From NCBI GenBank assembly GCA_951406725.2, contig OX597824.1, forward strand, positions 37,758,001 through 37,822,000: a DNA stretch of 64,000 nucleotides, given 5' to 3'. Under the pieces are notes generated by a model, which did not search any database, was not told where the DNA came from, and saw only the letters and a list, made by a program, of their open reading frames with translations. Shown in pieces: positions 1 to 64,000 of the stretch. The translations under genes were made by a program, and so were the position numbers. Within the stretch, counting starts at the first letter, position 1, and every line of letters begins with the position of its first letter. The stretch is from Octopus vulgaris. Its lineage: Eukaryota.

Positions 1-605
1 TGTTGATACAATTTAGTTTTCAGTTTTGTATGGTAATAAATACGATGGAAACGTCAACACAAAGAATTTCTTGATGAGGTTTTCTTGTATTCATTTAATA
101 AATCAATAAATTTCAAATACTTTTCAAAGAAGTAAGTAGTATTTTACTTGTTTCAGTCATTTGACTGCGGCCATGCTGGAGCACCGCCTTTAGTCGAGCT
201 AATAGACCTCAGGACTTCTTTGTAAGCCTAGTACTTATTCTATTTGTGTCTTTTGCTGAACCGCTTTGCGGCATTTCATCCGTTTTTACGTCCTGTGTTC
301 GAATGCCACCGGAATCGACTTTACCTTTCATCCTTTCGGGGACGATAATAGGAGTACCAGTAGAGCACTGGGGTCGATGCAATCGATTTACTCTCTTCCC
401 TGGAACTGTGTCAATTTTTGAAACCGATATTTCATTGCTAGTTTGTTAACAAGGTTGTTTGACTATCCAGTTTAGATCTACCAACTCCGCTAAAATTTAT
501 CCACAAAAACATTGTTGGCCACTTCACAGACGTACAAGCTATGATAGAAAGTGTTTAGTTACAAAAAATTATTTTTAAAATTTGTCGGTCAAAAGGTAAA
601 AATCC

Positions 606-770
606 CTAAACTTCAATATATTGCTAATGTGGAACTTGTGCCCATCGCATTACCAGAAAATGGTGAGCACCTGATGCCATTCCAGATGCCAAGTGTCCAA
701 TCAGGTCTTTTGATGACCCAAGACTGCGGCTCTGTTAAAAAGACGAGTTACAGAAAAGAGTACCTTACAA
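606..770. repeat. ~165-bp local duplication; second copy at ~2428-2592
   Basis: ctaaacttc...gagtaccttacaa occurs twice with few substitutions. Confidence 0.9.
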
Positions 771-1799
771 GTAGCAGAATGAGGAACGGAATGAAGATTC
801 TAAATAATGTGCTGGAAAATTTTTCAATAGAGACAAGTCCGTAGACCTACAAGCTATGATAGAAAATGTCAGCAATAAGAAGCATATCAGAAGAACAGGC
901 CTTCTAATTAAAAACTGATCCCAAGTATCGATCATACAGCTACATTTGTTTCTGCAATCATTGAAAAAATTGGCTATTTTACTACATTTTAAGCAGCAAT
1001 TTTGAAAATATAAGTTCTGCGTAAGGAAAAGCTTTCGGAAGATTCAGTTCAATTACGAGAAAATCAAAATTGTGAAACTCAAAATCTCATTACATTGCAA
1101 AATGGAAAACAGTTTTAAAAATCCCAAATAGCAAAAAGTATAATATTAATAAAACACTCAGGGCAACGTACTGGCAGAATTGTTAGTACGCCAGGGCAAA
1201 ATACTTAGCGGTATGTCGTTTGTCTTTACGTTCTGAGTTCAAATTCCATCGAGATTGACTTTGCCTTTCATCCTTTCGGGATTGATAAAATAAATAACAT
1301 TTGAACGCTGGGGTTGAATTAATCGGCTTTGTCTCCTACCACGAACTTGTTGTCCTTGTGCCAAAAATTTGGAACCAATATTGTTCGTAACATTAAATAG
1401 TTAGAACGTTATGAATTAAAGGAATTTATACATAAGAAATCAGTACAAGAGTATCAACATTTCTTTTTTCACTCATGGATAGTTTTTTCTTCTCATGATA
1501 CTTGCAACCGTCAAACAAAAATTTATTGTAGCAAATCTAACCTTATACTATATCCCATAAAATATAGATGCTGGGTGAATACAATATACATAAACTGAAG
1601 AATATATTTTATATAGCGCCTTTATAAAAGGGATCCTTTTTCATTAATTCTCAAAAATTGCTGGTCTTGTTCCAAAAGTTGAAGCCAATATTAATAAAGC
1701 CCTCTGGAAGCACAAGACAGTCTTAAACAAAATCATATCAACAAAAGTGAGGTGAGATGTCCGATGAGGGTGACATTACAAGAACTGGTTGCCCTTCGT

Positions 1800-3440
1800 G
1801 AAGGGTTCTTACATAAAAACAGTAAGGGGAGGGTGAAGAGGGGTAGAAATGAGATAAATGTATAGATACTATGCAAAATATGTGAATGTGTGTATGAATC
1901 AATCTTTCTGGGACTGGAGAGTCGCCAACTAGAGCCAATCAATGGAACTAACAAATCCAAGATCACCCTAACCATCAAGGACACAAGCCGACCTCCAAAT
2001 GTTGTTTTTGCAATCTACAGATCCATATTTGGAGTAGGTCCGTTTATCCTAACTATTTTTGCCACACTTAGACACCGAAATTCACTGAAAGAAAACAATT
2101 CCCTCTTCACTCTTAGTTTCATTTTCGAGCAGGACTTGAAAAAGTCGATGAGAGCTTGACCAAAAAAGAAAGTATTTGCCTTCAATACTTCTTTGGCCAT
2201 AGCCACCAGACAGAAGAACACTGTATACCCAGTCTTGTTACAGTGGGGGAATGTTCACGGAATGTCAGATCTGGTGGCAATTCCATGTCTATAGAGTTTA
2301 TCTCAAACTGATAATGCCCCTCGGTAGCACTACTATTCTCGGCCCGAAAGTTCTCCTGAACAGGCCACCCAGTTCATCCTCGTCAATACCGAGCGTTTTC
2401 CCGAAAGCGTCATCGCACTTACCTACTACTAAACTTCTATATATTGCTAATGTGGAACTTTTGCCCATCGCATTACCAGAAAATGGTGAGCACCTGATGC
2501 CATTCCAGATGCCAAGTGTCTAATAAGGTCTTTTGATGACCCATGACTGCGGTTCTGTTAAAGAGACGAGTTACAAAAAAGAGTACCTTACAAATGTAGA
2601 TCTGACCTGCTCACCTTCCCGGTATCTCTGCAGGTGTTTGCACGTAAGCAGCTCTAGCATGTCGAGCCCATATTGTAGAGGACACAGGTAAAAGATAGGC
2701 CGCCTGGTCTGTGTAACGTGTTCCTACCTCAAGAAACAGAACAGACGCTCCCCTCTTTTCAAACAGGGACTGGAGCAAAACACAACATTCGGGTATAAGC
2801 TACGTCGCTGGTGATGTAGGAATTTACCACCCCGATTCAACTTTAAGGGATAGCTAACTTTCATATCATTTCTGGATGAAACTAATCACGTTGCTCGTAA
2901 TCTTGATCCAGTTTCTGTTCAACTGAATGTTCGGACTGAACTAGAGCTCGTGCAATTTAACCGGGCTGTTTGTCAGATGACCTAAGATGTTGTCGGTTGA
3001 TAACGATCGGCCTCTCCATGGGCCAAGCTACATTCTAGTTCAAACTTGTTCAAATTTATCCTTGTTCCAGTTATCACTTGATTTTCCTTTAGAATGATGT
3101 CAACTACCTCAACTTTCGTGGCGTCCGCCAGAATTTCTGTCACGTTAACTGCATACGGTGACATAGCTCTCCTTCATCCCACCTAGAATGGCTCGAAAAC
3201 CAGTATATATAGAAACAAAAGAGGTCAACCCAAACCGAGCGTGCAAAATGTAACTGTTCTGAGAAGCAGTCGTTCATTTTGACTACCGAGTACATGCTAC
3301 TAAGCATTGTTGCAATCCAACGACTGAAAATGGGACTGTAAGTGAACTCTTTTAGGCTGACCCCTATCGAAAGCAGCTTTTGACTTATCTAAATTGATCA
3401 TGACTCCCATCAAAGCCAGATCTGCTCCCTGCTCTTTCTA
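1800..3440 (-). mobile_element. Degenerate L1/Tx1-type LINE ORF2 relic
   Basis: Minus-strand remnants LDKSKAAFDR (cf. LDQxKAFDRV), SPYAVNVT...ITGTRINLNK (cf. YADDVT...GAKIN..K) and C-terminal VAMAKEV...FFGQALIDFFK...KLRVKRELFS; many stops and frameshifts. Confidence 0.6.
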
Positions 3441-5932
3441 TGATACAAAATGGAGTTAGTCATAGATGGATTTATTTGTGCTTCCCCAACCGAAACACAA
3501 TAATAATTGCTTCTAGTTTAAGCACCAGACCAACAATTTGGGTGTGTGTATGTGTGAGTGTGTGCGTGCGAGTCGATTATATTAACCTCAGTACTAGCAT
3601 TTTTTTTTCTTTCATCAACCTCGAAGGGATGAAAGGAAAAGTTGATCTCGGTAGGATTTAAAATAAGAGCCGGAAGGAACACTTCGTGACATTTTGTCCG
3701 AATTTTGTTGGACGCTTTAACGATTTTATCAGTCCACTGCTCTTAAAATTTGTCTTTAGCCAGTAATTTTGTGAGGAGGAATCAATCAATACCCTCGACC
3801 TCGGTATTGGCTAGTATTTAATTTTATCGAGCAAACGTTCTCCCGATTCTGCTGATTCCGATAAAAATAATAATCTTTATATTTGTGAGAGAAGTAGTCT
3901 CTGGCCCGAAAGTCCTCCTGACCAGTTCAGTTAGTTCATCATCGTTGACACCTACAGTTTTCCCCCGAAAGCATCATCGCACTTATTTTCCACTAGATTT
4001 GTCGCGGATTTGCCATTCACGTTCACTTAACCATCACTTCCCAGATTTTGAGGTTCTTATCGACTTTTCGCAGCATTTCGCCTTTGTAGAGATTTTTCTC
4101 TGCATATGTTCTCCAAAATCTTCGCTTTTGCTTTGCACTTTCTGTCATTTATTATTTTCTCGATAAAATCACTTCAAGAAACGCATGGCAAGATCTTCAA
4201 CCTATCTATACTTCCAGAACTGACAATATCCCCAAAAGAGTATAACACTACGCTATCGTTCCTCCAACTCTCTTCAATCAATATTTACACGAACTTCCAT
4301 CAACTTCTCAGAATGTACTCACAGCTTTATACACAAGTGACATCACACTCACGTCGTCATACTACTCTCCTGTTACAGGCACACAACCCAACCTTATTTT
4401 CATCACTTAAAATTCTAGTGACAAACGAGAAAAGTAACACATACCAAATCTATTGTGGTCTTTCTTCTATATAGCATTAGAGAATATCAAATACAGGCAG
4501 CAACAACGCTCAATAACATCATAAAACAAACTACACATAAATCAAAATGTCAGAAGTAACACACAACAGCTTCATAACGTTAGTTGAACACAAAAAATAC
4601 AGGGCAAAGAAACCAAAACGTCACATACTTAGAGCGCACAACATATAATATATTTAACAACATAAAGAAATAACAATGTAGATTAGAACTGTTATAGATT
4701 ATATCAGCCTGTTTAATTCTCCCGTTTCACTTACAGGGTTCATAAAAGTACACGTTATAATATGTTGTACACATACCATACATTATAACTACAAACCAAA
4801 CAAAAATTACCTCCTAAGCATGCAGTGATTTCTGTCTCTTTCAAGCGGTTAAGTTTCACGTCTTTGCCATGACATAAAAGAAAGCGCCTCCAAACATTCA
4901 ACCAAGACAAATATAAAGACAAAACATCTTATACATCCGACATCAGTAGCTTCATTTGGCCTAGACTTGGGGCAAGGAGACACGCCTCACCAATAGTAGG
5001 TGCGGAGGAAACAACAATCAAAACAATAATCAAAACTCGATTAAATAACACTGCAAATCGTATGAAGCAACACAGCAAATCAGTGAGCAGCATGGCACAC
5101 AGCTAGTAACATTGAAAACCCATCACCAGATCTATAAGTCGCATAAAGTGTTTTGACTACACAAAATACGTGTGTCCACCCGATATTAAGTTGAATACTG
5201 TGAACATAAATATGCACTTCTAAGCTCCTATTTTAATATACAAATTAAGTACGAGATATTTGTGTGTGCTAGTGTATGTGTGTGTGTGAGAGAGTGTGCG
5301 TGTACATGAGTGCGTGTGTGCCTGTATGTATGTGTGTGCACGTGTGCATGTGTGTGTATCCGTGTGAATGTTTTATGATGTAAGAGAAAGTAACTCAAAG
5401 TGGTTAGTGGTATTAATTATACATAAAAGAATAGAGACTGAATGCAGTATATGATAAATTCTTAATTCTTAATTGACTAATATCAATTAACTAATAATTC
5501 TTAATTAATTAGTATTAATTAATTATTATTTCCTCCTGAAACAGAATAAGGAAACCAAATCCTTGCCACAATCATTAGCAGGTCAGGTAATTAGGGAAGA
5601 TAATTTCAAAACGAAGAGAAAATTTTCATGACTAAATTGAAATAAGTTGGGGTTAGGGGTGGAATCTGATCTTTGTCTCAAGGGCGAGAATAGCAATAGA
5701 CACGTGCTCCAGCTTCGATATGGCCTCCCCCGTAAAGAATATAGGAACTGGGCTGCAAAGTTGGCGTGGGTGTATTCAATACTATTTCACGATAAAATAT
5801 TGGAAGGAAAAGATTTCTCAGTTTTCTCTTATCTACTTGTAGATTTAGATTTTCCATGGCTGATTATGTTATAAACTCATTTTGTAATTGGCAAACTGTG
5901 TATTTATTTTCAGAGGTGGAAAGGGCAGTTAT

Positions 5933-5970
5933 GGACACATGCTTCCATCCCGATTGGGCTTCATCAGTGC
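5933..5970 (-). ncRNA. Degenerate type I hammerhead-like motif
   Basis: Minus strand GCA-CTGATGA-A-GCCC-AATC-GGG-AT-GGAA-GCATGTGTC; GAAA and stem I damaged. Confidence 0.35.
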
Positions 5971-6347
5971 TGCATTGTCCTTCTCGCTTACGATAAGATA
6001 TACAAAATTTAACATACAGAAAATGAGTTTCAGAACAGATTTGGCCAAACAAAATCTCAATCAAACTGAAAGTAAAATCTAAGAGGAAATTATGATTATC
6101 TCCCCTTCAAATTCAGATTGATAATAATTAGCGCCAGGTTTTCTTTCTTTTCTTATACACGAAGGAGAGTTTTGGCAAAATGAAGAATTTACCGTGTGCA
6201 ATGTTCAGAAGACCAAAGATCTCTTTTGTCGAACGAATTCATGTCATCCAGCCTTTTCAATTATTTTTTCTTAGCTTCTTGTAGTCTTATACTTGTCTGT
6301 GTTTGTCTGCTTGCCTGCTTTTCTTCATCTATCTATCTATCTATCTA

Positions 6348-6410
<63 letters not shown>

Positions 6411-6444
6411 CCATCCATCCATCCATCCATCCATCCATCCATCC

Positions 6445-6556
<112 letters not shown>

Positions 6557-6839
6557 ATTATCTATCTATCCATTTATAAATCTATCTTCATCTATACAAA
6601 AACATATAAAGACATAAACCCACACATATATATAATGTGTTTGGCTATATACATACATATATGTATGCATGTATGTATATATGTATGCGTGCACACAAAC
6701 ACACACATACTTGTACAATTAATGTATATACATAAGTACATTCATACGAATAAACTTATGCACACATACATGGAGAAAGCATGTGTGTATATATACCTAC
6801 ATGCATGTACATGTGTGTGTATGTATGTATGTATGTATG

Positions 6840-6949
<110 letters not shown>

Positions 6950-7175
6950 CTTTTACTTGTTTCAGTCATTTTGACGGTGGCCATGCTGGAGCACCGCCTT
7001 TAGTCGAGCAAATCAACTCCAGGACTTATTCTTTGTAAGCCTAGTACTTATTCTATCGGTCTCTGTTGCCGAACCACCAAGTTACGAGGACGTAAACACA
7101 CCAACATCGGTGTTGGGGGGGACAAACACAGAGACACAAGCATACACCCACATACATACATACATATATACATAC

Positions 7176-7241
<66 letters not shown>

Positions 7242-7333
7242 TTTATTTAAAGCAGCAGAAAATTCTACAAAACCTGTTACTCTGAGTTTCACGTTGCCGT
7301 TCATCGGACACTTTTTGCTAGAATGTTTACTCC

Positions 7334-7390
<57 letters not shown>

Positions 7391-7545
7391 ACGACGAACT
7401 TCTTTCAGTTCCCGTCTACCAAATTCACTCACAAGGCTTTGGTCGGCTATAGTAGAAGACACTTGCCCAAGGTGCCACGCAGTGGGACTGAACCCGGAGC
7501 CATGTGGTTGGTAAGCAAGCTACTTACCTCACAGCCACTCTTACG

Positions 7546-7548
<3 letters not shown>
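6950..7548 (-). mobile_element. tRNA-derived SINE, family A (bipartite with internal microsatellite), interrupted by an HHR-bearing insert at 7241-7335
   Basis: Homologous to the full copies at 33437 and 43852 (A box TGGCTGTGTGG, B box GGTTCAGTCCC, tail GTAAAAGA). Confidence 0.9.
7275..7310 (-). ncRNA. Minimal type I hammerhead ribozyme motif (U4C variant)
   Basis: Minus strand TGT-CCGATGA-ACG-GCAA-CGT-GAAA-CTCAGAG-TA-ACA; all three stems pair; GUA cleavage triplet. Confidence 0.75.
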
Positions 7549-7593
<45 letters not shown>

Positions 7594-7598
7594 CATAT

Positions 7599-7743
7599 AA
7601 CTTCGTGGTTCGGCAACAGAAACCGATAGAATAAGTACTAGGCTTACAAAGAATAAGTCCTGGGGTTGATTTGCTCGACTAAAGGCAGTGCTCCAGCATG
7701 GCTACAGTCAAAATGACTGAAACAAGTAAGAGAGTGAAAGAGT
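7599..7743 (+). mobile_element. 3' part of SINE family A, inverted relative to 6950-7085
   Basis: ggttcggcaacagaaaccgatagaataagtactaggc...gactgaaacaagtaagagag. Confidence 0.85.
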
Positions 7744-7866
7744 ATATATATATATATACACACAAGAAGCTATGCACGCACTTGAGCAGATTAACATCTT
7801 CACACTTAAATAAATACGCGCAGATATAACTACATACGAATTAGCATCTGTTCACATACACAATCT

Positions 7867-7948
<82 letters not shown>

Positions 7949-8191
7949 CACACACACACGCATATGTTGTATATAGTGCAGCGCCAATAAACAAATACTT
8001 GTTCCTACTGCAGCAGAAAAACAAAGTCAGGAATATCGATTCGACTCGGTTTCTGAAGATGAAAATCCTCGTATAACATTAATTATAGTTCCACGCTATC
8101 TCTGCCGCTCAGTCTCTCTTCATATTCTCTTCACCCCTTTTTTATTTCTCTCTCACTCAATCTCTCTCTCCCATTTCATATATATATATAT

Positions 8192-8251
<60 letters not shown>

Positions 8252-8254
<3 letters not shown>

Positions 8255-8354
8255 GGAGTAAACACATAAATGTGAAACAAGGTGGAAAAGAGTACTCAAA
8301 TACCAGTGGTAGAGTAATATGCTTTATTTTAAGCAGCTGCTGCTTAAAATAAAG
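8252..8354. mobile_element. PLE-terminal-like fragment between (TA)n tracts; same family as 7241-7335; ends in a small hairpin
   Basis: Shares ccggagtaaaca (inverted) and ctttatt(t/a)aagcagc with the 7241 insert; ctttattttaagcagc/gctgcttaaaataaag is a foldback. Confidence 0.6.
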
Positions 8355-8389
<35 letters not shown>

Positions 8390-9206
8390 TTAGTTATATA
8401 TATATACTAACATGCAAATATACTAACATGCATATATGTACATACGGATTTATGTGCGTGTATGAGCAAGTGCGCGCTTTGCATTGTGTGTCTGGTGGGG
8501 TGTTCTTGTTTGTAGATATATATTCCCTATCGCTTCATTTTTCCTATTCCCGCTTACTCTTTCTCTCTCTCTCTCTCTCTCCATCTCTCCCTCTCCATCT
8601 CTCTCTCTTTCTCTCTCTTTCTCTCTCTTTCTCATCTCTTACCTTTTGTTTTCCAGAGTCATTTCCATCTCTCTAACACACTCTCGCATACGTATAGTCA
8701 CATGCACACATGCTCACATACACGCATATACATTCACACACACACACACACACACAGCTTCCCTATTTACCTCACGCATTCGCTTCCATGCATACGCACG
8801 TGCATCGTCACCCCTTTCTTTGTCTCCCGTTCTCCCTCTCTCCTCTCTCTCTTCTCTCTTCTCTCTCTCTCTCTCTCTTTCTTCTCTGTCTCCTCTCTCT
8901 GTCTCTCTCTTTGCCTCTGTGTCTCTTTCTTTCTTACATTCCCAAACACTCATCTGTCAACACTGCCATACCTGCACTTACATATACACATAAACGCACA
9001 CAAACACACACACACGCATACACATAGACATATGCACGCACATGCATACACACACATACCCGTGCGAGTACGCACACTCACCTACCTGCCTGCCTACCTG
9101 CCTGCCCGCCCGCGCAAAGCAGCATGTTCACCTTTCTCTTGTCTAATCCTATCTCATACGTTCTGTCTCATACAAATTCTAAAACAATACGTCAACCATA
9201 CACATA

Positions 9207-9256
<50 letters not shown>

Positions 9257-9264
9257 GACACACA

Positions 9265-9350
<86 letters not shown>

Positions 9351-9646
9351 CGCAACCATCGGTGATGCCACCGCAAGAGTCACACATCTGTCAATTTACC
9401 TGTGCTTTAATCCGCCCAGCAATGCACAAATATACCCAGGGTTAGTGTCCACTCATCATCCAACCGCCTTTACAATCTGTCACTCACCTGGGCTTCAGCT
9501 GCTACAGCCAACTTTGCCAGATTCACTAACACACAATATTATCATCGTCTACTTTCTTTCTCACTCTCTCTTTCTTTCTCTGTGTCTCTGTCTGTCTTTC
9601 CGTATGTGTGTATGTATACACACACATACATATATATGTATGTATG

Positions 9647-9702
<56 letters not shown>

Positions 9703-9954
9703 CATATATATATATATATACATATATATATGTATATATATATATATATGTATATACATATACATATATATACATATATGTGTGTGCGCATATATACATA
9801 CATGCATGCATATATATATATGCGTGTGCGTATACATATACATACATACATACGTAAGTAAATACGTACGTACATACATACATGCATACATACATACATA
9901 GATACATACATACATACATACATACATACATACATACATACATACATACATACA

Positions 9955-9987
<33 letters not shown>

Positions 9988-10088
9988 GTGTGTGTTATGA
10001 TAAAAACAATTTTACATTATACTGAAGGATTGCTCAATACTTTTGGTAGAGTGAAAATTTATTATTCTTTAACAAGAATCGTATTGAC

Positions 10089-10129
10089 AGTGTCTTCGAA
10101 GTTTCGGCTAGCTGACCCATCATCAGACT
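10089..10129 (-). ncRNA. Minimal type I hammerhead motif with mutated cleavage site
   Basis: Minus strand AGT-CTGATGA-TG-GGT-CAGCTA-GCC-GAAA-CTTCGAAG-AC-ACT; palindromic stem III; GAC instead of GUH. Abuts (GATA)n. Confidence 0.65.
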
Positions 10130-10206
<77 letters not shown>

Positions 10207-10744
10207 ACTTACAATTATCCGCTTTATATTCATTCTGCACACTAAGTTGTATTTGTTACAGAAGTAGTAATACTTTCAGGGGAGGGGTGGATATGGGAAG
10301 TAATGACGTTCATACGTTTCCCAAGGTCATTAGTGACGTAAATCAACAATCGAGATTCGAAGTCGGGTCCCCCATCTTCACAGCCCTCATTCCTGCACAC
10401 GATTAACGCACTTTTACAGAATTATACACGAGATTTACAGCCAGCAAAACGTGATGGGTGAACTTGTGAGAGCTTCATGCATTTTCCCAATGGTATCAGG
10501 GCCATAATAGCAATCTAATTACTTTTAGGAACCGAAGCATCTTGTCCTCGACTCACAGGAATCTTCCCTCGTATTCTATGGTTCTTACCTCACCACGCAG
10601 CAAACAATCTCATTCCACAGTCAACCCTACCTTAATCGTATCAGTTTTGAAAGGTACCACTGCTTATTTTGTTAATCATATCTAAGGACCACACATTTAT
10701 GAACAACACGTTTTATCAAGACATTATTTTTGTAGGTCCTTCAA

Positions 10745-11062
10745 AGATTCCCCTTGCGATGCACCTATAGATTCCTATTCTGCAAATAGATTCCTTTTGC
10801 AGAAAATACAGATACCCCGTGCGACGCACCTAGATAAACCCCGAACGAACCCAGATAACTCTCCCGCATACCTAGATATTCATTGATGGAAAATATAGAT
10901 ACCCCTAGCAGCGCATCTAGGTACCACTTGGAGCACAATTAGATGCCTCTTGCGACATATCTCGATAACCCTTGCGGTACATACAGATGCCCCTTGCGGC
11001 ACACGTAGATACCCCCTTACGACGGCCTACCAGTGTGCTGTGCTGTAGTTTGAGAAACACCG
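10745..11062. repeat. Degenerate ~22-bp minisatellite (about 12 units) ending in a hAT-like terminus
   Basis: Units resemble cccttgcgacgcacctagatac; followed by gtttgagaaacaccg (cf. hAT TIR GTTTGAGAAACACTG). Confidence 0.7.
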
Positions 11063-11543
11063 AGTTCAAACGCAAGGAATACCAGCATCATATTGTATTC
11101 TAGTTCAGCATTCACTCTACATCCAGGTAGACGAGTACCATCGTTGGTTGTAATGAACAAATAGATTAAAAGTTTAACTGTACATATATATATCTTTTAT
11201 TTGTTTCGATCATTAGACAGCGACCATGCTGGGGCACATATATATTTATATTTAGTTTATACTTTATAGGTACGTGTGTGTTAGCGTGTGTGTGTGTGTG
11301 CGTGTGTTTTCCTCTCTATACACTAATAGCTCTATACTATGAAGCATTTTGTTTATAGAGGCATATGACCGCTTATGTATACATAGCCGTTTATGTGTAT
11401 CACTATCTTTTTCCGTGTATATCTGAGCACATATCTATGTATGTATGCGTGTATGTATGCATGTATGTATGTATGTATGTATGTATGTATGTATGTATGT
11501 ATGTATGTATGTATGTATGTATATATGTATGTATGTATGTATG

Positions 11544-11577
<34 letters not shown>

Positions 11578-12022
11578 TGAATGTATGTATGTATGAATGT
11601 ATGTATGTATGTATATATGTATGTATGTATGTATGTATGAATGTATGTATGTATGTATGTATGTATGATGTATGTATGTATGTATTATGTATGTATGTTT
11701 GTAAATATATATGTATGAATATATGTATGAATACATATGTATGCAGGTATGGATATATACAATACATACATATACACACACGCACACACATATGTATATA
11801 TATAGAGAGAGAAGAGAAAGAAATAGATAGAGAGATTCCCCACGTTCCTTATATGAGTTTAGTTTGTTTCCCTTTTGATTGTGCTTAAAGCACCTGTTTG
11901 CATATAATGAACGTACTTAAGAACCAAATAACTGGTTATTTCTGTAGTTTACAGGACGCAATATACAACTCGTGTGATTCGCATCTCACTTTAAATGCAG
12001 TGAGAAATATGTACGCGCGCGT

Positions 12023-12076
<54 letters not shown>

Positions 12077-12273
12077 CCACGTTTGTAAGCAGAGTATTAA
12101 CCGCATGGTTCTTGAATTTAGTAGTTCATTTCTTGCCTTCCGTGACGACTAAACGAAGCAATGATATAAAGGTAGAGAAAGCCATATAGCAAAGATATGA
12201 GAGTATACATAGCCGTATAAAAGGGAAAGTAGAAAACACTGTACGCAGGCAATTATAAAATAGCTCGGCTTAC

Positions 12274-12613
12274 CTATAGTTGAAACAACGGTACCAACAA
12301 AGTAAAATGATCCAACGAAGTCCCAACGAGCCGCTTTACTTTCGACAAAGCCGGCGGCACTTGCGCGTGCATATTCGAGTAGGAGTAATTCCAGATCGGT
12401 GCGGTTTGCCTCCGGGTATCTTTCCAGAAAAGCCTCAACCGAGGCGTTGATTTTTATTCGTTCAGCCTCTTCGTTCGGAGATTCCAGAATCATGAAGATG
12501 CCGGCTCCAAACACAAGGTAGCCCATCATAACAACGAAAAGCAACAAGAAACGCGCATTATCCTCCTGTAGGTGGAGGAATGAAAAACAGCCATGGTTTC
12601 CCGGCCGCGGCAT
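12274..12613 (-). CDS. KCNK13: First coding exon of a THIK-subfamily two-pore-domain K+ channel (KCNK12/KCNK13-like): M1, extracellular cap and pore helix P1
   Basis: Translation MPRPGNHG...LHLQEDNARFLLL...RWDFVGSFYFVGTVVSTIG matches THIK signatures (EDNARFLLL; RWDFxGxFYFVGTVVSTIG). ATG at 12613. Canonical donor G|GTAAG at 12274/12273 in phase 1 of the filter Gly. Cap sequons NAS and NRT. Orthology to KCNK12 versus KCNK13 cannot be resolved here. Confidence 0.93.
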
Positions 12614-12652
12614 CACGATCGGTAACTTCTATTTGAGGAGGGTTATTTTTTC

Positions 12653-12718
<66 letters not shown>

Positions 12719-12719
12719 T

Positions 12720-12787
<68 letters not shown>

Positions 12788-13276
12788 TGAGAGAGAGAGA
12801 GTTGTGACTGAAGGATTATTTACTTGTCAAAATTTGTGCAGGGTAGATAAGATGTTTTTTTTTTAGATGTGGTGTGGGTAGTTCTGTGAGGTAAAGGATG
12901 TATTACTCGCTGGGGGTTCTGACTAACCCCCTCTATTTTGTTAAAAACATAAGTTTGCCCTGAGCTGGCTGCATGGAGCATAGTAACAAGTTAAGAGAGA
13001 CTCCGCAAAAGTAGAATACATCCACGGTGATTGTTTTTCATTTCAACTGCTGCTAGCGATCAGTTGATAGGGAGAAATATCAAAGAGAACTTGCGACATA
13101 AAAGGGCAGCGAAGAATGAAACAAAACAAGAAAAATTCTCGATGCATAGTCCACGAATGACCGAACTAAAAGACTGTTTGTTGTTCGTCTTTTGCTGCTA
13201 TAGAAGAATATACAATCCAGGCGACAATTATAAGTTGTAGAGGTTTGAATCCGAAAAGTACACAGCAAAGATAAAC

Positions 13277-13309
<33 letters not shown>

Positions 13310-14400
13310 AAGAGAGAGAGAGAAAGAGAGAGAGAGAGAAAGGAATGAAAAAGAAGAGCAGAATACAACGAGCAAAAACGAGGAAAAGGTGGAGGAAGGT
13401 GAAAGAGGAAAAGTAGGAGAGAAGAAGAGAGGAAGAGTGTTTTACATGGTTGGTTGTGCATCCATACGGTAGTGAACGAGCAGCTAAGTTGGGATTAGCG
13501 GCAAAAGTATTCTTTGGTTAAGTGTTTATGTACGTTTTCCACACCGAGCTTGATGTTAGGTGGTCATTATCGAGCAAATGTTAAAGATGACCGTTATTGC
13601 ACCGTAGGTGGTGGTGGTGGAGGCGGGCGGTGGATCTGGTGGTGGTGGTGGTGGTGGTGGTGGAGGTGGTGGTGGTGAGAGTTAAAAGAAATAGAACGAC
13701 GCTGGATAAAGAGAAACGGGAGCCAGTAAAAAGAGAAGGAAAATATAAAAAAAGAAGAAGCGATCTTCTTCTATAGTAGGATCTATAAAGAATAAGAAAA
13801 AACTAGACAACGAAAGCTGATGAAGTTGACTGCTACAAAAGATGTGATATAGTAAAGAGAGGAAATGTTTTCACATGTAAATGATGTAAAAACAGTAAAT
13901 GGAAGGGAGGAGGGGTGTAGAAGGAAGTGATGACGATGGAAGAGAAACGACAAAAAAAAAAAGAAGACAAATGAATAATTAACAACAGAAATTACTACTA
14001 CTACTACTACTACTACTACTACAGAGATCTTCGTCTGTTCTGTTCTGTGCTTCTCCACTGCGTGTAGCTGTGACGACGAGGATTTGCAAAAGGAAAACAT
14101 ATTAATTTGTAAATGTTTATTAGAAAAGCACGAGGCTAGAAATTTCGAGCGTTAATCCATTAGAAGAACGTCAAAACTACGCTGCTACTTTCTTTCTCGT
14201 AAAGGATGAAGGGCAAACTTGATGTCGGCGAATTCCCCCGAATTGTAGGACGAGTAACAAGTCTGTTCCTTGATTTCAAATCCCCACCGAGACCGAATGT
14301 TTATTCTTTTCGACAAATAAAATCTCTCTCTCTCTCTCTCCCTCTCTCTCTCCCTCTCTCCCTCTCTCTCTCTCTCTCACACACACTCGCTCATTCAATT
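12614..14400 (-). promoter_or_regulatory. Probable 5'UTR/proximal promoter region of the K2P gene, with (CA)n, (CT)n, (CCA)n and (GA)n tracts
   Basis: Directly upstream of the ATG, largely free of recognisable transposons, no pyrimidine-rich acceptor before the ATG. TSS cannot be located. Confidence 0.35.
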
Positions 14401-15904
14401 TTACCTGTTATTCAAAACTCCAGCTCTGACATAGTCGGTCACGCAAAATCCACCCCGCAATTGCGTTAAGGGTACACGTACCTGTGGAATGCTCAGCTGT
14501 TTATACATAAATTTCACGAGTAACAAGTGGTTAAATATGTAAATGTTTATCGTCGAGTGCATTGAAAAATTCGCCAATAATAATAATGATTTCTGAATGA
14601 GGCCCATGACCAGTAATTTTAAGGGGCTGGAGTTAGTCAATGTCATTTCAATGCATTTGGTTGGATACATTGCCCAACCAGGGCAAGATGCGCAAAAGTT
14701 TTGAAGTCACATCCCTATGATGGGGGCCTAGGATAGAAAGGTCCGTTAGTCATTCTATGTGCAGTAACGAAGCGGATAACGACAAGCATGCCTAGTTGGT
14801 GTAACCTAGAGTATCGTGTCCGAATCGACTTGGATTGGTGATATACTCAGTAAGTCTCCACTTCCAGCAGCAGTAACCCCCACCCATTCCTCTTGCGAAT
14901 TCTCTTGAACCAGATACCATGATGTGCGTAATCTCATTGGGATCTTGGGAAGTCCGTCGTTTCCCGTTTCACCGTTATAGGTACCTGCATTATATTCAGC
15001 AAGTTTCAATCCATTGGATGCAGTCATAATACAAGCCACGTTGAGTGTGGCAGAGTAGGATAACTTCGTAATATTTCAATTATAAATATTATGGTAACTA
15101 TGTTGTGAGAGAAAGGCTCTCTCAAGGGCCTGAAAAACTATCCTGGAGACGTTAGTTTCAACACTAGAGGAAAAGGGTAATCCGTACCATATCACCTGCC
15201 ACCTACTCGGCCTTTTCCCGTCACAGGGTTGGGTATTCTCCAGACGGGTGGTCAGGGGTCCTATGTTTCATCGCCGTTATAGCTCAGTTCAAGATTCCTG
15301 GCTGGTGTCTTATGGACTGAGAGTTGTTCATGTTTCTCCCAGATTCCTTACTATTCATATGCCCTGGATAACTGCGGGACCCGGCAGTTTGTATGCTTTT
15401 CCTGTGGGGCTTGAGTTGTTGCTGAGATGGCGAGATGCCCTATTTGTTTCAACGGAGTCAGCTAAGCGTCTCAGCATCACTCGATTAATATTGGATAGGC
15501 AAGCGCAAGCAGAATTTCCGTTAAATTCTCTGATATGGTTCCCCGTACCTCTGCAATCCCCCAGTCGAGCTTAAACTGGGTGTCTAGGATGAATTTAATT
15601 CTATCCTTGAAGAAAGATCTCTGGATACTTCATTATACTATTCCACAATGTCGTTGAAAATCCATGCTTTTGCAGAAAGGTTGGCGTCCGTCATCGCAAT
15701 ATTCCTAAGCCTTCAATAATATACCTATGATGAAATAGAAAATCTATGAACTTAATGGAAGCTCTTGTTGGGTTTATGGTACGAGTAATATAATTCAGAA
15801 TCATCCAGATCTAATACATGAATGTACTTAATGGTGTAATTGTTTCCGTGTTAGCCTTCCTATCATTCTTTAAACAGTTCCCTAGATATAAAGTTATTAC
15901 ACAA

Positions 15905-15939
<35 letters not shown>

Positions 15940-16092
15940 AATCTCTGAACGAGGTATAAACAGTAGCTGCACGACATTGTGAAGTATATTTACCATTTAA
16001 ATGTGGCTAACCCTTAAGGGTGGATGTTACTGTAGCTTGTAGCTCCAGGAGGACACCTTCTCCAGCTGGCAATCGACACACTTTCTGTGCCC

Positions 16093-16214
<122 letters not shown>

Positions 16215-16242
16215 TGCATGTATGTATGTATATATGTATATA

Positions 16243-17087
16243 CAGGGTGCGGTGAATATATTGTCGTCTAAATTACGCAAAAATGAAAATAACACTGGCA
16301 TCTCATTTTAACAAATATATTTACCAAAATTGCATTAAAATATCTTGAAATACTAAAGAGTAAATTTATGCGATAAAATTGTCATTGGCTTCCACCACGT
16401 ACGCCAGACGACTTCGGAATCACCTGCAACTCTTCTGGGCGGTCTCCTTGTTTAAGTTGGTGGTTGCTGCCATAATACTCCTTGTCTTCAGTTCATCTTT
16501 AGTGTGACAAGGAGTTTTCTTGGTCTCTCGTTCAACTGCACGCCACAGATAATAATCGAGTGAGTTACAGTCTGGGGAGATAAATGGCCAGATGTTAGGG
16601 GTGATGTGGTCGCAGAAATTGACTAGGTTCTCTTGCCTGTGTGGCATGGTACCTGTTGCCAGACATTGGGTCTTCCAGCAGCCACCCTCTTCCCCCAGGG
16701 CAGCTCTACCTCCTCCAGGCACTTGATGCAAGCCTCTGTTTTGAGTCTGAGGCCGTGTGGGAAGTTGAATGGAAGCATAACGTCGCCATCACTAGTGATC
16801 ACTCCAAGCAACATGATGTTGACTGAATGTTTGATTTTTATCACTCTCTGTACATGTCCTCAGATTGCACTGTTCTCAGACTGACACCCAAACACTGTTC
16901 GTATTAAAACTTCCGGCGCGAATGCCAAGCAGAACAGCATGACGTTTCCAAATTTCTAGCAGAGTGAATTGCGTCATGGTGCCCAACTGACCCTACTACA
17001 TTGTGTAGTCGACAAAGTCAAAAACAAACAATGCGCATGCTCAAAATTCAAAATATAAAATAGCGACGATTTACTCATCGCACCCTG
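16243..17087 (-). mobile_element. Internally deleted Tc1/mariner-superfamily DNA transposon with transposase relic
   Basis: TA|CAGGGTGCG...CGCACCCTG|TA termini; relic peptides VWQQ..PCHT and IWPFISPDCNSLDYYLW (WPxxSPDxNPxD motif). Confidence 0.9.
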
Positions 17088-17288
17088 TATATTCTTTTAT
17101 TCTTTTACTTGCTTCAGTCATTTGACTGCGGCCATGCTGGAGCACTGCCTTTAATCGAACAAATCGACCCCAGAACTTAATTCTTTGTAAGCCTAGTACT
17201 TATTCTATCGGCCGAACTGCTAAGCGACGGTGAGGGAACAAACACAGGCACACACAAATATATATATACATATACATATACATACATA

Positions 17289-17340
<52 letters not shown>

Positions 17341-17341
<1 letters not shown>

Positions 17342-17564
17342 TCTCTCTCTTTTACTTGTTTCAGTCATTTGACTGCGGCCATGCTGGAGCACCGCCTTTA
17401 GTCGAGCAACTCGACCCCGGGACTTATTCTTTTTGTAAGCCCAGTACTTATTGTATCGGTCTCTTTTTGTCGAACCGCTAAGTGACGGGGACGTAAACAC
17501 ACCAGCATCGGTTGTCAAGCAATGCTAGGGGAACAAACACAGACACACAAACACACACACATAC

Positions 17565-17599
<35 letters not shown>

Positions 17600-17749
17600 C
17601 GACAGTCTTCTTTCAATTTCTGTCTACCAAATCCACTCACAAGGCTTTAGTCAATCCGAGGGCATAATAGAAGACACCCAAGGTGCCACGCAGTGGGACT
17701 GAACCTGGGACGATGTGGTTGGGAAGCAAGCTTCTAACAGCCACTCCTG

Positions 17750-17750
<1 letters not shown>
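17341..17750 (-). mobile_element. SINE family A (an additional partial copy lies at ~17091-17270)
   Basis: Homology to 33437-33868. Confidence 0.9.
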
Positions 17751-17794
<44 letters not shown>

Positions 17795-17978
17795 TATATT
17801 GGTAAAAACGGTAAGATAACAAAAGAAAGAAAGAGACCTCAATATTATGTAAATAGAGGAAATATATATATATATATATAGATGTATGTATGTATGTATG
17901 TATGTATGTATGTATGTATGTATGTATGCATGTATGTATGTATGCATGTACGTATGTATGCATGTACGTATGTATATG

Positions 17979-18534
17979 TCTATTATATAAAATTCGCTCT
18001 GTCTGTGTGTGTGTGTGTGTCTTCTAAGATCTCGGGCATCCTCCATCCGATTGTGCTCAAATTTAATAAGTATATACCGACGGTATCAGGGCGTGCACAA
18101 GTCTTGAAAAAATTACAAAAATCGATTCCTGGTGAGAATGCCATCGATAAAGCCGTGGGAACGTGCATTTGTATGCGCAAGTACATCAGCTATTGTGATC
18201 AATACTACGCGTACGCGAGAAAAATGCACGTGCAGTTTGCGCAAAAAAAGCCTTCTGGCTTGAAATAATACCTCAAAATGCAGTATATTTAAGAGACCAA
18301 AAAAGTATGATGCAAAAGAGATATTTTCTTCAAACTTGGCAAGAAGGAAGGAAGACTATTTGATTTCTCAAGAAGTTTTTTTTTTTTTTTTGCCTTAACT
18401 TCGTTTAACAAAACCCAAAATTTTATTGAAATAAAGGCATGCTTAATTGTTTTTTAATGAAAAGAAAACACTGATTGCTTTTTATTCAGCAGATATGATT
18501 CAGCACCGTCCATTGGACAGGGGTGTTTTGCTCG
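17979..18534 (+). mobile_element. Non-autonomous Helitron-like element
   Basis: 5' TCTATTATATAAAA, subterminal microsatellite, 3' hairpin caccgtcca-t-tggacagggg-tg followed by CTCG|T (CTRR-like end). Confidence 0.6.
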
Positions 18535-18753
18535 TGTATACATATATATATATAAAAGTAACAAGTGTCAGTTCAATACAGCCGTTCTAAGGAATTTTTA
18601 AATTGATTAATGAGTACATTATATCATTAAAAGAACCGTTTTCCTCGGATGAATACATGAGTTTTACAATGAAGGTTGGCATTCATCTATAACTAGTACA
18701 TACCTAACTAGGTGCCTCTTTAAGTACTTCATACAACTGAATCTTGCTTTATA

Positions 18754-18805
<52 letters not shown>

Positions 18806-18808
<3 letters not shown>

Positions 18809-19047
18809 TCTTTTATTCTTTTATTTGTTTCAGTCATTTGACTGTGGCCATGCTGCAGCACCGCCTTTAGTCGAACAAATCAACCCCAGGACTTATTCCT
18901 TGTAAGCTTATTACTTATTCTATCGGTCTCTTATACCGAAACGCTAGGTTACGGGGACGTAAACACAGCAACATCCGTTGTCAGACGATGATGGGGAGGC
19001 AAATACACACGCACAAACGCACATACACAAATGCACACACACACACA

Positions 19048-19109
<62 letters not shown>

Positions 19110-19280
19110 CATGCATATGACGGGTTTCATTCAATTTCCGTCTGCCAAATCCACTCACAAGGCTTTGGTCGACCCGAGGCTATAGTAGAAGACATTCGCC
19201 CAAGGTGCCAGGCAGTGGGACTGAACCAGGAACCATGTGGTTGGTAAGCAAGCTACTTACCACACAGCCACTCCTGCGCC
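18806..19280 (-). mobile_element. SINE family A
   Basis: Homology to 33437-33868. Confidence 0.9.
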
Positions 19281-19400
19281 TTTTTCTTTTATACTTTTAT
19301 TTGCTTTAGTCATTTAAATACGACCATGCTGGAGCACTACCATAATATATATATATATATATATATTTAAAAAAAGGAGATGTCGAACACGAGTGGTGAT

Positions 19401-19640
19401 ATATAAAAAAGGAAATGAAGAAAATGCTGACAAATAATTGAAGTAATTTAAGTAATTTAATTAGGTGAAAGTTCTTTTTACCGGTTGCGCATTTGTTATG
19501 CTTATCAAAATATAAAAGAGAGATTAGAGTTCCTTTCTTATAGAATTTTTCCTCGGAAAAGAACTTTCACCTAATTAAATTACTTAAATTACTTCAATTA
19601 TTTGTCAGCATTTTCAGCATTTTCTTCATTTCCTTTTTTA
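19401..19640. repeat. Foldback inverted repeat (~80-bp arms) between (TA)n tracts, with a degenerate HHR at the arm/loop junction (19476-19510, minus)
   Basis: Arms 19401-19479 and 19557-19640; minus strand TTT-TTGATAA-GCAT-AACAA-ATGC-GCAA-CCGG-TA-AAA. Confidence 0.85.
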
Positions 19641-19682
19641 TATATATATATATATATACACACATACATAGATGTAGGTGTG

Positions 19683-19731
<49 letters not shown>

Positions 19732-20181
19732 ATAGTTGTAGGTGTGTATGTATATATCTATGTATCCTTAGCTTTGGGCACTCAACTCCTTGAAGACGTT
19801 GTAGGGCGCCGTCATTATAAACAGCATGTCTTATGCATTTTTGAGACATTGGCGAATGAATCCCTGTCCACAGTCGATTTCTTATAGAAGAGATAAAAAG
19901 AAAGGAAGTGAATAGAGCCTATTGCAGCGATGATACTTTGTTTATCGATCCCGAAACATTATAAAATAAAGTTGACCACAACAAGCAATCTATTTAACGT
20001 TCTAGCAACTCTGCAAAACTAATTGTCGCATACATGCATACATACATACATACATACATACATACATACATACATACATACATAATACATACATACATAC
20101 ATACATACATACATACATACATACATACATACCTACATACATACATACATACATACATACATACATACATACATACATACA

Positions 20182-20215
<34 letters not shown>

Positions 20216-20353
20216 CATACATACCTATGATCTGTAAGCAAGGCAGTAAAAATATGGAAGACTTTTCTAAAGTTCAAAATGTGAATGTATCGTTATCTAC
20301 ATTCCAAAGATGGAGTTTCGTATCTAGCCTCAAAGTTATCAAAGTTATCAAAG

Positions 20354-20478
<125 letters not shown>

Positions 20479-20980
20479 CTGGAAAGGGCGTGTGAGAGTG
20501 TGTGCGTGTACACACGCGCTCACCGAAAGTAATGCGAAAGCGAGAGAAGTTTTGTTATTAACTGATATAAGTATTTCACATTGCTCGGTTTGATAGAGTA
20601 ACGCTTCCCCTATAGTCACACATCTGTTTTCTTCTTTAGGACAAGCAAATTAATGGGTCTCAAGCAGAAACAACGTACCGTCATTGAGGTTTTGATGAAG
20701 TAGGTGTGCAGGTTGTGTGTCATCCACTGAAGGACACAAGCTACTTTCGGAGATTACACCATTCACAACGGTAATAGGTACAGATGGACAAGGAAATTTA
20801 CAGAAGAGAAACTCTGCAATGAAGGCAAATTACGCAATGAAACACCATCAAATCCGACCACTGACACATATCTCCAGCGAGGGACAAACTGATTTGTGCA
20901 AATAGATTAGTCATCTTCCTCCTAAAATTGCTGGCTTTCTGCCAAAATTTGAAACTAGTCATTATTATTGTTATTGTCAA

Positions 20981-21430
20981 GGCGGTGAGCTGGCAGAATC
21001 GTTAGCATGCCGGCTAAAATGTTTACGGGCATTTCGTCCGTCCTTACGTTCCGAGTTCAAATTCCGCCGAGGTCGACTTCGCCTTTCATCCTTTCGGGGT
21101 TGATAGAATAAGTACAAATTGAACACTGAGATCAATGTAATCGACTCAATCCTTCCCTCAGAATTTCTGCCCTTGTGGCAAAATTTGAAAGCATTATCAT
21201 TATTATTATTATTGTCAAAGTGGCGAGCTGGTAGGGTTGTTAGCATGCTGGGCAAAATGCTTAGCAACACTACGTCCGTTTTTGCGTTCTGAGTTCAAAT
21301 TCCGCCTAGGCCCACTTTGCCTTTCGTCCTTTCGGGGTCAATAAAATAAATACCACTTGAACACTGGCGTTCATATATTTGACTTATCCCCTGCCCCAAA
21401 ATTGCTGGCCTTGAGCCAAAATTTGAAACT
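20981..21430 (+). mobile_element. Two tandem copies of SINE family B separated by (ATT)n; other copies near 270-425, 1165-1380, 35840-35970(-), 36170-36357, 54300-54430(-), 60430-60612(-)
   Basis: A box TGGCAGAATCG, B box GAGTTCAAATTCC, central ccgaggtcgactttgcctttcatcctttcggggt domain (resembles the Meta-SINE core, from recall). Confidence 0.85.
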
Positions 21431-21785
21431 ATCATTATTGTTGTTGTTGTTGCTTAACACAGCATCTTTATTGGTTAGTGTAACTAAAGTAACATTTTTC
21501 ATTCAGATTTCGAGAACTTTGCAGAGGATTCGTGTATTTCCAAATAACACTATTTATTCCTATTCTCTTAATCCACATTGTGCGTTTGTTACTTGCAGAA
21601 CCCAATGCTCCAACAACAGCGGGTATAACGCTTATCTTCAAAGATCACGCTCTTTTTATCTCCAATTTTAAGTCATATCTGACCTGCTTCACTTCTCTTC
21701 CTAATACTCCGTCATCACTATATCACAAGGACATGAAATAACTGTGATAAAACAGTTTTTTTTTTGCTTCAACCCCTATTTCTGG

Positions 21786-21833
<48 letters not shown>

Positions 21834-21835
21834 GC

Positions 21836-21899
<64 letters not shown>

Positions 21900-22046
21900 G
21901 TTATTATTATATTCAAATTCCCCGAGGTCGACTTTGCCTTTCATCCTTTCGGGTATTATTATTATTATTATTGTTGTTGTTGTTGTTGTTATTATTATTA
22001 TTGCTATTACTACCATCATCATCATCATTGTTGTTGTTATTATTAT

Positions 22047-22588
22047 TGAGTGAGAGAGAGAGAGAGAGAGCAGCGCATGCCATCAAACTGACACTGGGGT
22101 ACAAATATACGAAGCCCAATATACCCACCATGACTTAGCCGTCTGATAAGGGTACACCAGGAACATGCATAATAACCATGCGCGACATGGTGATCTTATG
22201 TCAAGATAAGCAGCACATGACCTTGCAGGTGGAACCCAGTTAGAATTTTTTTCAGGTCGAGGAACTCATACCACCCAAAAAAGTCCCTGAATAAGAGTTG
22301 TTCCAGAGGTGAATTATTCAAACCCTAAAGAATTCCTCTCAACAAATGGCTATGATGCTCCCCCACTACTTCTACTCGTGTTAAAAAATGCACATATCGT
22401 CAGTAATCGAGGCATGTGCTCAACTGGTTAAGGTCAAATAACTGACAATAGAATATGTGGTATTGAGCAGAATATTTGCCGTAGCCTATCTTTGACATCA
22501 AGACAAAACAATGTACATGATCACACTTCCAAGCGGTTAAGATCAGATGCCATGAGAGCCAGTGTCTTTATTATTATTATCATTATTA

Positions 22589-22655
<67 letters not shown>

Positions 22656-23152
22656 TACTACTATTGAGTGAGAGAACAGTGCATGCCATCAAAGTGACAC
22701 TGGGGTAAAATATACCAAGCTCAGTATACTCATCATGACCACCCGTCTGTTAAGGGTACACCAGGCACATGCATCTCTACCATATGTACGCGACATGGTG
22801 ATCTCATATCAAGATTAACAGCGCATGACCTTGCAGGTGGGGCCCAGTTAGAATTTTCTTTAGATCGAATAGCCCATCCCGCTCAAAAGGTCCTTAAATG
22901 AGGGTTGTTTAATGATGTTGAACGAAACACCCATGTTTCCAGAGGTGAATTATTCAAACCCCCCAAATTCCTCTTAACACACGGCTATGATGCTCGCCCG
23001 CTACTTCTGCTCGTGATCAGAATTGCACATATTGTCAGCCACTAAGGGACATGCTCAACTGGTTAAAGTCAAACAAGCAAATCTGTGGTATTGAGCAGAA
23101 TATTTGCTGTAGTCCATCTTTGACATCAAGACAAACATGTACATGATAACAC

Positions 23153-23153
<1 letters not shown>
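22047..23153 (-). mobile_element. Two head-to-tail copies (22047-22568, 22666-23153) of a ~555-bp (TAA)n-embedded non-coding repeat
   Basis: Both align to 51276-51831; each is bounded by (ATT)n/(ATC)n arrays. Confidence 0.85.
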
Positions 23154-23217
<64 letters not shown>

Positions 23218-23228
23218 TATTATTATTA

Positions 23229-23286
<58 letters not shown>

Positions 23287-23364
23287 TCACCTAACTTTTC
23301 CTGTTTTATGTCTATGTCACATCTCAGCTCCAACCCACAGCTCAGAGACACAACACATTGAGCT

Positions 23365-23900
23365 GTTCCAATCTGAATACTTCCTAAGAAATTTGATATT
23401 TGCAGCTTTTGATGCTAGAAAATCGATCAATTTGTGATGGTCCCAAGTTCACCGATTGCAATAGGAACTACACTCACTTTTAAGGATCTATGGATTATTT
23501 TCACTTCCAATCCTAGATCTTCATACTTCCAGACATTTTCAACAGCTATCTTAACAATATTCGAGTCTGCAGGTTTAACAACGGCAATGCAGGTCCATTC
23601 TTTGGACTCCTTCCGTAAGAGAGTGATCATAATGTTGCAGCATTTTGTCTCTGCATATTCCCATATCCCATGTGAGTCTCACCTGACCATTCTCTGCTAC
23701 AGGCAAATGTTGGTGCTCCACTTGTTGGAACTTTCTAACCCATACTTCTCGCAGAACTCCCAGTGTATTCGCACTGCTAATTTGTCATGGCGTTTTTCTT
23801 TTTATTTCTTAATGTGTTGATTCTGAGCATCCACTAAATACATGTCTAACTGTCTCGGATGATTTTCCACACTGTCCATACAAAAGTAACTCTGCTGTCT
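23365..23900 (-). mobile_element. Dong/R4-clade LINE relic (restriction-like endonuclease region)
   Basis: RHDKLAVRIHWEFCEKYGL...KYEDLGLEVKII...VSVVPIAIGELGT. Confidence 0.75.
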
Positions 23901-23929
23901 TAGGAATGTCACACTTTTTTTCCTTCTCG

Positions 23930-24465
23930 AGCCATTTCTGGCTCATAAGGGCCAGTTTCCCGGTTTCCTTGGCGTATAGATTCCCCATCTGGACTGGACG
24001 CTGGTCCGTCGCAGGTGACCTGCAAGATGCAGGAGGAAAGAGTGAGAGAAAGTTGTGGCGAAAAAGTCAGCAGAAGTTCGCAATTCTGCCGGAGCCGCGT
24101 GGAGCTTAGGTGTTTCGGTCATAAACACACACATCACCCTGTCTGAGATTCGAACCCGCGATCCCTCGACCACGAGTCCGCTGCTCTAACCACTAGGCAA
24201 TGTGCCTCCACCAAAATAAATGCGCCCTTTTAAAGCCTAGCCAGACTCATGAGCCCGGTTTCCCAGTTTCTATGGCGTATGTGTTCCTCAGCTGGACGGG
24301 ACACCAGTCCATCGCAGCATTACTCATTTTTGCCAGCTGATTAGACTGGAGCAACGTGCAATGAAGTATTTTGCTCAAGAGTACAACGCGTCGCCCGGTC
24401 CAGGAATCGAAACCACAATCTTACGATCATTGTGCTGACACCCTAACCACTAAGTCACGCGCGTC
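23930..24465 (-). mobile_element. Two adjacent tRNA-derived SINEs (family C; related head at ~58215-58320 on +)
   Basis: Minus-strand tRNA-like heads tgcctagtggttagagc...gggttcgaatc and tgacttagtggttagggtg...gtttcgattcc; the two tails share cggtttc...ggcgtat...ctggac. Confidence 0.75.
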
Positions 24466-24879
24466 CACAATGGCACACTTCATTGAATTAGTTCATAAAG
24501 CTTGCTCGTAAACGCCCAGCATCATTTTAGTCGCAGGTGTGACTGTGTGGTAAGAAGCTTGCTTCAAAACCTAAGCGTCTTCTAATATGGCTCCGAGACG
24601 ACCAAAACTTTGTGAGTGGGTTTGATAGATGGAAACTGAAAAACACATTGCATGTATGCGTGTATGTATGTCATTATTCAGTTTTATTTCAAGATTTCTT
24701 GCCAATAGAGGAAGAGTTAATTTCTAACCTAGATCCAAGGCTCCTTCAATGGAATTTCAACATCAACAATAAGCTATTTTGTATGTGTGTATGTGTGTAT
24801 GTATGTATACGTGCAGATTTGTATATTTCGTTTTATGTATGTCTTTTCATGCATATACTTATCTAGACATGCTCATATA

Positions 24880-25285
24880 TACTTAAATGATAAACTTCGG
24901 GAAAGTTTTACAGATTTTTACAGTTCCAGTGATGGCTTGGATCTGTAGTCTTCGAATCAGCTTTCTCTTCCCTGGTTTTGAGAAGCCTAATTTCTCAGGA
25001 TTGCTATTTAGGCAGTGTATGATATATCTCCGTTCCCCAATAATTAAAGGTATAAACATGAACTTGTAATCTGGATAGAGTAACTGCAGATTTCTCAATA
25101 ACTCAGCGTATGTATTCTCTTTTCCCCTGATCTTCTGCTTTATGTTAACATCCGCTGGGCAGCTGATTTCCACAACTGCACACAGTTTCTCTTCTCTATC
25201 TCAAATCATTATATCAGGTCTATTATGTTTACATTTAATTGAGGTTTTCACTGGGACATTCCACCAGTAGTCCTTTTTTTTATTA
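24880..25285 (-). mobile_element. Dong/R4-type LINE 3' fragment (RLE domain)
   Basis: WWNVPVKTSIKCKHNRPDI...VVEISCPADVN...KENTYAEL...IPLIIG...LQIQAITGTVKICKTF. Confidence 0.8.
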
Positions 25286-26176
25286 TGAGTGGCTATAGCT
25301 TCCACCATACATATTTATATGTAAGTAAGTATGTATGTATGTATGTATGTATGTATGTATGTATGTATGTATGTATGTATGTATGTATGTATGTATGTAT
25401 GTGTGTGTGTAGAGAGAGAGAAAGAAGTAGAGGGAGAGAGGGAGAGATAGATATGTGTGTGTGTCTGATGTGTATATATCTATGTGCCTTGTGTATGTGT
25501 TTATCCCCCAGTACTACCGCTTGACAACCGGTGTTGGTTTGTTTAATCTAAACTTAACAGTTCGGCAAAAGGACCCGATAAAAAGTATTAGATTAACAAA
25601 AATAATAAGCACTGAGTTCGGTTTGTTCGACTACCCCTTTCAAGTAGTGCCCCTGCATGGCCGCAGTCGAATAACTGAAGCAAGTAAAAGATAAAAGATA
25701 CATTGTCTGGAGTCCGTTTCTTCCTCTACATTCTTTCCTCATTACTCTGTATGTTTATGTGTATCCGTGCATACCAGTGTATAGGGATAGGCCTGGCCTT
25801 GATAAGCTGCCTATCTTCACCTCATCATGCTCCTCCATCACACCTTCTTACCCTCTCACTTTCTTCACCCTCTTCCCTGCTATAATAACCTAAAGCTACT
25901 TAGTTTGTTTACTTGTGAATAGAAAGGATCATAATTTTCTTTATGTGGTATTGTTGCTTATAATGCTGACGGAGTGAGTTGAATGTATTGTGTTGCATAA
26001 CTGGGTATACGTAATAACCGCCGTCGGCTTTCTGAAACACGTGAACATTATACGAAACATAAAATACCAATTACGCTTTCTGTATTCATTTTCATTTTTC
26101 TATATAGTGGCATGCATTCTACAAACTAGTTATGATGGTTATTGCTACACTGTATCGAGTATAGAGTGAGCTGTGG

Positions 26177-26252
26177 AACATTTGTACGGCGCCCAAAATT
26201 TTTTGGCGCCGTACAAATGTTGCGCCGGAAGGAAGGTACGTGCCTTCCTTCC
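26177..26252. repeat. Two adjacent near-perfect hairpins
   Basis: aacatttgtacggcgcc/ggcgccgtacaaatgtt (17 bp) and ggaaggaaggtac/gtgccttccttcc (13 bp, one mismatch or GU). Confidence 0.9.
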
Positions 26253-26305
26253 AGTGGACCTTTTGAAACGTAAATTTGTATATATGTGAGTGAGTGAGTG
26301 TATGT

Positions 26306-26343
<38 letters not shown>

Positions 26344-27228
26344 ATATTGATATGTATAAATATATGTATACATGAATGTATATATATGTGTATGTGTGTA
26401 TATATACATATACACACACATACACACGCACGCACACACACACACACACACATGCACACACACACACACACACAAAATTATTTTTCTATAGTCATTCATT
26501 GAGTGATTCACTTCTTTTCGAATTTCTTTGTTAATTTTATTTATTTCTGTCATTTTTTGAAGATTTTCAAATTTCTTCTTTCTTTTTATTTTCTACTACT
26601 TTTTCTTAACGTTTTTTTCTCAAGTTCTTCATTACTTTTTTATTTCTTCTTTTCGTTTATTTTTTATTTTCCCTCTATTCTTCTTTATTTCTTTCGGTTA
26701 TCCCATCGTCTTCCATTTCTTTCTTTCTTTCCCTTATCACTTCTTTCATTTACTCACTACTTTCTTTCTTTCCTATTAACGACTATTTATTCACTCATTC
26801 ACTTCAATTTTTCTCTTTCCTTCATTCTTTTTACTCTTTCTTCTTTTTCCTTCTTTTCTTACAATCATTTTCATTCAGTTTTTCTCTCTTTCACGAAAAC
26901 ATAACTGTTTCATTATTATCATTATTTTACTTTCTCAATGAATTTTTGCTTATTCATAAATCCTCTCTCATTCAACTCTTTCTTCCAATTCTTTCTTCCA
27001 TATCACGTCTTTGTCACGTCTTTATTTCATTCTCTTTAAGAAAAAATTGTTTCACGTTAATTATTCTTACCCTAATTTTCGTGTCTCTTTTTTTTTTTTT
27101 TTTATTACTTTTTAAACATTTTCCAACATTTTCCATTTCAGTGTTGTGATTCAACACAAACGCCTGCATTTTCCTTCTTCTCTTCTCTGTCATTCTGGCG
27201 TTGCTTTATTCTAATCTTCTCCACCGAC

Positions 27229-27261
27229 GCATCATCATCATCATCATCATCATCATCGTCG

Positions 27262-27303
<42 letters not shown>

Positions 27304-27328
27304 TCATCATCATCATCATCATCATCAA

Positions 27329-27381
<53 letters not shown>

Positions 27382-27466
27382 ACATCATCATCATCATCGT
27401 CGTCGTCGTCGTCATCATCATCATCAACATCATCATCATCAACATCATCATCATCATCATCATCAA

Positions 27467-27506
<40 letters not shown>

Positions 27507-27620
27507 GTCGTTGTCTTCGTCGTCGTCATCACCCCTCACTACCACCATAACTACTACTACTACTACTACTACAATCGCCACCAACGCCAGCTACCACCAC
27601 CACCACCACCACCACCACTA
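27229..27620. repeat. Compound trinucleotide microsatellite (ATC/GTC)n, (ACT)n, (ACC)n
   Basis: Directly visible. Confidence 0.95.
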
Positions 27621-28223
27621 CTTGTGCCGGTAGCAGCTCCAGCAGCATCACTATCACCCAGTCCTACCAGTTACCATCCTTGTTTATAGATACATTCTGG
27701 TATAAGTGCGCAACTGCGCATCTTTATGCTTATAGATGTGTATCTGCGCGCGTGGTTGTGAGTGCGTGGGAGAGAGAGAGGAGAGAGAGAGAGAGAGAGG
27801 GGAAGAGAGAGAATGAGAGAGGAGGTGAAGGAGAGACAGGAGGCGAGAAAGAGTTTAAAGGTGTGTATCTCGTGTCACTCTGATTCTTTGTGTGCATGTA
27901 TGTGTTTGTGCATGAGTGTGTAATTGCCTTGGGATATACTTGCCTGTATATTGTGTATCTGATTAAAATGTATGCACATATCTTTAAAATACAATAAGCA
28001 ATGGGAAATAACTCAAGTTGGACAATGGCAAAAATTTAAGATAAACAAGTTAAGAGGTGATATGTTAAATGACGTAAGTAAACGATTCTGCAATAAGTGA
28101 GATTTCCCTCTGCGATGGAGAAAGTATAATCCTAGCGGCAATTGATAGTAACTATCAAAGAAGAGGGGAGGTAATTGTTAAAAATTAAGAATGCATTTCT
28201 CAAAGTTGATTTATATGTTAGGC

Positions 28224-28524
28224 CAGTGGATCTCAACCGGATCTCAACCTGAGGGCCCATATAAGATATTTGGGGGTCCATGCAATAAAATGTAAACTAA
28301 GGATCCACAAGGGGCCCCTGAAAAAATTTTGCTTCAGACATAGGTATTGGTATGTATTGCAAGAAACAGCTAGGTTTCTTTCTCTAACATTCTACATAGT
28401 TCAACCTATATAAATTAATGTGTGAAAATATTAATAAATAACATTCTCTAAAACTGGTTTTTAAACATGGAATAGCTACTGGGGTCTACGAGAATAAAAT
28501 AGTAAAAAATGGTTGAGATCACTG
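28224..28524. mobile_element. hAT-type MITE
   Basis: CAGTGGATCTCAACC...GGTTGAGATCACTG inverted termini; no clear TSD. Confidence 0.7.
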
Positions 28525-29124
28525 TGAGCAAGTAAGGGAGACAATTTGGGGCATTTTCTGGTTTTATAGGATCTTATCAGCGAAGCCAGTTCAACTGAAG
28601 CCAGCTTGATCAGTTCACAAATATTTTCACAGCAAGAAAACTGTTACTAAGTTTCTTGGTCAATAGTAATTTCCTAGTAATCTGCAGAGTTAAAAATAAC
28701 ATAATTTTGGGAAAATAACTTTTGACAAATTAAATTTATATGTTGAAGTGAATCTAACGGTTTTGTGTGTTTCTTAAATGGCTTATAAACACCTTCCACG
28801 CTGCAATTGTTTTCGTTCCAGCACACGATCTCAGATCAAGTCACTCGCTATGCAAGTACATCTCCGTAAAACTTAAGTAGATTAATGACATAAATTTAGG
28901 TACAAAATTCAGTTGATCACTTCTTAATTCATCTAAATTCATTCCAATTATTGAAACTAATTCGCAACTTTTTGAAATTCTCGTTATTTTTTTTTTACGA
29001 GAGTAACTAATGATTAGTATTAGATTTGGTTTACTTTCTCTAAGAGGTAAAAATTTCAATTGTTGGAGAAAGGTTTTGCAAACGTCATTCACCTTATCAC
29101 CCTTGTTTAACATAAGGGTCTATG

Positions 29125-29205
<81 letters not shown>

Positions 29206-29222
29206 GTGTGTGTGCGTGTGTA

Positions 29223-30426
29223 CAGGGTGGGCCAAAATTAGTGCCCCAACTTTATGTATCACAATTATGTGTGTCTATTAGTTCTGTAGTTTCTTGATGC
29301 ATGCCGTTATTATTTCTATATGTCATTGAGTATTCGACGTGTCGAATGTTGTGAGGGAATGCTGGCAGAAGCCAGAGATTCCAGATTTTTTTTATCGACT
29401 CATTTTCTCTAATGAATCGACTTTCCATGTTTCCGGTCACATCAACCGCCATAACTGCTTCTATTATTCAGAAGCTGACCCTGAAATGGTTTGAGAAAAG
29501 CACGTCAATTCTACTTCTCTTGTCATTTGGGCGGCGATATTGTCTTCAGGAATTTGTGCATTTCATATTCATCGAGAGACGATAAATGGTGATCGTTATC
29601 TGGCGTTATGTGAAAACATCACCTGACCGTATTTTCGATATTATCATTCCAAAATTTTTGTGCAAATTGGAGCACCGCCTTATTATGACAAACGTTCAAA
29701 AAACTTCCTTGATCAGCACCTACGAAATTGTTGGATTGGGTGTCGCAGCAGCTTTTGTGAATATCCGGCAAGGCTTGCTCTTCCTTCTGTAGAAGAAAAA
29801 ATTTAAATCGGACTATGTTAACACCAAAAATTATTTACATAAAAAGGTGCTTTTTTCTATGAAAATCCCTACTTTTTAGATTTTTTGACTGCTGTGTCGT
29901 CATTTTTCGGTGTATTTCAACCATAAAAATGTTCACGTAAAGAGAATAACAAGCTACATAATGCAAAAGTTTTACTTTTCAAAAATTCCAATTCTAAAGG
30001 GTCGAAACAAACCCGAGCAACGCATGGCGATACTGCTAGTACATTTTAAACTGAAGTCAAATCGATTGCAGCCATCAGTTTCACGTTTACTGTTTTTTAA
30101 GTAATCAGTGTAATATATTTAACCCCGTGTGACGTTTTTCTCAAAGATCAAGTCTATAAGGAAACGATCCATAATTTGAACCAATTGGAACAAGTAACTG
30201 TATGTCTCAGATAACTTTCCGAACAAATGTGTCGAAAAGTTTGGCCGGGCGTTACGAGTCGTACACAGCAACAAATGGCCGTCACTTTGAATGACTTGTC
30301 AAATTGATGTTCTATTCATGTTTCATGTAAAATTTGTGGGTGTATTACATGTCCATTTTTTACCTTTTCATATTTCATGTATCTTTTTTCAAAAACTCAA
30401 GTTGGGGCACTAATTTTGGCCCACCA
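29223..30426 (+). mobile_element. Tc1/mariner-superfamily element with ~28-bp TIRs and transposase relic, interrupted at 29770-30118
   Basis: TA|CAGGGTGGGCCAAAATTAGTGCCCCAACTT...AAGTTGGGGCACTAATTTTGGCCCACC; relics TINGDRYL, GAPP, WIG..EYPAR/LTPCD, NGRHFE. Confidence 0.85.
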
Positions 30427-32378
30427 TATATATATTACATACAGACACACATACATATTGTGCAAATGCACCAAACTGCATACTGTGTATTTGCGTACTG
30501 TGTATGTATGTATGTATGTATGTATGTATGTATGTATGTATGTATGTATGTATGTATGTATATGTGTGTGTGCGTGCGCGTGCGTGTGTTAATTGATTGA
30601 TATAGATATGGAGACCATTCTATATATAAGACTTTAAGTTTCTGTATCAACAATTCGATGATCATTATACGTGTGACGTTATCAATAACAAAATGTATGT
30701 GTAAATATATATACACACATATATGTACACACACACATCGAGAGATAGGAAAAACTGTGGAGAGAGATTTGAATTAAATTTACGGCGTGTTTTTCTTTTT
30801 CTATTTTTTTTAACAAGACCCATTTTAGGCATGCTTTGAAAGTTAAACCACATCTCTCTCTCTCTTTCTCTCTCTCTTCCTTCCACTTTTTATCACTCCC
30901 GCCTTCCCAGTCTGTCTCTGACTCCTCTCTCTAAAACGCCAACGTTTTATACCAGTAACTATATTTGAGGGGGCTGTTTGGTGTATTCTCATTATGTTGT
31001 CTTTTCAAAGTAATGATGATAATTTCAATGTCGTTCGGTAAATTTTATTGATCGTGTTGGTACAGTATTCTCGATTTATTGCATTCCCATTAAACTCCTT
31101 ACTTTCATTCCAAATCTTAGATCAGAATGACTTTATATCTCCCTGGGAAGAGACCCCTTACTCATTCACCTCATTGTACATAACTTATAAGTTAAAAGCA
31201 AACTCGTATTTTATCCTGTTTCATTGTAATACTTTTCCAATAACGAGGTTTTTTTACTCTGAATTTTGAGTTCACGTTTTATATTTATTCATTTCCGTCA
31301 AGATTTGGAGCAATATCTCCGGCCATTTTCGTTAGTTTTCTCAAGATGTATTGGTGTGATGTGAACTTACCATTCACCCTACACTTCCTAATGGCATTTA
31401 ACTGCTCTATTCTGTGAAATAAATTCTTTTTCCCTTTTTTAGAGTCGTTACCAACCTTGGTTGCTTATAATGTATTCTTGATTACCGTTGGCTTTCAAAT
31501 TATCTTTCAAGTATTCCATCAGAATAATAGCGGCTGAAAACAGGCAGTTCTGGTTATTCCAGTACGTTTTATCACTTTCTATACGGTCACTAACAATAGC
31601 CATAATTTTTATCATGAGGGTGGCTGATTTTCTTCCCATCCTGTCACTTACTTAACGATATATTACAGAAGCTGGTGAAATTATTTTCAAACAATGGTTG
31701 CGTAATGTTTTTCAGCTGCAAATATTCTATAATAATCTCTACAGAATCAACAGGCGGAGATACTGGTCCGACAGAGTTGAATGATCGAGGAGCAGGTGGC
31801 GTCAGTTTGTTTACATACTTGTCGGTCTCTATGGTAGTTTTGGACGGATTTTGAATATAGTCGGAAAGACGACTAGCAACAGAAGGAGGATAACATTGAT
31901 TGCTCTCTGACAGCCATCTTCCGGATATAGAAAGATACCTGTTTAACTGTGAAGTGGCTTGAATTTAGATTAGATTCGTCCCACAACTACTTCATATAGC
32001 CAATCGCAGGATATTCCTGGACTTCTTATAGCATGGGAGAACACCACGAATTAATGACAAAACCGAGTGAAATTAATTAAATTACATTTCTTTTTTATTT
32101 TTCGAACACATCTCAGATATAGTAGTAAGATTCATGTCAGTATTGGTGCTGCTGATATTATTGAAATCTGGAATGATCGAATAAACTAAATTCCACACAA
32201 CCAACAATAGTCGTTAAAATCCGGTATAAATTACCTTATATTGGCGAGTAAAGGTGGTTTCTGCTATTTGGAAAAAAACAAATAAAAACATTTATTGATC
32301 TGGGCTTCTTTGGGCTGTAAGGGAAAACCCTCAAAGACACGCTTTAGACTATCGACTGCGTCTACATACATACATACA

Positions 32379-32412
<34 letters not shown>

Positions 32413-32715
32413 CATACATACATACATGCATACATATGTACGTATGTATATATGTATGTACGTACGTACGTATGTATGTATGTATGTATGTATGTATGTA
32501 TGTATGTATCTATCTATCTATCTATCTATCTATGTATGCATGTATATATGTATGTATGTATGTATGCATGCATGTGTGTATATACATATATCATACATAA
32601 ATGTATATATATGTGTGTATGCGGGTATGTACGTATATAGATATATGAATGTATGTATGCATATATATGTGTGTATGTGTGTAGATATATGTATACATGC
32701 ATGTATATATGTGTG

Positions 32716-32768
<53 letters not shown>

Positions 32769-32771
32769 CTA

Positions 32772-32960
32772 TGTATCAAAAGGATGTATTATTAATACTA
32801 TTCCACAGCCTTAGCAACAATCCAATAATACTAATCCACATAAACAAAAACAGCCATTCCAACAATCCAGCATACCCCCATCCTCAGCTGCCCCACGGAT
32901 ATCATTATAGTTTCGACACCTGAGCAGTACCATTCAATCCGGCGGTGTCAACATCACTAA
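32772..32960 (-). ncRNA. Two tandem, heavily degenerate hammerhead-like motifs in an old PLE-like terminus
   Basis: Minus strand GTGATGT-T-GACACC...GGTGTC-GAAA-CTATA, then CTGAGGA-TGGGGGTATG...CATCCTTTT-GATAC. Confidence 0.4.
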
Positions 32961-33436
32961 AATAAGTGTTGCTTGGGAACAAACAAACCAAAGAAACCAC
33001 AACTTCCAAACACATTTACCCAGTGTAAAACCGTATCGATAGATAAATTCCATAAGTAAATTACAACCCCTCCTAAATACGTAACTAAACGGCGTCAACT
33101 CTATTAAGTCATAAAAAATTATAATCCTTACCGTCTTCCGTAGTGTAATATAAACGTAAAGCTTAATAACCACATTATTTCAATCAATCAATATATAGGT
33201 AGGATTAAACACTAACCTTACTAAAACTACACAAGAGACATTTAAATCAATGTAATTTGTATCGGTATTAATAATAAACTTCAATAACTAAATTATATGC
33301 TAAATTACGATCCATCTTTAAGTCCATATAAATAATAATCCCACCGGTCTTCCATAGGTATTACTATAAAATTCCATAGATATTGCTTATAAATTTTTTT
33401 TTTTATAAAACACGATTGAAATTAATTTTACTAATA

Positions 33437-33601
33437 GGCGCAGGAGTGGCTGTGTGGTAAGTAGCTTGCTAATCAACCACATGGTTCCGTGTTCAGTCCC
33501 ACTGCGTGGCATCTTGGGCAAGTGTCTTCTGCTATAGCCCCGGGCCGACCAATGCCTTGTGAGTGGATTTGGTAGACGGAAACTGAAAGAAGCCTGTCGT
33601 A

Positions 33602-33672
<71 letters not shown>

Positions 33673-33868
33673 TTGTCCCCCTAGCATTGCCTGACAACCG
33701 ATGCTGGTGTGTTTACGTCCCCGTCACTTAGCGGTTCGGCAAAAGAGACCGATAATATAAGTACTGGGCTTACAAAGAATAAGTCCCGGGGTCGATTTGC
33801 TCGACTAAAGGCGGTGCTCCAGCATGGCCGCAGTCAAATGACTGAAACAAGTAAAAGAGTAAAAGAGT
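33437..33868 (+). mobile_element. Full-length SINE family A
   Basis: GGCGCAGGAGTGGCTGTGTGGTAAG head, B box, internal (TA)n(TG)n, (GTAAAAGA)n tail; possible TAATA TSD. Confidence 0.95.
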
Positions 33869-34054
33869 AATATTTTTATGAGTGAAATACGTTATTTCAT
33901 CATTCAAAAGTTAATAATAAAACACTACATGCTCATTAATATATCATCACTACAAGTTATAGTATTAAATTACTGGTGACTAATATACACTTAAGTTTCA
34001 TTAAACAGGAACAATAAAAGTACTTGTTATAAACTAATATTATAAACCTTCCTA

Positions 34055-34503
34055 GAATCTTTTCGGTTTGAACGGCAGTTTTTTCTAGCGGTGTCATATG
34101 AAATTGTCATCCATAATTATGACCCTAGTATCGATCTATTGCATTTCAATCTCTTTTGGGGTTAGGGTTAGTTAGGGTTAGTTAGGGTTAGGGTTAGGGA
34201 TAGGGATGGGGGAAGGGTATCTTTTTTTTCTTCACAAATGTAAATAAACCCAATCTGTTTCTTAAACGAGGGACATATTTATACGGCACAGAATGTTTTT
34301 TAACTCAATAGACGTCACTGATTGGTTGAAATTGCAGAAATTGAAGAAAAAAAACAAGAAATATCTTACAAACTATAGAATTTTCTCAATAAAGCCAAGA
34401 GAAAAAGATGTTTTATAAACACATTCTACCAGTATACGAAGTTTAAAATTTTTTAGTTACCTAGAAATTATGTTAAAAACTGCCGTTCAAACCGAAAAGA
34501 TCC
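34055..34503. mobile_element. MITE with ~27-bp TIRs, 8-bp TSD and internal telomere-like (GGGTTA) repeats (hAT- or Merlin-like)
   Basis: CCTTCCTA|GAATCTTTTCGGTTTGAACGGCAGTTTT...AAAACTGCCGTTCAAACCGAAAAGATCC|CCTTCCTA. Confidence 0.92.
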
Positions 34504-34789
34504 CCTTCCTATGTTTAAAGCTAACTAAACGATTTAGAAAACAATAAAATTGTTTAAAAAACAATAAAACTACAAGTATTAACACTTACATGTTTGATCA
34601 GACACGCGGCTCTCTAACCAAGAATTTAAAGAACTAAATATTGATGACGTAGTGCGTAATTACCACTTTCTCAATTGTCTCAATACCTGTGACATAGTAA
34701 GCAATATAAGAGATACCCAATACTGTAAAAAAAAAAACCCTCTAAGGTGTAAATACCTTAACAAAAGGATATAGAGTTGGTTATGGTTA

Positions 34790-35177
34790 TCTCTCTATAT
34801 ATAAAGCTGAAGTTGTCTGTGTATGGCAGGTTTGGTAGCCTTCAACTAACACTATCTCCTCCGAGACCCTGCGGCGCAAGTTGACCAAAATTGAGAGTAT
34901 GATAGAAGGCTTGCTCTTCCTTCTGTAGAAGAAAAAATTTAAATCGGACTATGTTAACACCAAAAATTATTTACATAAAAAAGGTACTTTTTTCTATGAA
35001 AATCCCTATTTTTTACGATTTTTTGACTGTTGTGTCGTCATTTTTCGGTGTATTTCAACCATAAAAATGTTCACGTAAAGAGAATAACAAGCTACATAAT
35101 GCAAAAGTTTTACTTTTCAAAAATTCCAATTCTAAAGGGTCGAAACAAACCCGAGCAACGCATGGCGATACTGCTAG
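34790..35177 (+). mobile_element. Non-autonomous Helitron
   Basis: A|TCTCTCTATATATAAA start; cccgagcaacgcatgg hairpin remnant and CTAG|T end; no TSD. Confidence 0.75.
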
Positions 35178-36430
35178 TACATTTTAAACTGAAGTCAAAT
35201 CGATTGCAGCCATCAGTTTCACGTTTACTGTTTTTTAAGTAATCAGTGTAATATATCAGACAACTTTGTATTTATTTACTAGAATAAACTATAAGCACTG
35301 CTGAATAAGGTTAATAAAAACAAAAAAAATATCCTTTTGATGTATTATAAACATTATTGTTTGAGTCTATCAGTTGTTCGATCGCTTTTTTTTGTAACAT
35401 ACGACGGCAAAAATAATGAATTTGTTTAATTTCGTGAACTGAATTGAAATTTTTGGAGCGTACATGATTATTACGTAAGTATTCGATTGCCGATCGTTAC
35501 ATAACTAAAATTATTTTAGTATATTTGGTTCTTTGGCGAGAGTTATCAATTCTGAAAGCTTGTTCAAAATGGAATTTTTGTAAAACTGAGAAAAGCGCAA
35601 ACGTAGCTGTGTGGTAACAAGCTTGCTTCCCAACCACATGGTTTCGGGTTCTGTCCCACTGCGTGACCCCTTGGGGAAGTGTCTTCTAATATAACCTCGG
35701 ATTGATCAAAGCCTACTGAATGAATTTGGTTAACGGAAACTAAAAGAAGCCGTGTCGTATATGTGTGTGTATGTGTGTCTGTCTGTCTGTATGTGTGTGT
35801 TTGTATGTGTGTATTCATGTGTGTGTGTGTTTGTGTCTATGTAATCGACTCTGAAAGGATGAAAGAAAAAGTCAACATCGGCGGAATTTGAACCCAGAAC
35901 GTAAAAACTAACGAAATGCCGCTACGCATTTTGCCCAGCATGCTAAAGACTCTACTAGCTCGCTGCCATTGAATATCTGATGATAATAAAATGCGAAACC
36001 TGTTTGCATGATCCACGATTTTAGGCTAAACAATCCATTGTAGCGATAAAATGATCTGATTATTACACATTTACGTCTTTTTGCGTAAAAGATTTCAATG
36101 ATTTCTGCTCCTTAGAATACTCTAAACGAGAATCTTATTCATTATCATCATAATATATTAAACAGAATAGGGTAGCGAGCTGGCAGAATTGCTACTGTAC
36201 TGGACAAAATGCTTAGTGGCGTTTCATCCGTCTTTACGTTCTGAGTTCAAATTCCAGCGAGGTCGATAAAAAAGTACCAGTTGAGTATTGGGATCGATGT
36301 GAATGACTCCCCCGCCAAACCTAGAATTGGTGGCCTTGTGCCAAAGCTTGAAACCAATATATTAAACAGAATGTCGTTTTTCCTAGACATCAAACAGAAA
36401 CGCATGTGCAAACGAAAATAAAAGTATACA

Positions 36431-36868
36431 GGCGTAGGAGTGACTGTGTGGTAAGTAGCTTGCTTACGAACCTCATGGTTCCGGGTTCAGTCCCACTGCG
36501 TGGCATCTTGGGCAAGTGTCTTCTACTATAGCCTCGAGTCGACCAAAGCCTTGTGAGTGGATTTAGTAAACGGAAACTGAAAGAAGCCCGTCGTATATAT
36601 CTATGTATGTATGTGTGTTTGTGTATGTGTGTGTGTGCGCGTGTGTGTGTGTTTGTGTGTCAGTATTTGTCCCCCCCCCCAACATCGCTTGGCAACCGAT
36701 GCTGGTGTGCTTACACGTCCCCGTAACTTAGCGGTTCGGCAAAAGCGACCGATAGAATAAAATACTAGGCTTACAAAGAATAAGTCCTGGGGTCGATTTG
36801 CTCAACTAAAGGCGGTGCTCCAGCATGGCCACGGTCAAATGGCTGAAACAAGTAAAAGAGTAAAAGAG
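36431..36868 (+). mobile_element. Full-length SINE family A
   Basis: Homology to 33437-33868. Confidence 0.93.
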
Positions 36869-37155
36869 CACTTGACATTCATAACAAAGGCATGAACATA
36901 CATACACACACACACATATTAACACACACGCACACACTCATAAATATATACAAATACACACACACACATTGGGGTGCAAATATATATAAGAGAAAAGCAA
37001 ACTTGTTTGCAGAATAAATGAAATAACTCATTTGTTAAGCCTTAACTCGTAAGTTTCTGTCACATAGAGTTTTCCAAATAATTAATGCAATTTGTTTTGC
37101 AGCGATCTCATTGTTTCTCAAACACTTTATCTCCCCCTACGCTTCTCTCTGCCGA

Positions 37156-37224
<69 letters not shown>

Positions 37225-37484
37225 TCTTCTTCTTCTTTTTCTTTATTTCTCTCTGTCACCACTTTTTGCTTCTCTCTTTGTATAGGCATAGCGATATTAA
37301 TAACCCGGTGTTAGAATTCAATATCTAAATGCTTCAGAACAAAGCGTCATTCGGGTACAGAGCAGTAACAAGAAATTTTTTTTTAAATGATAAGGGAATA
37401 AGAAATTACGTCATGCACGTCATGAAGTTCAAGACATAATTTCATCTTCCTTTGTCATTTTAATTTCTTACATATAACTATGTA

Positions 37485-37539
<55 letters not shown>

Positions 37540-37675
37540 GGATGAATGAATTATCCTTTGTTTACCGTTAACAAGGAAAATTCAATAAACAGTTACCAGG
37601 GTAGCAATATTCACGCAAGTAGCAAACATCAAAATTGTTATAATGCCTTGTTGTTGAGATGAGAAGATTACATTA

Positions 37676-37759
37676 TTTCCTGATGAGAAGATTACATTAT
37701 TTAACACCGTTTATTCCTTTGGAATAAAACCAATATTGTCTTCGAAACATATGTCGTAA
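37676..37759 (+). ncRNA. Type I hammerhead motif with intact core and long stem II
   Basis: TTTC-CTGATGA-GAAGAT...GTCTTC-GAAA-CATATG-TC-GTAA; palindromic stem III, GUC triplet, weak stem I; the insert lies between (TA)n tracts. Confidence 0.75.
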
Positions 37760-37816
37760 GTAAAAGAATTTGAATAACACCTGCGGTCAACTCCATTTAT
37801 TTACTTATATATATAA

Positions 37817-37863
<47 letters not shown>

Positions 37864-37864
37864 T

Positions 37865-37915
<51 letters not shown>

Positions 37916-38004
37916 TACATATATACATATACATACACACACACACACATATATATATATACATATATATATATACATATATATACATATATATATATAT
38001 TATT

Positions 38005-38060
<56 letters not shown>

Positions 38061-38106
38061 TAACGCGTGTGCATACACACTAACGCGTGTGCACACACAC
38101 ACACAA

Positions 38107-38193
<87 letters not shown>

Positions 38194-38292
38194 CACACAC
38201 CTACATTTGTATGTATATGTATGCATATATGTCTGTGTGTGAATGTCTGTTCCATTAAAGCCTTGAGGATGTTTCAGTTTTACCTTTTAAAT

Positions 38293-38579
38293 ATAAAGTG
38301 ATGGTATATTGCCAACTTAATGTGACAGTCCATGAAAGGGAAGAATGCTACTGCTATTCAGCCCTATGAAACACCGTTTCGTGTTGGCCATGACACATTT
38401 TCTTTGTCCTTATGTTTTCAAAGAGGGGAGATATGCACCTCCACTCCACTTTGAAAACATAAGGACACAGAAAATATGTCATGGCCAACAGGAAACGGTG
38501 TTTCCTAGGGCTAAATAGCAGTAGCATTCTTCCCTTTCATGGGTTGTCGCATTAAGTTGACAACATACCATCACTTTAT
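38293..38579. repeat. Foldback inverted repeat (~137-bp arms, ~10-nt loop)
   Basis: ataaagtgatggtat...ttttcaaag / ctttgaaaa...ataccatcactttat. Confidence 0.92.
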
Positions 38580-38956
38580 CGTGCTGCTACTCTGAGAGAT
38601 TTAAAAATGTAATATTTCTACTTTTAATTATAGATTTTTCATAATTTCTTATCAATTTCGGTAGGAACAATAGAGTTCCGAGATCCAAATTCATTTTTTC
38701 TTCTTTGCAGTCTCTGCAGGTAGTGAACCTGTATTTGCAAGCTGATTTAATTTCTGCCAACACTGAGTTCAAGATGTAATTGTAGCTAATAACTCGGGCT
38801 AATACGAACGAGCCTGGTAGGAGTAAAAGACTAAATGACATCTGTCAAAAGTACAGACAACAGTCAGATCGCCGATGTTTGTTGTGCACTCCGCTGTCGT
38901 TATTTGATAACTGTTATTGTGTGCGTCTGTGTGTAAAGGTCAGTTGTGTTTTGCAG

Positions 38957-39058
38957 GGTTGCTTAACTTAGAAATGGAGAAAGACATAGAGCTAGATATA
39001 AAAACTGAGCCATTTGGTGCTAGAAATAAAGCGGAAAAACGTGAAATTCTTCGAGCAG
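38957..39058 (+). other. Exon-like segment encoding MEKDIELDIKTEPFGARNKAEKREILRAG, possibly a hAT transposase N-terminal exon relic
   Basis: ttttgcag acceptor, ATG at 38974, CAG|GTATGT donor; PF..R...EK..IL..G pattern recalls hAT/ZMYM1-like N-termini. Confidence 0.35.
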
Positions 39059-39120
39059 GTATGTGTCTTATGCGAAATCTGTGATGAGCCCGAGCGACGC
39101 TGATAACCTGGAGTCGCCTC

Positions 39121-39159
<39 letters not shown>

Positions 39160-39160
<1 letters not shown>

Positions 39161-39584
39161 TCTTTTACTCTTTTACTCTTTTACTTGTTTCAGTCATTTG
39201 ACTGCGGCCATGCTAGAGCACCGCCTTTAGTCGAGCAAATCGACCCCGGGACTTATTATTTGTAAGCCCAGTACTTATTCTATCGGTCTCTTTTGCCGAA
39301 CCGCTAAGTGACGGGGACGTAAACACACCAGCATCGGTTGTCAAGCAATGCTAGGGAGACAAACACAGACACACAAACCCACACACATATATATATACAT
39401 ATATACGACAGGCTTCTTTCAGTTTCCGTCTACCAAATCCACTCACAAGGCATTGGTCGGCCCGGGGCTATAGCAGAAAACACTTGCCCAAGACGCCACG
39501 CAGTGGGACTGAACCCGGAACCATGTGGTTGGTTAGCAAGCTACTTACCACACAGCCACTCCTGCGCCTATAGCCACTCCTGCG

Positions 39585-39586
<2 letters not shown>
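39160..39586 (-). mobile_element. Full-length SINE family A with a tandemly duplicated 5' end, inside (TA)n
   Basis: Homology to 33437-33868; agccactcctgcgccta repeated. Confidence 0.93.
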
Positions 39587-39641
<55 letters not shown>

Positions 39642-39689
39642 TATTTATATGTATATATATATATATATATATATTGGAGAAAGTAAGAA

Positions 39690-40030
39690 CGGAACCAGTA
39701 AAACACAGACTACAACTGTTCCATAGCAAGGCAAAGATTGTCATATAAGTTGTATCAAACACAGAACCAGCTTAGCTGATCTTCAGGTCCTATTACGTAT
39801 AAGTTGTTTTCAGTGTTGCGTGCAGATGAACAAATGAATTATCAAACTTGCAATTTTCGTGCTATGGCTAGTGTGATAATTCATTTGCTCTTCTCCATGA
39901 GAGGATGAAAACAAATTATAGGTAATTGGACCTGAAGATTAGCTAAACTGCTTCTGTGTGTGATACAACTTATGTAACAAGCATTGCTTTGCTATGAAAC
40001 TGCTATAGTCCGTGTTTTACCAGTTTTACT
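39690..40030. repeat. Diverged foldback with a degenerate HHR in each arm (39707-39790 minus; 39928-40011 plus)
   Basis: Two-arm consensus GGAC-CTGAAGA-TYAGC...GCTAT-GAAA-CAGCTG-TA-GTCC. Confidence 0.8.
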
Positions 40031-40294
40031 CGTTCCTTAATTTCTTGGATTTTTATTCGCACTTTTAGCAATTTTATTTACTAAACCGTGAGTTGTATGG
40101 CGACTATGAGCTTGGACGGGGTGTGTAATTTGCAATCTTAACAAAGTCTCTTAATTATAAATTGTCCACATTTTGTCATCTATACCAGCTGCATACACGC
40201 TCGAAGTCTACCAACTTCCTACCCTTTATTCCTGGATCGTACTCACCTATTACTATGTAACTTATATACATACATACATACATACATACATACA

Positions 40295-40323
<29 letters not shown>

Positions 40324-40328
<5 letters not shown>

Positions 40329-40784
40329 ATGTTGAAAGATTTAAAAGGCCAAACAATGTAAATAGATTTTAAGATGAGGTAACGTAAACTAAAAGTAAGT
40401 TACCTGGTAATCTTTGGTCTTATATGGATCCAATAGTTCGGGACATACAAGTCACTTCTTCAGGGTTAAAAAGGAACTGTTCTTGGTAAGAAAATTTAAA
40501 TACAATCATAGAATTATTTTATCTCCGACAAAAAACATCTTACCAAGAACAGTTCCTTTTTAACCCTGAAGAAGTGACTTGTATGTCCCGAATTATTGGA
40601 TACATATAAGACCAAAGATTACCAGGTAACTTACTTTCAGTTTACGTTACCTCACCTTAAATATATATATATATAAGATTTTATAGTTTGCTTGAAGCGT
40701 TGTATATGGAATATAATGTTGAAAGATTTAAAAGGCCAAACAATGCAAATAGATTTGAAGATGAGGTAACGTAAACTAAAAGTA
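40324..40784. repeat. Foldback (40368-40491 / 40538-40661) with HHR-like motifs in both arms, plus a 74-bp direct repeat (40324-40397 / 40711-40784)
   Basis: AACC-CTGAAGA-AGTGAC-TTGTAT-GTCCC-GAA(T/C)-TA-TT-GGAT at 40562-40601(+) and 40428-40467(-). Confidence 0.85.
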
Positions 40785-40892
40785 GTAATTTTTAATCTTT
40801 AATTTATATTTCAAACAAACACCATTTTACAGTTTTACTTCAAATGTTTAAAAAAACTATCATTCGATATGTTATACAATATTCATATTTTA

Positions 40893-40984
40893 TATCTCTG
40901 AAGAGCAGAAGCGTTGTCTATAAATGCTTATCAATATAAGATTTCATTATAGGGACAACTCTTCTGCGAAACGATCGTAAGATG
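40893..40984 (+). ncRNA. Type I hammerhead ribozyme with fully canonical core
   Basis: TATCT-CTGAAGA-GCAGAAG(c)GTTGTC...GACAAC(t)CTTCTGC-GAAA-CGATCG-TA-AGATG; predicted cleavage after GUA at 40979. Confidence 0.88.
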
Positions 40985-41183
40985 CTTTAAATTATTAATT
41001 CAAAACTTTTAAACTATCATATATATTTATACATTGTCTTTATACTTATACATATTTACATATATTTTTATATATATTTATATTTATTTACATATCTTTA
41101 ATACAATAACTATTTTCACACGGGTATATCTTTCTGAGGAGTTTTGATATTAATTTCCTTATATTAATAGTAATAATATATTA

Positions 41184-41344
<161 letters not shown>

Positions 41345-41378
41345 TGTGTGTGTATGTATATATATATATATATTTTCT

Positions 41379-41590
41379 ATATATAGCAATAAGAAAATGG
41401 AGGAGATCAATAGGTGGTTCATCAACTTTTAGACATTATATTATGTTAACTTATTTATTTATTTACTAAACTGATAATTATGTATAGAATTGTAATTATC
41501 AGTTTAGTAAATAAATAAATAAGTTAACATAATTTAATGTCTAAAAGTTGATGAACCACCTATTGATCTCCTCCATTTTCTTGCTATATA
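41379..41590. repeat. Near-perfect foldback (~100-bp arms, ~12-nt loop)
   Basis: aagaaaatggaggagatcaataggtggttcatc...ctgataatta / taattatcag...gatctcctccattttctt. Confidence 0.93.
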
Positions 41591-41759
41591 AATTAATGGT
41601 AAAATATCTCTTTACCTTCACCCATTTAGTACACTAGGTAATGTAATTGCAATGCAATAAAAACACCTGTGTATTAATAATTGGGTATTCTACCAGGAGT
41701 ATATTGGATAGATATTATCCTTTAGTGGGTTGGATTCACAACCTCTAACTTTCTTGGAG

Positions 41760-41796
<37 letters not shown>

Positions 41797-41936
41797 ATAG
41801 TAGAAAGTTGGATTTAGAAAATCAAGCGGCATCCACAGTACGCTTCCCTTTCGGGGTTGGCTGGCAGTATATAAAGTATAAATTTAGGAGATGTGAGTGG
41901 TAAAAATAGATTTATTTTTCCATATGATTTTTTTAA

Positions 41937-42318
41937 TAATTACAGCCGTTTCGTAAAACTTCTTTATTTAGTATCGTCTTCAGTTTAGAAAATTGTATGT
42001 ACATGTTTACGATATTATGTATGCTCAGCATTATGCAATACAACTGTAAGTTTATAAATCATACAAATTAACAAAAACAAAAATCTATCGCATCATATCA
42101 CCAGATCATCCCCGATTCAGCTTAACTTCTATTTGAATTGTAGACGTAGCTATTATGTTCCAGTGATCTGGTGAGCCAACTTACTTTATTTGCATCAATT
42201 TGTGACTATGAACTTCTATGATATACAACTGACCATACATATTGATGTAAACAAGTGCGTATAATTTGGCATACTGAAAATAGTACTTATTGGGGAAAGC
42301 TACGAAACAGCTGTAATC
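41937..42318. ncRNA. Pair of oppositely oriented degenerate HHR motifs (41937-41987 minus; 42271-42318 plus)
   Basis: CTGAAGA...TAC-GAAA-CGGCTG-TA and CTGAAAA...TAC-GAAA-CAGCTG-TA; remains of an old foldback. Confidence 0.55.
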
Positions 42319-42440
42319 ATACGGAAGTCATATAAATTATTAAAAATAATATATTCACCTTTCATACATCTTGATTTTATGCTTTATATATATATATATG
42401 TGTGTGTGTTTATACACTCACACATATAAATAGATAGATG

Positions 42441-42517
<77 letters not shown>

Positions 42518-43266
42518 CATACATAGATACATAGACAGACAGACAGACAGACGGATAAATAGATATATTTTCAAGCGGCTGCAACTAAGACAGATTTCCA
42601 CCCACTGCACTAAGAATCTTTAATGTTATTATCTACGGTAGTCTTTTAATGTTATGTTGTCTGTCGCTGCCAACAACATAAATGTGATCGAAGAGTTTTC
42701 ATCGTCATTAGGACGCCGGAGTGTTTGGAATATGATACTTGATATATCCTAGCGCTATTTACAAAAATAGTTGCCCGTAATACCCTGCTTGGAACAACGG
42801 TAGTGGAGATGGGTAGAATTTGTAACTTTAATCAAATGTACATGTATAAATAGACGCATACATACATACATACATACATACATACATACATACATACATA
42901 CATACATACATACATACCACAGATTCATACACACACACAGACACATACATATAGTGGAGGAAAATAAAGATTGCAGAAATACAGACGAGTACCTCAGCAA
43001 GTACCCCATGAAAAGAACCTAGATAACAGAATGACCGCCGAAATGTACAGTAATTTATATGGGTTCGATTAGGCTGCTACATTAACCAAAAAGTATAATT
43101 ACAATTAGATAAATAATAAAGGGCAAGATTTTTATATGAATTTATTTGCTGATATATGTTAGCAAACAGTGTCATATAGCTCTTCGCTATTTCATTACTG
43201 TTAGTTGTGTGCTGTCTTCACCTTACAGAACAGAGAAATCAGCTCACAAGACCATATCTCCGAAAA

Positions 43267-43305
43267 TTTCCTGAAGAAGAGGTCCTAACCCCCGAAATAT
43301 TGCAA
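43267..43305 (+). ncRNA. Ultra-minimal type I hammerhead motif
   Basis: TTTC-CTGAAGA-AGAGGT-CCTA-ACCCCC-GAAA-TA-TT-GCAA; stem III reduced to the palindrome ATAT. Confidence 0.6.
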
Positions 43306-43436
43306 TACAAGATAAACGTAGAAACCATCAATTTGTATTATATCTTTTATAACTTACATTGCCCTGGCTTTATAACAAAGATTTTAAAACGTTTATCAAT
43401 CTCGGACAAATTTTTCGTGCAAACTATGCTACACTA

Positions 43437-43487
<51 letters not shown>

Positions 43488-43652
43488 AGTGTATTTATAT
43501 ATACATACATAAATGTATATCTTATGCATATTATATAGTGTGCATATATTTTGTACATATGTATGACATGGACTCATTATGTATATGTATATACTATATG
43601 TATATATATATTATATGTATATATAATGTACATGAAGCTTATATCTATATAA

Positions 43653-43711
<59 letters not shown>

Positions 43712-43792
43712 TAGATAGACAGATAGATAGATAGATAGATAGATAGATTGATAGATAGGTAGATAGATATATAGATAGATAGATAGATAGAT

Positions 43793-43837
<45 letters not shown>

Positions 43838-43851
43838 GAGATAGATAGATA

Positions 43852-44404
<553 letters not shown>

Positions 44405-45217
44405 GTGCTTCATATTTAATGTATACGTATACATGATAATATAAAAATACCTTCAGACACACATATATATGTACACACATTTATACACATGCGTACAAGT
44501 ATACATATATATTAAGAAACATAATTGTTGATGTATAAATGTATATGTATATACATACACATATGCACACACACACACACACAAATATATATATACATAC
44601 ATATATATACACACACACACGTGCGTGTGTGCGTTAACCTTGATGCCTTTGCCTGACAAGCTGACACGCTTTAGTTCATCCACAAAAGCGAACCATTTAT
44701 CACCTAATTGGCCAAATAAATACTTCGATAAATCAGATCCACTTTTGACAACGTCTGTATGAAAAGTGGACTGGAAATACATTACATGTACGTACGTCGA
44801 TGCGTGAGAATGTGTGCATAAGTATGTATGCATATGTATGTGTATGTGCGCGCGCGCACGTGGTGCTTTTGTGGTAACGACTAACAATCGTTGTTCTATT
44901 GCACAAGTGTCATATACGGAAATGAGTGTCTTGACTGTTCCCACTTAAAGAGTACATCAATGGGTGATTAACTTTTAGTATCTTCAGAGATTGAGGAGCA
45001 TCTATCTTAGTAAATAAATGAACTCTCGGCAGAGTTTAGGGACGTCAGTAAAACAGCCGTGATACCACCGACGGTTAAGACCGGTCCGCAAACAGCTTGC
45101 TGCGTGTTCGCACCCAGTATACATATATACATAGATGCACGTACGAATATAAACATTTATATACAGGCATACATACACGTATGAATATGCTGCATATGAA
45201 TATGTGTAAGTATATGC

Positions 45218-45273
<56 letters not shown>

Positions 45274-45282
45274 GTGTGTGTA

Positions 45283-45316
<34 letters not shown>

Positions 45317-45397
45317 GTTTCTTTCTATATATATATATATGTATCTATGTATACGTATGTATGTATACATACAAGCATGTGGATGTATGTGTGCGTT

Positions 45398-45446
<49 letters not shown>

Positions 45447-45489
45447 TATACATATATACATATATATATGTGTGTGTGTGTGTATGTGT

Positions 45490-45531
<42 letters not shown>

Positions 45532-45546
45532 TTTTTCCGATGACCG

Positions 45547-45607
45547 GATAACTGAAGAGATGGCGGCGTGGATTTCCACCCCGGCATCCGAAACTCGGAG
45601 TTTTATC
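45547..45607 (+). ncRNA. Type I hammerhead motif in a ~115-bp insert between (TA)n tracts
   Basis: GATAA-CTGAAGA-GATG.CGG.GTGGA-TT-TCCAC.CCG.CATC(C)-GAAA-CTCGGAG-TT-TTATC; 5-bp stem I, GUU triplet. Confidence 0.8.
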
Positions 45608-45642
45608 ATGGCTACCAAATAATTGTCACATATTACATTTAC

Positions 45643-45691
<49 letters not shown>

Positions 45692-45721
45692 CATACATAC
45701 ATACATACATACATACATACA

Positions 45722-45757
<36 letters not shown>

Positions 45758-45821
45758 CATACATACACACACACACACACATATATACATAATAGAATAA
45801 TAAAGAGAAAGTTCTTGGTAC

Positions 45822-46118
45822 AGTATTATATATATTTGAAAGAATGAGTTGAGATTACTTTTTTGATGGGATAATTTTTATTTTAATCTTAATAATAATA
45901 TGATGTTAAATATCTCTTTTGAATGGAAATATACTGTTCATTGAATTTGTTCTGTGTAGCTAGATGATCATAGAGAATTTAACTTTGATGCTCTCAGCCA
46001 TTTGTAAGAGGCTATGTGAAGGAAGAGGTGTAAACATTATTATTAAGATTAAAATAAAAATTATCCCATTATCCCCACAAAAAGGCATCTCTACTCATTT
46101 CAAATATATATATATACT
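45822..46118. repeat. Foldback inverted repeat (~80-bp arms, ~130-bp spacer)
   Basis: atgggataatttttattttaatcttaataataat / attattattaagattaaaataaaaattatcccat. Confidence 0.85.
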
Positions 46119-46210
46119 ACTAATATAGGATGGAGCTTTTTTACAGAAAAAAATTCCTTCAAAAAATGTGGCAGCATATTAAAATACCGTTAAGGTTTAA
46201 ATTATAAGTT

Positions 46211-46259
<49 letters not shown>

Positions 46260-47204
46260 TGCATGTGTATGTATGTGCAAAGCAGAACATATGGAGCAAA
46301 AGAAACAGATTTGTGAGTGTGTGAGGAAGAAAGATTGAGAACAATCTTGTCGAACCCTACTTTCTTATACAGCTGTTATAATCTGCGCTTACCTCTTCTT
46401 TAGAAAGGACGAGAGATTTTTGGTGTTTTATGGTTTGCCCAGGTATCTCAGTGGTGTAGGTGACGGGGGTTTTCTCGCTACCTTCTATCAGCCGTGCCGT
46501 CCTGATTCTCTCTATGATACGAGCCTGTATTCGGTCACACGACCTACTAGAAATAGCAGCCAAAAAACAACTTTCATCAAATCATAACCTACCACATTAA
46601 AATAGAAAAGTACACAAGAGAGGTAGACCTGTATATCCCTAAAATTAATACAGGATTATCACACCTGAAATATCATTGCTCGTAGTCTCCGGTCGTTTCT
46701 ATCACCAAAGCCATCTCCTCTGCACCCAATCATTTTTACTTCTGTCGCAGTATTTTGTTTTTCTACATTTTACTCATTTGTTTCTTTATTTTTATATTTC
46801 CTGTTCCTTTTTTCTGTATTTCTCCCACCATCACAGTTACTACCTTTTACTATCAGTAGTGATTCCCACGCCGCCATCTTCTGGATATCTGCATACGTCA
46901 CCAACACCGTCACCAGCAGCTCCGCCATTACAGGCTACCGACGACGCTTGCTTCAATGTCGGTCGTCATTGTTATTACTATAGAAGTAACAGCAGCGTCT
47001 GTTAGCTTTATAAAAGTGGCTGAGAAATAAGAGACCATTCTCTCCGCAACGCTGTTGATGGAGAGTCTCTTGATCTTCTCAGAATTTTGACAGCAGCCAA
47101 TCAGCTTTACTTGTTGACAGACGAGTACTAAAGCGTTACCTTGCTTCAGTGATTTCCCAATACATTGACTTGCCAAGTTCTAACGCTGTACGTGTGTACG
47201 TACA

Positions 47205-47717
47205 TACGTATGTATGTATGTATGTATGTATGTATGTATGTATGTATGTATGTATGTATGTATGTATGTATGTATGTATGCATGTATGTATGTATGTATG
47301 TATGTATGTATGTATGTATGTATGTATGTATGTATGTATGTATGTATGTGTGTGTATGTATGTATGTATGTATGTGTGTATGTATGTATGTGTGTATGTA
47401 TGTATGTACGTAAGTATGTATGTATGCATGTATGTATGTATGTATGCATGCATGTCTGTATGTATGTATGTATGTATGAATACAAGCTTGTATGTATGTT
47501 GCATGCACGTATGTATGTATGCATGTATGTTTGTATGTTTGTATGTATGTGCGCGTGTATGTATGAATGAATACATATATGTACGTATGTATGAATGACA
47601 GAATTTGTGAAACTATGCATGCAGGTATGTATATGTTTGCATGAATGAATGTATGTATATGCATGTATGTATGTATGTATGTATGTATGTATGTATGTAT
47701 GTATATATGTATGTATG

Positions 47718-47782
<65 letters not shown>

Positions 47783-47867
47783 TGTTATATGTATGTATGA
47801 ATGTATGCATGCATGTATGTAGGAATGCAAGCATGTATGTATGTGTACACGCATGCATTCATGGATG

Positions 47868-47900
<33 letters not shown>

Positions 47901-48059
47901 GTGTGTATGTATGTATGTATATATGTATGTATGTATGTTTCTATGTATGTATTATGTATGAATGCATGCATGTACATATGTATGAATAAATGTATGCATG
48001 AATGTATATATGTCTGTATATGTGTATATTTGTATATATGTATATGTATGTGTCTGCGT

Positions 48060-48106
<47 letters not shown>

Positions 48107-48215
48107 CACACATGTATGTATTAATGTTTGAGTGCATGTATGCATATGTGCGTGTGTATATGTTTATGTATATATGTGTATGTATACACGTACGTATGTG
48201 TTATGTATGTGTGTA
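47205..48215. repeat. ~1-kb degenerate (TATG)n microsatellite; similar arrays at 6326-6947, 9605-9990, 11435-11805, 20031-20224, 58735-59130
   Basis: Directly visible. Confidence 0.95.
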
Positions 48216-48370
48216 ATTAATGTGTGCGTGTGTAGGTAAGTGTCTTCATGTATGCAGGTGTCTACCATGTGTTCATAAATATGTGCTGTATATATCTGGA
48301 AGTACCGTGGCTGTTAGTATTTGCTATTACCAGACTTCAACTGTTTCAGCAACCGACAATAGCAACAACA

Positions 48371-48456
<86 letters not shown>

Positions 48457-48457
48457 C

Positions 48458-48502
<45 letters not shown>

Positions 48503-48938
48503 ACAAGATTCCTTTCACTACCAATAAAGTACACCACTAGTAACTACACTGAGAGCCTCTACATGACTGCACAACCTGCTAGAAATAACACCCCTTTCTC
48601 CCGCGTTAGGCAATGCAAGTCCTCGATATATACCAGGAGACGGTTTGGTTCTGGTTGCAACATCTTTGATCGGTCAGCCCAATCAGGACTGACTGATTCA
48701 GGTTACACAATGAACACATTGTTATTAGTTATCAACAACAGCAACAATAGTCTTCATCACAGCCATCATCGTCATTATATCATCATCATTATCATCATCT
48801 TCATCATCATCATCATCATCCCCATTATCACCATCATCAACTTCACAACCATTATTATCATCATCATCATCATCGTCAATGTCTCCAATACTACCATTAG
48901 AATCAACAATATAAACTACAGCAATAACAACAGGAGCA

Positions 48939-48997
<59 letters not shown>

Positions 48998-49374
48998 AAC
49001 TACTACTACTGTTGTTGTTGTTGTTAAGCAGCAAGACGGGTAAGGGTGATTAGGTGATGGTCTAGGGCTTAAGGGCGGGAGATCCCAGACCTTGGGAAAA
49101 AACACTTTGGTCGTCTTGTAGTCGAGGGCTCTTCGTTGACGCTCGACACCACTGAGAGGTGGCCCTCGAAGTCGCTGGAAATGGTGATCTCCAGGTCCAA
49201 ATTCTTGAACGGCTGCTGCTGCTGCTGATGATGATGATGATGCTCAAAGTTTACTTTTATACATTTCTTTCCAAAACTCCAGACAAAGTATAAGTACAGA
49301 GTCATGTTCTTCCCAACAATAACTACTTCGCTTCCTTGGACAAAGTTTCTGAATATGTTATCAGAAGATTGGAT

Positions 49375-49655
49375 CAGAAGCTCCCAATCGGTGTGCCGTG
49401 GTACACTGGCACCACAAGATATTGTCAGGTGCACCGTGAAAGTAATGAAAAAAGTTTTTAAATATGAAAAATACAAATTGAAATTCTAAATTTTTGATAA
49501 ATATACTTCATTCATTAAATAAAAATCAATTAATTTATACGCTGAACTATACGTTAATATCATATTCCTTTGTGCACTACAAGACGGAACCAATTTTTTT
49601 GTAATCTGAAAATTTTCCATCTTTAGATTAATAACTTTCTAAGGTTGAGACATTT
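49375..49655. mobile_element. Degenerate hAT-type MITE
   Basis: ctcccaatcggtgtgccgtggtacactgg start and aaggttgagacatttg end. Confidence 0.45.
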
Positions 49656-49854
49656 GTTGTTTTGCTCAGGGCTACTATTTGTCATGGTTGGGAGTCAGTT
49701 GATTACTTTTTATATTTTTCATTTTTATTTGTTATTGTCCATTTATTTTATTTGTTGTTGTTTTAGTTCCTATTGTTGTTGTTGTTGTTTTTGTTTTTGT
49801 TGTTGTTGTTGTTGTTGTTTTTGTTGTTGTTTTTGTTGTTGTTGTTGTTGCCTT

Positions 49855-50800
49855 TGCACAGTTGAGCACCTTCCGAAGTATTCGAGCGGTTCCAAGCAGT
49901 GATGTTTTCTGTAAGTGCTCCACCCTTATTGCAGCCCATATTTGTTCCTCGTACTTTTCGAGATTTTTGCTCATTGTTCCCAGGGCTCCGACAATTATTG
50001 GTACTACTGCTACCTTTTTCATCGACCACAACTGCTTAACTTCCCAAGCTAACCTGTCATATCTCTCAGCTTTTCTTTCTTCCTTATCGCATACCTTGAT
50101 GTCAGCTGGGCATGCTACATCTATGATCCTATTCTCTATCTCATGGTCCTGTTCTCTATCTCATGGTCGCACTGAATCATAGAATCCCATAGGATCTTTG
50201 CATTTCTAATCACTTTCTGCTGTGTTTTCTATTCTGTATTTTATGTAGTTTGTTTTAAGTGTGGCTCTTGGGCAGCACAGATTAGAGTCTCCGTTTCCGG
50301 TTTTAAATCACTTTTAGTCATCCACAGTCATCTTTTTTCTCTGTTTGTTATCTTCAACATCCTTATGAAATTGGCCATGCATTCTTTTCGTTACCCACCA
50401 ATTTTCCTATATCTAAGGAGTGAAACCTCCCAGGAGTTGGTAGCTTCGATCTTATTCCGTCCATTTAATTTCGACTTAAGGATCAGTCTCAGTCTGCGCA
50501 AGTACTCCACCTTAAATTTTTCTGTTATTTCTTTCTCCTTCAATTTATCCATTTCCAATATTCCCAAGTACTTATAGCTCGTCTCTTCTATCTGCTTCAT
50601 AACCTCCCCCGACGGTATCATTAGCCCGTCCATACATTTGATTTTGCCTCTCTTCAAGACTAATACACCACACGTCCTCAGTCCGAACTCCATTCTGATA
50701 TCAGTACTGAAGGTATACACCGTATCAACGAGGGAATTGACTTTGGCTTCATCTTTACCATAAAGTTTGAGGTCATCCATGAATAACAAATGCTTGACTT
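49855..50800 (-). mobile_element. Dong/R4-clade LINE fragment (RT and RLE), internally deleted
   Basis: LFMDDLKLY...IRMEFGL...YKYLGI...LNGRNKI and VVPIIVGALG...LQKTSLLGTARILRKVL; 3' end abuts (CAA)n. Confidence 0.9.
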
Positions 50801-51240
50801 TTTGTTGTTGGTTTTTGAATACATACCCAGATTTGCTTCCTCAGAATCTAAAATATACAAACGAAAAACAAATTTATTAGTTCCTGCAGAATTACTGGAT
50901 GCGACTGCCAGATGCACAATACCATACAAGTATGAGCCATTGACGAATCGGCATATGGAAATGAATATCTACGCCCGAGTAGTGTACTTCCATGAAATAT
51001 GTGGGAACACAGACTTTCCTACTATGGTCTTTCTGTTTCTTGTTTCCATTCTTCAGCCATAACCAAGACTCTTCATCTGCGACGTCCTGGCGTTTGTCTG
51101 AGATGCTGACCGAGCAGTCGTTTACCCCAGATGTTTTTTTTTCCGCTCCTGCTTTCTTCTTTTCTTGTATTCCATTGCCGTTTCCGCAGTTTCTCTGGCA
51201 GCCGAAATCAGTCTTTCTGGATTATTTCTCATATACTCAG

Positions 51241-51275
<35 letters not shown>

Positions 51276-51276
<1 letters not shown>

Positions 51277-51831
51277 GAGTGAGAGAGCAGTTCATGCCAT
51301 CAAAGTGACACTGGGGTAAAATATACGAAGCCCAATATACCCATCATGACTACCCGTCTGATAAGGGTACACCAGGCACATGCATCACAACCATATGTGC
51401 GCGACATGGTGATCTCATATCAAGATAAACAGCACATGACCTTGCAGGTGGGGCCCAGTTAGAATTTTCTTCAGGTTGAGTAGCCCATCCCGCTCAAAAG
51501 GTCCCTGAATAAGGGTTGCTTAAGGATCTTGAAAGAACCACCCATGTTTCCAGAGGTGAATTATTCAAACCCCAAAGAATCCCTCCCAACACATGGCTAT
51601 GATGCTCCCCCACTACTTCTGCTCGTGATCAGAGATGCAAATATCGTCAGCCACTAAGGGACATGCTCAACTGGTTAAGGTCAAACAACTGACAAGCAAA
51701 TCTGTGGTATTGAGCAGAATATTTGCTGTAGCCCATCTTTTATACCAAGACAAAACAATGTACATGATAACACTTCCAATCAGTTAAGATCAGAAGCCAT
51801 GAGAGCCACTGCCTGGTACTGCATCAGGGCA
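51276..51831 (-). mobile_element. Complete copy of the ~555-bp (TAA)n-embedded non-coding repeat
   Basis: Precisely bounded by (ATT)n on both sides; three copies in the window. Confidence 0.85.
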
Positions 51832-51832
51832 G

Positions 51833-51888
<56 letters not shown>

Positions 51889-52199
51889 GATCATTTATCC
51901 AGATGACATACTTAACATACGTAAACCGTAGAAAAGTCAGAGGCTACAGTGGTCAGCTCGTAAAATATCCCTTAATAGATATAGTGTATAATAAATACAA
52001 TATACTTCGGAACAAGACGAAACGAAATCGTACCCCGAAGCGACCGTAAGAGTGACAGATGCACATTATTTAGCCTAGCAGCCTTTTAGCAAATCCAGTG
52101 GGGAAGAAACAATAAATAAATAATATCGTTTATGGCTGTCCAGTCTTGGTCAAAAAGGAATACATCAATAGACATGACAGAGTTGGAATTTTATGTGCT

Positions 52200-53900
52200 A
52201 AAAGTTATGCCAGCACTGGAGAATGTCAACAGTAAAAAGAAAAAAAATGGTATAGGCATACTAAAAAAAATGGTCTCAGAAAATGACAACGCAACTATAC
52301 TCTGGGATTTGCCAATACGCACAGATAGGGAGATAAAAGCTAATTGACCAGAAATTGTTGTCAGGAACCACCAAGAGAAAAGGCAATTCATGTACCGGTC
52401 TTAATAGATGATAATGTATTTTTGTGGTTTCTGGCGCAGCGGTTATGAGCCCTTCAATCTCTGCACCGATACCCGCATTTCTCAACCAGTGTTGGGATTT
52501 AACTTTGTCTATTTCAATTCTGTTCATTTTATTCCTGTATTATCCATGTAGGAACCTTTCTTGCCATTACTTTATCATGGTATCTTGTAGTCCAAAATTT
52601 TTCGTCATATCAATAAGTTAATCCGGCCCGTTTTATATTTTAGCTCTCTTGAAGACGGAAAACAGTTTCTTGTTTTGTTCATGTTTTGTAGTTATTTGCA
52701 TGTTTTCCTTGATTCTGAAATAGATAATTCTGCAGTCCTATGGTTGATATCTTACAGTAGTTTTCTAGTTGTGTAAGGCCTATACTACCTTCAATACGCT
52801 CTATGTATAACCTTTCTATGTCAGATTTTGGGTGGTGTATTCTAAATGCAGTCATTATTTTCCTTATTTTCTTGCCTAGTCTTACTACTTCATTTAGTTT
52901 CGTGTGAAAAATATTATAAACTAGGACAACTAGACTATTAACGCCTATTATCTTTTTTTTTTTTGGCATTTATCTCTGCTTTGATAAATTAGCTTAGTTC
53001 ATCTATAATATTCCCTTTTTAACTTTCATTTGTGCGTTTTGTACCCCATATAGTTAATTGGTTTCTAAGTATTTGTATGTCTGGCTTTGGTCTAGTTTCC
53101 TTATTTCAGTTCCTTTAGTATGATATTATTTTTAATTAGTTTTTTCTCGATTCAAGATTGTTTTGATGTATTTCAGTTTGCTATCAACTAACAGTAAATT
53201 CTTGTAGTAGCTTTTTTTTTGTTTTGTTTTAAGCTAAGTGTCTCGTCTAAACATCCAATGTTCCGACTGTGCTCAGAGTGCAATGTGAGACAGACTTTAT
53301 TTCAAGGCTCTTCAAGCCGAGCCCATCTCGGTTAGCCAAACCAAGTATCGCAAAGAAAGCCAAATATGTTGCTTGTCTGAGACATCTTTCCAACAAATCT
53401 ATACCTTTTCTGATATTTACACTCGACAGAGTTGCATCTAATTTATCTGTGAATTCTCCAACGTTGATTGATTTGACATTTATACATCTAGAAGCATTGA
53501 TATTTTGGTATCGTTATTTGAAATTCAGAAAGATATTTTACTGCACAACAAGGAGTCTGATAGCAAATGGGTGCCATAGAATGAACGAATGACAAGAACA
53601 TCCATTCTGTTACGTCTTCTGGTGATTATGTAGTCAATTAAATACTTATCTTTGGACCGAGGAAGCGTCAAAGTTGCTTTGTGATTCTCTAGTTAGTTGA
53701 ATAGTACGCTGGTGATAGAGAAGTCGTATGTTATAAAATATACAGCAGATGCAGACCTTTGTATTTATTCTGTTTATGGAGTATCAAAATCGGAACAGTC
53801 ACAAAGCCTTTAAGGTGACTTTTAGCATAACAGAACGTAAGTTATCATAAAAAGTGACTTTGTGGGATTCATTACATAACATAGTCATTTATTAAATAAG
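52200..53900 (-). mobile_element. Degenerate Dong/R4-type LINE relic, with an inverted piece at ~52200-52385
   Basis: IRKIMTAFRIHHPKSDIERLYIERIEGSIGLTQLE; SQHWLRNAGIGAEIEGLITAA; ENDNATILWDLPIRTDREIKAN on the + strand. Confidence 0.75.
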
Positions 53901-54467
53901 CCGAGTTCCTTTCTCTCAGATTTCTCCCTAATGGCATAATTTGGTCACTCTGACATTAGGGAAATGATGGTAGTTCTTATTGCCAGATCAATACATGATG
54001 ACCTAATTTCTTTTATGCTGTAAAAAAAGGTGTGACTTTGGCGATATTCGAAAATATGGCATAGATACAATAATTATAATTTACCCTTTATCAAATTTCT
54101 TGCTGCTTATACAAGGTGATTAAATGAATACTAATTTTCAAAAGAAAGAGGTTTATTACCTTAAAAACAATAGATAAAACAAAGCAATAGCGTATTTATT
54201 CATTCTTCATACGTTCCAGCCGATTCGGTTATTTTATACCTTAGTCTGTTATTATATATTTCTTTATTGCCCACAAGAGGAGACAAACAAGGACAGACAA
54301 AGGGATTAAGTCGATTACATTGACCCCAGTGCGAAACTGGTACTTCATTTATCGACCCCGAAAGGATGAAATGCAAAGTCGACCTCGGCGGAATTTGAAC
54401 TCAGAACGTAACAACAGACGAAATACCGCTAAGCTAACTCTGCTTACCTATGTATATATGCGTGTGT

Positions 54468-54513
<46 letters not shown>

Positions 54514-54874
54514 TTGTGTGTGTGTGTATGTGAGTGTGTGTGTGAGAGAGAGAGAGAGAGAGACTGTGTGTGCACGTATGTATTCTGATGTTTGGGCTTT
54601 TTATGGTTGGGTGAGATTTGGCTGCTATTGTTGGTAGGTCGCGCAACCACGTAGAAATTCCCTCGTTCGCTAAAACACCACAATCTCCATGATTTGTTAG
54701 ATTTGGCCTTAGATACTCTAACCTGCGCGTTTGCTTAAGTACTTGTATAGACGTTGCAAGTGGAAAAATCGATAGGATGTTGGATTTACCTACTTGACAT
54801 TCCTAGTTCGAATACTGAAACACACAAAAGATCAAAATGATTTTATATTATCTACTACATTTATATACATACAT

Positions 54875-54954
<80 letters not shown>

Positions 54955-56845
54955 AGGCATAAATATTTTACTTTCCGATAAATGGAATTACTGATAAACT
55001 GATAAGCTAAAGTTGATAAGAAGATAAAGATGTAGTTTTTCGATGGTTTTAGAAGAAAGTCCCACAATCTTTAAGAAGGTTCTGCAACAGGTATGTACTG
55101 ATATCAAAGAAAAAACAAAGAAATCAAGGTTATATAGATTTTCTTTAAGGGCTAGAAAGTATAACAAATAAGATTCAACGCCTACTCACTTCGAAGCTAA
55201 TTTTACCTTACCACCAAGAATTGATAAAACTGTTACGTAGCATAGGTTTCTGCTGTGTTATGCAAATAAGAAACGGATTTTCTTCTCGATAGATTGCTAC
55301 GTAATTGAGAAACTCTCTGTTGAGGAGGCCATCATTATGCGCTGCAGTTACGAACCCTTTAGTCTCTACACTGATACCCGTGCTTTTCCTCACAAAAAGA
55401 TAAACCGAAGCATAAAAGTTCTGTATGGGGAACAGCTAAATTCTAATCGTTGACCCGAATCTCGCAAACTATGAGTTATTATTCAATAAGCTTTTTTTCT
55501 TTTCCTTTCTTTTTATTTATTGGCACGAGCCTAATACTTTTGTTATTTTCATTTCAGAAGCTTCTTTATTATTATTTTTTTTTTTTGTAAGAAAATGAAG
55601 TACTGTATTCTATGTAAAAATTTCTTCATCATCCTAAAAGCTGGTGACTCTAATTTAATATAAACCATTAAATTTAAAATGTTTCCCTGGTATATAATTA
55701 GTCTCAAATACTGTTACAATTAGATCTACAGAATTTTAGAACATTTTTGTCTTTCTTCAGATTAGAAGATAAGAAATATTCATAACTGCGTCTAATATTG
55801 TGGACAGTGTGTTTGCAAATGTTTCCCTGCGTTAAAATCCACAATAATTGAAAGCCAAATATCAATACACTTGTTTCTTAATGGACACAACTGTGCTGAT
55901 AATTTGTCTTGATTATTTGTCTACTACTGAAGTGCTAAAGTCCAATTTTGAATATTTATTTAGAAAAACACTGGTATCGATTTTGAAATTAATTTAAAAG
56001 AATTTATCTAAAGTAAGACAACCTGTCTCCTGAGTGTTCATGTGAGAATATTAAAAAGGGGAACATTATTGATTAGAGTTTGATCAATTAGTCAAACATT
56101 AAAGGTTACCAACATTTTAATTGATTTCCTCACGTGATTTTCGAGTTTCTTTAAGGATAATAAAGAATTAATAATTTCATTTTCCGTTAAGCATACTTTT
56201 TTCAGGCTGTTAATTTCGCTGTTCTTTGTGATATTTGAAGCATATTTGCAGACGAAAGAAGTATTTATTAGAGAATTATTCTTAATAACGAAACAATATG
56301 TGAAGAAAAATTAATATAAACAAGATAAAGCAGACTAATTTTATGGTATCGCAGAAAAGAATGATATAAATTGATCTTTGAATAAAGATATTTTATGGTT
56401 TCTTTTCATGCTGATGCTTCATTTACATGTTCTGTTATTTTACCAGTATTACATTTACAGATTTATCTTACGTATATAGATAGCTCCATCACTGATAAAC
56501 AAGACTTCATATTTACTATATATTAGCGACAGAGGCAGTATTAATACTTAGAGATAATATGTATCCCCACTTAAACGTAGATATTCAGTCAGAACAAACT
56601 AAACTGTGATAGATACCATGAGAGAAACTCTAACATAGGCTTTTGATGCAAAATGCACGCGTGTTTATATTGCTAGCGGGGAAGTAAATTCCCACCATTT
56701 TCAGCACCGAGGGCATCAAATCACATGATTTTGACTTTCGTTGGTCTCATTGATGACGCACGCTTGACCGCTAGAAATAACTGCGTCTCAACTCCCCTTT
56801 AACAATATATAGAAAATCAGTACCACAGCAAGCATTGGTGTCGCT

Positions 56846-56889
<44 letters not shown>

Positions 56890-56891
<2 letters not shown>

Positions 56892-57035
56892 CGCAGGCGT
56901 GACTGTGTGGTAAGAAGCTTGCTTCCCAACCACATGGTTCCAGGTTCAGTCTCACCGCGTGGCACTTCTACTATAGCCTGAGGCTGAACAAAGCCTTATG
57001 CATGGATTTGGTAAACGGAACTGAAGGAAGCCTGC

Positions 57036-57083
<48 letters not shown>

Positions 57084-57115
57084 CTCTGTGTGTGTGTGTG
57101 TGTGTGAGTGTGTGC

Positions 57116-57158
<43 letters not shown>

Positions 57159-57300
57159 TCGTCCCGCCATCGCTCGACAACTGATGTTGTTCATTTAGGT
57201 CCCCGAAACTTAGCGGTTCAGCAAAAGTGACCGATAGAATAAGTACCAGGCTTTCAAAAAATAAGTCCTGGGGTCGACTAAAGGCGGTGCTACAGCCATG
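56890..57300 (+). mobile_element. SINE family A (diverged)
   Basis: Homology to 33437-33868. Confidence 0.88.
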
Positions 57301-57303
57301 TCA

Positions 57304-57415
57304 AAACTGTAGAGGAATAGGGGCTGAAACCGGACGTGGTTCCTCCTGACGATGTCTTGACTTAACTGGATCCTATAAAGGAGCTGTTGTGGTAGCAGAC
57401 CACGAAACATGATTG
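57304..57415 (+). ncRNA. Two tandem degenerate hammerhead motifs
   Basis: CTGTAGA-GG...CT-GAAA-CCGG-AC, then CTGACGA-TGTCT...AGACCAC-GAAA-CATG; palindromic stem III in both. Confidence 0.5.
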
Positions 57416-59118
57416 AAATTCCTCAGATACGAAATCAGCCGAGATTGAGGAGGGCGTTCTGTCAGAGGTTGTTGAAATAAATTACAATTAATATAAGTAC
57501 ATGAATCAATATAATTTGGCTACACCTTACTCTCCCGAAAATTTCTTCTGTCTATGTTAGAAATCAATATGCATTTTAATAAATATGTTTTAACAACTTG
57601 GGATTCGTGTGAGTTTGTGCCTCCATAATGTACAAGTTATATGAAACATGATCAACTATGGAGTCGAAAATTAAAGACAAAGTATAAATAAAAAGACTAA
57701 AATATTTCTATGGATTCCATTTTAGTAAGCTTTACAAGTTTTATCTACAGAAACCAGCATTAGATAATATTATTCGGTTGGAAACAGAAAAATATCCATT
57801 TTACAAAGTCTGTATATTTTGAGGAAAAGATAGCAATTCTTTGAATGGAATAATATTTTTATCGATATTTAAACCTTTTTTTTTTTCTTTTCTTTTCTTT
57901 TTTTTCTGTTTTCAAATACTTCCGTCGCAGAAAAGTTGAAGGAAGAGGCGTTATGATGACCAGTTTGGAAAACGAGCAAAAATAAACAATACAAAAATCT
58001 GATTTTCATAAATCACGGAAACAAATAAATGATTGTTTCAAAATAGCAAATCATTCACCTCCGCTGACGTTTATTTATTTATGTTTTAATCCATTTTCGG
58101 ATTACTAGACTTTGAATAGCAGAGATTACAATTGCGCAAAAGACTCTTTACGAAACTTTTCCACATCCATTTTTCTTTACAGACAGACAAACACACGCGC
58201 ACGCTCACGCACATGCGCATGGCTCAGTGGTTAGTGCATCGGGCTCATAATCATTAGGTAGTTAGTTCGATTCTCGGACCGGGTTATATGTTGTGTTCTG
58301 GAGCAAGACACTTTGCAACGTTACTGCGCCAAGCTGTATCCCTTGGATAACATTGGTGACGTGGAGAAGGCAGGCTGGTATGCATGGGTGACTGCTGGTC
58401 TTTCGTAAACAACCTTGTCCAGACTTATGCCTAGGAGGAGAACATTCTAGGTGCCAAGCTGTATTGGTCTTTGCGTTTCTCTAGGATAACATCGGTAGCG
58501 TGGAGAAGAGAAAACACCGGTGGCATATAAGCGGCAATTAGAACGTGTCCGAGTGGTTCGTTAAAGTCCATATACACCTTTCATGTAGCTTGCAAATTTT
58601 TATGTTTTATCGAGAAAATAATATTTTTCATATCGTTTGGCGAAAAGCATAGCCATGGATAGACGAAGCAAGACAAAGGGAAAAACATACACACATGCGC
58701 AAACACGAACGCACGCGCGCGTGTACACACACCACATACATAAATACATATATACATACATACATACATACATACATACGTACGTACATACATACATACA
58801 TACATACATACATACATACACACATACATACATACACACACATACATACATACATACATACATACATACATACATACATACATACATACATACATACGTA
58901 CATACATACACACACACATACATACATATATACATACATATATACATACATACATACATACATACATACTTACATACATACCTACATACATACATGCATG
59001 CATGCATGCATACATACATACATACATACATACATACATACATACATGCATGCATACATGCATACATACATACATACATACATACATACATACATACATA
59101 CATACATACATACATACA

Positions 59119-59499
59119 GGCATACATACATATAGAAATATAATTAAGATTCAGCTGAATTAGGTATTTAAATTGAGGTACCTTGTTAGTTCAGTATAGT
59201 CCGCACACCTCAACAATATTATTTGAATATTGAACTTCAAGACCCCGTGTAGGGGTTTTTGTCCCTAATATTCCTGTCGTGTGTGCAGACAACTCAACCC
59301 AGCTAAGTGAAGATATCCGCTCTTGGTAATTCAGACATGTACTTTTTATATAAAGGTACTTTCTATAGTATTTCCGAAGGGCAGATTTTTAAGTCAGGTG
59401 AACAGAATATAAATAAGTAACAAAGATGTACAGGTATCAGTTCATTGCGGCCGTTTCAAGCGGCTCCAGGGAATTAATTTATGAGATCACACACACACA

Positions 59500-59541
<42 letters not shown>

Positions 59542-60042
59542 CATACATACATACATACATACATACATACATACATACATGCATGCATACATGCATACAT
59601 ACATACATACATACATACATACATACATACATACATACATACATACATACATACATACAGGCATACATACATATAGAAATATAATTAAGATTCAGCTGAA
59701 TTAGGTATTTAAATTGAGGTACCTTGTTAGTTCAGTATAGTCCGCACACCTCAACAATATTATTTGAATATTGAACTTCAAGACCCCGTGTAGGGGTTTT
59801 TGTCCCTAATATTCCTGTCGTGTGTGCAGACAACTCAACCCAGCTAAGTGAAGATATCCGCTCTTGGTAATTCAGACATGTACTTTTTATATAAAGGTAC
59901 TTTCTATAGTATTTCCGAAGGGCAGATTTTTAAGTCAGGTGAACAGAATATAAATAAGTAACAAAGATGTACAGGTATCAGTTCATTGCGGCCGTTTCAA
60001 GCGGCTCCAGGGAATTAATTTATGAGATCACACACACACACT
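59119..60042. repeat. Apparently identical head-to-tail duplication (59119-59501 / 59660-60042; period 541) linked by microsatellite
   Basis: ggcatacatacatatagaaat...atgagatcacacacacacact occurs twice with no difference seen by eye. Confidence 0.92.
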
Positions 60043-61277
60043 TATATATATATATATATATACACAATAGTAAAGTGCTGCATGGAAAGATGACAAACGA
60101 ACATACAAAAGCAGAAAGAAAAAGAACATACTAGAACGTGTACACGCTCGTCTATCATCTGTTTCGACCAAAAATCATCACGATTTCGATACGTAATCGA
60201 TAATATTGTTCAATTCGGTGGCGTAAACACCAAAACGTTGCTCGGATATGAAGGACAGAATGAGACAAGTACAAAAAAGACAGAGCCTCTACATCGTAGA
60301 CACAGACACGTCAAAAGTAAATAGACACGCGTTTTATATCGTTTTATGTGTGCAGAAACCACTTGATGCTTCTAACTTGTTAATGTTTTCTATTTAATAT
60401 TGCAGCATATTACTTTCAAATTTTTGTAGAAGGCCAGTAATTCCAGAGGAGTGGATAAATCGATTACATAGATCCCAGTACTAAACTGGTACCCTGAGAA
60501 GATGAAAAGCAATTTCGACCTCGACAGAATTTGAACTCAGGGCGTAAAGACAGACGAAATGCCGTTAAGTATTTTGCTCGTCGTGCTAACGATTCTGCTA
60601 GTTCGCCGCCTTAAGATTACAATATATCGATAGTTCATAGTAACTAGCCATGCCATGATGACCAGAAGCAAAAGAGGTGTCTGATTTTCAAGGGGGGTGT
60701 ATCGTAGGTCAATCTGAGAGTGGACGTAGCCACTGTAACATTGCATAAAACGTTAAGATTCCTCTTGCCACAGTCAACAGAGTGAATGTACAATTCACCA
60801 GCAAAGGAAAGAAATCAACAGCATCTTGTTCAAGTCGACCCGTGGCCTTTGACAAGTGTCTTCAAGCTGTCGAGCGTATTGTTGAATATAATCCCCATTT
60901 TAAGGCCTCTGATATTACAAAACAACTCTAAATGAGTCTGAGTACTTCTCAGAGGTATCTCCTTTAATTAGAAAGGCATTTTACTATTAAAATGTCTACA
61001 CACACACATACACACACCTTTTATCCTTTACTTGTTTCAGTCATTTGACTACGGTCTCGCTGGCGCATCGCACTGGAGGGTTTTAGTCGAACAAATCGGT
61101 CCCAGGACTTATATTTTAAGCCTAGTACTTTACACTATCGCTTTCTTTTACCGAACAGCTAGGTAACACTGACGTAAGCACACCAACACCAGTTATCAAG
61201 CGGTGTTGGAGGACAAACCGAGGCACAAAGACACACTCACAAAGACACACACATATATATATACATACATACATATA

Positions 61278-61311
<34 letters not shown>

Positions 61312-61510
61312 CGCCATGTTCGAACGCTGAACTCTACACTGATTTTTCCTTTTTCCGTTTTTTTTTTTTAATTCTCTCTCCATTTTTTTCCTCTTACACC
61401 TTTCTGACGAAGAAACGTAAAAGACTTTCCCATTTTTCCCGAGCATTAAACTAATACACCTGCTTTGTTTTTCCTACACCTGTCTTCCTCTTTTGTTTTT
61501 TCTACACTTG

Positions 61511-61515
<5 letters not shown>
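61312..61515 (+). mobile_element. PLE 3'-terminal (pLTR-like) fragment between (TA)n tracts, with a stem II-deleted HHR at 61400-61423
   Basis: CTTT-CTGACGA-A-GAAA-CG-TA-AAAG. Confidence 0.65.
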
Positions 61516-61584
<69 letters not shown>

Positions 61585-62499
61585 CTGACACATTAGCAGT
61601 GTTTGTTTTTTTTCATACTACAATACCTTGCTATGAGTATCTATGGATATATGGCAAGAGTGCAAGCAAAAAATGGAATGAAAATCACTTTAGATGCATT
61701 AGTCACTCGTAGACTGATGTTACGCCTAGTCGATAGCGAATAACAGAGATCACTTTGACGATAATAACTCTTATGCTTTACACAACAATCACATTCTCTG
61801 CTCTAAACTGACCAATGTGCAATAGTATTCGGACTCTCTGGCATTAGATGTTTTATTAAACCAAATACAAGCATACGAATATTTGATGCATTTTTGACAT
61901 TTTGTTCGCTTAAATAAATTAGTAATGCTTATTTTTAATACACCACTTTATATGGAGTAAATCCATGGATTTCAGCGTCATTAATTCTATAAATTAATCA
62001 AATTTAATTAGAACAGCGACTATTGAAGTCTATCGATTTACTCAATAAAAACTTTAATGTGTGTGTGTGTGCGTGTGCATGTGTGTATACACGTCCGTGT
62101 GTGTGTGATGTGTATGTGTGTGTATGTGTGTATGTATGTATGAATAAATACGCAAATACGTGACATGGCGTTCACATTTTCCATATCTCAGTTGCCTTGC
62201 GTAGAAATGAGCAAGTGAACATATTGGCACGTTTGTGTGTGTGTGTGTGTGTGTATGTGTATATGCGTGTGGATGTAGTTGTGCAAATGTATGTGAATGC
62301 TTACGTGCGACGGTGTGTATGTAAATGTTTATGTGTGTGATTAGTGAAAAAACGATAATGCTATAAATAATGAAGAGACGATAATAAATTTATTCGTTAA
62401 TGTAGAGCTGAAAGGGATGATAAATAGTAAAGCAAGCACATCAAATTGTCATTTGTGCAGACACATTTTCAAACACACACACACACACACACACACACA

Positions 62500-62678
<179 letters not shown>

Positions 62679-62812
62679 TTGATAGTTATCGCCAAGCTAA
62701 CATGGCAGTCCAGAAAAATAGGATGAATGCCAGCACGAGGCCAGCACGAACCTGTGTCCATTATAACCTTCGAACAGTGGAGGTCAGCCGCTTTCCCTTG
62801 CTGATCTGGTAT

Positions 62813-62853
62813 CTACAGACTAGTTTCAGGGTATTTGCCCCTTATCAATGTAG
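62813..62853 (-). ncRNA. Minimal type I hammerhead motif with U3-A8 compensatory core
   Basis: Minus strand CTACA-TTGATAA-GGGG-CAAATA-CCCT-GAAA-CTAG-TC-TGTAG. Confidence 0.82.
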
Positions 62854-62889
62854 AGTAGCCGAACCCAGCTGGCGTCGCTACTGACCGTC

Positions 62890-63775
62890 TGTTCTACATG
62901 GTAGAAGTGCATGTAAAGCAATCAGTGAAATAATAGGGACGATGATGGGTGCCTGTGAGGATGGTGGTGTTGGTGAGGTATGAGCAAGTGCGGCAACGTG
63001 GGTGAGAGCAAGGGAACGAGCCAGGTTGAGAGGTGGGGTTGGGGAAGAAACTGTGGACCAGGAGGACATGTAGGTCGTGGAATCGTTTGAAGGAAGGGTG
63101 GAGTAAGTTGGGGAAGATGTGCAAAGTGGAGGGGTCGGACTGGAGTCGCCAGAAAGCTCGGAAAATTGAGAGGCAGGGTGGAGGGGTGGTAGGTGAGGGG
63201 AACTGGATACGGTAACGGCGAGGCGGGTGCGGGAAGAGAGGGCAGATGCACGATCGACAGAACATGCTCTGGCTAGTGGGTATGGGTAGTAGTGAGGGGA
63301 TATCCACGAAGGATGAAGTGGCGAGCCATGAGTTGAGACTGAGTCTCAAAGTCATGATTGTCACTGCAGATCCTGTGCAGACGGAGGAACTGGGCGTAGG
63401 AGATAGAGAGCTAGGTGTGGGTAGGGTGGGAGGAGGAGAAGTTGAGGTATGAGTGTGAGTCGGTGTGTTTGTAGCAGAGGGGAGTGATGAGAGTGGAGTG
63501 GTGTATGTTGACCGAAATATCGAGAAAGGCGACGGAAGTGTTGGAAATGGTGCAGGCGAATTCGAGGGCAGGATGGAAGGATTGAGCAAAAGGGGAGAAG
63601 GAGTCTAGTTGTTCACGCACCGATACAGTCATCAATATAACGACCGTATAGTTCGGGAGTAGAACCAGTGAATCTTGAAAATATTTAGGCCTCAACGTAG
63701 CCAACAAACAGGTTTGCATAGTTGGGGCCCATTCTCGTTCCCATGGTCACTCCCCAGAGTTGTTGGTAAGACTCC

Positions 63776-63778
<3 letters not shown>
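62890..63778 (-). mobile_element. Penelope-like retroelement (Neptune-type) RT/thumb/Cys-linker relic, truncated at both ends
   Basis: YQQLWGVTMGTRMGPNYANLFVGYVE; FHPALEF...VAFLDI...YKHTDSHSYLNFSSSHP; GSFPCSHPRCRTC...FTCTS; abuts (TA)n. Confidence 0.9.
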
Positions 63779-63834
<56 letters not shown>

Positions 63835-63836
<2 letters not shown>

Positions 63837-64000
63837 TGCAGGCGTGACTGTTCGGTAAGATGCTTGCTTCTCAACCACGTGGTTCCGGATTCAATTCTGT
63901 TGTGTAGCACATTGCCCAAGCGTTTTCTACCACATCCTCGGGCCGATCAAAGCCTTGTGAATGGATTTGATAGGCGGAAACTGAAAGAAGCCCTTCGTAT
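63835..64000 (+). mobile_element. 5' part of SINE family A (runs off the window)
   Basis: Homology to the head of 33437-33868. Confidence 0.85.

What the first reader, a model, noticed from the sequence alone, without database searches (positions are those of the whole stretch)
62813..62853. U3-A8 compensatory core variant in an otherwise intact HHR next to a PLE RT relic
Core reads UUGAUAA instead of CUGAUGA. C3 and G8 form a Watson-Crick pair in the active fold (established), so the double change preserves pairing. Stems I-III and GUC are intact. It lies ~40 bp downstream of the Neptune-type ORF relic on the same strand, physically linking HHR and PLE, although it may come from a different PLE family.
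Basis: partly seen in the sequence, partly recalled or inferred. Interest (0 to 1): 0.7.

Follow-up and report, generated by a model that had tools for sequence, protein, structure and literature searches.

The report
Variant-hammerhead retrozyme fused to Penelope fragment
The odd U-A pair in this predicted self-cutting RNA is the normal, already-described sequence of a common non-coding jumping repeat, and this broken copy is joined directly to a piece of a Penelope retrotransposon, likely because that transposon's enzyme copied both RNAs in one insertion.

Summary
The hammerhead is real (minus strand, 62854-62812). U3-A8 is the family's inherited sequence: 207 of 220 copies read U-A and none C-G. 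The variant is in print (PMC3088659; PMC4209133, in Schistosoma Penelope-like elements, PLEs).

The ribozyme is not the PLE's own. It belongs to a ~361-nt non-coding, circularly permuted repeat, a non-LTR retrozyme (260 loci read). The PLE family has a different minimal hammerhead in its 3' end. The scan has reported U3-A8 retrozymes with PLE footprints before, in this genome and others.

What this locus adds is the junction. PLE ORF DNA meets the retrozyme's 5' end across 4 bases, with microsatellites only on the outer sides. Three of 132 other loci show the same kind of join; 400 kb of control DNA held no ORF piece of this family. A second sample gave 0 of 127, and the PLE halves look older.

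Best reading: PLE reverse transcriptase copies the retrozyme and sometimes switches to its own mRNA (about 0.55 for that step). Cleavage and circles are untested. New member of a known kind; modest interest.

The parts
62812..62854 (-). Type I hammerhead motif: 6-bp helix I, core UUGAUAA, 4-bp helix II (G.U closing pair, loop CAAAUA), GAAA, self-complementary ACUAGU helix III, predicted cleavage between 62818 and 62817
   Evidence: pair counts on 52 copies
62843..62848 (-). U3 (62848) and A8 (62843): the family's fixed core pair
   Evidence: 73 of 77 exact pattern matches U-A, 3 C-A, 1 U-G, 0 C-G (counted); 207 of 220 U-A
62675..62894 (-). Retrozyme fragment, 220 bp, about 0.6 of a ~361-nt monomer, with an internal deletion, ending at the family's 'short' 3' end
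62895..62898 (-). 4-base spacer at the PLE/retrozyme junction; no microsatellite between the two parts
62899..63777 (-). PLE ORF relic with stops and frameshifts: end of RT, thumb, CX4CxxC linker (about 63010-62984); stops just before the GIY-YIG domain
   Evidence: 72% identity over 82 aa to the 820-aa frame of copy L048, which scores RVT_1 and GIY-YIG below Pfam cut-offs
63778..63834 (.). (TA)n tract at the outer (5') side of the PLE piece
62500..62678 (.). (ATAG)n tract at the retrozyme's 3' end

Best explanation
The U3-A8 hammerhead is the inherited family sequence of a ~361-nt non-coding repeat (a retrozyme), and this broken copy was likely fused to the PLE fragment when a PLE reverse transcriptase switched from the retrozyme RNA to its own mRNA during one insertion. 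Shown: the family, its fixed U-A pair, its permuted and more-than-unit copies, its two fixed 3' ends, its back-to-back arms and four direct PLE-ORF junctions. Inferred: multimeric transcripts cut themselves as hammerhead dimers through the self-complementary helix III, give monomers or circles, and are copied by target-primed reverse transcription into TA-rich tracts. Here copying would have begun at the short end (62675), run 220 nt, jumped to PLE mRNA just upstream of GIY-YIG, and stopped after 879 nt. This copy is most likely dead: one ribozyme, less than a monomer. Odds by step: family-fixed U-A 0.98; retrozyme, not pLTR, 0.9; PLE-type mobilisation 0.8; this junction made by template switching 0.55.
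For: Core census 207 of 220 U-A, 0 C-G; 68 of 71 in the second sample, which was chosen mostly on non-ribozyme motifs. Structure is kept between subfamilies: helix I pair A-U 26 / G-C 21 of 52; pair 10.1-11.1 G-U 30, A-U 12, G-C 7; helix III hexamer ACUAGU 182, ACAUGU 8, ACGCGU 1 of 220, all self-complementary, with the ACAUGU form at about 46% of depth in runs X16 and X17. Monomer folds far better than shuffles (z -3.5 to -4.8, 4 copies). 27 of 91 single-arm copies exceed 370 bp; 42 of 133 loci are head-to-head, none tail-to-tail; 3' ends touch a microsatellite in 44 of 91 versus 11% of control points. Of 79 scorable head-to-head pairs (of 121), 71 join one short and one long end, like the PLE inverted copy and tail (PMC8557442, PMC11167929). 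PLE ORF DNA was found near 4 of 133 loci, always within 5 bp of the retrozyme 5' end, and in 0 of 400 kb control. L057 repeats the window's layout, (TA)n-PLE-retrozyme-(TA)n, with a 3-base overlap. In L128 the retrozyme arm has the long end and the PLE arm stops early, at a site shared with 2 other of 47 PLE ends (one case). Chance abutment expectation 0.009, P(>=3) 1e-7.
Against: The replication sample gave 0 ORF junctions in 127 loci; pooled rate 3 of 259 without the window (difference between samples p 0.25). The PLE half is more diverged than the retrozyme half in all four (8.0/4.3, 7.1/4.2, 7.4/5.9, 4.8/3.4% non-CpG; pooled p 0.0008), though the 30 PLE references mix subfamilies. If insertion into an old PLE piece with loss of one side is allowed, expectation rises to 0.35-1.1 (P 0.006-0.10). 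Both elements favour TA tracts and sit side by side across a microsatellite at L083, L251, L258, L260, and a second PLE family lies beside L128. Whether other retroelement families form such junctions could not be judged (one search missed the four positives). No cleavage or RNA-circle data; both strands fold about equally well.
Confidence: 0.6

Rival explanations
1. Same retrozyme family, but the junction is secondary: the retrozyme inserted into or beside an older PLE relic, and a target-site or later deletion removed the rest of the PLE.
For: PLE halves more diverged in 4 of 4; 0 of 127 in replication; shared liking for TA tracts; the window's exact junction is unique among 40 scored hits.
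Against: All four junctions are at the retrozyme 5' end, within 5 bp, with no microsatellite between and no continuation of the same PLE on the far side; ORF DNA of this family is rare (2 small non-junction pieces in 1.32 Mb).
Confidence: 0.3
2. The hammerhead is the pseudo-LTR ribozyme of an autonomous PLE family not yet found, and the 361-nt unit is only its detached end.
For: U3-A8 ribozymes occur in PLE pLTRs in Schistosoma (PMC4209133); Xenopus retrozymes are homologous to pLTRs (bioRxiv 2026.07.22.740005); copies carry PLE-type ends.
Against: tblastn with a PLE frame over 260 loci found no ORF running through a 3' UTR into the unit, though it detected a 29%-identical PLE in control DNA; upstream of the ribozyme the copies continue into the unit's own downstream half; the architecture is the canonical 6-bp/4-bp type, not the minimal PLE type. 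Flanks read were only 1.5-2 kb.
Confidence: 0.07
3. U3-A8 marks a decayed, non-functional ribozyme carried passively by a satellite-like repeat.
For: G10.1-C11.1 is mostly replaced by G-U or A-U; no Rfam hit; a PLE hammerhead was dispensable for insertion in vitro (PMC11167929).
Against: All other core positions are conserved; compensatory helix I change and palindrome-preserving helix III change between subfamilies; U3-A8 ribozymes are reported active in vitro (PMC3088659).
Confidence: 0.03

Closest known systems
Animal non-LTR retrozymes (Cervera and de la Pena 2020, PMC7229834, parts 2-3 of 6 and passages read; Li, Clavereau and Pollet, bioRxiv 10.64898/2026.07.22.740005, part 1 of 5 and passages read)
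   Same: Monomer of 361 nt (mussel 350-390), GC 46%, canonical type I hammerhead with weak helix III, self-paired fold, more-than-unit copies, co-existence with PLEs bearing minimal hammerheads; PLEs proposed as the carrier.
   Different: U3-A8 core; copies read here are short and dispersed (longest single arm 759 bp in the first sample), often head-to-head; direct fusions to PLE ORF DNA are not mentioned in the parts read; RNA circles not shown here.
U3-A8 hammerheads: natural variants (Perreault et al. 2011, PMC3088659, passages read) and Schistosoma mansoni Cercyon PLE minimal hammerheads (PMC4209133, parts 1-2 of 4 read)
   Same: The identical C3-G8 to U3-A8 exchange; about 1,300 hits in S. 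mansoni; reported active in vitro.
   Different: Here it sits in a canonical-type ribozyme of a non-coding repeat, without the extra base after A9 and the long helix II of the minimal type.
Neptune/Nematis-type EN+ Penelope-like elements (Craig et al. 2021, PMC8557442, passages read; Frangieh et al. 2024, PMC11167929, parts 1-2 of 4 read)
   Same: Relic family has RT, CX4CxxC linker, C-terminal GIY-YIG, 5' truncation, microsatellite ends and its own minimal hammerhead in the 3' end; inverted 5' copies and two end sites match the retrozyme's insertion pattern.
   Different: Clade not placed by a tree; the U3-A8 ribozyme is not this family's own.
U6-L1 and similar chimeric retrocopies made by template switching (recalled, no call)
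   Same: A small RNA and a retrotransposon mRNA joined in one insertion.
   Different: There the small RNA is the 5' part; here the retrotransposon piece is 5' and the non-autonomous RNA is 3', and two of four cases are head-to-head.

Membership tests
Type I hammerhead ribozyme | Three helices around the core boxes, helix I open, NUH cleavage triplet | tested here: met
   (93.7% of cells paired over 22 pairs in 52 copies)
Type I hammerhead ribozyme | Watson-Crick pair between positions 3 and 8 | tested here: met
   U-A in 207 of 220
Type I hammerhead ribozyme | Typical G10.1-C11.1 pair | tested here: not met
   G-U in this copy; G-U 30, A-U 12, G-C 7 of 52
Type I hammerhead ribozyme | Match to an Rfam hammerhead model | tested here: not met
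   no hammerhead family at E<=10 in 62680-63000
Type I hammerhead ribozyme | Self-cleavage | not testable with these tools
   only assembled contigs were available
Non-LTR retrozyme | 150-450 bp monomer, GC under 50%, one canonical type I hammerhead per unit | tested here: met
   361-nt period (joint 1763 to 1403 in 4 of 4 runs); GC 0.46
Non-LTR retrozyme | Non-coding | tested here: met
   only 56-71 aa frames overlap copy L058 (one copy examined)
Non-LTR retrozyme | Tandem or more-than-unit, permuted copies | tested here: met
   27 of 91 single arms over 370 bp; permuted starts; long arrays not seen among these loci
Non-LTR retrozyme | Highly self-paired monomer | tested here: met
   z -3.5 to -4.8 as circles, 4 copies; -3.6 linear
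Non-LTR retrozyme | Expressed as linear and circular monomer RNA | not testable with these tools
   no listed holder on record as RNA; contigs only
PLE pseudo-LTR hammerhead | Lies in the terminal repeat after the GIY-YIG ORF of its own family | tested here: not met
   19 other PLE copies mostly continue into GIY-YIG, none into this unit; 10 of 19 show a different minimal hammerhead downstream
Neptune-type PLE (relic) | RT, CX2-5CxxC linker, C-terminal GIY-YIG in one ORF | tested here: met
   copy L048, 820-aa frame: RVT_1 E 1.3e-6 and GIY-YIG E 0.012, both under Pfam cut-offs; linker seen
Neptune-type PLE (relic) | Placement in the Neptune rather than Nematis clade by RT tree | not tested

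The most novel reading that the evidence does not exclude
The retrozyme-PLE fusions are fossils of one PLE enzyme complex holding two different RNAs: it either switches from the retrozyme to its own mRNA (window, L057) or copies the retrozyme on one target end and PLE mRNA on the other (L080, L128). That would name the specific PLE family that moves this retrozyme, a partnership so far argued from co-occurrence and homology.
Probability: 0.5. Interest if true: 0.55.

Novelty: new member of a known kind. Interest (0 to 1): 0.33.

Why it matters
The base swap itself teaches little: it has been known in nature since 2011 and in PLEs since 2014. The junctions matter more. The papers read propose PLEs as the carriers of animal retrozymes from shared features, co-occurrence and pLTR homology. 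Direct fusions, if confirmed in a full census, would point to one named enzyme family with a near-open frame in the genome and make the partnership testable in the published PLE in vitro assay. The family also offers natural 10.1-11.1 and helix III variants on a U3-A8 background.

Tried and rejected
Rfam scans found no hammerhead; the window-wide hits are microsatellite artefacts. Folding the 41-mer alone is uninformative.

Decay from C3-G8: rejected, 0 of 220. The ribozyme as the relic's own pLTR: rejected. An amplified PLE-retrozyme hybrid family: no second copy of this junction among 40 scored of 1,101 candidates.

PLE 3' ends next to retrozymes (L083, L251, L258, L260) were not counted as fusions because a microsatellite lies between. 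General enrichment of repeats at retrozyme 5' ends: none, 34 of 91 versus 122 of 300 random points. Pfam scan of 148 flank frames for other retroelements missed the known positives, so it is inconclusive.

One search used a misregistered outer helix; one search is the corrected count. Three of 55 rows were left out of alignment A1 because their 5' part was not retrozyme sequence (L052, L063, L070). Seven and 13 duplicate loci were dropped before the counts.

Expression: no RNA holder listed; two runs guessed to be RNA hold contigs over the ribozyme, which shows nothing about transcription. The paper on exchanges of the 3-8 pair (Przybilski and Hammann 2007, recalled) is not held, so no rate for U3-A8 is cited.

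Searches for retrozyme-PLE chimeras in print (listings only, PMC11722881 not read) showed none. Supplements of PMC4209133, PMC7229834 and the bioRxiv preprint were not seen and may list this family.

Full report
Observation. The motif lies on the minus strand at 62854-62812: helix I UCUACA/UGUAGA, core UUGAUAA, helix II GGGG/CCCU with loop CAAAUA, GAAA, a two-pair helix III and GUC. It is the only hit of a relaxed scan of the window. Helix II closes with G-U. Helix III is the self-complementary hexamer ACUAGU with a 2-nt loop, the form that PMC4209133 describes as working in dimers. Rfam does not report it and the short sequence has no folding signal alone.

Is U3-A8 special to this copy? No. 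A genome search with positions 3 and 8 left free gave 77 matches: 73 U-A, 3 C-A, 1 U-G, 0 C-G, with 0 for the reversed control. Over all ribozyme arms read, 207 of 220 are U-A and none C-G; minor-letter rates at 3 and 8 (1-4%) equal those of neighbouring positions. So U-A is inherited from the masters and single changes are later drift. In contigs of four further organisms (codes C-F) no change at these two positions is among the 40 best-supported differences shown, with 57 not shown. The exchange is published: C3 and G8 'covary to U3 and A8 in several' natural ribozymes and such pairs are active in vitro (PMC3088659, passages); about 1,300 U3-A8 hits were found in Schistosoma mansoni from a PLE search (PMC4209133).

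What carries the ribozyme. Other copies continue upstream not into PLE DNA but into the unit's own downstream half. The unit has a 361-nt period, 46% GC, only short frames, and folds well as a circle on either strand. I read 260 distinct loci (133, 127); the first look listed 2,271 candidates, which is not a copy number. Subfamilies differ by a compensatory helix I pair (A-U 26, G-C 21 of 52), by G-U/A-U/G-C at 10.1-11.1, and by ACUAGU versus ACAUGU, both palindromes. These are a few inherited events, not many independent ones. By the criteria of PMC7229834 this is a non-LTR retrozyme; cleavage and circles are untested.

Insertion pattern. Of 133 loci 42 are head-to-head and none tail-to-tail; 3' ends meet microsatellites in 44 of 91 single arms against 11% of control points. 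Single arms end at two sites about 55 nt apart (77 short, 51 long, 11 other of 139), and 71 of 79 scorable head-to-head pairs join one of each; 42 more pairs had an unscorable arm. Inverted 5' copies, tails and microsatellite bias are PLE traits (PMC8557442), and two reverse-transcription start sites explain the tail (PMC11167929).

The relic. 62899-63777 is a broken piece of a multi-copy PLE (best relatives 79-84% identical, 3,597 candidates). Relatives run on into GIY-YIG; copy L048 keeps an 820-aa frame with RT and GIY-YIG matches under Pfam cut-offs and a CX4CxxC linker, which fits Neptune or Nematis. Ten of 19 copies show the family's own minimal hammerhead 0.6-1.2 kb further on, mostly with core CUGUUGA. 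The U3-A8 ribozyme is therefore not this PLE's.

The junction. PLE DNA stops at 62899 and retrozyme DNA starts at 62894; this exact join is unique among 40 scored hits. In the first sample PLE ORF DNA lay near only 4 of 133 loci (the window, L057, L080, L128), each within 5 bp of the retrozyme 5' end, two in the same direction and two head-to-head; 400 kb of control DNA had none. L057 has the window's layout between TA tracts, with a 3-base overlap. In L128 the retrozyme arm has the long end and the PLE arm ends early, as 3 of 47 PLE ends do. Chance abutment would give 0.009 such cases among 259 loci.

Against that reading. A second sample of 127 loci gave no ORF junction, only two small ORF pieces 205 and 853 bp away; 70 of these loci were retrozyme-retrozyme pairs, and the two samples do not differ significantly (p 0.25). 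PLE halves are more diverged than retrozyme halves in all four (pooled p 0.0008), although the references mix subfamilies. A null that allows insertion into an old PLE piece with loss of one side gives P 0.006-0.10. Specificity for this family over other retroelements is untested (one search was insensitive).

Mechanism. Most likely, retrozyme multimers cut themselves as ribozyme dimers, and a PLE RT-endonuclease copies the RNA into TA-rich DNA from two fixed starts. At this locus it would have copied 220 nt of retrozyme and then switched to PLE mRNA. The family and junction anatomy are shown; cleavage, circles, the carrier and the switch are inferred. This copy is probably inert.

Novelty. 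The variant and the element class are known, and the scan has noted U3-A8 retrozymes with PLE footprints in this genome and others. Fusions to PLE ORF DNA did not appear in paper listings or in the scan's notes. They are the one new lead, resting on three independent cases that did not recur in a second sample. Verdict: new member of a known kind, interest 0.33.

Noticed in passing
window 61361-61574 (+): A separate 3' end of the same PLE family, with a minimal hammerhead core CUGACGA whose helix II is deleted.
   Followed up: partly
PLE loci L034, L038, L041, L045, L046, L048, L258: The PLE family's own minimal hammerhead mostly reads CUGUUGA, with U in place of the conserved A6; not counted genome-wide.
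   Followed up: no
window 63835-64000: An abundant short repeat beside the TA tract; a matching repeat was found in 15 of 40 control loci.
   Followed up: no
window 41396-41577: Near-perfect AT-rich inverted repeat of about 180 bp (spurious MIR2646 match); possibly a miniature inverted-repeat element.
   Followed up: no
L128:2356-2617 (+); L176:5136-6328 (-): Other PLE families: a GIY-YIG piece about 49% identical just past the retrozyme in L128, and a 29-33% identical RT in control DNA.
   Followed up: no
L144 and L154; L060 and L145: Flanks near retrozyme copies are 97-99% identical between loci on different contigs, suggesting duplication or insertion into a young repeat.
   Followed up: no
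L103:2252-2449; L136:2173-2316: Retrozyme copies lie within 300 bp of frames matching dephospho-CoA kinase and CLPTM1, so they are probably intronic.
   Followed up: no
L278:2386-2542; L184:5830-5995: Older, more diverged relatives of the retrozyme (about 68% identity in L184); the L278 copy still reads UUGAUAA.
   Followed up: no
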